This document shows, in pieces, positions 1 through 63,486 of a stretch of DNA of 63,486 nt. The number at the start of each line of letters is the position of its first letter. Position 1 is the first letter of the stretch. This stretch comes from Candidatus Woesebacteria bacterium GW2011_GWA1_44_23 (GTDB lineage Bacteria > Patescibacteriota > Microgenomatia > UBA8517), in the NCBI GenBank assembly GCA_001001045.1, contig LCIL01000004.1, positions 1-63,486 on the forward strand, in the 5' to 3' direction. The translations under genes and the position numbers were made by a program. Under the pieces are notes generated by a model. It did not search any database. It saw nothing but the letters and a program-made list of their open reading frames with translations, and had not been told where the DNA came from.

Positions 1-645
1 AATGGTTTTGTAGCGGCATGCAAATGTTACGTCCCCGCCGCAAGCATCATTTTCCCTCCCCGCAATCGGGTATTTAGTGTCTGTAAAACTTCTATCAACA
101 TTGACGTCAACCCCTCCGATGGTATCGATAATACCCTGAAAACCGGAAAAGTCGATTGCCAAGGCATAATCAACGGGCTGTCCCGTAACTTCGGATACTA
201 TTTGTTTTGCGAAGTTTAGGCCTCCGCCACGTTCTGGTTGAATATTGCCCCAGTAGTAGGCACTATTAATTTTTGCTCTGATTTCGGGTATCCAGATGTC
301 GCGCGGAATAGATACCAATGTTATTGAATGATTGGTTAAAGAAAGTGAGACAAATATCATCGTATCTGTCAGGTCCGCTCCCTCGTGCCCTTTTCCGCTC
401 TTTCCCAAAATCAGTACATTTACCCTTCCGTCTGTAGATTTAATCGTCGAATCTTGTGAAGATAGAAAGCTTTTGGCTGCCTCGCGATATCCTGATACCC
501 CCGCCCGCTTAAAGATCGCGTCTGCAATAACAAGAGGGGAAACAAGGAGTAGCACCACAACCAAGATTATTCCTAATTTGACTAAAAACTTATGCCGTTG
601 GGGCAATGCTTCCGGGGTGCTAGAATTGATCTGTCCTTTTTCCAT
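1..645 (-). CDS. LCP (LytR-CpsA-Psr) family glycopolymer ligase, truncated at window edge
   Basis: Not in ORF track; translated by hand from ATG 645: MEKGQINSS..., TM helix, then NVLILGKSG...DLTDTMIFVSL...LVSIPRDIWIP...KINSAY...IDFSGFQGIIDTIGGVDV (LCP motifs). Confidence 0.9.
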   Translation of the reverse strand, partial: MEKGQINSSTPEALPQRHKFLVKLGIILVVVLLLVSPLVIADAIFKRAGVSGYREAAKSFLSSQDSTIKSTDGRVNVLILGKSGKGHEGADLTDTMIFVSLSLTNHSITLVSIPRDIWIPEIRAKINSAYYWGNIQPERGGGLNFAKQIVSEVTGQPVDYALAIDFSGFQGIIDTIGGVDVNVDRSFTDTKYPIAGRENDACGGDVTFACRYKTI

Positions 646-646
646 T

Positions 647-2301
647 ATGTCTATTCTATCCGATCTTAACCTGAAAATGCCCTTCTTCTGACTTTTACAA
701 ATAAAGCAGCCAACGAAATGAAGGAGAGAATTGCCAAAATTCTGAATTCTAAATTTCAAATTCTGCCCACGGCAGGCACTTTCCACTCTTTCTGCGCCAA
801 GGTTCTCCGAATTGACGGCAGACATATCGGAATCCCGGTCAACTTTATAATTTATGACGAGCAAGACCAAAAGGATGCGGTTAAACAAATACTTGAGTCT
901 TTCGACATTTCGACCGACCAGTATAACCCGGCCTCATGGCAGGAGGTTGTTGCCAAGGTTTATCCGGGATACGAGAAGATGCTTAAGGAAATCGGAGCCT
1001 TAGATTTCGATGATCTATTAATTAAAACCGTTAAACTATTCAAAGAAGTCCCGGATATATTGGAAAAATGGCAAAGGACTATTACCCACATTTTTGTCGA
1101 TGAATGGCAGGACACCAACAAAATCCAATACACCTTAACCAAGCTACTCGTCGGTAAAAGAAAAAACATCACGGCGGTGGGGGATGCCAGTCAGTCTATT
1201 TATTCATGGAGGGGTGCTGATTACAAGAATATAAATTATTTAATCCACGATTACCCAGGTATAAAAATAATTAATCTGGAGCAGAACTACCGTTCCACTC
1301 AAAACATCCTGGACGCCGCCAACCTTGTAATTTCCAAAAACACAAGTCATCCAATTCTAAAACTCTGGACGGAGAAGAAGGCGGGGGCAAAAATTAAACT
1401 CTATGCGGCAAGAAACGGCTTTGACGAGGCGGATTTTGTTGTTGATGAGATCAACCGATCAAAAGCATTTTCTGACTTCGCGGTTTTATACCGAACCAAC
1501 GCTCAATCCCGTGTTTTGGAAGAAGCGTTCCTGCACACCGGAATTCCCTATATGCTGGTCGGCGGGGTAAGATTTTATGATCGTAAAGAAATAAAGGATG
1601 TTATTTCCTACATCAAATATTTGGTTAATCCCAAAGATTCAGTTTCCAAAAAAAGAATTGAGAAAATCGGCATCAGAAGGTTTGAAAAATTGAAGGAGAT
1701 GCCCTCACTAGACGGGATGACAACTCTCGATATTCTCGATGCGGTAATACAAAAAACCGACTATCTGGCACTTTTTCAGAAAGAGTCTGAGGAAAATTTG
1801 GCACGTCTTGAAAACTTAAAAGAGCTTCGTTCCGTCGCAACGGAATTTCCAGACATTAATGATTTTCTGGAAAACGTGGCCCTGGTTGAAGCCGGTCCAA
1901 GAAAGCAAACAAAAAACGCCGTCACTCTAATGACCCTGCACGCCGCTAAGGGGCTCGAATTCCCAACCATCTTTATAGTCGGAATGGAAGAGGGCCTTTT
2001 TCCTCACTCCCGGAGCCTGATGGACGTAAATCAACTGGAGGAAGAGAGGCGTCTTGCCTATGTCGGCATAACCCGCGCCAAGGAAGTTGTCTACTTGACC
2101 TATGCCAGTTCCCGACTTTATTTCGGAGAAAGGACAAGTAATCCCCCCAGCAGATTTATAACAGACATTCCTGAAGATTTACTTGAGAATGTCGGCGGAA
2201 ATAGTTTTTCCGGCAGAGATGTTCTAAAATTAGATTCTGTTGATGGTCTCAAGGAAACTTTTGACGATATTATCGAAAAATACTTACAACATGACGACTA
2301 A
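647..2301 (+). pseudogene. pcrA: PcrA/UvrD SF1 helicase with 5' deletion/frameshift (Walker A missing) and a second internal deletion
   Basis: ATG647 reads MSILSDLN, then stops at 689-691. The frame of ORF 718 reads PENALLLTFTNKAANEM from 670, preceded by TAA. Motifs TFHSF, DEWQD, GDASQSIYSWRGA, NYRST, TLHAAKGLEF and EERRLAYVGITRA are present; GxGKT is absent. May be an assembly error. Confidence 0.7.
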
Positions 2302-3241
2302 CAGGTTGAATGAAATCGCCGCACATCCCCTGCAGACCTCCTTTTGGGCAGAGTTCAGAAGAAAGTGGGGAAACGAGGTTCTCGAAACAAAATACGGAAT
2401 TCTGACACTTCATAAGCTGCCTCTCACCAATTACAGGATCGCAATGTTCGAGAAAGGCCCTTCACCAACAAAAGAAATGCTTAGGTATCTAAGAAAAATT
2501 GGGGAAGAAAACAATTTGATCTTTATTAAATTAGAGCCCAATTGTATTAGAAACGACAAACTTGTCAGATTGGTTCAATCCGAAGGGGCTACTGCCGGAC
2601 GCAGTCTTTTTACCCCCACAACGTTTTGGATTGATCTGACTCCAAGCGAAGAAGATTTAATGAAAAGTTTCTCAGGAAAAACCCGGTACAACATCCGCCT
2701 CGCCGGGAAAAGAGGTGTAATAGTCAAAGAGGATAATTCTGATGAGGCTTTCAAAAAATATCTGGACCTCACCCGCGAAACGGTCAGCCGGCAAGGATTT
2801 TATGCACATACGGAAAAATATCACCGCCTTATGTGGGATGTTCTGAAAAAAGCAGGAATTGCCCATCTTCTTACCGCCACATATCAGGGTGAAATCATAA
2901 CCACCTGGATACTGTTTGCCTGGAAAAAATTCCTTTACTATCCATACGGAGCTTCGACCGAAAAGCATAAGGAGGTCATGGCCAATAACTTAATGATGTG
3001 GGAGGCGATAAGATTCGGCAAGAAAATAGGGCTAACCACATTTGATCTCTGGGGGAGGGAAGAGGGTAAAGGGTTTACAAAATTTAAGGAGGGATATAAC
3101 CCAAAAGTGATTGAATTTCTGGGAACGTGGGATTTGGTAATCAGTAAACCCCTTTACTTTTTATACAAAGTTGCAGAATGGATTCGTTGGCCTGTCCTCA
3201 AAGTTTTTGCCCAATTAGGTTTGTCAAAGAACCGTTTTTAA
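2291..3241 (+). CDS. FemABX/MurM family peptidoglycan bridge aminoacyltransferase
   Basis: HPLQTSFWAEFRRKWG, FIKLEP, KTRYNIRLA, YYPYGAS, NLMMWEAI, FKEGY. Start re-assigned to ATG 2291. Confidence 0.88.
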   Translation: MTTNRLNEIAAHPLQTSFWAEFRRKWGNEVLETKYGILTLHKLPLTNYRIAMFEKGPSPTKEMLRYLRKIGEENNLIFIKLEPNCIRNDKLVRLVQSEGATAGRSLFTPTTFWIDLTPSEEDLMKSFSGKTRYNIRLAGKRGVIVKEDNSDEAFKKYLDLTRETVSRQGFYAHTEKYHRLMWDVLKKAGIAHLLTATYQGEIITTWILFAWKKFLYYPYGASTEKHKEVMANNLMMWEAIRFGKKIGLTTFDLWGREEGKGFTKFKEGYNPKVIEFLGTWDLVISKPLYFLYKVAEWIRWPVLKVFAQLGLSKNRF

Positions 3242-3244
3242 ATT

Positions 3245-4093
3245 ATGGTTGATGTCCGCCAGTCGATTCACTATGCGAACTACTTAAAAAGGATTGGTTG
3301 GACGGTTGAGAGAATCGGGGAAATAAACTATTTCCTTCGGAAATTCCCGCTTATCGGCTCGGTTTTGAAGGTACAAAGGCCTGAGGAAATCAACCGTGAT
3401 GTAATAGACAAAATAAGCCGAAAATACCGCGTATTTCAGGTAATTATCGAGCCCAAGACCGAGCTTGATGCGAAATATTTAGTCTCAATTGGCTTCAAGC
3501 TGTCACAAAAACCTTACCTGCCAAGCAGAACTCTCCAAATTGATCTTACACAAAGCCAAAAAGAGATTTTCAGACACTTTAAGAAAGACTCCCGCTCCAT
3601 TTTACTCAAAGCTTTGTCGGGTGGGGGAAGGGGCGCAGATATCCGACAGTGTTTAGCCCCCGATGAAATCGTAAAGTGGCGTGAGGCTTGGAAAAATTCC
3701 GTTAATTTTAAAAGATATGTGCCGCCGGCTGTGCAACTTCTGAATTTACGCAAAAGTTTCCCCGGTAACTACTCCCTTTTCCTTACGTCGCACAATATAT
3801 CTGGCAGAATTATAGGTGGAGTGCTTTTCACACGGTCTTTACACGACTTTGCGTATTACTGGTATGGATTTACAAACAAAGAAGGCCGCGCTTCCCTCTC
3901 TCAATACTCTCTACTCTATCAAGGAATACTATGGGCTAAGAAGCATGGTGTCAAAGTCTTTGATTTTGAAGGAGTTTATGATCCCCGCTTCCCCGATAAA
4001 AGCTGGCTCGGTTTTTCCCACTTCAAACGCTCTTTTGGCGGTTATGAGGTTGAATATCCAGGCTGTTATACTAAGTTTAGATTAGCTTTATGA
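3245..4093 (+). CDS. Second FemABX-like GNAT-fold protein
   Basis: DVRQSIHYANY, TLQIDL, AYYWYG, WAKKHGVKVFDFEGVYDPR, GFSHFKRSFGG. Confidence 0.8.
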   Translation: MVDVRQSIHYANYLKRIGWTVERIGEINYFLRKFPLIGSVLKVQRPEEINRDVIDKISRKYRVFQVIIEPKTELDAKYLVSIGFKLSQKPYLPSRTLQIDLTQSQKEIFRHFKKDSRSILLKALSGGGRGADIRQCLAPDEIVKWREAWKNSVNFKRYVPPAVQLLNLRKSFPGNYSLFLTSHNISGRIIGGVLFTRSLHDFAYYWYGFTNKEGRASLSQYSLLYQGILWAKKHGVKVFDFEGVYDPRFPDKSWLGFSHFKRSFGGYEVEYPGCYTKFRLAL

Positions 4094-4350
4094 AAATTGA
4101 AAAGAAAGTTTGGCCTGAGTATTTTAGGAAAATTAAATCGGGTGAGAAAACATTCGAATTAAGACTTGCGGATTGGAAATGTAAAATTGGTGATGTCCTA
4201 GTTCTTAAAGAATGGGATCCCAAAACTCAAAAATATACCGGTCGAGAAATTAGCAAGAAAGTTACTTACGTAATTAAAACGAAAAATCAAAAATTTTGGT
4301 CTAAGGAAGAAATCGAAAAGTATGGTCTCCAAATAATTGCTTTCAAATGA
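4090..4350 (+). CDS. ASCH/DUF3850 domain protein
   Basis: KKVWPEYFRKIKSGEKTFELR...IGDVLVLKEWDP...YTGR signature. Confidence 0.8.
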   Translation: MKIEKKVWPEYFRKIKSGEKTFELRLADWKCKIGDVLVLKEWDPKTQKYTGREISKKVTYVIKTKNQKFWSKEEIEKYGLQIIAFK

Positions 4351-7257
4351 TTATCGATCTGATCTGCAAAATAGTGCATACTCACAACCCTTTTGGCAAA
4401 AAACGTGATCACTACATTTAAAATCAGACTTTTCGATTCTGTCACGGATTTTAAGTATCTCGGAAACTGCACCCTCCAACTGTTCTGCGGTCCGAACTGT
4501 AGAAATTTTTTCTTGTAAGTCCAGGTAATACAAAGATAATTTTATCTTTTCCGGAGCTTTTCCAAAAGGAACCGTCGGAATTTTTGTTGCGGCAAGTGCA
4601 TAAAAGGAAAGCTGGAGATTCTTATCAACTTCTTTTTGAGTCGGGATTGTTGCTCCCGTTTTGTAATCAACTACTTCTATTTGCCCGTTTCCTAAATCGT
4701 CAACCCGATCGATTCTCCCCCCAATCTTTAAATCCTTGCCGACGTGAACCGTAAAGGGCTGTTCGAGAGCAATCGGCATTTTTTTTGGACTAAATCCATA
4801 TTTTAAAAACCCGATTAAATAATCTTTTCCTTTCTGTATAAATTCCACCTCGTGTTTTTTGGACGTATAACCCTCTCTTACCCAATTATCCTCAAGCAAC
4901 TTTAAAAGCAATTTTTCAACAGGCTTTTGTCCCGAAGAGACTTCTTCATAAAAACTTTTAAGTGTTGCGTGGATTGTTGTTCCAAAACTCGCGGAGGCAT
5001 TCGGCGGTGTGGGAACTTTGTAAATATACCGAAGCTTATAATGCAACGGGCAGGTCTGAAAAGTTTCGATTTGGGAATATGAAAGGTAATCAATATGCAG
5101 GTCCTCCCCCGCCTTTACCGGGGCTTCGGTGGGTTTGGCTTTTATCTGATAATCAAGAAACGACAATTGATCGGCTTTTATCTTTGATTGTTCGGCAGAT
5201 AACGCGCTATCACCTAAAGACTCGAAAATGAACGGTGAAAGTTTTTTCTCACGTTTCGCCTCCCCATAATAATCTGCGGCCGTCAAAATTAACTTTTCTT
5301 TTGCCCGCGTCATTCCCACATAAAAAAGCCGGCGCTCCTCTTCCAGGTGATAATCCCCCACCGGCAAAATCTCTTTGATAAGTTCCTCCGGAATTGCGAT
5401 CTGTTCACGGCGTTCGGAAGTCGGAAATCTTTGCCCGACCAAATTTACAATAAAAACAACCGGAAACTCCAGCCCCTTGGCGGAATGCGCCGTCAAGATG
5501 TTTACGGCATTTATTTCACTCCAATCTTCATTTGTAGCCAGGGGTGATTCCCCAAGTTCCATTGATAGATCAAGCCAATCGGTAACGGCAGGAATTGTTG
5601 CGTCCTCGTGATCTATCTCATACGTCTTCAGTTTGTCAAAAAATTTGGAAATATTTTTAGCCCTATTCTCCGCTTCCACCGATTCAGGAGACAAAAGTTT
5701 TAGAAGTAGTCCCGTCTCTTCCAAGAAGTAATACAACAACTGTCCCGCAGTTTCTTTTTTGGCTATGTCTAGGTGTTTATTGATTATTCCGAGTATTTTT
5801 TTTATTGTTTCTTTGGTCTTAACGGTTACAAAAATGTCATCAATTTTTTCCGCAGATTCGAACAGACTCGTGTTGTACTTCCGCGCGTAGTTACCCAACG
5901 CCGCCAAATCCCTTCCGGAAATATTAAAATAGTCCAATGCAAGAAGTCTGTAGAATGCAACCGAGTCGGTAAAATCGCGGAGCACTTTAAGATATGAAAT
6001 CAAATCCACTATTTCGGGTTGCTTAAAAAGTCTACCGGGGCCCAGGAATTGGTAAGGGATGCCGTGGCGGGAAAGGGCACGCATAATCGGATCCGAGTGA
6101 TTATTGGCCCTAACCAAAATGGCAAAATCGCGCCAAGAATATTTTTCCTCTTCGTTGAGTCTTTTGATTTCTTTGGCAATCCGATCCGATTCATTTTCGA
6201 CTCTATCGGAATGAATAAAACCGATTTCGGCTCCGTCCTTGGCAACTTGTGACTTTAATTTTTTATCAATTTTCTCAACAACTTCCAACCTGTCCGGGTT
6301 ATTAAATTGTATTAGGTCGTAACTTCGATCCAGTATTTCCTGTGTGCTGCGATAATTTTTGGTTAAAACTACAGCTTTTGTCTTTGGGAAATTTTTTCTG
6401 AACTGTACGATATTACTAACCGCCGCGCCCCTAAATCTGTAGATTGATTGATCATCATCCCCCACCACATTTATGTTTCCGTTTTTGCCTGCTAATAGTT
6501 TTGCCAATTCGTTTTGGGCGTAGTTGGTGTCCTGAAATTCGTCAACAAGCAGGTACTTAAACTGTTTTTGATATTCCTTTAGAATGTTGGGGCGGGTCCT
6601 AAAAAGCTTCAGAGTTTTAACAATCAAATCCCCAAAATCCATTAACCCCTCTTTTACTTTGATCTCGTCGTAGGCTTTATAAGCTTTGGAGAGCTCCTCC
6701 CATTTTTCAATTTCGGTTCTTTCTTTGTTTTTCTTTGTTTTTTGTTTTTTGACCCATTCGGCATAATCATTCGGAGAGACATCTTCATCCTGAAGACGCG
6801 AGAAGTGTTGCAGGATTCCGCTCAAAAACTTTGTCGGGTTTCCAAGGGGGCGAAAATAATTCAGATCCAGTTTGAAAAGATTGTTTCTCAAAAGTTGTAC
6901 CGCTTCCGCCTCCGTCATTAATTTATAACGGGGGGTTAGCCCTATGTGGAGCGCTTCACGGCGCAAAATTCGGTCGCAAAAAGAGTGGAAGGTCATTATC
7001 CACATTTGCGTGTACCCGTAAGGCATGGCGACATCGACCCTCTCTTCCATTTCTCTCGCAGCCTTTTCCGTAAAGGTTAATGCCAGAATCTCCGACGGTT
7101 TTATCTTTTTGGAAAGAATCAAATATTTAATCCGTTCGGTTATTACGGTTGTCTTTCCGGTACCGGCACCAGCAATGATCAGAAGTGGCCCGGTGCCAAA
7201 TTTGACAGCGGCTTGCTGTTCCCTATTTAGCTTAAGGGCTAAAATATCCTTTGCCAC
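4351..7257 (-). CDS. UvrD-like helicase fused to C-terminal PD-(D/E)XK nuclease (AddA/AdnB-like), probable Fe-S cluster
   Basis: AGAGTGKT, TFTEKAA, DEFQD, TAHSAKGLEF, EERRLFYVGMTRA; C-terminal YSQIETFQTCP...GRIDRVD...VVDYKTG...CQKGCEYALFC. Confidence 0.9.
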   Translation of the reverse strand: MAKDILALKLNREQQAAVKFGTGPLLIIAGAGTGKTTVITERIKYLILSKKIKPSEILALTFTEKAAREMEERVDVAMPYGYTQMWIMTFHSFCDRILRREALHIGLTPRYKLMTEAEAVQLLRNNLFKLDLNYFRPLGNPTKFLSGILQHFSRLQDEDVSPNDYAEWVKKQKTKKNKERTEIEKWEELSKAYKAYDEIKVKEGLMDFGDLIVKTLKLFRTRPNILKEYQKQFKYLLVDEFQDTNYAQNELAKLLAGKNGNINVVGDDDQSIYRFRGAAVSNIVQFRKNFPKTKAVVLTKNYRSTQEILDRSYDLIQFNNPDRLEVVEKIDKKLKSQVAKDGAEIGFIHSDRVENESDRIAKEIKRLNEEEKYSWRDFAILVRANNHSDPIMRALSRHGIPYQFLGPGRLFKQPEIVDLISYLKVLRDFTDSVAFYRLLALDYFNISGRDLAALGNYARKYNTSLFESAEKIDDIFVTVKTKETIKKILGIINKHLDIAKKETAGQLLYYFLEETGLLLKLLSPESVEAENRAKNISKFFDKLKTYEIDHEDATIPAVTDWLDLSMELGESPLATNEDWSEINAVNILTAHSAKGLEFPVVFIVNLVGQRFPTSERREQIAIPEELIKEILPVGDYHLEEERRLFYVGMTRAKEKLILTAADYYGEAKREKKLSPFIFESLGDSALSAEQSKIKADQLSFLDYQIKAKPTEAPVKAGEDLHIDYLSYSQIETFQTCPLHYKLRYIYKVPTPPNASASFGTTIHATLKSFYEEVSSGQKPVEKLLLKLLEDNWVREGYTSKKHEVEFIQKGKDYLIGFLKYGFSPKKMPIALEQPFTVHVGKDLKIGGRIDRVDDLGNGQIEVVDYKTGATIPTQKEVDKNLQLSFYALAATKIPTVPFGKAPEKIKLSLYYLDLQEKISTVRTAEQLEGAVSEILKIRDRIEKSDFKCSDHVFCQKGCEYALFCRSDR

Positions 7258-7278
7258 GATCAGATTGTAACATGAAAA

Positions 7279-8268
7279 TTATTCTTCCAACTTATTGTTC
7301 TTTGCGCCACTTAAATTTTGTGTAGATCTGATTTTCTGCCCCAATTGGGTAAACGAGGAAAAAACATTGCTCATGATGTTATAAGCATTATTTAGATGTT
7401 TTTGAAGAATGCTCAAATTTTCTTCAACCTTGCCGTAATCCTTCTGGATCGCACGCAGTATCCTGAAAACCTCCTTTGACTTCAGTTCCAAATCCTTCCC
7501 TTCAAAAGAAAGAAGAAGCACCTGCAAATGCGCGTACAATGTATTCGGAGAAACCGGGTAGACTCTCATTCTTCTTGCAAGTGTTGAGAGTTCAGGGATA
7601 TTTACAACCTCATAATAAACCGCCTCGGATGGAATATACATTAAGGCAAAATCCATTGTTCCCTCCTCCGGCAGAATATATTTTTTACTGATATCCTCAA
7701 TGTGTTTTTTTACGTCCTGTATCAATTGTTTCTTACCAAAGTTTCTTTCTGCCTCCGTTTCCCCTTTTATCATTACGTTAAAATTCTCCATTGGAAATTT
7801 CGAATCGATACAAAGAAGTCCAGCGTCGGTTTTTAAAACTGCGTCCACTTTCATGCCGCTTTTGAAGGGATGTTGCAAATGAAAAGCATTCTTGGGAAAA
7901 GTCTGTCCTATCATCTCCTTCAAAACCTCCTCCCCCAATCCTCCCCTAAGTTTTGGGGATTGTAGGAAATCCTGGAGAGTCCTGATTCCTTTTCCGATCT
8001 CACTCATCTCCCCCAAATTTCTCTGAACTTGAGAAATAACCCTGGCTGCATTATCCAGGCGTTCGTTTACTGCCTCGGTGTTTTTCTGCAACGAAGAAAG
8101 GAGGTCCCGCCTATCCTCTCTGGACCCGCTTTGAAGAGTTTTAATTATTTCCAACAGTTCCTCAGAAGGCTTTTGCGACTCTTTTAGATCGGATAACTTC
8201 TTATTGATAAAAACGGCTATAACAACGAGAGCCGCTAATACTATAATTAGAATAATAATCGGGTCCAT
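7279..8268 (-). CDS. rmuC: DNA recombination protein RmuC
   Basis: N-terminal TM and coiled coil; RGGLGE, VDAVL, IDSKFP, ISKKYI, DFALMYIPSEAVY, PVSPNTL. Confidence 0.9.
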   Translation of the reverse strand: MDPIIILIIVLAALVVIAVFINKKLSDLKESQKPSEELLEIIKTLQSGSREDRRDLLSSLQKNTEAVNERLDNAARVISQVQRNLGEMSEIGKGIRTLQDFLQSPKLRGGLGEEVLKEMIGQTFPKNAFHLQHPFKSGMKVDAVLKTDAGLLCIDSKFPMENFNVMIKGETEAERNFGKKQLIQDVKKHIEDISKKYILPEEGTMDFALMYIPSEAVYYEVVNIPELSTLARRMRVYPVSPNTLYAHLQVLLLSFEGKDLELKSKEVFRILRAIQKDYGKVEENLSILQKHLNNAYNIMSNVFSSFTQLGQKIRSTQNLSGAKNNKLEE

Positions 8269-8311
8269 AATGTGAGATTATTCTATCACGCATGGCATAA
8301 TTGCAAACAAG

Positions 8312-8647
8312 ATGAAAAAGAATTTACGAAGACAACAAGTTCTTAAAAGAAGGAACTTCCTACCGACTTTGTCGATTACAGTCATTCTTTGGTTGGCTCT
8401 CGGAGGGTTAATCTATTTTGTCGACCCGGATTCTTTTGCTGTAATTCCGCTTTTTTTCATCCTGGCCTTTTTCTGTCTACTTTTTGCTTTTTCACTAATT
8501 TTTGCCAACAGCCGGCGAGGGGTTGTGGCAACAATAGCCCTGAGCTTTTTTCTTCTCCTTATGTATTTTGGTGTGGGCAATATCCTTAACCTAATTCTGA
8601 TTGTTGCAATAGCACTATCTATCGAGTTATATTTCAGCTTAAGATGA
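8312..8647 (+). CDS. Small multi-TM hypothetical protein
   Basis: Four hydrophobic segments; stop overlaps next start. Confidence 0.6.
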   Translation: MKKNLRRQQVLKRRNFLPTLSITVILWLALGGLIYFVDPDSFAVIPLFFILAFFCLLFAFSLIFANSRRGVVATIALSFFLLLMYFGVGNILNLILIVAIALSIELYFSLR

Positions 8648-8973
8648 ATCCTTCGCTTGAACGTCAGCTGCTTCGAACATTCGCTCAAATGATTGATGAT
8701 TTGGAAAGTCCCAAGGAAATTGAAATTTTCTTTAAAGATTTTTTTGACCAAGATGAACTTGCAAAATATGTAAAGAGGCTTGCAGTTGCTTACTGGCTAA
8801 AAAAGGGCAGGGACAAAGAGAACATCCAAAAAAATCTGCAGGCTACACCTAAAGAAATCTCCAAAGCCCAAAAGTCCCTTAAAAAAGAAGGGGTCAGTTT
8901 GGCTCTAAAAAAGATCGAGGCCGAGGAATGGGCCAGTGTCTGGGCCAAAAGAATCAAAAAATTCTCCAAATAG
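8644..8973 (+). CDS. TrpR/YerC-YecD-like HTH protein
   Basis: EIEIFFKDFFDQDELAKYVKRLAVAYWLKKG...IQKNLQAT resembles the YerC/YecD family. Confidence 0.6.
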   Translation: MNPSLERQLLRTFAQMIDDLESPKEIEIFFKDFFDQDELAKYVKRLAVAYWLKKGRDKENIQKNLQATPKEISKAQKSLKKEGVSLALKKIEAEEWASVWAKRIKKFSK

Positions 8974-9009
8974 TAGCTTCAAATACCTTTCAGGCTGTAC
9001 AATACAACC

Positions 9010-10503
9010 ATGGACAAGAAATTCTACATAACTGCAGCCATCCCCTACGTCAACGCAGCCCCACATATCGGACACGCGCTTGAGTTCGTGCAAACTGATA
9101 CAATCGCACGCTATCACAAACTTATGGGCGAGAGCGTGCTTACTCTTTCTGGCGGGGATGAAAATGCTCTCAAAAATGTTCAGGCCGCCGAAAAAGCCGG
9201 CGAGGAGGTCCAAGCCTTCGTCGATAAAAACACAGAGAAATTCTTTGATCTAACCAAAAAAATAAACTGTCAGTTTGACATTTGGCAAAAAGGAAGCGAC
9301 CAAAAGCATCATTTTCCCTCTGCTCAAAAACTCTGGGGGCTTTGCGGTAAAGCCGGAGATATTTACAAAAAAACCTATGAGGGTCTTTATTGTGTGGGCT
9401 GCGAACAATTTTATTTGCCCTCAGAGTTGAACGAAAACGGAGAGTGCTTCGAACACCCGGGTAAAAAACTTGAGATTGTCTCGGAAGAAAACTACTTCTT
9501 CAAGCTCTCAAAGTACCAAAAGGAATTGGTTGATTTAATCGAATCTGACAAATTAAAAATAATTCCAATCGAGAGGAAAAATGAAGTTCTGTCTTTCTTA
9601 AAGGAGCCACTTCAGGATATTAGCATCTCCCGTTCAAACGAAAGAGCAAAAAATTGGGGCGTTCCGGTTCCAAACGACAAAACACAACGCATTTATGTCT
9701 GGTTCGATGCATTAAATATTTATCAATCGGGTGTCGGATTTAGCTGGGATGAAGAAAAATATAAAAAATGGTGGCCGGCTGATCTCCATGTAATTGGCAA
9801 AGGTATAACCAGATTTCATGCTGTTTACTGGCCGGCATTCCTTCTTTCCGCAAAATTGCAATTACCTAAGGCGATTTTTATTCATGGATATTTCACCGTT
9901 AATGGGCAAAAGATGTCAAAAACTTTGGGAAATGTAATCGATCCGGTTAACATAATAGAGAAGTATGGAGCTGATGCTCTGAGATATTATTTATTGGCAA
10001 AATTCTCGCCGTTTACAGACGGCGACTTTTCTGAAGAAAAGTTAAAAGATGTTTATAACGGTGAGCTAGCGAACGGACTTGGAAATCTGGTGGCACGAAT
10101 AGCAAAGGTTTGCGAAAACATCGACATTACGATGACTGCTATTTCAAAGAAGGTCGCGGGGGTAGAAAACAAGATAGTTTTTTGGATACCCGATCCAGAT
10201 TTGGAGAGAAAATATATTGAAGCAATAAAGAATTATAGATTCGATGAAGCACTAAGATTGGTGTGGGAGAAGATTGCCGATCTTGACGGCAAAATATCTA
10301 ATAAAAAACCTTGGGAGTATGGCAAATCGGAAAGAGATTCTGAAGAGATAGAAAACTTCTTAAAAGAAGATGCTGTGTTGTGGATTAGAGACATCGCAAA
10401 ACTTTTAAAACCATTTCTTCCTGAAACTGCCGAAAAAATTGAAAAACAATTTAAAGGACCAAAAATAGTTTCAGGAGATTCGCTTTTCCCCCGATTAATA
10501 TGA
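9010..10503 (+). CDS. metG: Methionine-tRNA ligase (short form)
   Basis: YITAAIPYVNAAPHIGH, YCVGCE, YVWFDAL, IGKGITRFH, KMSKT. Confidence 0.96.
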   Translation: MDKKFYITAAIPYVNAAPHIGHALEFVQTDTIARYHKLMGESVLTLSGGDENALKNVQAAEKAGEEVQAFVDKNTEKFFDLTKKINCQFDIWQKGSDQKHHFPSAQKLWGLCGKAGDIYKKTYEGLYCVGCEQFYLPSELNENGECFEHPGKKLEIVSEENYFFKLSKYQKELVDLIESDKLKIIPIERKNEVLSFLKEPLQDISISRSNERAKNWGVPVPNDKTQRIYVWFDALNIYQSGVGFSWDEEKYKKWWPADLHVIGKGITRFHAVYWPAFLLSAKLQLPKAIFIHGYFTVNGQKMSKTLGNVIDPVNIIEKYGADALRYYLLAKFSPFTDGDFSEEKLKDVYNGELANGLGNLVARIAKVCENIDITMTAISKKVAGVENKIVFWIPDPDLERKYIEAIKNYRFDEALRLVWEKIADLDGKISNKKPWEYGKSERDSEEIENFLKEDAVLWIRDIAKLLKPFLPETAEKIEKQFKGPKIVSGDSLFPRLI

Positions 10504-11990
10504 GAGACTGGATAATTAAACATGATAGGATTATCCAAAGGTTCCTGGAAATTCTACCGGGGTTTGTTTCATGGAACCTTATTTTGTTCCCTTACTGGGG
10601 AATACTCGTAATTCCCAGCGCCGTTGCCTACTTCATATTATTTTTTAATATTTTTTGGTTTTATCAATCCCTTCAAATTGCCATATCCTCAATAATTTCC
10701 CATACACGTATACAAGCGGCCAAAATTTATGACTGGATGGGAGATGTCAGGGGTTTTCCCGATTGGCAAAAGGTCCAGCACGTCGTAATCATCCCCACTT
10801 ACAAAGAACCTATTCATATACTGGAAAGGACTTTTGAATCTCTCGCTTCCCAGGAATTCCCGACAAAACAAATAATCCCGGTTCTCGCCATGGAGGGAAA
10901 AGAGGTAGCCCAAGACAGGAATGCAAAGTGGGAGGTATTAAAAGCAAAATACGGGAACGTTTTCAGGCATATGTTTATGACCGTCCACGAGCTTGAAATG
11001 GGAGAGGTTACAGGCAAGGCATCAAACGAAAGATTCGCCGCCGTCTGGGTCAAGGAAAATTATATTGATCCGAATAAACTTGATATTGATTATTTTACGG
11101 TTACCTCGTGCGATGCTGACCATAAGTTTCACCCAAAACATTTCGCTTGTTTGACTTATAAGTTTTTGGATAACCCAGATAGGTATAAAAGGTTTTGGCA
11201 ACCATCGGTTATGTTTTACAACAACATCTGGGAAATTCCGGCAATTACCCGCGTTCCGAATACGTTTATGACCATATGGAACCTTGCTCAGCTCGCCCGC
11301 AAAGACCGCCTTATAAATGCACAAAATTACTGTCTGTCTTTTAAGCTTCTTGACGAGGTCGGGTATTGGGACGCCGACAAAATTCCCGAAGACTGGGGAA
11401 TATTTTTTAAAGCCTTTTTCAAAAAAGGAGGAGGGATTGAGGTCGAGCCGATATATCTTCCCTTAATGGCCGACGCGGCGCAGTCCACCTCCTTGTGGAA
11501 AACCGTAACTAACCAATACCAGCAAGTCCAAAGATGGGCCTGGGGCGTAAGTGACGACCCGTGGATAATTAAAAGCTACTTCTTATCCAGAAACGTTCCT
11601 TTTTGGGACAAAACCACCCGCCTCTTCCAGGTTATTTGGGCGCATTTTCTTTGGCCCGTTAATTGGTTTCTTATAACAATTGGGCTTACGCTCCCTACCC
11701 TTCTTAATCCCGCATTTGGCAGAACAGCATTGGGTTACATGGTTCCCAAACTTTCGTCATTTATTCTGACAATTTCACTCGCATTTCTTCTCGTCATGAT
11801 AGTTATCGACAATATTCAAAAGCCCAAGAGGCCAAATAAAGTCTCTCTTTTCAGGGTGATTCTTACTCCATTCGAGTTTGTCCTAATGCCGATTGCGGGG
11901 TTCTTCTTCTCCGCTCTCCCGGGACTTGATGCGCACACACGTTTAATGCTTGGCAAATATATAGAGTATAGGGTCACGGAAAAGGTTTAA
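10500..11990 (+). CDS. Membrane-embedded GT2 glycosyltransferase (processive type)
   Basis: IPTYKEP, SCDAD, PEDW, QVQRWAWG (QxxRW) and flanking TM helices. Confidence 0.85.
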   Translation: MRDWIIKHDRIIQRFLEILPGFVSWNLILFPYWGILVIPSAVAYFILFFNIFWFYQSLQIAISSIISHTRIQAAKIYDWMGDVRGFPDWQKVQHVVIIPTYKEPIHILERTFESLASQEFPTKQIIPVLAMEGKEVAQDRNAKWEVLKAKYGNVFRHMFMTVHELEMGEVTGKASNERFAAVWVKENYIDPNKLDIDYFTVTSCDADHKFHPKHFACLTYKFLDNPDRYKRFWQPSVMFYNNIWEIPAITRVPNTFMTIWNLAQLARKDRLINAQNYCLSFKLLDEVGYWDADKIPEDWGIFFKAFFKKGGGIEVEPIYLPLMADAAQSTSLWKTVTNQYQQVQRWAWGVSDDPWIIKSYFLSRNVPFWDKTTRLFQVIWAHFLWPVNWFLITIGLTLPTLLNPAFGRTALGYMVPKLSSFILTISLAFLLVMIVIDNIQKPKRPNKVSLFRVILTPFEFVLMPIAGFFFSALPGLDAHTRLMLGKYIEYRVTEKV

Positions 11991-11993
11991 GGA

Positions 11994-12938
11994 TCAGAGA
12001 GATTTGTAGTACTCTATTGTTTTTCGAAGACCTTCGTCAAGGTTTACTACCGGTTCCCAATTCAATATTTTTTTGGCTTTTGTAATATCCGGCTGTCTTC
12101 GCATAGGATCATCTTCCCTAAAATTTCCACTGTATTTAATTTCAGATTTGGAGCCGGTGAGATCTATAATCTTATGCGCCAGATCTTTTACGGTATATTC
12201 GTCGGGGTTGCCCAAATTAAATATCTCTCCATTGGTGTCATCCGAAAACATCGCTTTAAAAATTCCATCAACCATATCACTAACATAACAAAACGACCGT
12301 GTCTGACTTCCGTCCCCATCGATGGTTAAAGTCTCGCCCGAAAGTGACCCGTTAATAAAATTTGAAACCACCCTTCCGTCATCTTTTTGCATTCGGGGGC
12401 CATAAGTATTAAAAATCCTGACAATTCTCGCATTCAAATTATATTTCTGTATATAAACATAGGTCGCGGCTTCCGCATACCTTTTGCTTTCGTCATAACA
12501 GGCTCTTGGCCCAAAAGTGTTGACGTTCCCAAAATAAGTTTCTTTTTGCGGGTGCTCCCGAGGGTCTCCGTAAATCTCGGATGTAGAGGTAATTAAGGCT
12601 CTAGGACCCGTATTTTTTGCTAATTCCAGTACGTTTAAAGTGCCCACAGAATTGGACAAAAGAGTCTCTTCCGGATAATTTTGATAATCGATAGGAGAGG
12701 CGGGAGAAGCGAGATGAAAAATATAATCGACTTGTTGATCGGCTAACCGGCTGATGGGTTTAACTACATCAGCTTCGATAAACTGAAAATTTGGATTTTT
12801 TAAAAGATGTTCGATGTTGTTTTTGGAACCGGTAAGAAGATTGTCGAGACAGATGACTTTATATTTTTTGTCTATAAGAAGATCGCATAAATGGCTGCCG
12901 ATAAATCCGGCCCCTCCCGTAACCAAAATGCTTTGCAT
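11994..12938 (-). CDS. UDP-glucuronate decarboxylase-like extended SDR (UXS)
   Basis: TGGAGFIGSHL, HLASPASP, TSEIYGDP, CYDESKR, RIFNTYGP, DDPMRRQPDI. Confidence 0.9.
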   Translation of the reverse strand: MQSILVTGGAGFIGSHLCDLLIDKKYKVICLDNLLTGSKNNIEHLLKNPNFQFIEADVVKPISRLADQQVDYIFHLASPASPIDYQNYPEETLLSNSVGTLNVLELAKNTGPRALITSTSEIYGDPREHPQKETYFGNVNTFGPRACYDESKRYAEAATYVYIQKYNLNARIVRIFNTYGPRMQKDDGRVVSNFINGSLSGETLTIDGDGSQTRSFCYVSDMVDGIFKAMFSDDTNGEIFNLGNPDEYTVKDLAHKIIDLTGSKSEIKYSGNFREDDPMRRQPDITKAKKILNWEPVVNLDEGLRKTIEYYKSL

Positions 12939-12969
12939 ATGGGCAAATTATACCTTAATATGGTTATAT

Positions 12970-14478
12970 ATGAAATCGGTTTGGCAGAAAATTCATATTC
13001 TTTCGGGCAAACTGCACATACCCTCCCTCCCCAATTGGCTTATTGGAATCCTGGCTCTTATATTTATTCTTCGGATTCCCTCCTTTTTCGAACCTTACTA
13101 CTACGGGGACGAAATGGTCTATATGACCTTGGGCCAGGGGGTACGTCAAGGCGTCACTCTTTACAAAGATATTTATGACAACAAACCCCCTCTTCTTTAT
13201 TTAACCGCAGCCGTATCAGGAAGTCTTTTTTGGTTTAAGATAATTTTGGCTTTTTGGAACCTTGTCACAATTGTTTTCTTCTACAAACTCGCAAAGTTTC
13301 TGTTTGAAAAGGACGAAAAAGCCCAAAAACTCGCAATTATACTTTTTGGACTTTTGACTACCCTACCACTTCTGGAGGGGTTAACCATTAACTCGGAAGT
13401 CTTTATGATAATTTTTACTATCCTGGCGTTTTTAATACTTCTTAAAAAGGATTTAAAACCGCGTGGAGTATTCTTAGCCGGTATTTTTTTAGGTCTTGGT
13501 GCCCTCTTTAAAATGCCAGCGGCATTCGACGCCCCAGTTATCGTTTTCTATTGGCTGATTACGGAAGGACCAAGTAATTGGAAGAGGATACTTAAAAACA
13601 CGCTCATTCTTGTGGCAGGATTTGCCGCTCCGCTCCTGGTAACTTTTATCTGGTACCTTTTTAAGGGAGCTCTTCCCGAATATATCAAGGCTGCATTCCT
13701 GCAGAACGTCGGTTATTTGAGCAGTTTCAGACCCGGTGATGTTCAAAAACCATTTCTTGTACGAAATGCCCCGCTTTTGGTACGGGGGTTTGTAACCCTG
13801 GCCGGCACGTTTATTCTTTTCATTTTCCGGAAAAAACTTTCAAATAAATTTATTTTATTCTCGCTTTGGACAATTTTTACACTTTTTGCAGTAGCCCTTT
13901 CCGAACGGCCGTATCCTCACTATCTCATTCAAACGGTTGCGCCGATTTCGTTCCTTATTGCTATATTCTTTACCGAAAAGAAATTGGAACAGTCTCTTGC
14001 TGTAATTCCTCTGGCTTTAACGCTTTTTGTCCCCGTGTACTATAAATTCTGGCTGTATCCGACGGCAAGCTACTATCTACGTTTTGTTAACTTTGCCACT
14101 CTCAGGGAAACAAGGACTGCCTATTTCAACGGTTTTTCACCCACTACCAGCAGAAATTATGAGATTGCGCAGTTTCTGGTGACATCAAGCAATGTTTCCG
14201 ACCGGGTATTTATGTGGGGGCCGGATTCTGCCGCCGTTTACGCACTTTCAAAACGTCTCCCCCCGATCAAATACGTGGTAGATTATCACATCCTGGAAAA
14301 TTCCACTAAAGCCCAGGAAGCCGAAAATATTGCTTCCAACCCCCCGAAATTTATTATTTTAACGAGCGACAATCCTTACACAGAACTGCTGCCCTTAATT
14401 AAGCAGAAATATTTTTTAATTAACACGATAGGTAATGCCAACGTTTACTCAAGATCTGCTTTTCCTGCCGCGGAATAA
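12970..14478 (+). CDS. GT-C (ArnT/PMT-like) integral membrane glycosyltransferase
   Basis: About 11 TM helices; EPYYYGDE, YKDIYDNKPP, RPYPHY. Start re-assigned to ATG 12970. Confidence 0.75.
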   Translation: MKSVWQKIHILSGKLHIPSLPNWLIGILALIFILRIPSFFEPYYYGDEMVYMTLGQGVRQGVTLYKDIYDNKPPLLYLTAAVSGSLFWFKIILAFWNLVTIVFFYKLAKFLFEKDEKAQKLAIILFGLLTTLPLLEGLTINSEVFMIIFTILAFLILLKKDLKPRGVFLAGIFLGLGALFKMPAAFDAPVIVFYWLITEGPSNWKRILKNTLILVAGFAAPLLVTFIWYLFKGALPEYIKAAFLQNVGYLSSFRPGDVQKPFLVRNAPLLVRGFVTLAGTFILFIFRKKLSNKFILFSLWTIFTLFAVALSERPYPHYLIQTVAPISFLIAIFFTEKKLEQSLAVIPLALTLFVPVYYKFWLYPTASYYLRFVNFATLRETRTAYFNGFSPTTSRNYEIAQFLVTSSNVSDRVFMWGPDSAAVYALSKRLPPIKYVVDYHILENSTKAQEAENIASNPPKFIILTSDNPYTELLPLIKQKYFLINTIGNANVYSRSAFPAAE

Positions 14479-14521
14479 AGGTTGCCAGGTTTTCAAATAA
14501 GCTGTAAGTATCGTACAATAG

Positions 14522-14863
14522 GTGACGTGTATGTGGAATAAACTGGCTTACAGAAACTACTTTCTGACGGCAATCGTCATCAATATCGGGATCTTGCTGT
14601 TACTAATTCTTTTTAAGAGCTTTTTGCCTCCCCAGGCACCGTTATTCTACGGAAGACCCATGGGTGAGGCTCAACTTACAAGTACTTTTGGACTTCTGAT
14701 CGCTCCGGGAGTATCTCTTATGATGACTTTGCTAAATTTATTTCTCAGCCTCTGGGCTAAGGACAGTTTTATAAAAAGACTTTTGGCTATTTCTGCAATC
14801 GTTGTATCCGTCCTAACAGCCATAACCATAACAAAAATCGTTTCATTGGTAGGTTTCTTTTAA
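14522..14863 (+). CDS. Small membrane protein (DUF1648-like)
   Basis: Three TM; LPPQAPLFYGRPMG loop. Start uncertain (14522 or 14531). Confidence 0.55.
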   Translation: MTCMWNKLAYRNYFLTAIVINIGILLLLILFKSFLPPQAPLFYGRPMGEAQLTSTFGLLIAPGVSLMMTLLNLFLSLWAKDSFIKRLLAISAIVVSVLTAITITKIVSLVGFF

Positions 14864-14889
14864 GGCCGAGTTATGGGTAGATTCTGCAT

Positions 14890-15981
14890 ATGAATAACTT
14901 GCGTAACTTATTCCTACTGCCTTGGCTCACCGCCGCAATCGTAGCTTTTGTCTCAACCCCTCTGGTAATCAAATTTGCCGAAAAACTCGGAATAATAGAT
15001 GACCCGAGACGCAACAAACACCCGAAGGTAATTCATACTTACCCCACCCCCCGGGGCGGCGGGATTCCGATTTTTTTAGCACTTCTTATTTGCGGTCTGG
15101 TATTCCTGCCGATCGACAAGCATACGGTCGGGATATTGGTCGGGGCGGCAATTTTAGTTGTAATGGGAACCCTGGACGACAAACTAAACCTGAACCCGTA
15201 TCTGAGATTGGGATTGGGGTTTTTGGCGGCCGCTGCCCCTATTGCGGCGGGGATAGGGATTTCTTTTATATCCAATCCTTTGGGAGGCATAATCGACCTC
15301 AGTCAACCGCAAATAAACTTTACAATCCTGGGTGCCACACATAGCATCTGGATACTTTCCGATATATTTGCCCTTCTTTGGATAACCTTTCTTATGAACA
15401 TAGTAAACATGGGCGCCAAAGGGGTTGACGGACAACTGAGCGGGGTAACGGTGATTGCGGCCCTAACTATAGCTTTCCTTTCCCTGAGGTTTTCGGCAGA
15501 CATTGCCCAGTGGCCGGTTATAATTCTCGCAGCAATCACGGCAGGTGCATACCTGGGGTTTTTACCATGGCACATTTTCCCGCAAAAAATTATGCCTGGC
15601 TACGGAGGAAGTACAATGGCCGGGTACTTGCTTGCCGTACTTTCCATTCTTTCCACAACGAAAGTCGGTGCTTTAATGGTGGTTCTTGGAATCCCGCTTA
15701 TTGATACCGGCTACACCGTCGTGAGGCGGGTTTTAAACGGCAAATCACCCGTTTGGGGTGACAGGGGGCATCTTCACCACAGGCTCCTAGACGCCGGACT
15801 TTCCAAAAGGCAGGTGTCCTATTTCTATTGGGGAGTAACGGGAATCCTAGGATTTCTTGCTCTCAATTTGAATACTACCACGAAGCTGTATACAATGATC
15901 GGAGTGGCCCTTGGCTTAGGAGGACTAATCATATGGTTGACATCACGGCCGAAACAACCGGGAAGACAAAAGACTCGTTAA
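14890..15981 (+). CDS. Polyprenyl-phosphate HexNAc-1-P transferase (WecA/TagO, MraY family)
   Basis: PRGGG, GTLDD, NIVNMGAKGVDG, KIMPG, DRGHLHHRL. Confidence 0.88.
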   Translation: MNNLRNLFLLPWLTAAIVAFVSTPLVIKFAEKLGIIDDPRRNKHPKVIHTYPTPRGGGIPIFLALLICGLVFLPIDKHTVGILVGAAILVVMGTLDDKLNLNPYLRLGLGFLAAAAPIAAGIGISFISNPLGGIIDLSQPQINFTILGATHSIWILSDIFALLWITFLMNIVNMGAKGVDGQLSGVTVIAALTIAFLSLRFSADIAQWPVIILAAITAGAYLGFLPWHIFPQKIMPGYGGSTMAGYLLAVLSILSTTKVGALMVVLGIPLIDTGYTVVRRVLNGKSPVWGDRGHLHHRLLDAGLSKRQVSYFYWGVTGILGFLALNLNTTTKLYTMIGVALGLGGLIIWLTSRPKQPGRQKTR

Positions 15982-16913
15982 TTGTCGGTGCTTTCAAGGC
16001 GATGCGCCCGGTGCATTGGATAAAAAATCTTTCGCTTTTTGCTGCAATATTCCTCTCCGGCGCCATGTTTGAGAAAGGGCGTTTGGAAATGGTCATTTGG
16101 GCTTTTATATCTTTCTGCCTGGCAACATCCGCCACCTACCTTTTTAACGATATCTTGGATATCAAGGCCGACAGACTCCACCCCACCAAAAAGTTCAGAC
16201 CTGTTGCATCCGGATCGCTGCCCGTCTCCGTAGCCATCACTGAAGCGGTCATCCTTGCCTTTTTTTCAATTATAATTGCAGTCTTCGGCGGTTTAAACTC
16301 ACTTTTTCTTTCGGTTGTTGTTGTTTATCTTGCCATGCAGTTTCTCTATAGCGTCGGGCTTAAAAATGTTGCAATTCTTGATATCATAATCATTGCCGCG
16401 GGGTTTGTACTGAGGGTTTACGCGGGCGCATTCGCAATCGATGCTCATCTGTCCGCGTGGTTCCTGCTTTGTGTAATTTCGGCTGCTCTTTTTCTGGCTT
16501 CGGGCAAAAGAAGGGCTGAAATAAATATTGCCCAAAATCTGAACTATGCGACGAGGAAAAGCTTGGGAACATATAAAAAAGAGCTTCTCAACTCTTATGT
16601 CACCATGTTCGGCAACGCATCTTGGATGAGCTGGGCACTTTTTACATTCTTTGAAAGCCCTAAGGCTTCCCTTCCTTTCTGGCTCACCCTGGCTGAGCTT
16701 TCCCGGACTACAACAATCGATAAACTTTTGATGTCTACAATTCCCATCACCATTTTTGGAATAATGAGGTATGAGTCTCTAATATTTGAGGGTAAAAGTG
16801 AAACACCTGAAAAACTTCTCTTAACCGATAAGTCTCTCATAATTGCGGTTGGACTATGGATCCTTTTTATATACTGGGTTCTTTATAGCGGCATATCCGT
16901 CTCCGGTATTTAA
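15933..16913 (+). CDS. UbiA-family prenyltransferase, decaprenyl-phosphate phosphoribosyltransferase-like
   Basis: MRPVHWIKNL, YLFNDILDIKADRLHPTKKFRPVASG, YSVGLK...LDI, GKRRAE. Confidence 0.82.
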   Translation: MVDITAETTGKTKDSLIVGAFKAMRPVHWIKNLSLFAAIFLSGAMFEKGRLEMVIWAFISFCLATSATYLFNDILDIKADRLHPTKKFRPVASGSLPVSVAITEAVILAFFSIIIAVFGGLNSLFLSVVVVYLAMQFLYSVGLKNVAILDIIIIAAGFVLRVYAGAFAIDAHLSAWFLLCVISAALFLASGKRRAEINIAQNLNYATRKSLGTYKKELLNSYVTMFGNASWMSWALFTFFESPKASLPFWLTLAELSRTTTIDKLLMSTIPITIFGIMRYESLIFEGKSETPEKLLLTDKSLIIAVGLWILFIYWVLYSGISVSGI

Positions 16914-16916
16914 GAA

Positions 16917-17792
16917 CTATTTAAGAGTTGCGCTTTGCGTGGCCTCCTGTACCTGGGTCACCTTTTTTACATATTGCCCGGATACCCATCCCTCAATTCC
17001 GTTCGGTAGGCCCGCTTTTGGTTCTTCATACTGAATTTTCACCCACCCGGTTGCTGCGTCCTCGTCGAGAAACAGATATTGGCTGCCCGGTTTAACCTGT
17101 GCAATTTCACTGCCCGAAGTTCCCGGGCCCGACCTGACTCTCAAAAATCCTGTGGGGGTTGAGAGTATCTGGACATAAGTTCTGGCCACGGGTGCGGGAG
17201 TCGGGGTAGGTTCAGGTGCAAGGTCTTTGGCTAGTTTTGCAAATAATGAAAGGCGATAACCGGCCCGAGTATTTAATGTCATTACTCTGCCGGCATACCC
17301 GGGTGCTTTCACCGTGATTTGGTGCTTGGCCGGAGAAATGCCTGACGTCTTATACGGCGCAAAGCCCTGAGGCAGACCGTCAACGGAAACCTGAGCGTTT
17401 TCGGGTATGGATATTACAATTAATCCTGTTTCCTGACTACCTATCTTGTCAAAAGAAATAATGTCTCCGGAGGACGAATCTTCCGTTTCTCCAAACTCCC
17501 TCTCCACTACCGTTTCGATGCCCGAAACGAGCGTGATCTTTGTTTCGTAAGCCATCAAATTTGGTTCAGAAGAACTTGGAACCATTTTGAGTGTTATTTC
17601 ACCGGCTTCGTAGGTATTTTTATATGGGGTTTTGCCAACCAGAATACCGTTAATATAAACATCCGAAACGGGGTCCGAACTGACGGATATGCCACCCGGC
17701 TTTTCTCGAAGGTACCCTATCAGGAAAAATATCGCCGTGATTAGAGAAGCTAATGAAACCAGTGAGACAATAACTATTTTGGCGACTTTCAT
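16917..17792 (-). CDS. Membrane-anchored PEGA-PEGA-SH3b protein
   Basis: TM, DVYINGILVGKTP, AQVSVDGLPQGFAP, Pro linker, TGFLRVRSGPGT...GWVKI...GWVSGQYV. Start ATG 17792 has TACACT 8 nt upstream. Confidence 0.8.
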   Translation of the reverse strand: MKVAKIVIVSLVSLASLITAIFFLIGYLREKPGGISVSSDPVSDVYINGILVGKTPYKNTYEAGEITLKMVPSSSEPNLMAYETKITLVSGIETVVEREFGETEDSSSGDIISFDKIGSQETGLIVISIPENAQVSVDGLPQGFAPYKTSGISPAKHQITVKAPGYAGRVMTLNTRAGYRLSLFAKLAKDLAPEPTPTPAPVARTYVQILSTPTGFLRVRSGPGTSGSEIAQVKPGSQYLFLDEDAATGWVKIQYEEPKAGLPNGIEGWVSGQYVKKVTQVQEATQSATLK

Positions 17793-17836
17793 TGTGTCCG
17801 AGTGTAGCAAAGGAATATGGTAAAATACAAGCGTCT

Positions 17837-17909
17837 GGCCACGTGGTGAAGTGGAAACACGGCTGTCTGCAAAACAGCTACCGCACCAGTTCGATTCTGG
17901 TCGTGGCCT
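17837..17909 (+). tRNA. tRNA-Cys(GCA), CCA not encoded
   Basis: Acceptor GGCCACG/CGTGGCC, anticodon arm GCTGT-CTGCAAA-ACAGC, T arm ACCAG-TTCGATT-CTGGT, U73 discriminator. Confidence 0.96.
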
Positions 17910-17956
17910 CTAAAACTTGACTTTCGGGCTTTTCATAGGTTAGAATAGCGACTCAT

Positions 17957-17979
17957 CCCGCAATTCGCGGGATTTTTTG
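17957..17979 (+). terminator. Intrinsic terminator-like hairpin after tRNA-Cys
   Basis: ATCCCGC-AATTC-GCGGGAT followed by a T run. Confidence 0.65.
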
Positions 17980-18665
17980 TGGCCTGCCCAAATATGCAAA
18001 AAATCAGTCTTGAACTGCCTAAATACCGGCTTCTGCTTCATGTCAAGCTTGTCAAAAGGAGAAAGCCCCTCCTGGCGGAGCCTATTCTGCCTACAAAGGC
18101 TATTATAAACAGGAAGTATAGGACTGGAACTTTTACGGGAAGGCTTGTGAGGTACTTCGCCGATCATAGAAGTATTAGGAAGATATTGGCTACAAGCTTT
18201 GTCTTTGCTGCCGTTCTTGTCGGTTTCATTCCGCAAGACAGCAATCTCCAGGTACAGGCAGATGAAACGGTGATTGAGCCCCAAACAACCTTTGTCACCC
18301 AAAAGAGCATGCAGTATCCGGTTGAGTCCGTGAAAATTAACCAGGGTTACAGATTTTTTCATCCGGGGCTTGATCTTGGCGGGCAAAAAGGAACTCCGGT
18401 AAAGCCTATTATGTCGGGGGTGGTATCTTACGCCGGGTGGGTTTACTCTGGCTATGGAAACCTGGTAATAATAAGTCATAAGAATGGGTTCGATTCATAT
18501 TATGCCCATCTTTCCAAAATTGAGGTCAAAACAGGTCAGGCGGTTGACACAAATACCGAAATCGGGAAAATGGGTACCACGGGTCGCTCGACGGGGTCAC
18601 ACCTTCATCTTGAAATCCATCAAAATGGGGTGTCTCTTAATCCCCTAACAGTCTTGTCCAAATAA
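17979..18665 (+). CDS. M23 family metallopeptidase with TM anchor
   Basis: HPGLD (HxxxD), GYGNLVII, YYAHL, STGSHLHLEI (HxH). Start uncertain. Confidence 0.9.
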   Translation: MACPNMQKISLELPKYRLLLHVKLVKRRKPLLAEPILPTKAIINRKYRTGTFTGRLVRYFADHRSIRKILATSFVFAAVLVGFIPQDSNLQVQADETVIEPQTTFVTQKSMQYPVESVKINQGYRFFHPGLDLGGQKGTPVKPIMSGVVSYAGWVYSGYGNLVIISHKNGFDSYYAHLSKIEVKTGQAVDTNTEIGKMGTTGRSTGSHLHLEIHQNGVSLNPLTVLSK

Positions 18666-19076
18666 TTTACCTTCAAGTAACTCCAGGATCTTCTGGGAAA
18701 TTGGGTGTCTGCACAATACTCGTGCCTCTGAAAACGTCGCCTCGATGTGTCGGTTTACTCCCTCAGGATTCGAAAGATCTCCGTCCCAACGTGTAACCAG
18801 AAAAATGTGCAGAACGTTCAAACTCCCTCCGTCCTCAACCCGCTGAACGTCTCCCAACCCGAACGCTTCCTTTAGTTTCACCCCATACTCTTCAAGCAGC
18901 TCTCTTCTAAGTGCACTATATATCTCCTCCCCAGGCTCAATTTTGCCTCCCGGTATAACTGTATATCCAAAAAATTGGTCTTGAGGTTTTATCCTTTCTT
19001 CAAGCTGAAGCCTCTTTCCATCAAACAAGATGAAAACGACTCCGTGTTTCTCGTGTGCTTCTTTTCTCTCAGCCAT
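18645..19076 (-). CDS. NUDIX hydrolase
   Basis: Nudix box GGKIEPGEEIYSALRRELLEEYGV. Confidence 0.88.
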   Translation of the reverse strand: MAERKEAHEKHGVVFILFDGKRLQLEERIKPQDQFFGYTVIPGGKIEPGEEIYSALRRELLEEYGVKLKEAFGLGDVQRVEDGGSLNVLHIFLVTRWDGDLSNPEGVNRHIEATFSEARVLCRHPISQKILELLEGKLFGQDC

Positions 19077-19166
19077 TAATGGCTAATTTAGCACAATATT
19101 ATTTATTATCAACAATCCCCCCTGAGACTTCGCCATTTCCTCGAAGCTTCTAGAGACAGGTATTTT

Positions 19167-19763
19167 TTATTGGTTTTCTAACGATCTCCATAGATACCAG
19201 GAGGCTACTGTTCTGAACGGTTTCCAATATTTTTCGGCAAGGTTGGCAGATTTTATCTTGTCAAACTTCTTACCCGTCACCTTTTCAAACCCGTTTTTAA
19301 TACCCAAGTCCTCAATAGGAAAAACATCAGGCCGGCCCAAAGTGAACATAAGAAACATATCCGCCGTCCATGGACCGATTCCTTTGACAACTATTAGTTC
19401 GCTTTTGACCGAAATATCGGGCAATTCCGATAGTTTTCTTATGTGGATTTCTCTGCTTTTTACCTTTCGGGACAAGTCCTTGATCGCTCCCACTTTACTC
19501 CAGGCCATACCGCAACTCCTAAGTTCATCATCGGAAAGGGATAAGATCTTGTTAGGGGTTAACCTCCCTTTTATTTTGTCCCTTAGGCGTCCTTCGATTA
19601 CATCTGCTACCCTACCCGAAAGTTGCTGTCCGACGATATCCCCAACCAGTCCTTGAAAATAGTCCGTATGAAGTTTGGGTTTTATTTCGCAGTGACCCCA
19701 CTTTTTGATAAGGGGTGCGATGTACTTATCTTTAAGAAGAAATTTTTCGGCTTCCCGCCACAT
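19167..19763 (-). CDS. DNA-3-methyladenine glycosylase II (AlkA-like, HhH-GPD)
   Basis: IVGQQLS, VKGIGPWTADMFLMF...DVFPIEDLG, WKPFRTVASWYLW. Confidence 0.9.
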   Translation of the reverse strand: MWREAEKFLLKDKYIAPLIKKWGHCEIKPKLHTDYFQGLVGDIVGQQLSGRVADVIEGRLRDKIKGRLTPNKILSLSDDELRSCGMAWSKVGAIKDLSRKVKSREIHIRKLSELPDISVKSELIVVKGIGPWTADMFLMFTLGRPDVFPIEDLGIKNGFEKVTGKKFDKIKSANLAEKYWKPFRTVASWYLWRSLENQ

Positions 19764-21394
19764 TAATAATCCATCCCGCCCATTCCGCCTTGAGGCATTA
19801 CGGGATCCTTTTTGTCTTTTTCGATAATATCAGTAATCAGCCCTTCTGTGGTCAGGACCATCATGGCAACGCTTGCAGCATTTTGAAGGGCACTTCTTGT
19901 GACCTTTACCGGGTCAAGTACTCCGAACTTTGTCATGGAGCCATATTCACCGGTCAAGGCGTTGTATCCATAATCAATGTCCTTATTTGCCAATACCTTT
20001 TTCAATACTGCTTCCCCGTCTTCTCCCGCGTTTTTGGACAACCACTTAATAGGTTCTTCCAGGGCTTCCCAAACGATATCAACCCCAATTTGTTCGTCGC
20101 CTTTTCCGACTTTGATCTTCTTTACGGCATCGCGGGCCCTAAGAAATGCTGTTTCGCCTCCGGGAACGATTCCTTCCTCGGTTGCGGCTTTTGTGGCTCC
20201 GACCGCATCTTTGACTCTTTCCCTTTTATCATTAAGCTCAATCTCTGTTGCGGCTCCCACATTTATCTGGGCAACACCACCCGCAAGTTTTGCGAGCCGT
20301 TCTTCAAACTTCTCCTTGTCAAAATCGCTATCCGAAGCCTCAATTTGTTTCCTAATTGATCCTATTCTGGCATCAATCGCCTTTTTATCCCCTTTGCCGC
20401 CAATGACTCTAGCATTGTCTTTATCCGCCCAAACTTTGTCCGCTTGTCCCAAATCCGTTACCTCAATTGATTCGAAGTTTCTACCCGTATCCTCCGAGAT
20501 GACAACTCCGCCGGTTAAAACAGCTATATCTTCAAGCATTTCTTTCCTTCTATCGCCAAATCCCGGGGCTTTAATCGCCAAGACATTGAAAGTTCCACGG
20601 AGTTTATTTACGACCAACGTGGCCAAAGCTTCTCCTTCAATCTCGTCAGCTATAATCACCAAATTCTTGGAAACTTTTACAAACTTCTCCAAAAAAGGAA
20701 GCATATCCTGAATCGACGAAATCTTTTTGTCAGTTATTAGAATGTATGCCCCTTCAATCTCGGCTTCCATCTTGTCCGGGTTTGTAACAAAATAGGCCGA
20801 AGCATAACCCCTATCAAACTCCATCCCCTCTTTATATTCAATGTCGATTGTTAAACCTTTCCCCTCTTCAACGGTAACAACGCCGTCGCGCCCGACTTTA
20901 TCAAGAGCCTCGGCGATTTTTGCTCCAATCTCGTCGTCCCCGGCAGAAATACTGGCCACCTGTGCAATCTCCTCTTTGTTTTTGATTGGTTTTGCCATTT
21001 TCTTGAGTTCCGCTGTTACCGCTTCAACGGCCTTTTCGATTCCCTTTTTAACAATCATTGGATTGGCTCCGGCATCAACTTTGGCCATTCCCTTCTGGGT
21101 CATGACCTGAGCTAAAAGGGTTGAGGTTGTGGTTCCATCCCCTGCATTGTCGTTGGTCTTACTGGCAGCCTCTTTGACAAGCTGTGCACCCATATTCTCG
21201 AAGGGGTCTGGAAGGTCTATCTCTTTGGCAACGGACACCCCGTCATGGACAATATTCGGGGCTCCCCATTTTTTGTCCAAAGCGATGTTCCTCCCCTTGG
21301 GTCCAAGTGTTGTGACAACGGCCCTTGCCACGGTATCAATTCCTTTCAGAAGTGCTTTTCTGGCGTCTTTGGAAAATTTTAATTGCTTTGCCAT
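19763..21394 (-). CDS. groL: Chaperonin GroEL
   Basis: [29 protein letters not shown] tail. Confidence 0.99.
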
Positions 21395-21693
21395 TATTTC
21401 GTTTCTATAGCTAAGATGTCTTCAAACTTAACAAATAAGTATTCTGTGTTACCTATCTTAACCTCATTTCCCCCCCACTTTTTGTAAATAACTACGTCGT
21501 TTACCTTTACGGGGGAATTCTTTTTGGTTCCTTTTTCAGTAATCTCGGCGCCCCCCACTGCCAGAACCTTTCCTTTTTGCGGTTTTTCGCCTGCGGTGTC
21601 GGGAAGATAGATTCCTGAAGCCGTTTTGACCTCTTTTTCAAGAGGTTCTATAAGAAGATATCCTGCGGTCGGTTTGAGATTTAATTTTGCCAT
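21394..21693 (-). CDS. groS: Co-chaperonin GroES
   Basis: [25 protein letters not shown]; start re-assigned to ATG 21693. Confidence 0.97.
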
Positions 21694-21720
21694 TTTTGCC
21701 GAAAAAATAATGCTAATCAA

Positions 21721-21747
21721 TTAGCATTCATAACCCTCGAGTGCTAT
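21721..21747. promoter_or_regulatory. CIRCE element (HrcA operator) upstream of groES-groEL
   Basis: TTAGCATTC-N9-GAGTGCTAT versus consensus TTAGCACTC-N9-GAGTGCTAA (2 mismatches). Confidence 0.85.
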
Positions 21748-21774
21748 TCTAAGGGCTAAATTGTACTGTGTCAA
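21746..21774 (-). promoter_or_regulatory. Sigma70-type promoter of groES-groEL
   Basis: TTGACA-17 nt-TAGAAT on the minus strand; CIRCE overlaps the predicted +1. Confidence 0.8.
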
Positions 21775-22637
21775 GAGGCTAGACGTGGAATTACCAGCTT
21801 TCCCAGGTCCTGCGGGTGAAAAATAGCCCGGGTTGGAGTTGTCACCTCTTTTGTTATTTTTGATTTCATAAATCCATACTGCAGATCGAAGGCAAGCTTT
21901 TCAAATAATGAAAGGGCGGGGTTTTTAAATAGATGTTTTGTGTTTTCTTCTTTGTGCTTACTGATTTTTACGGCATTTGGCCAATATTTTAGAATCCATA
22001 TATTTTTGGACATAAACTTTTCGTACATGCAATTTTTATTAACCAGAGGCATAACTTGGGATATCTCATGAGCGGTATACAGATTCCTATCGTTTTTTCT
22101 CCAGACAAGATCCGTTTCGTCCATCCACATGTTGAGGCACAATTTATCTTTTTGAATAATCTTCCCTGACTTTCTTATATCAAAGCCGAAAATCTTGAGA
22201 AGGACGTAAGAAAACATTCTTGTTGTCCACAGCAAATTTTTGCTGGTGATTATAAGAAGATCGATGTCGCCATCGTCTGCGGCATTGCCCATTGCCAGCG
22301 AGCCTGTCACCGCTACCATCAAAACGGCCGGAATTAACGACAAAACGCGCGATGCTTTTTTGGCAATCTCCGTTTTTTTTGCGGATATCCTATTACGAAG
22401 GGCTCTTTTGTAGACTAAACCCTCCCTACCGCGTAAGAAGTAGTAGCCGTCTCGAAAACTGACGGGGGTTTCATGGCGGCCGAAAAAAACATCCCCGCTC
22501 GTATTCCATTTAATAAGCTCAGAAAATGTGAGCGGAAAATCAAATAAGTCATGATAGCGTACACTCAGCTCTTCCGATTTTCCTAAAATTCTACGGTTAT
22601 TGGTTTCACCCGTGGCAAGTGTGTAAAGACTTTGCAT
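21771..22637 (-). CDS. Pol-beta-superfamily nucleotidyltransferase-domain protein
   Basis: VAVTGSLAMGNAADDGDIDLLII (hGS...DxD) and KLCLNMW. Start ATG 22637 overlaps upstream stop (TAATG). Confidence 0.7.
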   Translation of the reverse strand: MQSLYTLATGETNNRRILGKSEELSVRYHDLFDFPLTFSELIKWNTSGDVFFGRHETPVSFRDGYYFLRGREGLVYKRALRNRISAKKTEIAKKASRVLSLIPAVLMVAVTGSLAMGNAADDGDIDLLIITSKNLLWTTRMFSYVLLKIFGFDIRKSGKIIQKDKLCLNMWMDETDLVWRKNDRNLYTAHEISQVMPLVNKNCMYEKFMSKNIWILKYWPNAVKISKHKEENTKHLFKNPALSLFEKLAFDLQYGFMKSKITKEVTTPTRAIFHPQDLGKLVIPRLAS

Positions 22638-24061
22638 TATTTGACCACCAGACGATATTGGGCCAGCACCTGGGCAACCCCCTGCGCACAAGTGGCCAAA
22701 GCCTGAAGTGCGGACTCTTTACCGTCCGCCACGGCATTCACGGCATCTCCAAAATAATTGGAAAGTTGAGTATTAATCCCGGTGGGGCCGTCAAAAGTTC
22801 TGGAGGCAATGTACCAGCTTTGTGCTCCAGGCGCCTGCGAGACCAAAGACCCCAAGATGGGGTGATCGGTTAACAGTTGTGCCATGTCACTTCTTGGGTA
22901 AACCTCCCCAAATCCTCTAATGGCCGTTGCGTTTTGATACATTTTTTGCAGCGAATCCTGTGTTGTTAAAAATGCCAGAAAGTTCCATGCCGCCGTTTTG
23001 TTTGGACTTTTTGTCCAGATGCCTTGCGCCCAATACGTGGCGTAAGTAATATCAGGCAAACTCGGGTTGTCTTTCGGAAGCTGGGGTATCGGTGCCGTCT
23101 TAAATTTGAGGTCCGGATTTGCCTGTTTAATTTCAAAATAGCGCCACGACGGCCCTATATACATTGCAAGTTTTCCCCCGGCAAACGATTGTGTTGAAGG
23201 AGGTAGGGTGGAATCCCAAACGCCGTCAACCGAGGAAAAGTTGGTGAAAAATGTGAGGGCCCCTTCTGCATTTTTACCAGTTGGATTGCTAAGATCAACA
23301 TTGTTCTGAATCATCATTAAAGCCAGTATCTCCTGCCAATGGTCGACGTTTTCGGTTCTTCCCAGAGCAACCCCTGCTTGGGTAATAATACCCTGGTCGC
23401 TCTTTATTGTAAGTTCCTTTGCCAATACCCTGAGGTCGTCCCACGTTGCGGGCGCGGTCTTGCCGGCTGCGGTGAAAATGCCCTCGTTTATGTAAAGCAC
23501 CAGCGCATCATAACCGAGCGGTATTCCGACAATTGAGTTTCCGGTGGACAAATCCGATGACGCCGTTCTATAAAAAGTTTTTACATAATCCGCCGGATTT
23601 ATTACACTTGCAGGCAAACTGTCGAGGTCTCCTCTAAACATCGGTACCCAGGAATTGTGGATGTAAAAAATATCCGGACCTGTTCCTTTGGCCAAAGCAT
23701 TCGTAAGTCTTTCTCTGTAGTCCTGGGGTGACTGCTTTATGTAGTTAATCTTAATACCGGGGTGGCTGGCCTGATATTCGTCAATTAGAGGGCTAACAAC
23801 AGAGGGGTCTTCCCAAAGACCCCACCAGGTTATTTGACCTGTCGCACCACCCTTTGATCCTATGAGTTTGAGAGCTAAAAAGACTACGGCGAGAAGAATT
23901 AACCCCACGCCAGCAAAAATTAATACTTTAGGGAGGCGTTTTTTGGAAGGCGGCACAACGGACGGCGGCACCGACGGTATCATAGGCGCTGAAGCCGGTA
24001 CTTGTGAGACAACCGGCGAGCTAAACGAGGGGTCATTCTGATAAATATTTTTTGGCGGCAT
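22637..24061 (-). CDS. TM-anchored extracellular solute-binding protein (carbohydrate ABC type)
   Basis: Pro-rich N-tail, TM, ITWWGLWE, GPDIFYIHNSW, LYINEGIF, FAGGKLAMY, AWNFLAFL. Confidence 0.82.
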   Translation of the reverse strand: MPPKNIYQNDPSFSSPVVSQVPASAPMIPSVPPSVVPPSKKRLPKVLIFAGVGLILLAVVFLALKLIGSKGGATGQITWWGLWEDPSVVSPLIDEYQASHPGIKINYIKQSPQDYRERLTNALAKGTGPDIFYIHNSWVPMFRGDLDSLPASVINPADYVKTFYRTASSDLSTGNSIVGIPLGYDALVLYINEGIFTAAGKTAPATWDDLRVLAKELTIKSDQGIITQAGVALGRTENVDHWQEILALMMIQNNVDLSNPTGKNAEGALTFFTNFSSVDGVWDSTLPPSTQSFAGGKLAMYIGPSWRYFEIKQANPDLKFKTAPIPQLPKDNPSLPDITYATYWAQGIWTKSPNKTAAWNFLAFLTTQDSLQKMYQNATAIRGFGEVYPRSDMAQLLTDHPILGSLVSQAPGAQSWYIASRTFDGPTGINTQLSNYFGDAVNAVADGKESALQALATCAQGVAQVLAQYRLVVK

Positions 24062-24107
24062 TCTGGTTTCTTGGCCTTCGACCTTATCTAAATGGTATCA
24101 TATCGTT

Positions 24108-25868
24108 GTGAGAAGATCGATACTACTTCCATACGCAAAATTCATTAAAAGGACCACCTGGATTGCACTTTCTATTAGTGTCGTAGTTTTAGCGGTGTGT
24201 ACTTCCTATTTCTTGGTTTTTACGGGCAGGATCTACCCGAATACAAGTATCGCCGGTGTCAAAGTCGGAGGTTTATCTGTCACGGATGCCACAACACTTT
24301 TGTCTTCAAACATTGAAGCCCCACAAAGCATCCAACTTGTCGGAGCCGGACAAGTTTTTAGCATAGACACCAAGGATCTGAATCTTTCATATGATTTTAC
24401 AGGCTCAACGCAAAGAGCTTTTAATTTAACGAGAACGGGAAACTTTTTTTATGATTTTACACAACGCGTAAACTTTCTTTTTTATCCTAAAAATATCGGC
24501 CTGGCTGTCAACATGGACGATTCAGAACTTGATAAAGTTATTTCAGTCGTTTCGGGCCAAATTTCAACCGACCCTGTCGAACCGTCAATCACACTCGCTA
24601 ATGGTGCGATTACGGTTAATAAAGGTTCCGCCGGGACAGTAATTGACAGCGAAGGTTTAACTATGGCAATTAGGGAAAGTCTGTCCATGGCAAAAACCGG
24701 AGACATCGAAATACCAGTTGACGTTGTTGACCCTTCTCTCAATCAGGATGAAGCCGAAAAACTAAAGACTCGAGCAGAAAAATACATTGGAAAATCTCTG
24801 CAGCTGAAATTTGAATATGATACCTACACTTTAAGTGACAAGGATCTGATAAAAACTCTTGAGTTTAGAACCGGTTTTGGTAGTAAATCGATAGAATCAA
24901 TAGTTTTGGACATGAATCAGAAAGTTAACCGCGAGCCGCAAAATCCAAAGTTTAATTTTGAAAATGGCCGAGTAACAGAGTTTCAACCCGCTCTTGACGG
25001 TATACGCATCGACAACGCAAATTTCAAAAATAAAATCAGTGTTGCTCTGGGACAAATTGAGAACAGTACCGACAAAGTTGTTGCCGTTGACATTCCCGTC
25101 CTGAAAACCCCACCGGAAGTTTCAACCGAAAGTGTAAATAATCTGGGTATTAAAGAGTTGATAGGACGAGGAACTTCTACTTATTTTCACTCAATTCCTG
25201 GCAGGGTACACAACGTAGCACTGGCCGCAAGCAGAATAAATGGAACTTTGGTCAAGCCCGGAGACACCTTCTCTTTCAATAACACCTTAGGCGACGTCTC
25301 CGCCTTTACCGGATACCGACAGGCTTATATTATTTCGGGCGGCAAGACGATTTTGGGTGACGGAGGAGGTGTGTGCCAGGTCTCCACTACTCTTTTCCGT
25401 TCGGTTCTCAACGCCGGACTTCCGGTTGTTGAGCGTGTCGCTCATGCCTACAGAGTAGGATACTACGAACAGGACTCCCCTCCCGGCTTTGATGCAACGG
25501 TATATGCGCCTTCACCTGATTTAAAATTCAAAAATGATACACCCGCATATATATTGATTACGGCAAAAGCCGATCCTAAAAGTTATTCGCTTGTATTTGA
25601 ACTTTACGGTGCAAGCGACGGGAGAGTGGCAAGCATCACCAAGCCGGTTGTTTCAAATTATTCAGCCCCGCTTCCGACTATATATCAGGACGATCCGACC
25701 CTCCCGACCGGGACGCTTAAACAGACGGACTTTAGCGCCGCAGGAGCGAGGGTGAGTTTCAATTACACCGTTACCAGAGACGGCGAAACAGTTTTTCAAA
25801 AAACCTTTATAAGCAACTACAGGCCTTGGGCTGCCGTTTATCTTCGCGGCACGGGTCCAGCAATTTAG
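24108..25868 (+). CDS. VanW-family protein with PG-binding (YoaR-like) repeats and G5-like C-terminus
   Basis: RVHNVALAASRINGTLVKPGDTFSFN, GGGVCQVSTTLFR, ERVAH, DATVY...DLKFKN. Confidence 0.9.
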   Translation: MRRSILLPYAKFIKRTTWIALSISVVVLAVCTSYFLVFTGRIYPNTSIAGVKVGGLSVTDATTLLSSNIEAPQSIQLVGAGQVFSIDTKDLNLSYDFTGSTQRAFNLTRTGNFFYDFTQRVNFLFYPKNIGLAVNMDDSELDKVISVVSGQISTDPVEPSITLANGAITVNKGSAGTVIDSEGLTMAIRESLSMAKTGDIEIPVDVVDPSLNQDEAEKLKTRAEKYIGKSLQLKFEYDTYTLSDKDLIKTLEFRTGFGSKSIESIVLDMNQKVNREPQNPKFNFENGRVTEFQPALDGIRIDNANFKNKISVALGQIENSTDKVVAVDIPVLKTPPEVSTESVNNLGIKELIGRGTSTYFHSIPGRVHNVALAASRINGTLVKPGDTFSFNNTLGDVSAFTGYRQAYIISGGKTILGDGGGVCQVSTTLFRSVLNAGLPVVERVAHAYRVGYYEQDSPPGFDATVYAPSPDLKFKNDTPAYILITAKADPKSYSLVFELYGASDGRVASITKPVVSNYSAPLPTIYQDDPTLPTGTLKQTDFSAAGARVSFNYTVTRDGETVFQKTFISNYRPWAAVYLRGTGPAI

Positions 25869-25892
25869 CTTCAATATTGGTACAATAGCTGC

Positions 25893-26951
25893 ATGCGGAT
25901 AATCAAAAATTCTGATAGGGCTGTTGATGCTGCCGTACGGGCTTTAAAAAGCGGCGGTCTTGTTATCTATCCCACTGAAACTCTATATGGGATCGGTGTG
26001 GACGCTACAAACCCCAAGGCGATTAAAAAATTAACCAAATACAAGAATCGACCCTTTGGAAAACCTTATTCTATTGTCGTAACCGACCAAAAAATGGCCG
26101 AGGAATACGTCGAGCTAAATTCTGTTGCCAAAAATGTTTACAGGGAGTTTCTTCCGGGACCCCTGACGGTGATTTCAAAAGGAAAACATAAATTGGCCAA
26201 GGGTGTTGAGTCTGAGAACGGGACTCTCGGGATTCGTATCCCTGACTACAAACTGGTTATTGAGACTGTTAGAAAACTCGGCAAGCCTATTACCGCTACT
26301 TCGGCAAACGCAAGTTATAAAAAGCGTCCATATGCCATCGCCGATATTCTAAACAATATTAGCAATAAGCAGAAAATGTTAATTGATTTGATTATTGATG
26401 CCGGCGACCTTCCTCACAACGAGCCTTCCACTGTTATAGACACAACACTTGATGACCTTGTCACCTTGCGCCAGGGAGAAATTATACTAGCTGATAAGAA
26501 TGATGTACTAAGCAGGAGCGAGGAAAACACTGAGAATTTGGCTAAGGAAATTTGGCAAAAATACGAAATTCACAGCGGTAAACGTGCCATTATTTTTGCA
26601 TTACAAGGAGAGATGGGAACAGGAAAAACAATCTTCACCAAAGGACTTGCGCGGGCGATGGGGATAACTGAACTAGTCACCTCCCCCACTTTTACTCTCG
26701 AAAACGAATATTCAACAGGGAGAGAAAAACTTTTCCATTTTGACGCCTGGCGCTTCGAAAAGTCTGAGGAATTGAGATTTCTTGGCTTTAAAGATCTAAT
26801 TAAAGATAAGTCCGTCGTTTCCATCGAATGGGCCGAGAAAGTCTCCGACACTATCCACGAATTTGACGACGAGGCAGTAATTATTTGGGTAAGGATTGAG
26901 TTCGGCAAAGTGGATAGCGAAAGGAGAATTACCTGGGGAATAACACAATGA
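25893..26951 (+). CDS. TsaC (Sua5/YrdC)-TsaE fusion protein for t6A synthesis
   Basis: N-half PTETLYGIG, KNRP, PGPLT, GIRIP, TSAN, PSTVID; C-half ALQGEMGTGKT, VTSPTFTL, HFDAWR, IEWAE. Confidence 0.9.
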   Translation: MRIIKNSDRAVDAAVRALKSGGLVIYPTETLYGIGVDATNPKAIKKLTKYKNRPFGKPYSIVVTDQKMAEEYVELNSVAKNVYREFLPGPLTVISKGKHKLAKGVESENGTLGIRIPDYKLVIETVRKLGKPITATSANASYKKRPYAIADILNNISNKQKMLIDLIIDAGDLPHNEPSTVIDTTLDDLVTLRQGEIILADKNDVLSRSEENTENLAKEIWQKYEIHSGKRAIIFALQGEMGTGKTIFTKGLARAMGITELVTSPTFTLENEYSTGREKLFHFDAWRFEKSEELRFLGFKDLIKDKSVVSIEWAEKVSDTIHEFDDEAVIIWVRIEFGKVDSERRITWGITQ

Positions 26952-27976
26952 AGATATTATCAATCGACACAAGTTGCGACGAGACTGCGGCGGCCGTAAC
27001 CGAAGACACAAATATTCTTTCAAACATCGTCTGGTCGCAAGCTTCGGCTCATACTAAATACGGTGGCATAATGCCCTCCCTGGCGAAGCGCATGCACGAA
27101 GAGCGCATAGACTGGGTTATTCATAAAGCGGTAAAGAATGCCGAATTAACAATCGATCATTTGGACGCGATTGCGGTAACGGTTGGACCCGGGCTTTCGA
27201 TCGCCTTGGGTGTTGGGGTTGATGCGGCTAGGAGTCTGGCGATAAATTACGACAAGAAATTAATTGCCGTCAACCATCTTGAGGGGCACGTCCTAAGCCC
27301 ATTAGCCAATAGCAAGGCCCCTGCATCTGATATAAATTTTCCGTCGTTGGGCCTGGTGGTTTCCGGAGGAAACACCCTTTTAGTCAAAATAAATAAAATC
27401 GGTTCTTATGAAATTGTTGCACAAACCACCGATGACGCCCTCGGTGAAGCTTTGGATAAAGCGGCAAGAATGCTGGGTTTGGGTTACCCGGGCGGAGCAA
27501 TTTTGGAAAAATTCGCACGTGGTGGAAATTTAGAGGCTTACAGACTACCCATACCTATCGTCGGACAGGAGGAGAGAAAAATTTTTACATACTCGGGTCT
27601 TAAGACATCCTTTTCAAGACTTGTTGAATCAGAAAAGCCGCTTACAAAAGAAAAGATTATCAATCTTGCTTCCTGTTTTCAGGATGTTGCATTCACCCAT
27701 TTAATTAGAATTACATCTTTCGTAATTTTGGACTCCAAATTTCACTTTCAAAGTCTACTCGTCGGAGGAGGGGTTTCGGCAAATTTAGAACTTAGAAAGC
27801 GCCTACGAAAACTCGGCAAATATACAGGGATTAATGTACTATTTCCATACTCCAAAAAGCTTACTGGGGATAACGCCGCAATGATTGGGGTTGCGGCATA
27901 TTTTAAAGCGCTTCGTGGGGAGTTTATTGATGTAGACAAAATCGACCGAAAACCAAGCGCAAAGATTAGCGATTGA
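26948..27976 (+). CDS. tsaD: t6A transferase TsaD
   Basis: IDTSCDET, GPGL, NHLEGH, VSGG, DDALGEALDK, GYPGG, YSGLKT, DNAAMIG. Confidence 0.96.
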   Translation: MKILSIDTSCDETAAAVTEDTNILSNIVWSQASAHTKYGGIMPSLAKRMHEERIDWVIHKAVKNAELTIDHLDAIAVTVGPGLSIALGVGVDAARSLAINYDKKLIAVNHLEGHVLSPLANSKAPASDINFPSLGLVVSGGNTLLVKINKIGSYEIVAQTTDDALGEALDKAARMLGLGYPGGAILEKFARGGNLEAYRLPIPIVGQEERKIFTYSGLKTSFSRLVESEKPLTKEKIINLASCFQDVAFTHLIRITSFVILDSKFHFQSLLVGGGVSANLELRKRLRKLGKYTGINVLFPYSKKLTGDNAAMIGVAAYFKALRGEFIDVDKIDRKPSAKISD

Positions 27977-27992
27977 TGCTACAATACTAGGC

Positions 27993-30065
27993 ATGGATCC
28001 CCAATACGACCACACGAAATACGAGAGTGATATTTATAAAAAGTGGGAAGATTCCGGTGCCTTCTCTCCTAAAAATGTGGGGAGTAATCCGTTCACAATA
28101 ATAATGCCTCCACCAAACGCCAATGATCCGCTACATATAGGGCATGCCAGATTTGTTGCCATTGAAGATATCCTAATCCGCTATCACCGCATGAAGGGAG
28201 AGCCAGCCCTTTGGGTTCCGGGAAGCGATCATGCAGGTATTGAAACTCAGTACGTTTTTGAGAAAAAACTAAGGGAAAAAGGCAAAAGCCGTTTTGACTA
28301 CGATCGCAATACACTATATAAAATGATCTGGGATTACGTTCAGGAAAATACCGGATTAATGGAATCCCAGTTGAAAAAACTCGGAGCCTCCTGTGACTGG
28401 AGCAGATTTAAATACACCTTAGACCCAGAAATAGTAAAAATTGTATATAAGACTTTCAAAAAACTATATGATGACGGTCTAGCCTACCGCGGGGAACGGA
28501 TCGTTAATTATTGCCCCCGCTGTGGAACCGCTTATTCGCAGTTGGAAGTAGACTACGTTGAAAGAGATGATAACTTCTACTACCTGGACTACGGCAGTGT
28601 TACAATCGCCACGACGCGTCCGGAAACGATTTTCGCCGATGTTGCGGTTGCAGTTAATCCCAAGGACAAGAGATACCAAAATATTGTCGGAAAAACCGCA
28701 AAAATACCGCTTATTAACCGCGAGGTTCCGGTAATTGAGGATAATTTGGTAGATATAAGCCTTGGAACAGGGGCTTTGAAGATTACACCCGCGCATGACC
28801 CAACCGATTTTGAGATCGGTCTGTCACACCAGCTTCCGGTTATTTCTGTGGTTGATGAAAAAGGACGTATGACTGGAACCCCGGAAAAATACATTGGTAT
28901 GAAAGCGGAGGATGCAAGGGCGGAGGTTGTAAAAGATTTGGAGGCCGCGGGGAAAATCAAGAAAGTCGATGTGGTTCATCACACTGTAGGGACCTGTTAC
29001 AGAGATCACGGCGCCATCGAACCCGTGGTTTCCAAACAGTGGTATTTAAAAGTTGAACCTTTAACCAAAAGGGCTTTGGCGGCAATTAAAAATAAGCACG
29101 TTAGGTTTGCCGCAAAACGCTATGAGAAAATTGCGGTTAACTGGCTAAAAAACCTTAGGGACTGGAATATCAGCAGACAAATTGTTTGGGGAATAAGAAT
29201 CCCGGCTTGGCGATGCGAAAAATGTTTAGAATGGACAGTTACTGATGGTCCCGAACCATTCGAGTGCTCAAAATGCGGCGATAAATCTCTAACTCAAGAT
29301 TCGGACACTTTCGATACCTGGTTTTCTTCCGGCCAGTGGCCGTTTGTAACTTTGCAAACCGCAAAAGCCGGGGACTTTGAAAAATTTTACCCAACGTCTG
29401 TAATGGAAACAGCGTACGACATACTTCCGTTTTGGATAATAAGAATGATCATGCTTGGGCTTTATGTAACAGGAGAGGTTCCTTTCAAGGAAGTTGTAAT
29501 CCACGGACTTGTCAGAGACCGCGAGGGGCAAAAGATAAGTAAATCTAAAGGTAATGTGATTAATCCTATTGAAATGGCGGAAAAGTACGGGGCTGATTCC
29601 CTTAGAATGGGACTTATTTGGGGAGGACTTATTGAAAACGATATTACACTTGACGAGCAAAAAATTAATGGACAAAGAAAGTTTGCAAATAAAATTTGGA
29701 ACATCGCGCGCTTCACCTTACAGGAAAGCGGAAACGACAATAAAACTGGAGTCAAGAGTCTAAATACCGATGATCGGTGGATTTTGGATGAACTTAAAAA
29801 AACCGCAAAATTGGTTACCAAATATCTGAATAAATACCGTTTAAATGAAGCGGCTGAGGAAATTTACGATTTTGTCTGGCATAAGTTTGCTGATATCTAT
29901 ATCGAAAAAATTAAAGACAGACACCAGGCAGCTCAACCAACTCTTGAAAAGGTGTTGGACAAATCCTTAAGGCTTCTTCACCCTTTTATGCCGTTTGTTA
30001 CGGAACAAATCTGGAAAGAGACGGGTAATAAAGATCTTCTAATTAATGCCAAGTGGCCTACTTAA
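27993..30065 (+). CDS. valS: Valine-tRNA ligase (no C-terminal coiled coil)
   Basis: MPPPNANDPLHIGH, TTRPET, ITPAHD, DWNISRQIVWG, DTWFSS, KISKS. Confidence 0.96.
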   Translation: MDPQYDHTKYESDIYKKWEDSGAFSPKNVGSNPFTIIMPPPNANDPLHIGHARFVAIEDILIRYHRMKGEPALWVPGSDHAGIETQYVFEKKLREKGKSRFDYDRNTLYKMIWDYVQENTGLMESQLKKLGASCDWSRFKYTLDPEIVKIVYKTFKKLYDDGLAYRGERIVNYCPRCGTAYSQLEVDYVERDDNFYYLDYGSVTIATTRPETIFADVAVAVNPKDKRYQNIVGKTAKIPLINREVPVIEDNLVDISLGTGALKITPAHDPTDFEIGLSHQLPVISVVDEKGRMTGTPEKYIGMKAEDARAEVVKDLEAAGKIKKVDVVHHTVGTCYRDHGAIEPVVSKQWYLKVEPLTKRALAAIKNKHVRFAAKRYEKIAVNWLKNLRDWNISRQIVWGIRIPAWRCEKCLEWTVTDGPEPFECSKCGDKSLTQDSDTFDTWFSSGQWPFVTLQTAKAGDFEKFYPTSVMETAYDILPFWIIRMIMLGLYVTGEVPFKEVVIHGLVRDREGQKISKSKGNVINPIEMAEKYGADSLRMGLIWGGLIENDITLDEQKINGQRKFANKIWNIARFTLQESGNDNKTGVKSLNTDDRWILDELKKTAKLVTKYLNKYRLNEAAEEIYDFVWHKFADIYIEKIKDRHQAAQPTLEKVLDKSLRLLHPFMPFVTEQIWKETGNKDLLINAKWPT

Positions 30066-30562
30066 GGATTCACTGTCGGAGTACTCGACGGGCTAGCTGT
30101 TGGACTTCCCGACGGGGATATTGAAGGAACCGGTGTTCCAGATCCTGTTGCAAACGGCACCTCTGACGGGGAAGCGGTTGGAACAAAAGTCGGCGAGGTA
30201 GTAGCAACGGGGGCTGAGCTGGGTTGTGGAGAAAGTAATTTTGACCCAAAAACATACGCAACAACTGCCAAAACCGCTAGAACGGCCAAGACTATCGCGA
30301 TTACGAGCAAGGGTGAGCCCTTCTTTGGAGTTTCGTGTAAGGGAGAGCCCGGATCAACCGGTGTTACCGTAGGCGCCGGAGGTGGTGAAACCACGGGTGG
30401 AACTTCAGGAACTGGCGGGTTTGGTTGGACAGCTTGCTCCTCGGGCATGGCGGGTACGGGGGGTTGGACGGCGGCAGATTGCTGTGTAAGATCTTGAAGA
30501 TCCTGTTCAAGTTTCTTTACCGGATCATTACCCCCTTGCGGATTTTGATTATTTTGGTCCAT
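30062..30562 (-). CDS. Pro/Ser/Thr-rich single-pass membrane protein
   Basis: Low-complexity Pro-rich segments on both sides of one TM. Confidence 0.7.
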   Translation of the reverse strand: MDQNNQNPQGGNDPVKKLEQDLQDLTQQSAAVQPPVPAMPEEQAVQPNPPVPEVPPVVSPPPAPTVTPVDPGSPLHETPKKGSPLLVIAIVLAVLAVLAVVAYVFGSKLLSPQPSSAPVATTSPTFVPTASPSEVPFATGSGTPVPSISPSGSPTASPSSTPTVNP

Positions 30563-30577
30563 ACTCTAGAGTAGCAC

Positions 30578-30838
30578 ATGTTTACCAAAAGGGTCAATAA
30601 AGTCATCCGTCAATTGCTTGTTTTTATCGCAGCACTTTTTGTACTACTTCTGTCCGCGGCAAACATAGAAAGTTACCAGTCTCCGAAAAAAGTTTTAGGA
30701 GCCGAATCTCAAGTTAACTCGAATGATAAATTTTGGGAGGAATTTTTGGAAAAAAATCCTGATTACATTCCAGGTTGGATAGAAGTAGGTAGAATCGATA
30801 AAGTTAACGAAATTGACCCCAATTACTTTACCCCTTAG
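30578..30838 (+). CDS. Small membrane-anchored hypothetical protein
   Basis: N-terminal TM; start 15 bp from the divergent neighbour. Confidence 0.6.
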   Translation: MFTKRVNKVIRQLLVFIAALFVLLLSAANIESYQSPKKVLGAESQVNSNDKFWEEFLEKNPDYIPGWIEVGRIDKVNEIDPNYFTP

Positions 30839-31535
30839 ATTCCTCTTTCTGTCCAGGAGCATTCTCTGTGGGTTGCCCTTCCTTTTGTCCTTCGGCGGGT
30901 TCAGGTCCCTCGGCCGGTGTCTCTCCCTCAGCAGGTATTTCACCTTCAGCGGGAACAGGAGGCGCTATGACTTCTTCCTTTTGAGGAGGCTCAACTTTAA
31001 CAACAATTTCGGTAGGATCGGACTTTATGTCCACCTTGCTTCTGTCAACTTTCAAGTCTTTCACCAAAATCGACTGGTCAACCTCTGCTAATTCGGACGT
31101 GTCAACAATAAATTTTTCCGGTAAGTCCATGGGAAGGGCTTCAACTTTAATTTCATTAAGATATTGAACCACTGTACCTATAGCTTGTTTTTCAGCCGGG
31201 GCCTCCCCTGTCAATTCCACAGGCACATCCGCCTCAACTTTCTCTTTAAGATCGACCTGTAAGAAATCTACATGAACAGGGGCGTCGCTGACCGGGTTTA
31301 CCTGGAGGTTGTGAATTAAAACCGGCTTTTCTTCCTTGCCAATCATTAAAGTGACTAAACCCGTCTCCCCGGCTTCTTTATATACCTTGTCGAAATCTTT
31401 AAGAGCCACCTGGACGGCTTTGGATTTGATTTTCTTACCGGAAATATTTCCAGGCAAAACACCTTCCTTGCGAAGGTTTTTCACTTTTCTACCGGAAACG
31501 CTTCTGGCGTCTGCCTTTAATGTAAGTTTGTCCAT
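30828..31535 (-). CDS. rplY: 50S ribosomal protein L25/Ctc
   Basis: LRKEGVLPG, VLIHNLQVNP...HVDF, VEALPMDLPE, acidic tail. Confidence 0.93.
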   Translation of the reverse strand: MDKLTLKADARSVSGRKVKNLRKEGVLPGNISGKKIKSKAVQVALKDFDKVYKEAGETGLVTLMIGKEEKPVLIHNLQVNPVSDAPVHVDFLQVDLKEKVEADVPVELTGEAPAEKQAIGTVVQYLNEIKVEALPMDLPEKFIVDTSELAEVDQSILVKDLKVDRSKVDIKSDPTEIVVKVEPPQKEEVIAPPVPAEGEIPAEGETPAEGPEPAEGQKEGQPTENAPGQKEESKG

Positions 31536-31536
31536 A

Positions 31537-33378
31537 TTACCGCGAGAGGCGAAAGAATAAATCTTGCACCAAGGTTGTATTATAACTGTAACCGCCCTGC
31601 CGGGTCAAGGTAAGTCTTGGGTCGGGGTTGGTCTGTAATCCCATCCCTTCAATGTTTACGTTAATTGGATCTGCATCCGTACCCGCCTGCTTCCTTATAT
31701 AGAGCCCGTAGTTCATAAAGGGTAATGTTTCACCTGTTCCCGAGGTCCACGAGAATTCTATATCTTTTGTGTTGCCGGCTAAAATTTCCACCAGCACTCC
31801 AATTTCTTTGTGTCCTTTTGCTTCCGTCGGCTCGGGTGTTAACCTCTCTCGTGTATTGCCGTTGTAACTTATGACGGATGTAAATGTAGAGTCGGAGGGA
31901 ATCAAAATTCTTAAATAGTTTTTATATCTACTCGAGGGTCCGAGCGCGGGGTTTGCCGTATTTTTAATAGTCAGTGTTAATTTATGGTTAATTTTATTGT
32001 CGCTGACAGTCGCGTCAAAACTTATGTTTCTCTGGATAAAATAGTTTACCTTGTTCATTCCGACATTGGCTTCGACCAGACCGACCATATCCGCGTAACA
32101 GTCGGCGCCGCAGGTGGGAGTGGCCACTGCCCCGTCCCATCCCAACGAAGAAAAGGCTTCTTGTTGCGTGTTGTCGTGTAAATATATTTGAATATGCCGT
32201 CCGTTAAGACCGTTATAGGAGGCGTTCAATACCCCAAGCTTCTGATCCGGTTTTAATTTGGTTACTTCACCTAAAAGGTTACGGGAAAGGGCTGTTAGGA
32301 AACTCGCTTTTTTGTGGGTACCAGGAAAAAAATTATTCTCTACTTCACTTTGTGTTTTCTCATACAAATTATCCGCAGTAATGTCCATATTATAGTCTGA
32401 CAAAAATATCGGTCCTGTACTTTTAAGGGTTTCCTTAATCGGAAAAAGATCTATGGCCACTACACCGTCGACGCGTTTACTTAACTCCTTGTCCAAAAAC
32501 CATTCGGCCCTTTTTGCCGAGGTCGGGAAATCGGGGTCCCAGTTGGAATCTCTCAACCACCAGTTTGCCTCACCTAAATAGTTTTTAATCGGTAGCGGCG
32601 GTTCTACGTGGCCATTTAGCTGCCCGTCTGCGGAATACACATCATTAACGGTTAGATCTGTAAGCCTTCCTTTTTCAAAAGTAACCAAACCGAAAGATCC
32701 GATAAATCCTCCCGTAGGCCTTAGTTCCATGTTGTTTTCGAAAAGAAGTAAATAGGTTTTACTGGTGTCCTGACCCAACATCTCCGGCAAAGTGCCAGCA
32801 ATTATCCTGCCATTTGAAACGAGTGTGATGAGCCTCTCAAAGTCAATTTTACTTAGAAGTTTTTTTGCTAAAATGATGTTTTTTTCTGAAGCTACACTCG
32901 TCATTGTTTTTGTTGTTACAATGTCGTTATAAAGAATCGCTATCCCGGATTCAATTTTTTGTGAACCGGCTACCGCGTCGTAAACTTTATTCCCCAACAC
33001 ACTTTCAATCATCTGTGTCATGTCCCTTACAAACGGCACAAGATGTATTCCGATAGAATTAGATTCCCGGATAATGCCAGCCCCAAACTCGGCTTCCCTA
33101 TAGATTCGTCCCACCCCGGGTATATAACCTAACACCACACTCTCCTTTTCTGATACTACGGCAATGGCACGAGACGCCAAAAAAGAGTTTCTGGCTAAAT
33201 TGTCTTTGCCGGAAATAAAACTTTTGTAAGCCATGAAGGATATCAGTAGACTCATAAATAAAGTAAGAAAAGGAAACGCGAATAGGAAAAAGAGACCCCA
33301 AATGACAGTCTTATATTTTTTGGGTGTTCCACCCCACTTTTTGTCGGGTGTCGTGTCGATTAACTGCTCTTTAACCAA
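31537..33378 (-). CDS. DUF4012-domain membrane protein
   Basis: YLLLFENNMELRPTGGFIGS, RDSNWDPDFPTSA, VDGVVAID, NVGMNKVN. Confidence 0.85.
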   Translation of the reverse strand: MVKEQLIDTTPDKKWGGTPKKYKTVIWGLFFLFAFPFLTLFMSLLISFMAYKSFISGKDNLARNSFLASRAIAVVSEKESVVLGYIPGVGRIYREAEFGAGIIRESNSIGIHLVPFVRDMTQMIESVLGNKVYDAVAGSQKIESGIAILYNDIVTTKTMTSVASEKNIILAKKLLSKIDFERLITLVSNGRIIAGTLPEMLGQDTSKTYLLLFENNMELRPTGGFIGSFGLVTFEKGRLTDLTVNDVYSADGQLNGHVEPPLPIKNYLGEANWWLRDSNWDPDFPTSAKRAEWFLDKELSKRVDGVVAIDLFPIKETLKSTGPIFLSDYNMDITADNLYEKTQSEVENNFFPGTHKKASFLTALSRNLLGEVTKLKPDQKLGVLNASYNGLNGRHIQIYLHDNTQQEAFSSLGWDGAVATPTCGADCYADMVGLVEANVGMNKVNYFIQRNISFDATVSDNKINHKLTLTIKNTANPALGPSSRYKNYLRILIPSDSTFTSVISYNGNTRERLTPEPTEAKGHKEIGVLVEILAGNTKDIEFSWTSGTGETLPFMNYGLYIRKQAGTDADPINVNIEGMGLQTNPDPRLTLTRQGGYSYNTTLVQDLFFRLSR

Positions 33379-34133
33379 TTATAAGTTTCATTTAGAGAAT
33401 AGTTTAAGTTACTGTTTATGATTTCCGTTTCAGTATTTTTAGGTGCAGGTCTTATGGGTAATTTTAAATCATATTTAAGTTCCAGGTTTTCAAAATATTT
33501 TTTGTTGGCTACCCAAAAAGTATCTCCGGATGTCTGGTTGCCTGAAAGTAGTGTGACCTTGCCGTAAGGTCCGAAGGAGAATAACCACCTTACGACAACC
33601 CTAACCGCGTCCGCCACAAAGATTGGAGACAACACCTCTCCGACTGCCAATGTAATTTTTCTTTTCCAGAGAATTTCCGACAACAACCGTGGCATCAGTA
33701 AATCACTTTCAAGATTGATTCTCGGGCCCAGCATATCCCCGACGAATAACAGCGCGGTGTTGTTTGAAAGGTTTATTTTATCAACCTGATTCCTGTCGAA
33801 AGCTTCCGAAGGGAAAAGCAATAAGATTTTCGCTTTGTCGAAATTAATCAGTGAAGTAAAATCAAAGTAATCATCATACGCACTACTTAAATTTAAAAAG
33901 CCGCCACAAAAAACAGCATAGTTGTATTGACCAGTAACTCTTAGGTTTCTTCTGTCGACAATGCTAAATTTATTGTTAACTGACAAATGCGATGTTTTAT
34001 TTTTCCAATCTTTTACGTCGTTCGTTACGATATTAACAACACAATTTTTAGACAGCAGATTTTCAAAAATATTGATGGCAAAAAAGTTTGCATCGGAATA
34101 TAAAAGTATCGAGGGTTTGAGCTGAGGGTTCAT
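33360..34133 (-). CDS. Degenerate NAD-dependent epimerase (SDR)-like protein
   Basis: GDMLGPRI, PIFVADAV, LNYSLNETYNW resemble extended-SDR elements; no GxxGxxG. Confidence 0.5.
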   Translation of the reverse strand: MNPQLKPSILLYSDANFFAINIFENLLSKNCVVNIVTNDVKDWKNKTSHLSVNNKFSIVDRRNLRVTGQYNYAVFCGGFLNLSSAYDDYFDFTSLINFDKAKILLLFPSEAFDRNQVDKINLSNNTALLFVGDMLGPRINLESDLLMPRLLSEILWKRKITLAVGEVLSPIFVADAVRVVVRWLFSFGPYGKVTLLSGNQTSGDTFWVANKKYFENLELKYDLKLPIRPAPKNTETEIINSNLNYSLNETYNWLKSS

Positions 34134-34303
34134 GTCGTTCGTGTTATTCCCGCAAATATCATTTTTTAAATAAATTAAAAAATCGCGTTAATAAATGTTT
34201 TCAAGTTGTCTTTAAAAAAATTTTTATATGGCGTGTATGGATAACGTGAAATTTTCATACAAAACTATCACGGACAAATTTCTAATTTTTTTGCCAAATT
34301 ATT

Positions 34304-34735
34304 TTATTTGGCAAGGCTTTGCTTATCCAACTCTTTGTTAACCAAAAAGTCTGCCATTATATTATCTGTTCGGGGAATACTTCTATAGTTAATCTTTAAA
34401 TTTATTTTTCTTGACAACGTAGCTATCTGAAAAAAAAGTTCTATAAGTTTTTTATTTTTTAATTTATATACTCCGTTAAGCTGTCTGACAACCAACTCAG
34501 AGTCCAAGTAAAAAATAGCATTGCTAAGTGAAAGGGCTTTGTAACTATCAACAAGCCATTTAAGTGCAAGGATAACTCCCTGATATTCCGCATTGTTGTT
34601 TGTTGAGTTCCCCAAAAAAGATGAGTCCTGTTTTATTATTTTTCCCCCGACTTCGGCGATGAAAGCGCATGCCGCCGGACCGGGATTACCCCTCGCTCCT
34701 CCATCGGTGTGAATAATAACTGTTTCCTCATTCAT
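34304..34735 (-). CDS. rnhA: Ribonuclease HI
   Basis: HTDGGARGNPGPAA, TNNNAEY, YLDSELVVRQLNGVYK, N..AD.LVN. Start ATG 34735. Confidence 0.93.
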   Translation of the reverse strand: MNEETVIIHTDGGARGNPGPAACAFIAEVGGKIIKQDSSFLGNSTNNNAEYQGVILALKWLVDSYKALSLSNAIFYLDSELVVRQLNGVYKLKNKKLIELFFQIATLSRKINLKINYRSIPRTDNIMADFLVNKELDKQSLAK

Positions 34736-34755
34736 GCAAACAGTGTAACACAAAA

Positions 34756-36012
34756 TCAGCCTTCAGCTCTAAAGGAATTGGCCAAAATAAACACAGAAAA
34801 AAACATGTTTTGCTGAAGTGTAAGCCAGTAATGATCAAAAAGTCCCGACGTCAAAATAAATATCAAGGATAAATAAAAAGGGGCACCTTTTAATCCGGTT
34901 GCCTTCTTGCTTAATTTAATCAACACAAGATAAAAAAAGGATAGCCCAATTATTCCGGTTTCGCTAAAAAGAAGAAGGGAAACATTATGAACCGGTTGCA
35001 GGGTCCATAAATAATTTCCAAAATGTTTAATTCTCGGTTCGTTTATTACAAAAGTGTTAAGACCCTCCCCCAATAAAAATTTGTCCGAAATCATTTTCCC
35101 TGCAACAGAGGATAAATCAAAACGCTGACTGACGCTTTGAGGAAGATCGGGTATGGTATTCAAAACAAAATTGGATACGAGGGGCTGAGCCAGACTTATC
35201 AATGTAAATATCGTAAGAAACAATACCAGACTTTTTGTGTTGAAAGTCTTTTTACGTAAAAGGATAAACAATATTCCACAAAATACAATTCCGACAAACG
35301 CTGACAAAGAGAAGGTCAAAACGAAAGCAAGGCAAATAATCAATATTCCCCAAATCCTTCTTGCCAGTTCTTTTTTAGAATATGTAAAAAGTAAAGTCAA
35401 AAGCCCCAAGCCCAAATAGCCGGCAAAAGAATTCGGGTGAGAGAATGTCGAATATGCTCTCATAAAATTTCTATCCAATATTTGTGTAAGGGCAATACCT
35501 GGCGTCGAGATACGGAAACTGCGCTCCCCTAATAAATATAAAGGGCCTCCAAGAGTTTTGCCCAAAACAAATTGGGATATCCCAATTACCGAAAAGAAAA
35601 TCAGGGAGTAAAAAATCGTTGCATATAATGTTCTGGAGTTAAAAATATCGCCTCTTGCCCTAACATAAAAATAGAAAAGGCCCAACTCTGTAAATTTTAT
35701 CCATTTATAAATTGACGGGCCAAATGATGTGGAAAAGGCAGTGTTGAGTATAACTATAAAAAGAAATAAAAATAGAAAAACTTTGTTTTTCTTTATGAAC
35801 CCAAAAAGTTTGTCGTTATGATATTTTATCCAGAAAACAAAAACCGTCAAAAACAAAACATCTGTTAAATAAATGCTTGGAGCCAAGTAGTCAACCCTTA
35901 CGCCAAACACAAAAGCTGTGGGTGGCCAAAAATGCAGAGCCAGCTGTGTCGGAAGCAAAAAAATAAGTGCGTAGTTAAGAAACTTTTCTAGCCGGGCCCA
36001 GCGAGGAATCAC
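34756..36012 (-). CDS. O-antigen ligase / O-oligosaccharyltransferase (Wzy_C) family membrane protein
   Basis: About 12 TM; RAYSTFSHPNSFAGY, TFSLSA, GEGLNTF, QPVHNVSLL, DHYW. Confidence 0.82.
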   Translation of the reverse strand: MIPRWARLEKFLNYALIFLLPTQLALHFWPPTAFVFGVRVDYLAPSIYLTDVLFLTVFVFWIKYHNDKLFGFIKKNKVFLFLFLFIVILNTAFSTSFGPSIYKWIKFTELGLFYFYVRARGDIFNSRTLYATIFYSLIFFSVIGISQFVLGKTLGGPLYLLGERSFRISTPGIALTQILDRNFMRAYSTFSHPNSFAGYLGLGLLTLLFTYSKKELARRIWGILIICLAFVLTFSLSAFVGIVFCGILFILLRKKTFNTKSLVLFLTIFTLISLAQPLVSNFVLNTIPDLPQSVSQRFDLSSVAGKMISDKFLLGEGLNTFVINEPRIKHFGNYLWTLQPVHNVSLLLFSETGIIGLSFFYLVLIKLSKKATGLKGAPFYLSLIFILTSGLFDHYWLTLQQNMFFSVFILANSFRAEG

Positions 36013-36470
36013 TTTTTTGACTTAATTACTAAATAACGTTCTTCTCCTTCTCCTTCGGATTCCGTGGTAACACTTTTGTCCTCAGACAGCGCAAGGTGGA
36101 TAACCCTTCTTTGCCATGCCTTTAAATTATAAAGGTTCTGCGGTTCTCCGGTTTCTTTTGCCCTCTGGGCGGTGGAAGCGGCCAAATCCTTAAGGTATCC
36201 TTCCTCTTTCTCCCTATAATCACCTACGTTGACTAAAAGTCTGTTCCACTCCCCCGTCTTTTGCTTCAATAGAAATCCTAAAATCGTCTGGATCCCTAAA
36301 AGGGTTTCGCCTTTTTTACCGATTAAAAGTCCTGTTTCGTCGCCCGCATCTATATTAACGACAAAGGCTTCGTTGTCTTTATCGTAGGACGCCTCCGCTT
36401 TAGCTTTTGTTGCCATCAAAGACAAAAGTTCGTCTACCAACTCTTGTAATATTTTCACTTTATTTTGCAT
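36009..36470 (-). CDS. jag: Jag/KhpB RNA-binding protein (KH+R3H, no Jag_N)
   Basis: GLLIGKKGETL...Q, VNVGDYRE, RRVIH. Confidence 0.88.
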   Translation of the reverse strand: MQNKVKILQELVDELLSLMATKAKAEASYDKDNEAFVVNIDAGDETGLLIGKKGETLLGIQTILGFLLKQKTGEWNRLLVNVGDYREKEEGYLKDLAASTAQRAKETGEPQNLYNLKAWQRRVIHLALSEDKSVTTESEGEGEERYLVIKSKK

Positions 36471-36471
36471 G

Positions 36472-37293
36472 TTATTTTTTTGCGAATTTCGATTTTATCA
36501 AATTAACTGTCGGGGTCAAACTTCCCCAACCCGACATTCCTACTTGTTGCCAAACATTAACTATTGAAAAAACCAGCCAATAGAGGGCCAGTCCCGATGG
36601 AAATTTTAAACCAAAAACGAGAGTCATTAGGGGTAGCATATAAGTCATGGAACTCTGCATTGCCACCTGCATGTCATCGGATTGAGATTTAGATTTTTTA
36701 GCAATTTTTTGCTCAGCTGAAAGATAGGGCGCCGTAATCTTAACGGACAGAAATTGCGCCACCGTAGCCAAAATTAAAAACAATCCCGGTAGCCCAAAGG
36801 GGATGCCCGGTATCGTAAATGTGTCCGGTTTGCTGATATCCAGGTACAAGAACTTGGTGTTTATGGTTTCGCCGGCGGTAAATTTTATCGGTGCGTAGAG
36901 AAGCTCGTTTAACTTTCCGGATGTGATATCTTGACCTGAAAGCGCAGCCGTAAAAACCTGAAACATTGCTATTAATACTACAAATTGCAGAATGTACGGT
37001 AAGCAACCCGCCGTAGGATTAATTTTATTCTGTTTATAAAGTTCTGCTTGGGCTTGGGACATTTTAAGTTTGTCGCTGCCGAATTTTTTCCTTAACTTTG
37101 CCAGCTGCGGTTCCATTTCCTTAATCCTTTTCATTGAATTCATGTAAGGCTTTGTAAGGGGTCTGAGGAGGAAAATAAGGACCAGGCTAAAAACCAAAAT
37201 TGCAACGCCCAAGTTGTTTCCTAAAATTCTATAAAAAATAATTAAACCGTTGGTTAGCGGTTGAACGAGCAATGTTGTAAATATGTTTCCCAT
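36472..37293 (-). CDS. yidC: Membrane protein insertase YidC
   Basis: LRPLT, MKRIKEMEPQL, INPTAGCLP, FPSGLALYW. Confidence 0.95.
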   Translation of the reverse strand: MGNIFTTLLVQPLTNGLIIFYRILGNNLGVAILVFSLVLIFLLRPLTKPYMNSMKRIKEMEPQLAKLRKKFGSDKLKMSQAQAELYKQNKINPTAGCLPYILQFVVLIAMFQVFTAALSGQDITSGKLNELLYAPIKFTAGETINTKFLYLDISKPDTFTIPGIPFGLPGLFLILATVAQFLSVKITAPYLSAEQKIAKKSKSQSDDMQVAMQSSMTYMLPLMTLVFGLKFPSGLALYWLVFSIVNVWQQVGMSGWGSLTPTVNLIKSKFAKK

Positions 37294-37309
37294 CTAATCT
37301 TCTAATTTG

Positions 37310-37534
37310 TTAATTTGGTACAGGATCCCAACCGGATCCGCCCCAAGGATGACACTTTGCAAGTCTTTTAACCCCTAGTGTGAGACCTTTTCTGGCTCCA
37401 AATCTTTCCAAGGCTACAATTGTATACTCAGAACACGTCGGTGTAAATCTGCAGGCCTTACCAAGTGTTTTTTCAAGAGCCGACGAGACAAATTTCTTAT
37501 AAAAACGAAGAAACCATAAAATAATATTTTTCAT
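37310..37534 (-). CDS. yidD: Membrane insertion efficiency factor YidD
   Basis: CRFTPTCSEY...RLAKCHPW...GWDPVP. Confidence 0.95.
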   Translation of the reverse strand: MKNIILWFLRFYKKFVSSALEKTLGKACRFTPTCSEYTIVALERFGARKGLTLGVKRLAKCHPWGGSGWDPVPN

Positions 37535-37875
37535 TTCGATAAACCGGTTGCCTTTAAGGAAAGTCGGACCTCTTTCATAATCTCAGCCGTGGAAACTCTT
37601 ACTATCGACGTTTTGGCCAAAAACACTGCGTCAAAACCACTTACCAAATCTATGCTTGCGATTCTTACCGCCTCGCTCATTGCCCTTTTGAACCTGTTTC
37701 TGTCTACTGCATCTTTTGCAATTTTAGTGGAAACTATAAAACCAAAACGGCTTGGATTTTCATCTCCTCTTTTAATGTATGCTAATCCAAAGTTGGCAGA
37801 CTGATAAATTTTCCCTTCTTTTTGAATTCTTGCAAAGTCTTTAGCTCCTTTAAGTCTGAATTTTTTGGCAAGCAT
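37531..37875 (-). CDS. rnpA: RNase P protein
   Basis: RLKGAKDF, RFGFIVSTKI...AVDRNRFKR. Confidence 0.95.
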   Translation of the reverse strand: MLAKKFRLKGAKDFARIQKEGKIYQSANFGLAYIKRGDENPSRFGFIVSTKIAKDAVDRNRFKRAMSEAVRIASIDLVSGFDAVFLAKTSIVRVSTAEIMKEVRLSLKATGLSK

Positions 37876-37883
37876 TTTGGAGA

Positions 37884-38027
37884 TTACGAAACTGCCAGCT
37901 GTTTCCTTCCTTTAAGTCTTCTTTTTTTGAGAACCAATCTGCCTTTTAATGATTTCATCCTAACTCTAAAGCCATGGGCCCTAATCCTTTTCTTCTTGCT
38001 TGGTTGATAGGTTCTTTTCGTCGACAT
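37884..38027 (-). CDS. rpmH: 50S ribosomal protein L34
   Basis: Below ORF-track cutoff; hand translation [47 protein letters not shown]. Confidence 0.96.
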
Positions 38028-38083
38028 GTGCCCATTATACCAAGTAAACATTAAACTAATCAACCGTTTTTCTTAAATGCCCC

Positions 38084-38113
38084 TTGACGAATTGTGGATA
38101 ACTCAGTAAAAGT
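38084..38113 (+). promoter_or_regulatory. Putative dnaA promoter with a perfect DnaA box in the spacer
   Basis: TTGACG at 38084, TGTGGATAA at 38093-38101, TAAAAG 17 nt after the -35; consistent with autoregulation. Confidence 0.55.
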
Positions 38114-38195
38114 ACAGATTACATAGAACAAACAACATAGTTGAATCACCCTCACAACCCTATGTTTATTGCCCTTTGTTATATGGCTTAACAAT

Positions 38196-39557
38196 ATGGA
38201 TAACACACAAATCTGGAAGGATTCGCTAGAAATAATAAAGGTTTCGGTTTCGCCGGCGATATTTTCCACATGGTTTTCTCAAAGTTATATTTCTTCCATC
38301 GAGGAAGCGGGCCACAGAATTATTGCCGAGGTGGGCTGTCCCACATCTTTCGCGAAAAACACTATCGAGTCAAGGTATTTTGGACTCGTTCAGGATTCTT
38401 TAAGTAAAGTTTTAGGCAAGAACTGCGATTTGATATTTATTGTCAAGACTAACCCAAATACACAAAAGTCGCTGGAAGAGACAGCAACTCCTCTTTTCTC
38501 GGTAGAGAAGGAAGGAAATGATTTGCTTGAGGTGTTGCAAAGAGCCCGGATCAGGCCCAGTTTTACTTTTGAAAACTTTGCCGTCTCTTCTTCCAATCAA
38601 ATGGCTCACGCCGCAGCGGAAGCGGTGTCCCAAAGTCTGGGAAGCGCATACAATCCTTTGTTTATCTGGGGTGGGGTGGGGGTAGGGAAGACCCATTTAA
38701 TGGCTTCTGTCGGGAATTACATTCTACGAAAGTCCCCGGACAAAAAGGTTATTTTTTGCACGGGTGAGGATTTTACCAACGATATTGTCGAGGGTATTAG
38801 AAATAAAACTACCCAGGCTTTCAGAAATAAATACAGAAAACTCGATCTTCTATTAATTGATGACATTCAATTCATAGCCGGTAAAGATACCGTACAGGAA
38901 GAGTTTTTTCATACTTTCAACGCCGTTACATCGGTAGGAGGACAAATTATCCTGACCTCGGACAGGCCCCCTTCAGAAATATCCAAACTCGAGGAGCGCC
39001 TCAGAAGCAGATTTGAGGCTGGTCTGATTGTCGACATTGCTCCGCCCGATTTTGAACTTAGGTGCGCAATAACGCAAATAAAAGCCCGGGAGAAGGGAAT
39101 CGCCCTTACCCCTGAACAGGCACAAATAATCGCCGCCAATTCGGAATCGGCAAGAAAAATCGAGGGGCTTTTAACGAAGCTTTTGACGGAAATTCATGTT
39201 AAAAAAATTCCGGTAACAAACGAGCTTGTTGAAGCGTCTTTTGCAAAAAACCTTGAAACGGGAAGTAATTTAAAAAGAAGCACCCCCGATGAAGTAACGG
39301 ATGTTGTTTCCAAATACTACCAGGTGGGAAAAAGGCTTCTTTTAGGCGACAGCCGGGTCAGGCCCATTGCCCGCCCCAGACAGGTTCTCATGTATCTGCT
39401 AAGGACCCATCTTGGCGTTCCTCTGGAAGAAGTGGGTAGGGTGGTTGGGGGAAGGGACCATACAACGGTTATGCACGCCGTGGAAAAAATTACACAATTG
39501 GCCACGGTCGATGTGCAAATCCGTGAGGATATCTTAAAAATTAAGCAAAGCATTTGA
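38196..39557 (+). CDS. dnaA: Chromosomal replication initiator DnaA
   Basis: YNPLFIWGGVGVGKTHL, LLLIDDIQF, RLRSRF, RQVLMYL, GRDHTTVMHA. Start ATG 38196. Confidence 0.98.
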   Translation: MDNTQIWKDSLEIIKVSVSPAIFSTWFSQSYISSIEEAGHRIIAEVGCPTSFAKNTIESRYFGLVQDSLSKVLGKNCDLIFIVKTNPNTQKSLEETATPLFSVEKEGNDLLEVLQRARIRPSFTFENFAVSSSNQMAHAAAEAVSQSLGSAYNPLFIWGGVGVGKTHLMASVGNYILRKSPDKKVIFCTGEDFTNDIVEGIRNKTTQAFRNKYRKLDLLLIDDIQFIAGKDTVQEEFFHTFNAVTSVGGQIILTSDRPPSEISKLEERLRSRFEAGLIVDIAPPDFELRCAITQIKAREKGIALTPEQAQIIAANSESARKIEGLLTKLLTEIHVKKIPVTNELVEASFAKNLETGSNLKRSTPDEVTDVVSKYYQVGKRLLLGDSRVRPIARPRQVLMYLLRTHLGVPLEEVGRVVGGRDHTTVMHAVEKITQLATVDVQIREDILKIKQSI

Positions 39558-39760
39558 GGATAAATATTTGTGCTTATATACTTATAAACATCGTGCGTAT
39601 ATTTATCCACAAAACTATCAACATTATGCCAGGCTTGTTATTAACACGAAATTGTCCCGAAAATGACATTTAAAAACGAACAGTTCTCAACTTATCAACA
39701 CCGCCTACTACTAGAACTACTAGTTAATATATGGTAAAAACAGAAAACAAAACCACGGGA
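39555..39760. other. Replication origin oriC (dnaA-dnaN intergenic)
   Basis: TTATCCACA 39603-11 plus degenerate boxes at 39555, 39582, 39615, 39638, 39684 and 39692; CCGC; CTA-repeat DnaA-trios 39705-22; AT-rich TTAATATAT. Confidence 0.88.
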
Positions 39761-39789
39761 TAAAATCAAATGGTTGTGTATTAAATTTT

Positions 39790-40899
39790 ATGAAATTGCA
39801 AATCCTTCAAGAAAATCTGGAAAAGGCTGTTAATACCACATCCAGGTTTGCAAGTTCGAGAGCGCAACTTCCTGTTTTGGGAAACATTCTTATTTCTACC
39901 AGAAAAAGTAAAATCCATGTATCCTCAACAAATTTGGAGATATCCGCATCGGTTCAGGTAGGGGCTAAAATTGAAGAGGAGGGGGAAATAAGTGTACCGG
40001 CCAAAATAATTTCAGAACTCGTGGCCAACTTGCCAAAGGAAACCGTGGATATGGTTTCTGAAAAGGAACAGCTAAAAGTGTCTGTATCGGGATTCTCGTC
40101 GACTATTTTGGGAATGAATTCATCCGATTTTCCAAAAATTCCAAATAGTGTCGATAAAGAAAAATCAATAGGTTTTCAGCAAAATGAACTAGTAAAAGCC
40201 CTGGGACAGGTCCTTTTTGCTACATCCACTGACGAAACAAGGCCAATCTTAACTGGTGTGTTGTTTTTATTTGGGAAAAATTCAATATCACTTGTTGCAA
40301 CGGACGGGTTCAGGTTGTCCAGGAAAACCCTTTCTTTTAAAATGGCAAAGAAGGTCAGCAACAGCGTGGTCATACCAAAAGGCGTGCTTGGCGAAATTTC
40401 AAGAACACCCTCGGAAGAAGCTGAAATCTATTTTGGAGTACAGGAAAAGGAAAAACAGGTGATTTTTGGAATAGGGGACACTGTACTTACATCACGGCTT
40501 TTGGAAGGGGAATACCCCGATTTCGAGAAGATAATTCCCAAAGCCTCGTCGATAAAGGTGTTTTTGGATAAGGAAGAGTTCACCCGGGCGGTTAAGCTGG
40601 CATCTATTTTCGCCAGAGAGTCGGCTAACATAGTCAGAATAAAGGTGTTAAAAGACAGTATTAACGTTTCAGCGGAAAGCAGTGCTGCGGGAAGCCAGGA
40701 AACCAAAGTGGACGCAAGAGTCGAATCTACCGAAAAAAATTTTGAAATAGCTTTTAATTACCGTTTTGTAGAGGAATTTTTACACTCCGCCTCAGGGGAA
40801 GAGATAAAAGTGGAGTTTACTTCAATCACGGCTCCCGGGGTTTTTACTGATACGTCGGACTCCTCATACCTTCATCTTGTAATGCCTGTAAAAGTTTAA
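39790..40899 (+). CDS. dnaN: DNA polymerase III beta clamp
   Basis: RPILTGV, VATDGFRL, RLLEGEYPD, IAFNYRF, LVMPV. Confidence 0.97.
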   Translation: MKLQILQENLEKAVNTTSRFASSRAQLPVLGNILISTRKSKIHVSSTNLEISASVQVGAKIEEEGEISVPAKIISELVANLPKETVDMVSEKEQLKVSVSGFSSTILGMNSSDFPKIPNSVDKEKSIGFQQNELVKALGQVLFATSTDETRPILTGVLFLFGKNSISLVATDGFRLSRKTLSFKMAKKVSNSVVIPKGVLGEISRTPSEEAEIYFGVQEKEKQVIFGIGDTVLTSRLLEGEYPDFEKIIPKASSIKVFLDKEEFTRAVKLASIFARESANIVRIKVLKDSINVSAESSAAGSQETKVDARVESTEKNFEIAFNYRFVEEFLHSASGEEIKVEFTSITAPGVFTDTSDSSYLHLVMPVKV

Positions 40900-40905
40900 T
40901 GATAT

Positions 40906-41472
40906 TTATTGTGAAGGCCTGAGGGTTTCGGTGTAATCGGAAGCGTATTGAGTCTTAAAATCTTCTATTGTGGTTGGCGGAAAATACCAGATCTCAAAGA
41001 CTATTCCTGAATACTGGTTACCCACATAGGCGACCCCTTTGTTGGGATAAACATACAAATTAAAACTACTTGTTGAGAGGGGGCCATATAAAACATATTC
41101 ATAGCTGCCGTATTTCTCATTAATATTGGTAATACTTATTTTGTCGGACTCTGTTACTTGCTGTTTTACAAAATAAAGAACCCCAGACCGAAGATTAAAT
41201 TCGTTATTAAAATTAGGGTTACTTGACTCATATTCAAGTAAAGTGACGGCATCGTTTTGTGTTTCCTTGACCGGTGTACCCAAAGTTTTTTGGACGTCAT
41301 CTATCGTGCTGACACCCGGGGTAAGGTCGTTGTATGACGCTCCAGTTTTGGGAATTGAAGAGGTTTTTTTTTGGAGATTTCCCTTTGGCAAGGAAACAAG
41401 AATGATGTAACCGATGGAAATTACCGAAATTAAAAACAAAGGTATCAAGATTTTTTTATATTTTGTTTTCAT
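40906..41472 (-). CDS. Membrane-anchored extracellular hypothetical protein (SmpA/BLIP-like)
   Basis: N-terminal TM; LTPGVSTIDDVQKTLGTP, ITNINEKYG and YVYPNKGVAY duplicated alpha/beta units. Confidence 0.6.
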   Translation of the reverse strand: MKTKYKKILIPLFLISVISIGYIILVSLPKGNLQKKTSSIPKTGASYNDLTPGVSTIDDVQKTLGTPVKETQNDAVTLLEYESSNPNFNNEFNLRSGVLYFVKQQVTESDKISITNINEKYGSYEYVLYGPLSTSSFNLYVYPNKGVAYVGNQYSGIVFEIWYFPPTTIEDFKTQYASDYTETLRPSQ

Positions 41473-41486
41473 AGATTTATTTTACA

Positions 41487-44243
41487 TTAATTGAAAACAT
41501 ATCTCATTAAAAATTGGTAGTGGATAGGCCATTGCCGTTGAACACTCCCACACCTTGGTTCAATTATGTGTAGAGCAATTGATTCGGGTAATGACTCACC
41601 CTCATTCCAGCTTTGCGTGGCGCCGTAGAAGCAATAAGGAGCCTCGGTTTTTATACCCGGGAATCTCCTGTAGGCATCGAAGACATAGCCCGTCTTTGAG
41701 CCTCCGGCTAAGGCGTGTCCCAGTTCATGGGAAAGTATATAAAGAGCGTCGGCTTGGTTTGTAACACCTATGGGGAAGAAATCTATATATGTTCCATGAT
41801 AATAACCCCAAAAGCCATCCAGGCCGCTGGGATTGTACTTTAGGGGTAGAGACGTGTACGACATACAAACCTTGGAAACATAGCTGCTGTATTTCGAAAC
41901 CAGTACGCTTCTGGCGTAAACTATGTTCGCATAATATTGAGACGGCCACTCTTTTTCGTTGACTTCGAGGCATGCCGTAGGCGGGGTTCCAATTGAGACC
42001 GAAGCCGAACCCGACACTTCCTGTTTTGCAGCATCCTGTGTATCGGCAACAACAGTAAAAGTATCCAAGATGATCGAATCTTTGTACTCACTTCCGGAAT
42101 ATCTTTCACTGTAGGTAAAGGTGTAAGGACTGCTTGGGGATATTGAAGCCGGTACGTCCGTTGGAACCTGTGAAGGACATTTATTTGACGGCCCCGACGT
42201 TAGTATTTGGCAATCGTTACTGAAGGTAATATTTGTCAGTACGCTCTTTTTTGCCGTCACAGTAACGGTGTAGGTAATCAGTTGAGGTAAATCGGTGTTC
42301 TTGAAGGGCCCCGCGGGGCTGGCCACCTTGTCAACCTGAATATAGGGGTTTGAGCCCAAGCTGGTTAGAGATGTAGGAGGAACAATGTAAGCGCCTGAAT
42401 TGATTATAAAAAGAATAAAGGCAACAACTACGGGAAAAACCAGTAGGGTTACTATGATCGGCATTCCTATTGATGCCAAGAAGGCTCCGCCCAAAGCTCC
42501 AAGGAAAGCCGCAATTCCACTCCCAATACTTGATAAAGATGCCCCCAGAGTCGAAAGCCCGCCGTTCATAATTCCGCCGACAATTCCAACCCCTCCGCCA
42601 ACCGATAGTGCTATGCCAATGACGGAGTTGGGAAAAACGAGTAAGCCCGCGGCCAGCATTCCGCCTGATATTGCGATGAGATTCTCTTTGATTTTGGGTA
42701 AAAGGCCTTTGGCTGCTTTGATAATCTTGTTAATGATCTTTGCGCCAACCATTTCTACTAAAAACGCCCCCACGGTTCCTATTACAGGGGCAAGGGGGCC
42801 TGTCCAAGCAAAAGTCGCCGTTATTGCTGCGGCCAGTCCTGTTCCGGTTGCAGCCCCGATTGCCACCTTTGTTCCGGCTGGTGCAACCACTTTTTCAACA
42901 ACTTCTACCCCAATTTTTTCTGCAGCTTTCTTAACACCAAAATTTATTCCAGTTTTTTCTCCCAACCGGCCCAATATCGGTCCGAAACCAGAACTGATAG
43001 CTATCCTTCCAAAAAGTGAGCCTTCGGCAGCAACCCAAGGTGCAGTCTCGACAATTGCAAGTGAAGACAAACCGGACTGCGTGATTTCTGAACTGTAGGT
43101 TATAGGCAATGAACCGTCCGTTGGTAGCTTTGAAACATGGTCTTTGAGTCGTTCTCCTATACCCGACAAAATATGAGACCTTATTTCTCGTTCGCCAAAA
43201 TTTCCTACGTTCTCAAGTAGTAAGCCTTGTTGGTTTAGAGTTTCGAGATGGGGCAAAATTATTTGCTGGTTAAGATCAAAGTCTCTAAAGCCGCCCCCTG
43301 GTGTTTCAGAGATCTGGACGGTTACGTTTTCTGGGATTGTAATACCATCAATCTTGGAGACGTCGATAAAATGTTCGACTAATTCAGATTGCGCAGTCTT
43401 TTGCTCGACAAATAACCCAATTATATTTTTGAAATCCGTTTGCTTCTCGATATCCGGAACAAGTTTATTTAAAATTTTCGGACTTGCGATAATCTTTTTA
43501 GCTAAAGCAATTTGAATAACAGGAGAATTGTCCGTTAATACGTCATAGGTGGTTACAGCAGCCTGTTCACTCGCAATTTGAAGTTCATCCGTTGTTACAC
43601 CTTTGATATTGGAATTACTTCTAAACCGTTTTGCCGCGTCTTCTATAAACTTCTTGGGATCAGCTTTGGCCTGTTGCTTCAGGCTCTCAACTGCCTGAGT
43701 TGCCGCTACCGGATTTTTTTCAACTTTAAAGTAAACCTTTTGGTTTACAAGCGCCCCCCTTATTGCATCGGCTTTTCTTACCTCGTCCAAAACGGCCACT
43801 CTTTGTTCTTTGACTGCATCTTCCTGCGTTTTTTTCCGTAAGGATTCCTTTGCCAAGTCTTCTTTTGTTTCTACCACCTTCTCAACATTCTTTTTGGCTT
43901 CCCGCGCTGCCGCCTGCTGAGCCTCGGCCCTTTTTTTGCCCTCTTCCTCAAGCGTTTCAAGCTGTTCCTTTGTGGGCCTATTTGCCTTGGGTGCTTCTTC
44001 TGCTTCTACTAATTTCTCGACAGCCAACTGGGCCTTTTTAATATTTTCAAAGTCCTTCTCCGATTTTATCTGGACACCTGTGAGTCTATATACAAAACCC
44101 ATAAATTCTTTCCGGTTATCCCAATTGAATTCACCTGAAGTGTAGGGTTTGTCGGTTGAATAGATGGTGTCTTCGGGGAAGAAGTGGGAAAATGCTTCTC
44201 TGATATATTTTACGTTTTCTTTTGAGAGGCTTATGTTTGCCAT
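41487..44243 (-). CDS. Large T4SS-associated membrane protein: coiled coil, Gly/Ala-rich TM bundle, Ig-like domain, HExxH domain
   Basis: Charged helical N-terminus; hydrophobic GA-rich segment; VDKVASP...ITYTVTVTA; YILSHELGHAL (41715-29) with downstream ESLPE. Confidence 0.75.
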   Translation of the reverse strand: MANISLSKENVKYIREAFSHFFPEDTIYSTDKPYTSGEFNWDNRKEFMGFVYRLTGVQIKSEKDFENIKKAQLAVEKLVEAEEAPKANRPTKEQLETLEEEGKKRAEAQQAAAREAKKNVEKVVETKEDLAKESLRKKTQEDAVKEQRVAVLDEVRKADAIRGALVNQKVYFKVEKNPVAATQAVESLKQQAKADPKKFIEDAAKRFRSNSNIKGVTTDELQIASEQAAVTTYDVLTDNSPVIQIALAKKIIASPKILNKLVPDIEKQTDFKNIIGLFVEQKTAQSELVEHFIDVSKIDGITIPENVTVQISETPGGGFRDFDLNQQIILPHLETLNQQGLLLENVGNFGEREIRSHILSGIGERLKDHVSKLPTDGSLPITYSSEITQSGLSSLAIVETAPWVAAEGSLFGRIAISSGFGPILGRLGEKTGINFGVKKAAEKIGVEVVEKVVAPAGTKVAIGAATGTGLAAAITATFAWTGPLAPVIGTVGAFLVEMVGAKIINKIIKAAKGLLPKIKENLIAISGGMLAAGLLVFPNSVIGIALSVGGGVGIVGGIMNGGLSTLGASLSSIGSGIAAFLGALGGAFLASIGMPIIVTLLVFPVVVAFILFIINSGAYIVPPTSLTSLGSNPYIQVDKVASPAGPFKNTDLPQLITYTVTVTAKKSVLTNITFSNDCQILTSGPSNKCPSQVPTDVPASISPSSPYTFTYSERYSGSEYKDSIILDTFTVVADTQDAAKQEVSGSASVSIGTPPTACLEVNEKEWPSQYYANIVYARSVLVSKYSSYVSKVCMSYTSLPLKYNPSGLDGFWGYYHGTYIDFFPIGVTNQADALYILSHELGHALAGGSKTGYVFDAYRRFPGIKTEAPYCFYGATQSWNEGESLPESIALHIIEPRCGSVQRQWPIHYQFLMRYVFN

Positions 44244-44245
44244 TT

Positions 44246-46114
44246 TTATTTAACTTCGTACGGATTCGTGTTTATTTTAATAACCTCCTGGGGTTTTGTG
44301 GTAACTATTCTATTCTCTTCCTCTGAGGCAACAACCCTGATTGGAGCATGATGAGGGCCTGCAAAAAATATTCCCTCTCCCACGTTTGCCGCAAGGAGCA
44401 GTTGTTTTTCTCCCTGGGAAAGGTAAAAAACTTCCCCTATTTTGTCTATTGCCGCAGGGCTTTGTTTAAGAAGGACCTGTATGGCGCTATTTGTAACAAT
44501 GGCTTTACCGATATCCTGGCTCAGGAAATCTTCAACATCCTGAGTAATTGTTGTGAGGCCTAAATAGTATTTCCTTGCCCTTTTAACAACGCTCCACAAA
44601 AATTGTGCCGTATCGGGGTACTTCATCATCTGCCAGGCCTCTTCGGCGATTAAGATGCGTTTCTTGAGGTCTTTTTTAACCCTTGTCCAAATAAAGTCGA
44701 GAATAATAAACATGGCGATCGGCCGAAGCGCGTCCTGCAAATCCTTAACCGAAAAAACCGTGAAGGGATTATTGATGTTGATGTTGGTCTGCTTGTCAAA
44801 AATTCCGACAAAAGATCCCCTTACAAACTTTTCAATTCTTGCAGCAAGGTCGAGAGCTTCGGGAGATTCCATCCCGATTAAAGTTTTATACAAATCCTCC
44901 ATAAGAGGGGGTTCGCGGCTTTGAGTGTCGGGGTCCATTGTTATTCCCTTGTTTCTATATGTCATGACAAAAGCTCGGTCAAGGAGAGCCTCCTGGGTTG
45001 GGGTAATTGCCCCCATAATTACTTTTAAAAGTGAATGTAAGGAAAGAATCTTTTGCCCCAGCTGGTTTTCGCCTTCTTCCCTGATTTGTGCCAGATCAAA
45101 GGGATTGATTTTAGCCGGAGCGTTGAAGGAGAAGGAAATGTACTCTCCTCCCACGGCGGTGGTTAAGGGTTTATATTCACTTTCGGGGTCAATGACAATT
45201 ACCTCCGTTCCTGTCATAAGCGACCTTAGGGCTTCAAGTTTTACAAAATACGACTTTCCGGCACCGGAGGTGGCAAATATTGTCATGTTTGCATTTTCAA
45301 GACTGAAGCGGTCAAAAATTATGAATGATTCATTCTGGGAATTAATGCCGTAAAGAACTCCGCGGTCGCTCGAAAGCTCCGTTGAGGTTAAAGGAAACGT
45401 TGTGGCGACTGAGGTTGTATCCATGTTTCTTGTGATATTAAGCCTATCCATTCCGAAAGGAGCGGTTGAAAGGAAACCCGACTCCTGGTCCAGGAGAGCG
45501 TGTTTGCTTACGATTAAGAGCGATCCGAGTTGGGCCTCCACCTGCTTGGTTATATGATTAAGCTCTTCAACCGAATTGGCAGGGATGGTTATGTAAAAAC
45601 TGAATTCGTAAAATCTTTCGATCCCCTTAACCAGCTGTTCCTGAAGTGTTTGCGCATCTTCAAGTTTAGCCTGAGTTGTAGGATCAACGATTTTGCCGCG
45701 TTCGATATCGGTGGACATTTCGGCTTCCATCTCCGCGATTTTGCGCCTCAGGTCGTCAAGAACCGTTTTTCCGTCAACAGGATAGACATAAAAGGAAATA
45801 TCAAGTGATGTGTCGATATTGACAACCGGTTCAAGCCAACCCGGGGCGACAAATCTGGGGTATCCGCCAACAAAAACCGTACGGAAATAAATATCGTTGA
45901 TTTTAATGTAATCAAAATCCTCTTCAATGGTTTGGGGAGCAATGGCGTCAAGCAAATTCATGCCCTGGGAAATGGCCAGATTTGGATCGGCGACCTTGGG
46001 TTTTACTTCAGGTGCCTGAACCTGGGAGCCGGCATCTGGAACAGCGGAATTTTCCGCGTGATTTACAACTATTGACTCACCTCCTGTATTATTGTTTGGG
46101 TTGTTCATGTTCAA
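44246..46114 (-). CDS. virB4: VirB4/TraE-like conjugation-family ATPase
   Basis: RNMDTTSVATTFP, FDRFSLENAN, ATSGAGKS, VIDPESEY, INPFD, IAEEAW, RARKYYLG...TQDVEDF. Confidence 0.9.
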   Translation of the reverse strand: MNMNNPNNNTGGESIVVNHAENSAVPDAGSQVQAPEVKPKVADPNLAISQGMNLLDAIAPQTIEEDFDYIKINDIYFRTVFVGGYPRFVAPGWLEPVVNIDTSLDISFYVYPVDGKTVLDDLRRKIAEMEAEMSTDIERGKIVDPTTQAKLEDAQTLQEQLVKGIERFYEFSFYITIPANSVEELNHITKQVEAQLGSLLIVSKHALLDQESGFLSTAPFGMDRLNITRNMDTTSVATTFPLTSTELSSDRGVLYGINSQNESFIIFDRFSLENANMTIFATSGAGKSYFVKLEALRSLMTGTEVIVIDPESEYKPLTTAVGGEYISFSFNAPAKINPFDLAQIREEGENQLGQKILSLHSLLKVIMGAITPTQEALLDRAFVMTYRNKGITMDPDTQSREPPLMEDLYKTLIGMESPEALDLAARIEKFVRGSFVGIFDKQTNININNPFTVFSVKDLQDALRPIAMFIILDFIWTRVKKDLKKRILIAEEAWQMMKYPDTAQFLWSVVKRARKYYLGLTTITQDVEDFLSQDIGKAIVTNSAIQVLLKQSPAAIDKIGEVFYLSQGEKQLLLAANVGEGIFFAGPHHAPIRVVASEEENRIVTTKPQEVIKINTNPYEVK

Positions 46115-46784
46115 GTGTTACCTCCGGTTCTTTTTTGACCGCCGGGTGCTCGGGATTATAAACGGAATGATAAAGGGCAATGAGGTCGGCAGTGCCGAGC
46201 TGCTTAAACTTAATTCCCAGCCGACCCGCCTGCCGGATTAGGTGGTCGCGCCTTGGGTAAAGAGTGATTTTTGCTTTTTTAATTACATATGATTTTGTAA
46301 AGGGGAGCGGCCCCTCCCGTTTTGCAAGTGCGGCGACGGACTTTCCGACTCCAAGTTCAAGGGGGGAGAGATAAAGCACAACAAAAAACCTTTTTCCGAG
46401 AACGTTCTTTTTCTTAACGGATTCCATAATAAAACTTTTGTAACCTTGCATTAGTTTGGCGAGAATGGGTTGAGTAAGCTTTTTTGCCTCTTCGTCCAGG
46501 AAACTTAAATAGGAAGACACATCCTTCCTTTGTGTAAGTACGACAATTTGGATGGAGAAGGTTAGGGAGTTAATCATTGCGGCATAGGCTGCGATGACGG
46601 CGGCCTGTTCCTTTTCGGACAAAAGACCGAAGTTTAAGGATGTGGATTCCATCACCAGAGCCGCGCCTCCATCCTTGTAAATGACAACATCATTTGTAAT
46701 ATCGGCGATCGGGAGATGTTCCTGGGTGGTAGATGTCAGGGGTTTGTCGGGAGTGCTTAGGAATGGAATTTTTGGCAGTATCAT
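46089..46784 (-). CDS. VirB4-associated protein (resembles the N-terminal region of TraC/VirB4)
   Basis: TQEHLPIADI...LVMESTSLNFGLLSEKEQ...NSLTFSIQI; lies between prgI and virB4. Confidence 0.65.
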   Translation of the reverse strand: MILPKIPFLSTPDKPLTSTTQEHLPIADITNDVVIYKDGGAALVMESTSLNFGLLSEKEQAAVIAAYAAMINSLTFSIQIVVLTQRKDVSSYLSFLDEEAKKLTQPILAKLMQGYKSFIMESVKKKNVLGKRFFVVLYLSPLELGVGKSVAALAKREGPLPFTKSYVIKKAKITLYPRRDHLIRQAGRLGIKFKQLGTADLIALYHSVYNPEHPAVKKEPEVTLEHEQPKQ

Positions 46785-46788
46785 AAGG

Positions 46789-47859
46789 TTATGTTTGAGC
46801 TATCGGCTGCGTATAAAATTGATTCGTCGGTCGGGGGACGGTGCCGGATTCGACATTGGGAAATCCGGGTTCCAGTTTTCGGCCTTCTACCAAAATCGGC
46901 GGAATTAATGTTCCGGCCGCCTCAAAACTGACAGGGGAGAATTGGTAACCGTCTTTTTCGGTTGCAATTTCGTATCTACCGCTATCCAATGGCGTGACGA
47001 TAATAAAGTGCCCGACCTTGTTGCTTCTAAGTGCGCGGACGGGACGTCCCGCCTCGTCCCTTATTTCCATAATAGCCCCTTCAATTATTCTTCTTCCTTC
47101 ATCAACCACTTGTCCAACCACGACGTTGGGAGTTGTCGGGGGATTAGGCGGAGCGGCATCAACGGAAAAAATAGCCTGTTTTGTTGAAACAATTTCCTCT
47201 CCCGCGATAATCGGGGCGACACTTTGAGTAGTCGCCTTGACGATCGGGGCTTCTTTTGCTTTCTCTTCAACTACCAGGTGTGTCATGCCCTGCTGCACGA
47301 TTTTAACGGGAGCGGCAAAGGGAACATCCATTTCTTTTTTCTTCTCTACGGGTGGAGGGCTAACGGCGGCGGGAGCCGGCACCTGGCCTTTCAAACCCGC
47401 AAAAATACCACTGAGGGTTGTCATAAAGCCCTGCTCTGCCGTCTCAAGCTTAGCCAGGGGGCTACTTTGTCTGGTGGTTGTAAGATAAGCCTTAAGAGCG
47501 GCTTCCTGTTCCGATGAGGTAGACGCGGGGGGTGCTCCGACTACCTCGTCTTGAAAAACTTTGGCGGTGGAGGCGGTTTTTTTCCAGAAAAACTCGGTGG
47601 GACTATATATTGCCCTGAAAAAAGCGAAAATCCATCTCTCCAAAGGACGCTCCTCCAGCGGCACAAAAGCCATGCCTGCGCCCAGAAGAGCAGAAACGAC
47701 CACAAACGGCCATTTAATAATCCCTATAAGAGGGGAGGAGTAGAAAATAAGGGCAACCAAAAGACCCCCCGCCAGTTCAAAAAACTGTTTAAGGGTCATG
47801 TCGCCAACAAGTTTAAATTGGTACGAGGAAACGTTTTGAGGTATAGGATGTTGTTCCAT
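46789..47859 (-). CDS. prgI: PrgI (VirB3-like) protein with C-terminal beta-sandwich
   Basis: HPIPQNVSSYQFKLVGDMTLKQF, two TM, ERPLERW; C-terminal VVGQVVD...EGAIMEIRD...SNKVGHF...EKDGYQF. Confidence 0.82.
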   Translation of the reverse strand: MEQHPIPQNVSSYQFKLVGDMTLKQFFELAGGLLVALIFYSSPLIGIIKWPFVVVSALLGAGMAFVPLEERPLERWIFAFFRAIYSPTEFFWKKTASTAKVFQDEVVGAPPASTSSEQEAALKAYLTTTRQSSPLAKLETAEQGFMTTLSGIFAGLKGQVPAPAAVSPPPVEKKKEMDVPFAAPVKIVQQGMTHLVVEEKAKEAPIVKATTQSVAPIIAGEEIVSTKQAIFSVDAAPPNPPTTPNVVVGQVVDEGRRIIEGAIMEIRDEAGRPVRALRSNKVGHFIIVTPLDSGRYEIATEKDGYQFSPVSFEAAGTLIPPILVEGRKLEPGFPNVESGTVPRPTNQFYTQPIAQT

Positions 47860-47864
47860 GGGAC

Positions 47865-47900
47865 AGGCTTCTGTTATAAGCCTATTCCGTGAAGTGTCTA
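47865..47900 (-). promoter_or_regulatory. Putative prgI-virB4 promoter with palindromic operator
   Basis: TAGACA-16-TATAAC on minus strand; AGGCTT-N7-AAGCCT (47865-83) covers the -10. Confidence 0.45.
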
Positions 47901-47914
47901 ATTCAAGAGGAACC

Positions 47915-47963
47915 CGTTTTCACAGAGGGGTGTTTTTCTAAAAATGCCTCTGGGTGAAAAACG
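47915..47963. repeat. Imperfect inverted repeat (about 19 bp paired)
   Basis: CGTTTTCAC-AGAGG-GGTG-TTTTT / AAAAA-TG-CCTCT-GG-GTGAAAAACG. Confidence 0.6.
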
Positions 47964-48050
47964 ATCTTTCGAGGTGTCATAGAGTTTAGCTACCACTTTT
48001 TGTTGAGTTTCAGACCCTTTATTTTTCGGGCTCGTTATTGAAGCCTGATT

Positions 48051-48770
48051 TTAAGTTAAACCTCCGTCACTTCTGTCCATTGGAGTTCTGACTGATACTG
48101 GCGCAGGGTATCTGCACTGAGGGTCGATACCTCTTATTTCTGCATAAACAAAGTGAGGAATTTTTAGGTCGCCAAGGTCTAGCTTTTGTTCCGCGTATCT
48201 CTTCTGGCGCGGGCGGTAAGACTCTAATGTTTCTACATAATCATCCAATGTTTTCTTAATATCATCATTTGTGATGACTTCCTTATAGGTAGACATCTTT
48301 CTATCTGAAAGGAAAAACTTAAGCCCTCCTTCAGGTTTGAATATAAGTCCGAAGTTCAAGCCATCAATAATATTTGTCTTGTAAACGAGCACAAACCCGA
48401 TTGAGCTTTCGATTGATGGATCATGTAATTGTAGCTTAATTATCTCCTTCATTTGGCAATGGGCAACAACGGAAAAAGGTTGCCCAGACGAGGATTCGTG
48501 GTAGCTGGAAAACTGCCCCTCTCCCTTTCCTGGCCACAAGAAATATAACTTCTTATCCACAGTAGGAGGCTCTAACCCATCGTTAACAGGAGAAATTTTT
48601 CCAGATAATTTTTGAGAAAATGAACCGAATGTCTCCAAGAGATCGGCGGGTACACGATCTTCAAAAAACTTCAGTTCTAAGGGCATAATTTTCGCTTTGT
48701 AGTCTCGATCTATTCTCGTTGCCTCGTCAGCAAGTTCATATGCACTTTTCACTGCCGCTTCCTTTTCCAT
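48051..48770 (-). CDS. Orphan cytoplasmic hypothetical protein
   Basis: 239 aa from ATG 48770; TTGACT-17-TACACT promoter upstream; no recognised motif. Confidence 0.65.
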   Translation of the reverse strand: MEKEAAVKSAYELADEATRIDRDYKAKIMPLELKFFEDRVPADLLETFGSFSQKLSGKISPVNDGLEPPTVDKKLYFLWPGKGEGQFSSYHESSSGQPFSVVAHCQMKEIIKLQLHDPSIESSIGFVLVYKTNIIDGLNFGLIFKPEGGLKFFLSDRKMSTYKEVITNDDIKKTLDDYVETLESYRPRQKRYAEQKLDLGDLKIPHFVYAEIRGIDPQCRYPAPVSVRTPMDRSDGGLT

Positions 48771-48876
48771 CTTGCCCGCGAGTGTATACCCGCTTAGGCA
48801 CAAAGTCAAGTTATGGGACACTCTTAACACTTGCCACGACCTTTCAAATTTTGCCTTTCTTGTATATAATTTGCCT

Positions 48877-51147
48877 ATGCCCGACAATATGTCACCCGAA
48901 AATCCAAATTTTCAAATAGGGGGTGTTACCAGGTTAGTTGCAAACGAGATTTCAGGGCAGGTAGCCAGCGGCTTCTTTCAGCCTGAATCAAAAACTAATA
49001 CCCCCGACATACGGATGCAACTAACGGGTGAAGAAGAGGACGAGAATGCTAAAAAGGACAAAGACGAACAGGAATATAGAAAAAGGCACCAATACCGTGA
49101 GGGACAGACACAGCTTGAAATAATATCCTCGAGTACAGAAAGACACCAGTTGATTGATGCGGAAAGGACTTTCATGAACGGTTTTGAAGACATGTCCCTT
49201 CATCCTGACGGTTCCGTCAGTGAATATAGACTTGAAGACGCAATTGCGGTTGTCGGCAACAGAAAGGCGGACATGTCTTACTCAAAACAGGATCTTCTGG
49301 ATCTTGGTTATCTAAAACAGTTACAAAATCCTCAAACAGGAAAGGTTGAAGAAAGGTTAACGTTTCCCGGTTTTGGATATACCATGAGGATTGAGAACAT
49401 TGAACAACATAAGAAAATATTAACCCCAGACGGCACCGTTCATCATATAGAAATTGAAGAAATGCCAATACAGGTCTATGTTCCAGGAACTGATGAGCAG
49501 AGGGAAGCGCTTCGCAACGATCTTTATCAAGTGCAGTCGGAAATGACAGCCCGAGAAGACTTGGTTAAAAAATTACGTTGGGTTTGGAACCAAACCGAAA
49601 ATCTTGAAGGTCTGGTCCAGTTTTATTTTATGGGTAGTTTGACTCAGGAATCGATGAACAGCCTCTGTAATGCTGAAGGTAGAACCATTCCGAGCGAACA
49701 AAACAATGGTGAAAGAATTGGAGCTCTGACCAGAACAGAAGGCGGAGCTGAATACAGAAAGGGCCATGAATTTGGGGACGCAACAAGTGTAGCACTTCAG
49801 TGTTTTGAGATTGCAGCCCTTTCCGAAAAACCGGCAGAGCTGGAAATCTTGCTTAAAAGACCTGGGATAAAATTCTTGTTTAAAGTGTCCGACCAAGAGG
49901 TTGACGATCTCTTTCTTGAGCCGGGTCAGAGAGGCGGAAGGCAGTTAAACCCAACTTTGGTTAAATGGATAGGAGAGCCTTGGAATTGGGACAGAACCAT
50001 TAAAAGCCTAAAGGAGAATGTTAAGAATGAAAACAAAAAAGGACTAAGAGGCCTCCTTACCAAACACGGGAACACCTTAGTTGAATCCAGTTGGAATGAT
50101 GTGGAAGACATTTTCGAGCAAGTGGAGCGATTTTTGGGAGGCGGAAACGATAGGAAAGTTGTCAGAAGGAATTCACTAGCTCAAAAAGATGCCAGAGACG
50201 CTCGTTATATAGCTTGGGCTGAACTTAGGGTAACAGCTATGGCCTCAGATTTGGGAGGCCAGTTGTATCACTACCCCGCAGATAAGTATCTGGATCGTCC
50301 TGAAGGTAATTATGTTGCCCATGAAATGGGAGGCATGACCTCATGCGATAGGGTAAAGGTAATCTACCCCAATATCTTTAGAAATATTTATAGATACATA
50401 AAAACAGAAAGACGCTCATACGGCCCAGATGGTTCTATTGGAAAATATCCGGATAGATTTACTGTCCCTTATTTTAAAAGTTGGGTTGGTCAAACCGAGC
50501 GTGGTAAAAGAACATTCCAAGAGATGAGATGGGGTTATCGTGCGGGACAAGAAGTGGATCTATTAACCGGTAAATTGGTTAACCTACCAGAAGAAAAGGC
50601 CTACCGCTTGGGCGAGCTTCCCTGGAGGAGCCTTGGACCTAAAGCATATAATGCCGCGGCACTTGGACCCTTTATTGCAGGTAGAGAGAAAGTTGGGATT
50701 TTTCAGAATGTTATGAGAACCGATTTCCAAATCCATGAGCTGAAAGATAAAGCTTTTTTTGAAAAACTTGCCCAGTTCACAGGGATATGCTTTAATCTTC
50801 AGACAATTCGCGACGGGAAGCTCAGAGGTGTATATGATGGAGTGAAACCTGTGGCACCAGGGGAAAAATCACATGATGACAAAGTGGACGAAACCGTCAA
50901 ACCCGGTTTGGTCAGGAATTATAAAAAGAAGTTCTTTACTGCCTTTTGGGATGGAATAAGATCCCTTCCACAATATAGGGAATGGAGGGCAGAGCGGCCC
51001 GATGTGGTGGATAGCTTTAATGCTAAATATACGCTATGGCCTATAGAAAGAATTAAATACAGACTGGGACGCATAGGTGTGTTCACGCCTGAGGAAGCGA
51101 AGAATTTGCCATCAGAACCTCTAAATAATAAAGATACGAATTACTAG
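48877..51147 (+). CDS. Large orphan soluble protein, antisense to the T4SS cluster
   Basis: 756 aa from ATG 48877, TATAAT 6 nt upstream; hydrophilic, no TM, no recognised motif. Confidence 0.75.
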   Translation: MPDNMSPENPNFQIGGVTRLVANEISGQVASGFFQPESKTNTPDIRMQLTGEEEDENAKKDKDEQEYRKRHQYREGQTQLEIISSSTERHQLIDAERTFMNGFEDMSLHPDGSVSEYRLEDAIAVVGNRKADMSYSKQDLLDLGYLKQLQNPQTGKVEERLTFPGFGYTMRIENIEQHKKILTPDGTVHHIEIEEMPIQVYVPGTDEQREALRNDLYQVQSEMTAREDLVKKLRWVWNQTENLEGLVQFYFMGSLTQESMNSLCNAEGRTIPSEQNNGERIGALTRTEGGAEYRKGHEFGDATSVALQCFEIAALSEKPAELEILLKRPGIKFLFKVSDQEVDDLFLEPGQRGGRQLNPTLVKWIGEPWNWDRTIKSLKENVKNENKKGLRGLLTKHGNTLVESSWNDVEDIFEQVERFLGGGNDRKVVRRNSLAQKDARDARYIAWAELRVTAMASDLGGQLYHYPADKYLDRPEGNYVAHEMGGMTSCDRVKVIYPNIFRNIYRYIKTERRSYGPDGSIGKYPDRFTVPYFKSWVGQTERGKRTFQEMRWGYRAGQEVDLLTGKLVNLPEEKAYRLGELPWRSLGPKAYNAAALGPFIAGREKVGIFQNVMRTDFQIHELKDKAFFEKLAQFTGICFNLQTIRDGKLRGVYDGVKPVAPGEKSHDDKVDETVKPGLVRNYKKKFFTAFWDGIRSLPQYREWRAERPDVVDSFNAKYTLWPIERIKYRLGRIGVFTPEEAKNLPSEPLNNKDTNY

Positions 51148-51149
51148 CT

Positions 51150-52838
51150 CTACCTCCTTCGAACCAAACCCGATATGGTCTCTATCCCCTTTGCCCATCT
51201 TTCGGCTCCTGTATGACCTGTTAAAACCCCCGATTCTCTTGCGGATCTGGCAAGACCACCGGCAGTGCCCAGTGTAGCGCCAGCAGCTCCTGCGATTTCC
51301 CCAATTCCACTTCCGTAGGCAAACGGCTTGCCGGAGAGGAGGGATTGAATAATGTCGTTAGCTTTTGGAATCAATGTAAAAATGACGAAACTGACAATAA
51401 CCATCAAAAGGCCGACACCGGCATTTCCGCTGGCACCCAAAAGTGGCGGCCAGGCATTTATGTTTTCGCCTACCGCTTGACCCACAAGACCCAACAACGA
51501 TCCTGTCGCACCCCCTCCAAAAAGCCATTCGATAACGTTAGACTCTAATCCTATTCGTATGCCCATTGCCACAAAAATATATGAGAATAGTATCAGAGCC
51601 CCCGTGACTACGAACACCGCAAGATTTGAAACATAGCTTCTAACCCAGGACCCGAAGCCCAAACTCGGGACAATAGTGCCCAGGGTCAGTTGGATCGGGG
51701 CAAGAATTGTAAGGAGTAACACATTTGTAAACGCCCTAAGAAGCCCCCAGAGAATCCTAAATAACATCCAAAGGACAATAATATACATTATAATTGCAGC
51801 TATTATTGCCACAATCAAAAGTATTGCCCAAACTCCAGAAGCAATGGCGACACCGACGAAAATCGCAGCTAACATAGCAACAATCGCGGAGCCAATGGCA
51901 CCAACATTCAACATCAAAAGAAAAATTGAAGCTAGACAAAAAAGCATTAAGTAAAGTACCAACAGACCGAAGGCACCCATTTGTATGTCAAAACCGGCCG
52001 GTTGACCCAGGGTCAAAAGGTTGAACCAGACAGTTGCACTGCTGTTGCCATCACCCGAAGCATTAATAATCTGAGTTCCGATCAAACTTACCAATCCGAT
52101 AGCGACATACATGAGATCAATTAAGAATCCGGCTATGGCGTAGGAGAAGGTTACAAGAATAATGGAAATTGTTATTTTTGGTAGTGCTGATTGTACAGAT
52201 ACCACCGTTTGGGGAGAAAGCTTAACCCTAAACATAATCATGAAAGCAAAAACAATAGCGACGATGACAAACAGCCCAAACGAAACGTTTCTGAAGCCCA
52301 TCCACATTCCCTGAATAGGCTTAAGTGCGCTGAATCCGACGCCGACTGATTGTGCTTGAACAACGGTAACAACATTGAGTTTGTCAATTTTCTCTTTGAC
52401 ATAAGCTATTCCTGATATTGGACGGTCAGATGCGAATACCAAACTCCAGAAGTTCTGTTGTGGATTGGCCTTTGCGATCACCGGGGCAGGGGCTTGACCT
52501 TGGCCCTTTTTGGCGTCAAGCAAGTCTTTTAATTGATCCATACACACGGTGGCGTCTGCAACATTACTGACGAAACACTGTATTAAACCTGAATTTTCGG
52601 GACCAGTTACGGAATTAATTAAGAAACTAAATAGGCTATAGACAATCCACTGGACCTGCGCCGCGGCATAGCGTTCTCCAAAGATTTCGCCGGGGTTGCT
52701 TGGATCATAAACTTTTCCATACCACTGTTGGAAAGACTGGTTGTACCAAGTGGTGTCAGCCTTGGCAGTAGATAAATTTGGAGCAAAAGAGAAAAATACG
52801 GTTAATCCAAGTAGAAACGAAACGAGCAGCTTTTTCAT
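51150..52838 (-). CDS. VirB6/TrbL-like polytopic membrane protein
   Basis: Signal peptide (..TAKA-D); W..FRNVSFGLFVIVAIVFAFMIMFR, ALPKI, LVTFSYAIAGFLIDL, APIQL; many TM. Confidence 0.65.
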   Translation of the reverse strand: MKKLLVSFLLGLTVFFSFAPNLSTAKADTTWYNQSFQQWYGKVYDPSNPGEIFGERYAAAQVQWIVYSLFSFLINSVTGPENSGLIQCFVSNVADATVCMDQLKDLLDAKKGQGQAPAPVIAKANPQQNFWSLVFASDRPISGIAYVKEKIDKLNVVTVVQAQSVGVGFSALKPIQGMWMGFRNVSFGLFVIVAIVFAFMIMFRVKLSPQTVVSVQSALPKITISIILVTFSYAIAGFLIDLMYVAIGLVSLIGTQIINASGDGNSSATVWFNLLTLGQPAGFDIQMGAFGLLVLYLMLFCLASIFLLMLNVGAIGSAIVAMLAAIFVGVAIASGVWAILLIVAIIAAIIMYIIVLWMLFRILWGLLRAFTNVLLLTILAPIQLTLGTIVPSLGFGSWVRSYVSNLAVFVVTGALILFSYIFVAMGIRIGLESNVIEWLFGGGATGSLLGLVGQAVGENINAWPPLLGASGNAGVGLLMVIVSFVIFTLIPKANDIIQSLLSGKPFAYGSGIGEIAGAAGATLGTAGGLARSARESGVLTGHTGAERWAKGIETISGLVRRR

Positions 52839-52873
52839 TACAAATCAGTTTAGCACACCGAGATATTTTTTCA

Positions 52874-55510
52874 CTAGTGACTGTGAGCCACGCCCCAAAC
52901 GCAGGAGTTATGGCTACTTCCACCTGAACTGACCTTCTCACACACATCTCCTCCCGGGCAGGCTGCACTCGCACCGCCTCCTGTTGCACAACTGCCCGTC
53001 AGGGTAGCGCATGTGTAGGTGGAATTATATGCAGTTCCAAATTCCCAAACTCTGATTGCGGTTTCGTAATCACTTCCGTCCCATGAACAATTACTAGACC
53101 CACCAAACCCGGCGTTAAGGGGAATCCCATAACAGGTTCTTCCGGAAAAGGCGCCCGAGCCGTTTTGGCTTTGATTTAAATCCTTTGCAAGAGCAAATAC
53201 GGCATCCATCAGGTTACAAGGACTTGGCACCCTATCGGGGTCAACGACCTTGACGGCATCTTTTATTTTGTTCCAATAGGCTTCGAAAAACGGAACCACA
53301 CCGGTTGAAGGGAATGTATCGGGTGAACAATTTGGCATTGATTCGCAACCAGTACTCCATTTCTTAACGTTTTCCTCAGTCCATTCATATTTTGCACTGC
53401 TGCCACCATTGAACGCGCCCTCTCCAAACATAACCCCCAAAATAAGTCCAGGGGGAACATCATAATTTTGAGATGCCGCCTCAACAATGCTTACCAGGGT
53501 TGGGAGACTTGACAAATTTGCCGAGCCAACCATCCCGAGGGTGCCTAATTTGCAGTCACCGCTTGCCGGCGGAAGTGTTGGTAGCGACCCGTCTCCGCTA
53601 CAGGACGCCTCGCTTTCACCGAAGGAGATTGGTTCACCAAAGCCCTTGGGTCTAAGCGCAGTCTGGATCCCTTTTAGAAAATACTCCGAGATGCCACCAA
53701 TGTGAGGGAGTTTTAGATCCGTGTTTTGTTGGCTTATACCAAGACCTGTATATGTAATATTGGTTGATCCCGGGATATCCTTTATTTGTCCCATGCCTCC
53801 GGTGGTATTAGTTTTGGGGAAAATCTTTTTGAAGATTGACTGCGGTCCTGCAACCAGCTGAGACCAGATATCCTCAACTTTTGGCGTGCTTGAAGTGGTC
53901 GAAAGTGCGATATAAATATCTTTTGTACAGGTTTGGACAGGAGGCCTTGGTCCGGGTATGCTGCAACAATACCTTCCCACTGGGCAGGTTCCTGTGCCGG
54001 CTGTTCCGCCTTCGGCGTTACACAGATTTTGGTTGGGGAAACATGACCCCGAACATGTTGGGATTGAATCAAATTCACAAGAGAATTTAACCTCATAGTG
54101 CAGATTCCCTGTGAGCTGGGTAGCAAACAAATCATCACCCTTGTTGGATCTAACATCAACACTGGTACAGGCCGCGGGTGGGGCAACGTTGGTAGGAGAA
54201 CCAGTTTTATTTCCCTGTTCGCTGCTACTCACAAAAGTGTCCTGGAGGGCACTTGCCAGTTCGGTCGACTCCTGCATATGAGAAAAGAACAGCGTGGAGG
54301 GGGTTTGGTTTGAAAAGGTTATGTCACTGACCGCAACATCATCGTCAACGACTCCCGTGGCAGAAGACGCTTCATCGATTATGACCTGCCCTTTTAGATC
54401 CTCGGTTGAAGAAAGGGGAACATAGGAATAAAGGTCGGCATATTTATTAGGGACCAGAATATTGTCGAAGCAAACAACTTTGTTTATGACTGGTATTAGT
54501 ACGCAAGTATTACCCCTCCACTCATAATAGGCTTTTGTGTATAAATCCTCAGTTGCAAAAGGTTTGCCGTCTTCGTCACTCCAGGGAAGCGGCGGAATTC
54601 TTTTGTTCCAAGGCTCACCGATATATGTTTCAATGACATCTCTTGCTACACCTGGGAAAAATGGTGCCAGTTTGTCAACCATCATGCCTATCCATCTACT
54701 CCACCAACCAAGATCATCGCTCCATCCGTCATCTCCGCCCTGAGATTTCAACCTGAAAACCCTCCCTTTGGCTCTGGTATCATTTCCTTCATAGCACTCC
54801 CCAGGTGTAAAAGAACCCAAACCGGTAATATCACCAATAATTCCCAAGTTGCTATCACCGCAGACGGCAATTTGGTTGTGATTGTCGGAGTCGACGTTGC
54901 CAATTGTCTCAATTCTTTGTGCATCTAAAATTGCCCCTGGCAGCAGTTTATTTAGAGGCCCCGAAAGGTTAACCAGGTTGTAATCTGTCGTCTTTGAAGT
55001 TCCGTCCTCTGCGCGGTTTATGATACCGTTAAGGTACCAGCTGACATACCCGTTAACTTTATCGGCATCATCAAGAGGCGGATCAGAACCGTTTCTGGTC
55101 TGGGAATTTGGAACATTTTCTGTATTTCCCATGAAGGGTAAATTGGCGCCCGACAGGTCGATTGTTAATCTTTTATCTATTATTTCCTCGTATTTACAAG
55201 TAACTTTGGTTCCATTGTCAGTACAAGTTCCTCCTCCGGGATATTCTTCTTTAATCGTGTCGTGAAAGATCAATTCGTTCCCACAGAATTTTGCGGTTGA
55301 ATCCATTTCTGTTTGGCAAGGACTTGCCTGATATGGCCGTAGGGAATGAAATTCGGGGTCTCCGACATCACTGCAACTATTTATGTTGGGAGGAATTTGT
55401 GCATTTGCAGTTCCAATTCCCAATTTCAGATTCCTTATTTGTGGAAAAGCACCAACAAATAAAACTCCTGCTAAGAGGATCCTGAGCATTTTAGGAGTTG
55501 ACAGTCTCAT
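52874..55510 (-). CDS. Large secreted Cys-rich protein with lysozyme/lytic-transglycosylase-like C-terminal domain (VirB1-like)
   Basis: Signal peptide; IVEAASQNYDVPPGLILGVMFGEG resembles SLT motif I; NLMDAVFALAK; six-Cys module CSGSC...CNAEGG...CPVGRYCC. Confidence 0.6.
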   Translation of the reverse strand: MRLSTPKMLRILLAGVLFVGAFPQIRNLKLGIGTANAQIPPNINSCSDVGDPEFHSLRPYQASPCQTEMDSTAKFCGNELIFHDTIKEEYPGGGTCTDNGTKVTCKYEEIIDKRLTIDLSGANLPFMGNTENVPNSQTRNGSDPPLDDADKVNGYVSWYLNGIINRAEDGTSKTTDYNLVNLSGPLNKLLPGAILDAQRIETIGNVDSDNHNQIAVCGDSNLGIIGDITGLGSFTPGECYEGNDTRAKGRVFRLKSQGGDDGWSDDLGWWSRWIGMMVDKLAPFFPGVARDVIETYIGEPWNKRIPPLPWSDEDGKPFATEDLYTKAYYEWRGNTCVLIPVINKVVCFDNILVPNKYADLYSYVPLSSTEDLKGQVIIDEASSATGVVDDDVAVSDITFSNQTPSTLFFSHMQESTELASALQDTFVSSSEQGNKTGSPTNVAPPAACTSVDVRSNKGDDLFATQLTGNLHYEVKFSCEFDSIPTCSGSCFPNQNLCNAEGGTAGTGTCPVGRYCCSIPGPRPPVQTCTKDIYIALSTTSSTPKVEDIWSQLVAGPQSIFKKIFPKTNTTGGMGQIKDIPGSTNITYTGLGISQQNTDLKLPHIGGISEYFLKGIQTALRPKGFGEPISFGESEASCSGDGSLPTLPPASGDCKLGTLGMVGSANLSSLPTLVSIVEAASQNYDVPPGLILGVMFGEGAFNGGSSAKYEWTEENVKKWSTGCESMPNCSPDTFPSTGVVPFFEAYWNKIKDAVKVVDPDRVPSPCNLMDAVFALAKDLNQSQNGSGAFSGRTCYGIPLNAGFGGSSNCSWDGSDYETAIRVWEFGTAYNSTYTCATLTGSCATGGGASAACPGGDVCEKVSSGGSSHNSCVWGVAHSH

Positions 55511-55552
55511 TCGATTTCATTATATCCCAATCATTCATGCTGCATGAAGATA

Positions 55553-55825
55553 CTAAATGGAAATTTTAAATTCGGTTACGTCCACACCAAGAATATTGGA
55601 GATGAGAATCATGATTAGGTAGGAAACGAGTATGATAAAAAGGCCCGCGATTGCGGATGTTAGTGTCTTTTTGGCGCTCTCGACAGCCTTAGGGTCGCCG
55701 CCAGAGGTTATAAACTTGAAACCGCCTACAAGCAAAAGAATAAAAAGAACAATTCCTGCAAAACCAAGAGCGTAGCTTACAATGTTTTTAAAAAGGAGCC
55801 CCAAATCGGCTATTGTTGCAACCAT
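55553..55825 (-). CDS. VirB2/TrbC-like pilin 8
   Basis: GGFKFITSGGDPKAVESAKKTLTSAIAGL between two TM. Confidence 0.82.
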   Translation of the reverse strand: MVATIADLGLLFKNIVSYALGFAGIVLFILLLVGGFKFITSGGDPKAVESAKKTLTSAIAGLFIILVSYLIMILISNILGVDVTEFKISI

Positions 55826-55834
55826 GTGTAATTA

Positions 55835-55863
55835 ATTCTAGTCCACACAAAATAAATCGGCAA
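55835..55863 (-). promoter_or_regulatory. Internal promoter before pilin 8
   Basis: TTGCCG-17-TAGAAT, 9 nt before ATG 55825. Confidence 0.6.
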
Positions 55864-55877
55864 GAAGAGGTTTGAAA

Positions 55878-56210
55878 CTAAACTGTGGGAATCGCCAAAG
55901 AGAAAATGTCTACATTGAAGAAGACCTTGATCAAAGCTACAATTGCCCAAGCAGCAAACACAATTACAAGACCAACTAAAGCCGCCGTAATTTGATTCCT
56001 CGCACCTTCTGTCTGAGCCTTATCTCCACCTGAGGCAATCCACCTAATTCCGCCTATGACAAGAATGAAGAAGAAGACTAAGGCGGCTACAACCACAATA
56101 AGCTTAATAAGTCCCGAGACGATCACCGGGATTGTAAGCTGGCCCAAATTATACCACTGACTGCCCCTATCGGGCTGTAATTGTATCGAATCTGCAAGCA
56201 ATTTCTGCAT
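55878..56210 (-). CDS. VirB2/TrbC-like pilin 7
   Basis: GGIRWIASGGDKAQTEGARNQITAALVGL. Confidence 0.85.
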   Translation of the reverse strand: MQKLLADSIQLQPDRGSQWYNLGQLTIPVIVSGLIKLIVVVAALVFFFILVIGGIRWIASGGDKAQTEGARNQITAALVGLVIVFAAWAIVALIKVFFNVDIFSLAIPTV

Positions 56211-56218
56211 GTAAGTAT

Positions 56219-56248
56219 ATTATTGAATTATTAGTTTACTGATGTCAA
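56219..56248 (-). promoter_or_regulatory. Internal promoter before pilin 7
   Basis: TTGACA-18-AATAAT, 8 nt before ATG 56210. Confidence 0.5.
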
Positions 56249-56260
56249 GTGTCAGTTGAT

Positions 56261-56650
56261 TTAGCCGCCAAGAGTCGGCAGAGTGAGTTCGAGTAACTTC
56301 AGACCAAAGAATGTGTTTAATATCTGAATTATTGCAAAAACCGCAAAAAGAATAATAAGCCCGATTAAAGCATTCCCAACCTTCCCTCTTGCGCTTTCCA
56401 CCGCTTGTTTATCCCCGCCGGACGAAATCCATTGGATAGCGCCGGTTATAAGCATGAAGAAAAAAACAATAACCCCGATAACAAATCCCAAAATGATGGT
56501 TGCAGGAACAACCTTTTGCAAAAAAGTTACTCCGGCATTTCCGGAAGTACCTACCGGGGGATTTCCCAATATAGGATTTGTTATAGAGCCTCCGGTATCT
56601 CCGCCACCGCCCGGATCCGGTATTATGACTGCAATTAAGTTTCTCAACAT
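56261..56650 (-). CDS. VirB2/TrbC-like pilin 6
   Basis: GAIQWISSGGDKQAVESARGKVGNALIGL. Confidence 0.85.
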   Translation of the reverse strand: MLRNLIAVIIPDPGGGGDTGGSITNPILGNPPVGTSGNAGVTFLQKVVPATIILGFVIGVIVFFFMLITGAIQWISSGGDKQAVESARGKVGNALIGLIILFAVFAIIQILNTFFGLKLLELTLPTLGG

Positions 56651-56651
56651 A

Positions 56652-57026
56652 TTATGGGCACGTCCCTAGCGGCTTACATAAAAGTTTGGCAATATTCAAT
56701 ATACCATTGATTCCCAAGAAATAAGCCACTATTTCAATAATGAATAATGCGGCAATGACAACGACTAACCCGATAATTCCATTTGTTATTTTTTTCCTTG
56801 CGGATTCTAGAGCCTGTTTGTCTCCCCCCGAGCTAATTATACTGATAGCCCCGGTTATTATGCTAAAAACAGCCCAGATAACGGCAATGACAGTTAATAG
56901 AGCAACAACACCCGAGATAAAGTCGGCAAAAAGGGTAATTGGCTCAGGTCCAGGCCGACCCAACTTGCCGATTCCTTCGAGACCCGAGTTCGGAAAAAGG
57001 TTAATATCAGACAAAAGCTTTGCCAT
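56652..57026 (-). CDS. VirB2/TrbC-like pilin 5
   Basis: GAISIISSGGDKQALESARKKITNGIIGL; C-terminal CKPLGTCP. Confidence 0.85.
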   Translation of the reverse strand: MAKLLSDINLFPNSGLEGIGKLGRPGPEPITLFADFISGVVALLTVIAVIWAVFSIITGAISIISSGGDKQALESARKKITNGIIGLVVVIAALFIIEIVAYFLGINGILNIAKLLCKPLGTCP

Positions 57027-57379
57027 TATAGTGTAGGGATTGTGGGTCTAATAATAAAATCCCACTGACCGAAAATAAGTTGTCCGAATATAGCTGCCAG
57101 AACAAATGCTCCGGCGGCAAAAGCTAACCCCAAGGCTGTCTGCGAAATTTTAGACCAAGCCCCTGCAACTTTTTTGGGGTCATCCCCCGCGGACATAAAA
57201 GCATACCCGGCCATAATAAAATTAAATAAGGCATAGATTCCGGCGCCGATAATTAGAATCCATATCACGTACTGTATTAAAGTTCCAATGGCTTTCCCGG
57301 GACTATCGTCGTATTTCCCCAGACCGGCGGGGGGAGGTATTGTCCCGAAGGGATTGATGACTGCTAGCAATTTTGTCAT
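57026..57379 (-). CDS. VirB2/TrbC-like pilin 4
   Basis: AGYAFMSAGDDPKKVAGAWSKISQTALGL. Confidence 0.82.
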   Translation of the reverse strand: MTKLLAVINPFGTIPPPAGLGKYDDSPGKAIGTLIQYVIWILIIGAGIYALFNFIMAGYAFMSAGDDPKKVAGAWSKISQTALGLAFAAGAFVLAAIFGQLIFGQWDFIIRPTIPTL

Positions 57380-57697
57380 TTAGAAAATCAAATCTGATAT
57401 ACCCAAAAGTTCACCTATCAATTTTACTATCCAATATGATGTAAATACAATAACAAAGCCGATTACCGCCGAAGTGATAGTTTTTTTGGCTGCCTCGGCT
57501 TTTTGAGGATTACTTTCCCCGGCAGAGCTAATCATGCCGATACCCCCCATAATAAAAAAGAAAAGCAGGATCAACCCGGAAATAACGAAGACAGCGTTTA
57601 AGAAAAGCGTAACTACCCCTGCGGTCCCCGTGAGGTCCTTACTTGCTGGATTAAAAATTCCCGGAATATTGTCAAAAAGAGTGTCGCCGATGTTCAT
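57380..57697 (-). CDS. VirB2/TrbC-like pilin 3
   Basis: GGIGMISSAGESNPQKAEAAKKTITSAVIGF. Confidence 0.82.
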   Translation of the reverse strand: MNIGDTLFDNIPGIFNPASKDLTGTAGVVTLFLNAVFVISGLILLFFFIMGGIGMISSAGESNPQKAEAAKKTITSAVIGFVIVFTSYWIVKLIGELLGISDLIF

Positions 57698-57700
57698 TTA

Positions 57701-63486: not shown

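Follow-up and report, generated by a model that had tools for sequence, protein, structure and literature searches.

A T4SS-associated membrane protein of a patescibacterium with an exchangeable, predicted zinc-peptidase tip and a co-varying partner gene

Introduction

The question raised by this locus is what a large membrane protein ending in a zincin-like domain contributes to a machine on which Patescibacteria depend, their T4SS being essential for growth on host bacteria (PMC10633639, PMC12102498). The DNA analysed, hereafter called the window, is a stretch of 63,486 nucleotides (contig LCIL01000004.1) from Candidatus Woesebacteria bacterium GW2011_GWA1_44_23. An initial annotation of the gene in question, hereafter called X, had reasoned by analogy with Firmicute conjugation systems, where genes after virB4 often encode wall hydrolases; the source organism is an ultrasmall patescibacterium and not a Firmicute. 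The family to which X belongs offers a handle on T4SS function, in that a putative enzyme is tethered to the machine and its head is replaced, together with a partner gene, between close relatives. The HExxH head would constitute an unclassified zinc-peptidase family. Were it to act on the host wall, the type of tip would become a readout of host specificity in thousands of lineages that have never been cultured, and a zincin that cuts peptidoglycan, if that is what it does, would be an unusual enzyme.

Gene X within the T4SS locus

The 918-aa open reading frame had been placed exactly, and its strand, which had been left unstated, is the minus strand. X is present as a single copy in a genome of 596 kb. 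The genes at the locus follow the order PrgI, TrsD-like protein, VirB4, X and partner, and then dnaN and dnaA, and the identical order was seen in nine loci fetched from other genomes. The relevant features of the window are listed here.

41487..44243 (stop codon included), minus strand: X, 918 aa, a T4SS-associated membrane protein with a predicted zinc-peptidase tip
40906..41472, minus strand: partner gene, 188 aa, after a gap of 14 nt behind X
44246..46114, minus strand: VirB4-like ATPase of the CD1110 family, C-terminal piece, 622 aa
46089..46784, minus strand: TrsD/TraC-like protein, the N-terminal piece of VirB4, 231 aa (its relatives were compared too)
46789..47859, minus strand: PrgI/VirB3-like protein
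51150-52838: polytopic protein of 562 aa with a signal peptide, in the T4SS cluster

The position of X after virB4, as first described, was confirmed: its ATG lies 2 nt from the VirB4 stop codon, and the two genes are translationally coupled, in an origin-proximal chromosomal T4SS whose VirB4 comes in two pieces. The description of this position as a cell-wall-hydrolase slot also agrees with the gene order of the enterococcal plasmid pCF10, which is PrgI-VirB4 (PrgJ)-PrgK. Many products of the cluster are secreted or lie at the surface, eight pilin-like proteins among them; an 878-aa secreted Cys-rich protein also encoded there gave no match in a Pfam search.

In Tn916, virB4 is followed by orf15, which we take to encode the VirB6 channel protein. 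The equivalent assignment for X was considered and rejected on two grounds, namely that the cluster has another gene for a polytopic protein, the one of 562 aa with a signal peptide, and that X ends in hydrolase domains.

Homologs of X numbered 1204 representatives at E<=1e-3. The whole protein had no match in Pfam, NCBIfam or PHROGs, and a phmmer search of the PDB returned only coiled-coil noise (syntaxin, E>1). A tblastn search of 72,556 plasmids found no match to the family.

A helical, hydrophobic scaffold precedes the tip

Five parts were distinguished in X: a helical N-terminal domain, a Gly/Ala-rich hydrophobic block, the invariant FIINSGAYIVPP junction, an Ig-like beta-sandwich and a 166-aa HExxH domain. 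Their positions, with those of two segments of the N-terminal domain, are as follows.

44004..44243, minus strand: conserved N-terminal segment, aa 1-80, lacking a signal peptide
42924..44243, minus strand: helical N-terminal domain, aa 1-440, as modelled by AlphaFold
43749-43970, minus strand: single predicted helix of 74 residues, aa 92-165
42387..42869, minus strand: Gly/Ala-rich hydrophobic block, aa 459-619, about 160 aa and about 5-6 helices
42375..42410, minus strand: FIINSGAYIVPP junction, aa 612-623, where conservation within the family is highest
41991..42341, minus strand: Ig-like beta-sandwich spacer, aa 635-751, with seven predicted strands
41490..41987, minus strand: predicted HExxH gluzincin domain (tip), aa 753-918, with four conserved Cys

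The N-terminal domain was modelled with pLDDT values mostly of 62-93 that dip around aa 81-91. The coiled coil described initially was recovered as a K/E/A-rich region at aa 60-230, within which the 74-residue helix lies. For aa 1-440 there was no match in Pfam, NCBIfam, PHROG or the PDB and no similarity to the N-terminal domain of PrgK; when the full-length model was compared using Foldseek, the only matches were weak ones, either to zincins or on the Ig domain, and none fell on the N-terminal domain. Column identity in aa 1-80 is 0.53-0.61, the second highest in X, and this segment is probably cytoplasmic and may dock on VirB4/TrsD.

For the Gly/Ala-rich hydrophobic region, the earlier figure of about 170 aa is a fair estimate judged from the composition of aa 441-625 (G 16%, A 15%, I 13%, V 11%, L 10%). 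Charge is nearly absent from aa 460-501 (E497 only) and wholly absent from aa 521-616 (96 residues), and a Lys-rich loop at aa 502-520 breaks the block between them. Over most of the length of the block the AlphaFold pLDDT was 24-43, so that no structural reading of it is possible. Read by eye, the block could cross the membrane an even number of times, and the tip would then be left inside the cell. Conservation in X is highest in the last helix of the block and the junction, and it is after FIINSGAYIVPP that CHAP and Amidase_2 tips start in other family members. The conservation of this helix and junction fits a membrane anchor, or a contact surface within the machine, at least as well as it fits the translocator or pore former of which the initial annotation had been reminded.

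In its succession of coiled coil, Gly-rich hydrophobic helices and C-terminal lytic domain, X is reminiscent of tape-measure proteins. X could be pictured, in the manner of a phage tape-measure or ejection protein, as an exported T4SS substrate or translocator whose Gly/Ala-rich helices form a pore in the host membrane and whose tip digests the host wall, although we regard this as quite improbable. The block is enriched in [GAS]xxxGxxx[GAS] motifs (9 observed vs 4.0 expected), but GxxxG itself is not enriched there. The very low model confidence would suit a conformationally labile segment, but the 96-residue uncharged stretch would be difficult to export as part of a soluble substrate. In favor of export, no relaxase or coupling protein is encoded near this T4SS, and the T4SS of a relative is essential for epibiotic growth (PMC10633639, PMC12102498); against it, there are no phage genes near X and no PHROG match. 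Finally, conservation peaks at the last transmembrane helix and junction and then at the first 80 aa, a pattern that fits fixed contacts within the machine and argues against export.

The Ig-like spacer proposed from the sequence was borne out by the seven predicted strands and by Foldseek matches to the beta-sandwiches of ApaG, CARDB and RhoGDI, in addition to a weak match to DUF7507 (E=0.043). The spacer is retained in the HExxH and M23 versions of the protein, except for one M23 tail of 183 aa, and is absent from the CHAP and Amidase_2 versions.

The tip is a predicted zincin with weak similarity to family M34

Two short motifs define the putative active site of the tip.

41715..41729, minus strand: HELGH, aa 839-843 (H839, E840, H843)
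41583..41597, minus strand: ESLPE, aa 883-887 (E883, E887)

HELGH would contribute two of the zinc ligands as well as the catalytic base, and ESLPE, on the next long helix, is the candidate source of the third ligand, with E883 and E887 lying 40 and 44 residues past H843. The HELGH motif and distal Glu reported initially are thus both in place. Homologous domains were compared in 108 sequences having 22-73% identity to the X tip (median 30%). H839, E840, H843 and E883 were kept in all 108, as were three Cys, and E887 and Y873 were found in 106 and 105 of them, respectively. Non-conservation of HELGH had been named as grounds for discarding the zincin assignment; on the evidence of these alignments, HELGH does not occur here by coincidence. 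The structure of the tip domain was predicted with high confidence (pLDDT 95.1, pTM 0.91), with HELGH midway along helix 78-95 of this model and ESLPE on a separate helix, 129-142. The conservation, the helix placement in the model and the structural neighbors together support the tip being a zincin whose distal Glu is conserved and carried by a second helix; a zinc-site geometry is suggested by the helix placement and the structural neighbors.

The best Foldseek match of the tip was the Pro-Pro endopeptidase PPEP-3 (TMq 0.61-0.67, probability 1.0, but E about 0.01); the catalytic domain of anthrax lethal factor (LF; TMq 0.49-0.57) and M1 peptidases were also matched. A tip profile searched against the PDB found PPEP-1 (E=0.004) with the HExxH and AE motifs aligned and E887 in the place of the Glu of AE. 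By these values (Foldseek E about 0.01, HMM E=0.004), similarity to MEROPS family M34 is weak. The tip shares with the M34 enzymes PPEP-1/Zmp1, PPEP-3 and LF the plan of a small gluzincin in which the HExxH helix is followed about 40 residues on by a Glu ligand on a second helix. It differs from them in having four conserved Cys, in being fused to a T4SS membrane protein, in being interchangeable with peptidoglycan hydrolases, and in lacking a match to the Pfam family PF07737 (ATLF) even at E<=5. The spacing of the Tyr is also different. The catalytic Tyr of M34 presumably lies 7 residues before the Glu ligand (Y178/E185 in PPEP-1, Y728/E735 in LF); no Tyr has this spacing in X, where residue 880 is Asn and Y873 sits 14 residues before E887.

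In Pfam, only sub-threshold hits to Reprolysin_5 and Peptidase_Mx1 were obtained, and the tip matched no Pfam family and no known peptidoglycan-hydrolase family in Pfam or NCBIfam. Foldseek matches among viral structures were only to generic zincins (IrrE-like proteins, proteins annotated as 'lethal factor' and minor capsid proteins; E>=8.5e-4) and carry no information on the substrate of the tip. When the HExxH domain was sought as a protein by itself (91-290 aa), only two fragments turned up, both from short contigs.

A domain of hydrolase type need not be an active enzyme, since the LytM and CHAP domains of PrgK are regulatory and not catalytic (PMC12857230). By this precedent, the zincin tip might be a catalytically silent module for binding or regulation, with another enzyme of the cluster doing the cutting. 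We consider this very unlikely, because HExxH, Glu and Tyr are conserved in a set of 108 sequences with identities as low as 22%, which is the signature of an active site and not of a degenerate domain.

Tip types are exchanged, and the partner gene follows the tip

A C-terminal module exchangeable between orthologs had been suggested, and a catalogue of C-terminal domains had been proposed to examine it. The tips were classified in 173 family members, a set ranked with a profile that HExxH members dominated, and comprised 108 HExxH, 37-38 M23, 16 divergent M23, 8 CHAP and 2 Amidase_2. HExxH is the commonest tip within this examined set (108/173). On a tree of the N-terminal part comprising 35 tips, the tip type changed 11 times, as often as when labels were shuffled (mean 10.6); the type of tip thus shows no correlation with this tree, and the suggestion of exchangeability holds. 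In pairs of genomes with 91-95% identical VirB4, the tips and the partners were unrelated. Both same-genus genomes that were searched contain X and lack the HExxH tip, which was present in 14 of 61 related genomes.

The 188-aa partner has an N-terminal signal-anchor and a soluble part that would lie outside the cell, and it had no match in Pfam or the PDB. Partner type tracked tip type in 10 of 10 loci: the partners in HExxH loci were homologous throughout, and different partners were found in M23, CHAP and Amidase_2 loci. In the survey of 61 relatives, the partner adjoined the tip in all 14 genomes having the tip, and a strong partner match was found in none of the 47 without it. We propose that tip and partner are swapped jointly, as a cassette, between related genomes. 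The machine itself has been published; neither the zincin tip nor the tip-plus-partner cassette was found in the papers searched.

The alternative tips (M23, CHAP, Amidase_2) are all peptidoglycan peptidases or amidases, which makes peptide bonds of the envelope the most likely target of the zincin tip. As a counterpoint, its nearest structural relatives, the PPEPs and lethal factor, cut proteins and not peptidoglycan. The tip might then be a PPEP-like protease of proteins, whether adhesins of its own cell, the eight pilin-like proteins or S-layer or wall-anchored proteins of the host, with the partner as a substrate adaptor or inhibitor. The abundance of secreted and surface proteins in the cluster would suit such an enzyme, as does the fact that PPEP-1, PPEP-3 and anthrax lethal factor, its sole detectable relatives in sequence and fold, are protein cutters. 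The use of the same position by peptidoglycan enzymes points instead to one shared class of substrate, and the absence of both the M34 Tyr spacing and an ATLF match speaks against the relationship; on balance, we judge this alternative unlikely.

Proposed function and comparison with known systems

The explanation that we favor, and consider probable, is that X is a T4SS subunit, docked on the machine, whose peptidase tip cuts the envelope and has a cognate partner; in architecture it would be the counterpart of the PrgK/VirB1-type wall hydrolases of monoderm T4SSs. The signal-less aa 1-440 would lie in the cytoplasm, docked on the VirB4/TrsD/PrgI platform, and the Gly/Ala-rich helices would hold X in the membrane of its own cell, with the last helix and FIINSGAYIVPP serving as a conserved contact or exit point. 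From there the Ig-like spacer would position the zinc endopeptidase outside the cell, a location suggested by the conserved Cys, by the spacer and by the replacement of the tip by wall hydrolases. Zinc would be bound by H839, H843 and E887 (or E883), with E840 as the general base and Y873 assisting. The tip may cut peptide bonds in peptidoglycan stems or cross-bridges, or in wall-bound proteins, and such cutting would enable the T4SS with its pilus to traverse a wall or to engage it. The wall may be that of its own cell or, as proposed initially, that of the host. The partner may act as an inhibitor or immunity protein, an activator or a targeting factor.

The closest known proteins are VirB1-like hydrolases of monoderm T4SSs, among them PrgK of Enterococcus faecalis pCF10, TraG of pIP501 and Orf14 of Tn916. 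PrgK has a Lys-rich N-terminal domain, one transmembrane segment and hydrolase domains outside (PMC12857230). Both X and PrgK are encoded directly after virB4 in a PrgI-VirB4 operon and are about 870-920 aa long, and X may share with PrgK a topology in which a Lys-rich helical N-terminal part and a membrane anchor precede enzyme domains outside. There is no sequence homology between them (hhalign with family profile A1: probability 0.2%, E=0.37). The anchor is formed by several Gly/Ala-rich helices in X and by one transmembrane segment in PrgK, the Ig-like spacer and the cognate partner gene distinguish X from PrgK, and the enzyme is an HExxH zincin where PrgK-type hydrolases have lysozyme, SLT, CHAP or LytM domains. 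As the regulatory LytM and CHAP domains of PrgK illustrate, a tip of hydrolase type is no proof of wall cutting.

A second counterpart is SEML1_0007 of 'Ca. Southlakia epibionticum' ML1, a 1113-aa protein encoded just after virB4 in the Saccharibacteria T4SS and essential for epibiotic growth (PMC10633639, PMC12102498), with a C-terminal domain of the Hedgehog/DD-peptidase fold (Wang et al. 2023, PMC10633639; PMC12102498). Compared by position and description only, X and SEML1_0007 belong to the same machine, occupy the same slot near dnaN/dnaA, are large and have a wall-peptidase-type C-terminus, which is of the Hedgehog/DD-peptidase (LAS) fold in SEML1_0007 and a zincin in X.

The arrangement further resembles that of polymorphic effector-immunity cassettes (CdiA-CT/CdiI, Rhs, and wall-hydrolase effectors of T6SS/T7SS): a conserved carrier bears a variable C-terminal enzyme after a junction motif, and the adjoining gene co-varies with the enzyme. 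Here, unlike in those cassettes, the gene for the carrier encodes an integral subunit and belongs to a T4SS operon that is apparently essential, and the role of the partner could just as well be that of an activator or adaptor. More tentatively, the tip, here of a new zincin family resembling PPEP and lethal factor, might be a built-in, outward-facing polymorphic 'warhead' of this essential T4SS that is aimed at the envelope of the host, the co-swapped partner providing self-protection. Exchange of the cassette at FIINSGAYIVPP or at the Ig junction, even within a genus, would then tune which host wall chemistry is breached; we hold this extension to be possible but doubtful. As detected here, the proteins related to X are concentrated in the taxonomic family and order of the window itself; their profile matched only 14 of 301 genomes drawn from the whole phylum and few outside that order.

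The predicted zinc endopeptidase tip of X

The C-terminal enzyme domain, or tip, of X (aa 753-918 of this 918-aa T4SS-associated membrane protein) had been described in the initial annotation as zincin-like on account of its HELGH motif, and the motif proved to be conserved. In a set of 108 homologous domains with 22-73% identity to the window's domain (median 30%), H839, E840 and H843 were kept in 108/108. E883, C758, C793 and C871 were likewise invariant, and E887, Y873 and C898 were kept in 106, 105 and 102 of the 108 domains. This conservation marks HELGH as the predicted active-site signature. No family in Pfam matched the domain. When it was modelled alone with 18 aligned homologs (pLDDT 95.1, pTM 0.91), HELGH fell mid-way along one long helix, and the long helix that follows carried ESLPE. 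The closest fold was that of the Pro-Pro endopeptidase PPEP-3 (TM 0.61-0.67, probability 1.0, E about 0.01), followed by the anthrax lethal factor catalytic domain and M1 aminopeptidases. A search of the PDB with the domain profile returned PPEP-1/Zmp1 (E=0.004), in an alignment that set HExxH on HETAH and E887 on the AE-motif Glu. For the zinc-site geometry there is only indirect support, which comes from the helix placement in the model and from the structural neighbours.

The scaffold

The remainder of X (aa 1-751) lacks a signal peptide and begins with a helical domain (aa 1-440; AlphaFold pLDDT of the block mostly 62-93) containing one 74-residue helix (aa 92-165). Residues 1-80 rank second in conservation within the protein; conservation across the family peaks in the junction motif FIINSGAYIVPP (aa 612-623, column identity 0.82), at the end of the hydrophobic block and ahead of an Ig-like spacer. 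The hydrophobic block (aa 441-625) consists of G 16%, A 15%, I 13%, V 11% and L 10%; E497 is the only charge in aa 460-501, aa 521-616 are uncharged, and a Lys-rich loop lies between them. AlphaFold pLDDT was 24-43 over most of this block, and the number of membrane spans is therefore not fixed by the model. For the pore-former role once suggested for the block, composition is the whole of the positive support. The spacer (aa 635-751) was predicted as a beta-sandwich of seven strands, with ApaG, CARDB and RhoGDI as Foldseek neighbours. One same-genus version of X, P0049 (2012 aa, G001:C1:841863-847718), was matched three times by the family profile in its N-terminal domain, so that its presumed cytoplasmic part has expanded in tandem.

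Genomic setting

X is a single-copy gene in a genome of 596 kb (21 contigs, ~94% complete), within the following group:

40906-41472, minus: 188-aa ORF, the partner gene, 14 nt after X
41487-44243, minus: X, 918 aa
44246-46784, minus: VirB4 in two pieces, TrsD/TraC-like (231 aa) and ATPase (622 aa), the ORFs overlapping by 26 nt
46789-47859, minus: PrgI/VirB3-like, 356 aa, with a weak C-terminal CarboxypepD_reg-like beta domain (E=1.8e-4)
51150-52838, minus: 562-aa polytopic membrane protein with signal peptide, candidate VirB6
52874-55510, minus: 878-aa secreted Cys-rich protein

The ATG of X lies 2 nt past the stop of the VirB4-like ATPase (CD1110 family, 3.1e-110), upstream of which the TrsD/TraC-like and PrgI/VirB3-like proteins are encoded on the same strand. 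Farther upstream, the T4SS cluster continues with the 562-aa and 878-aa proteins and a row of small two-helix pilin-like genes. Neither of these two proteins had a Pfam or NCBIfam match at E<=0.01, and both T4SS components thus escape the standard profiles. Immediately past the partner gene, dnaN and dnaA lie on the opposite strand. This T4SS is of the chromosomal, origin-proximal, relaxase-poor type of Patescibacteria (Wang et al. 2023, PMC10633639; Quinonero-Coronel et al. 2025, PMC12102498), and those homologs of X with a source name came from 'Candidatus Microgenomates' and 'Patescibacteria group' bacteria. VirB4 was also split in two in every fetched relative in which the region was complete and annotated. 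The 356-aa PrgI/VirB3-like protein is far longer than classical VirB3.

Exchange of tips and partners

X belongs to a large family: when its profile was run against 1.84 billion representatives, 1204 proteins passed E<=1e-3 and 573 of them passed E<=1e-30. The census below covers 173 family members; the top-150 list is skewed to HExxH because 23/35 of the profile sequences carry that tip.

Tip types among 173 members of the X family
HExxH: 108
M23: 37-38
Divergent M23-like: 16
CHAP, two kinds: 8
Amidase_2: 2

The Ig spacer is present in nearly all M23-type versions, and CHAP and Amidase_2 tips begin directly past a FIINSGAYIVPP-type junction motif. The divergent M23-like tip (the C-terminal about 190 aa of P0006, P0018, P0019, P0026 and P0036, ending NTHLHxEF...PExYFC) reached E=0.008 at best against Pfam M23. 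By eye, a Tyr apparently occupies the place of the first zinc-binding His of M23, and this class may therefore be non-catalytic.

On a tree of the N-terminal and membrane part of X (35 sequences), 11 tip-type changes were counted; shuffled tip labels averaged 10.6 changes and never exceeded 11. Sister pairs with good support differed in tip, and two same-genus genomes had X with no HExxH tip. In nine of nine loci fetched from other genomes, X stood immediately upstream of a small gene and then dnaN, and VirB4 immediately preceded X wherever the upstream gene had Pfam matches.

Identity along the operon in two sister pairs (L007 vs L008 and L009 vs L010)
VirB4: 95% and 91%
X, N-terminal part: 72% and 62%
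X, Ig spacer: 48% and 45%
Tip and the gene after X (partner): both unrelated
DnaN: 75%

The stepwise drop suggests recombination breakpoints within X, and that all parts lying outside the membrane evolve faster.

The gene after X varied with tip type. Partners at four HExxH loci (178-195 aa) were homologous to each other (29-44% identity, E 1e-19 to 1e-47); M23 loci had another protein (332-343 aa), divergent-M23 and CHAP loci had Big_5-type partners (150-211 aa), and the Amidase_2 locus had a 386-aa partner. The HExxH domain was found in 14/61 related species genomes, and the partner profile hit the same 14 and none other at E<=2e-25, adjoining the tip every time; the other 47 yielded just two weak partial matches. 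The partner was downstream on the same strand as the tip in 13/14. At G010:C4:20066-21209 it was reported on the strand opposite the adjacent tip, whose reading frame spans 483 aa; rearrangement or decay of this copy may be the cause. The partner had no match in Pfam or the PDB. Its N-terminus is a signal-anchor, so the body of the protein is expected to be extracellular and to share the tip's compartment.

Relation to known systems and proposed function

The position and predicted layout of X are those of PrgK, the wall hydrolase of pCF10 from Enterococcus faecalis (gene order PrgI-VirB4-PrgK; Lys-rich N-domain, TM segment, then hydrolase domains outside); sequence homology between the two is absent. 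In Southlakia epibionticum the gene directly following virB4 encodes an essential protein of 1113 aa whose C-terminus has a DD-peptidase fold. Earlier publications cover the machine, where it lies and the presence of a peptidase gene after virB4; a literature search did not find the HExxH family, the tip census, tip-scaffold decoupling or the strict tip-partner linkage described.

X is best read as a T4SS-docked membrane scaffold that would hold an active zinc endopeptidase on the outer side of the cell. Since all alternative tips are peptidoglycan peptidases or amidases, the zincin most likely cuts wall peptide bonds, whether in the cell's own wall or in that of the host; its nearest relatives cut proteins, and a protein substrate is therefore a live rival. 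A host-directed enzyme with self-protection would be expected to show very frequent exchange of its cassette and a co-varying partner; an enzyme with its activator would fit as well.

Additional open reading frames

48051-48887, minus: 278-aa ORF, in the same interval as the 791-aa ORF and overlapping it
48772-51147, plus: 791-aa ORF, between the VirB6-like and PrgI-like genes
42400-43098, plus: 232-aa Pro/Ala-rich ORF, antisense to the Gly/Ala-rich block of X

Neither the 791-aa nor the 278-aa ORF had a family match; the former is the sole long plus-strand ORF from dnaN to the end of the pilin-like array. The 232-aa ORF mirrors the Gly/Ala block as its antisense shadow and is almost certainly not a gene.
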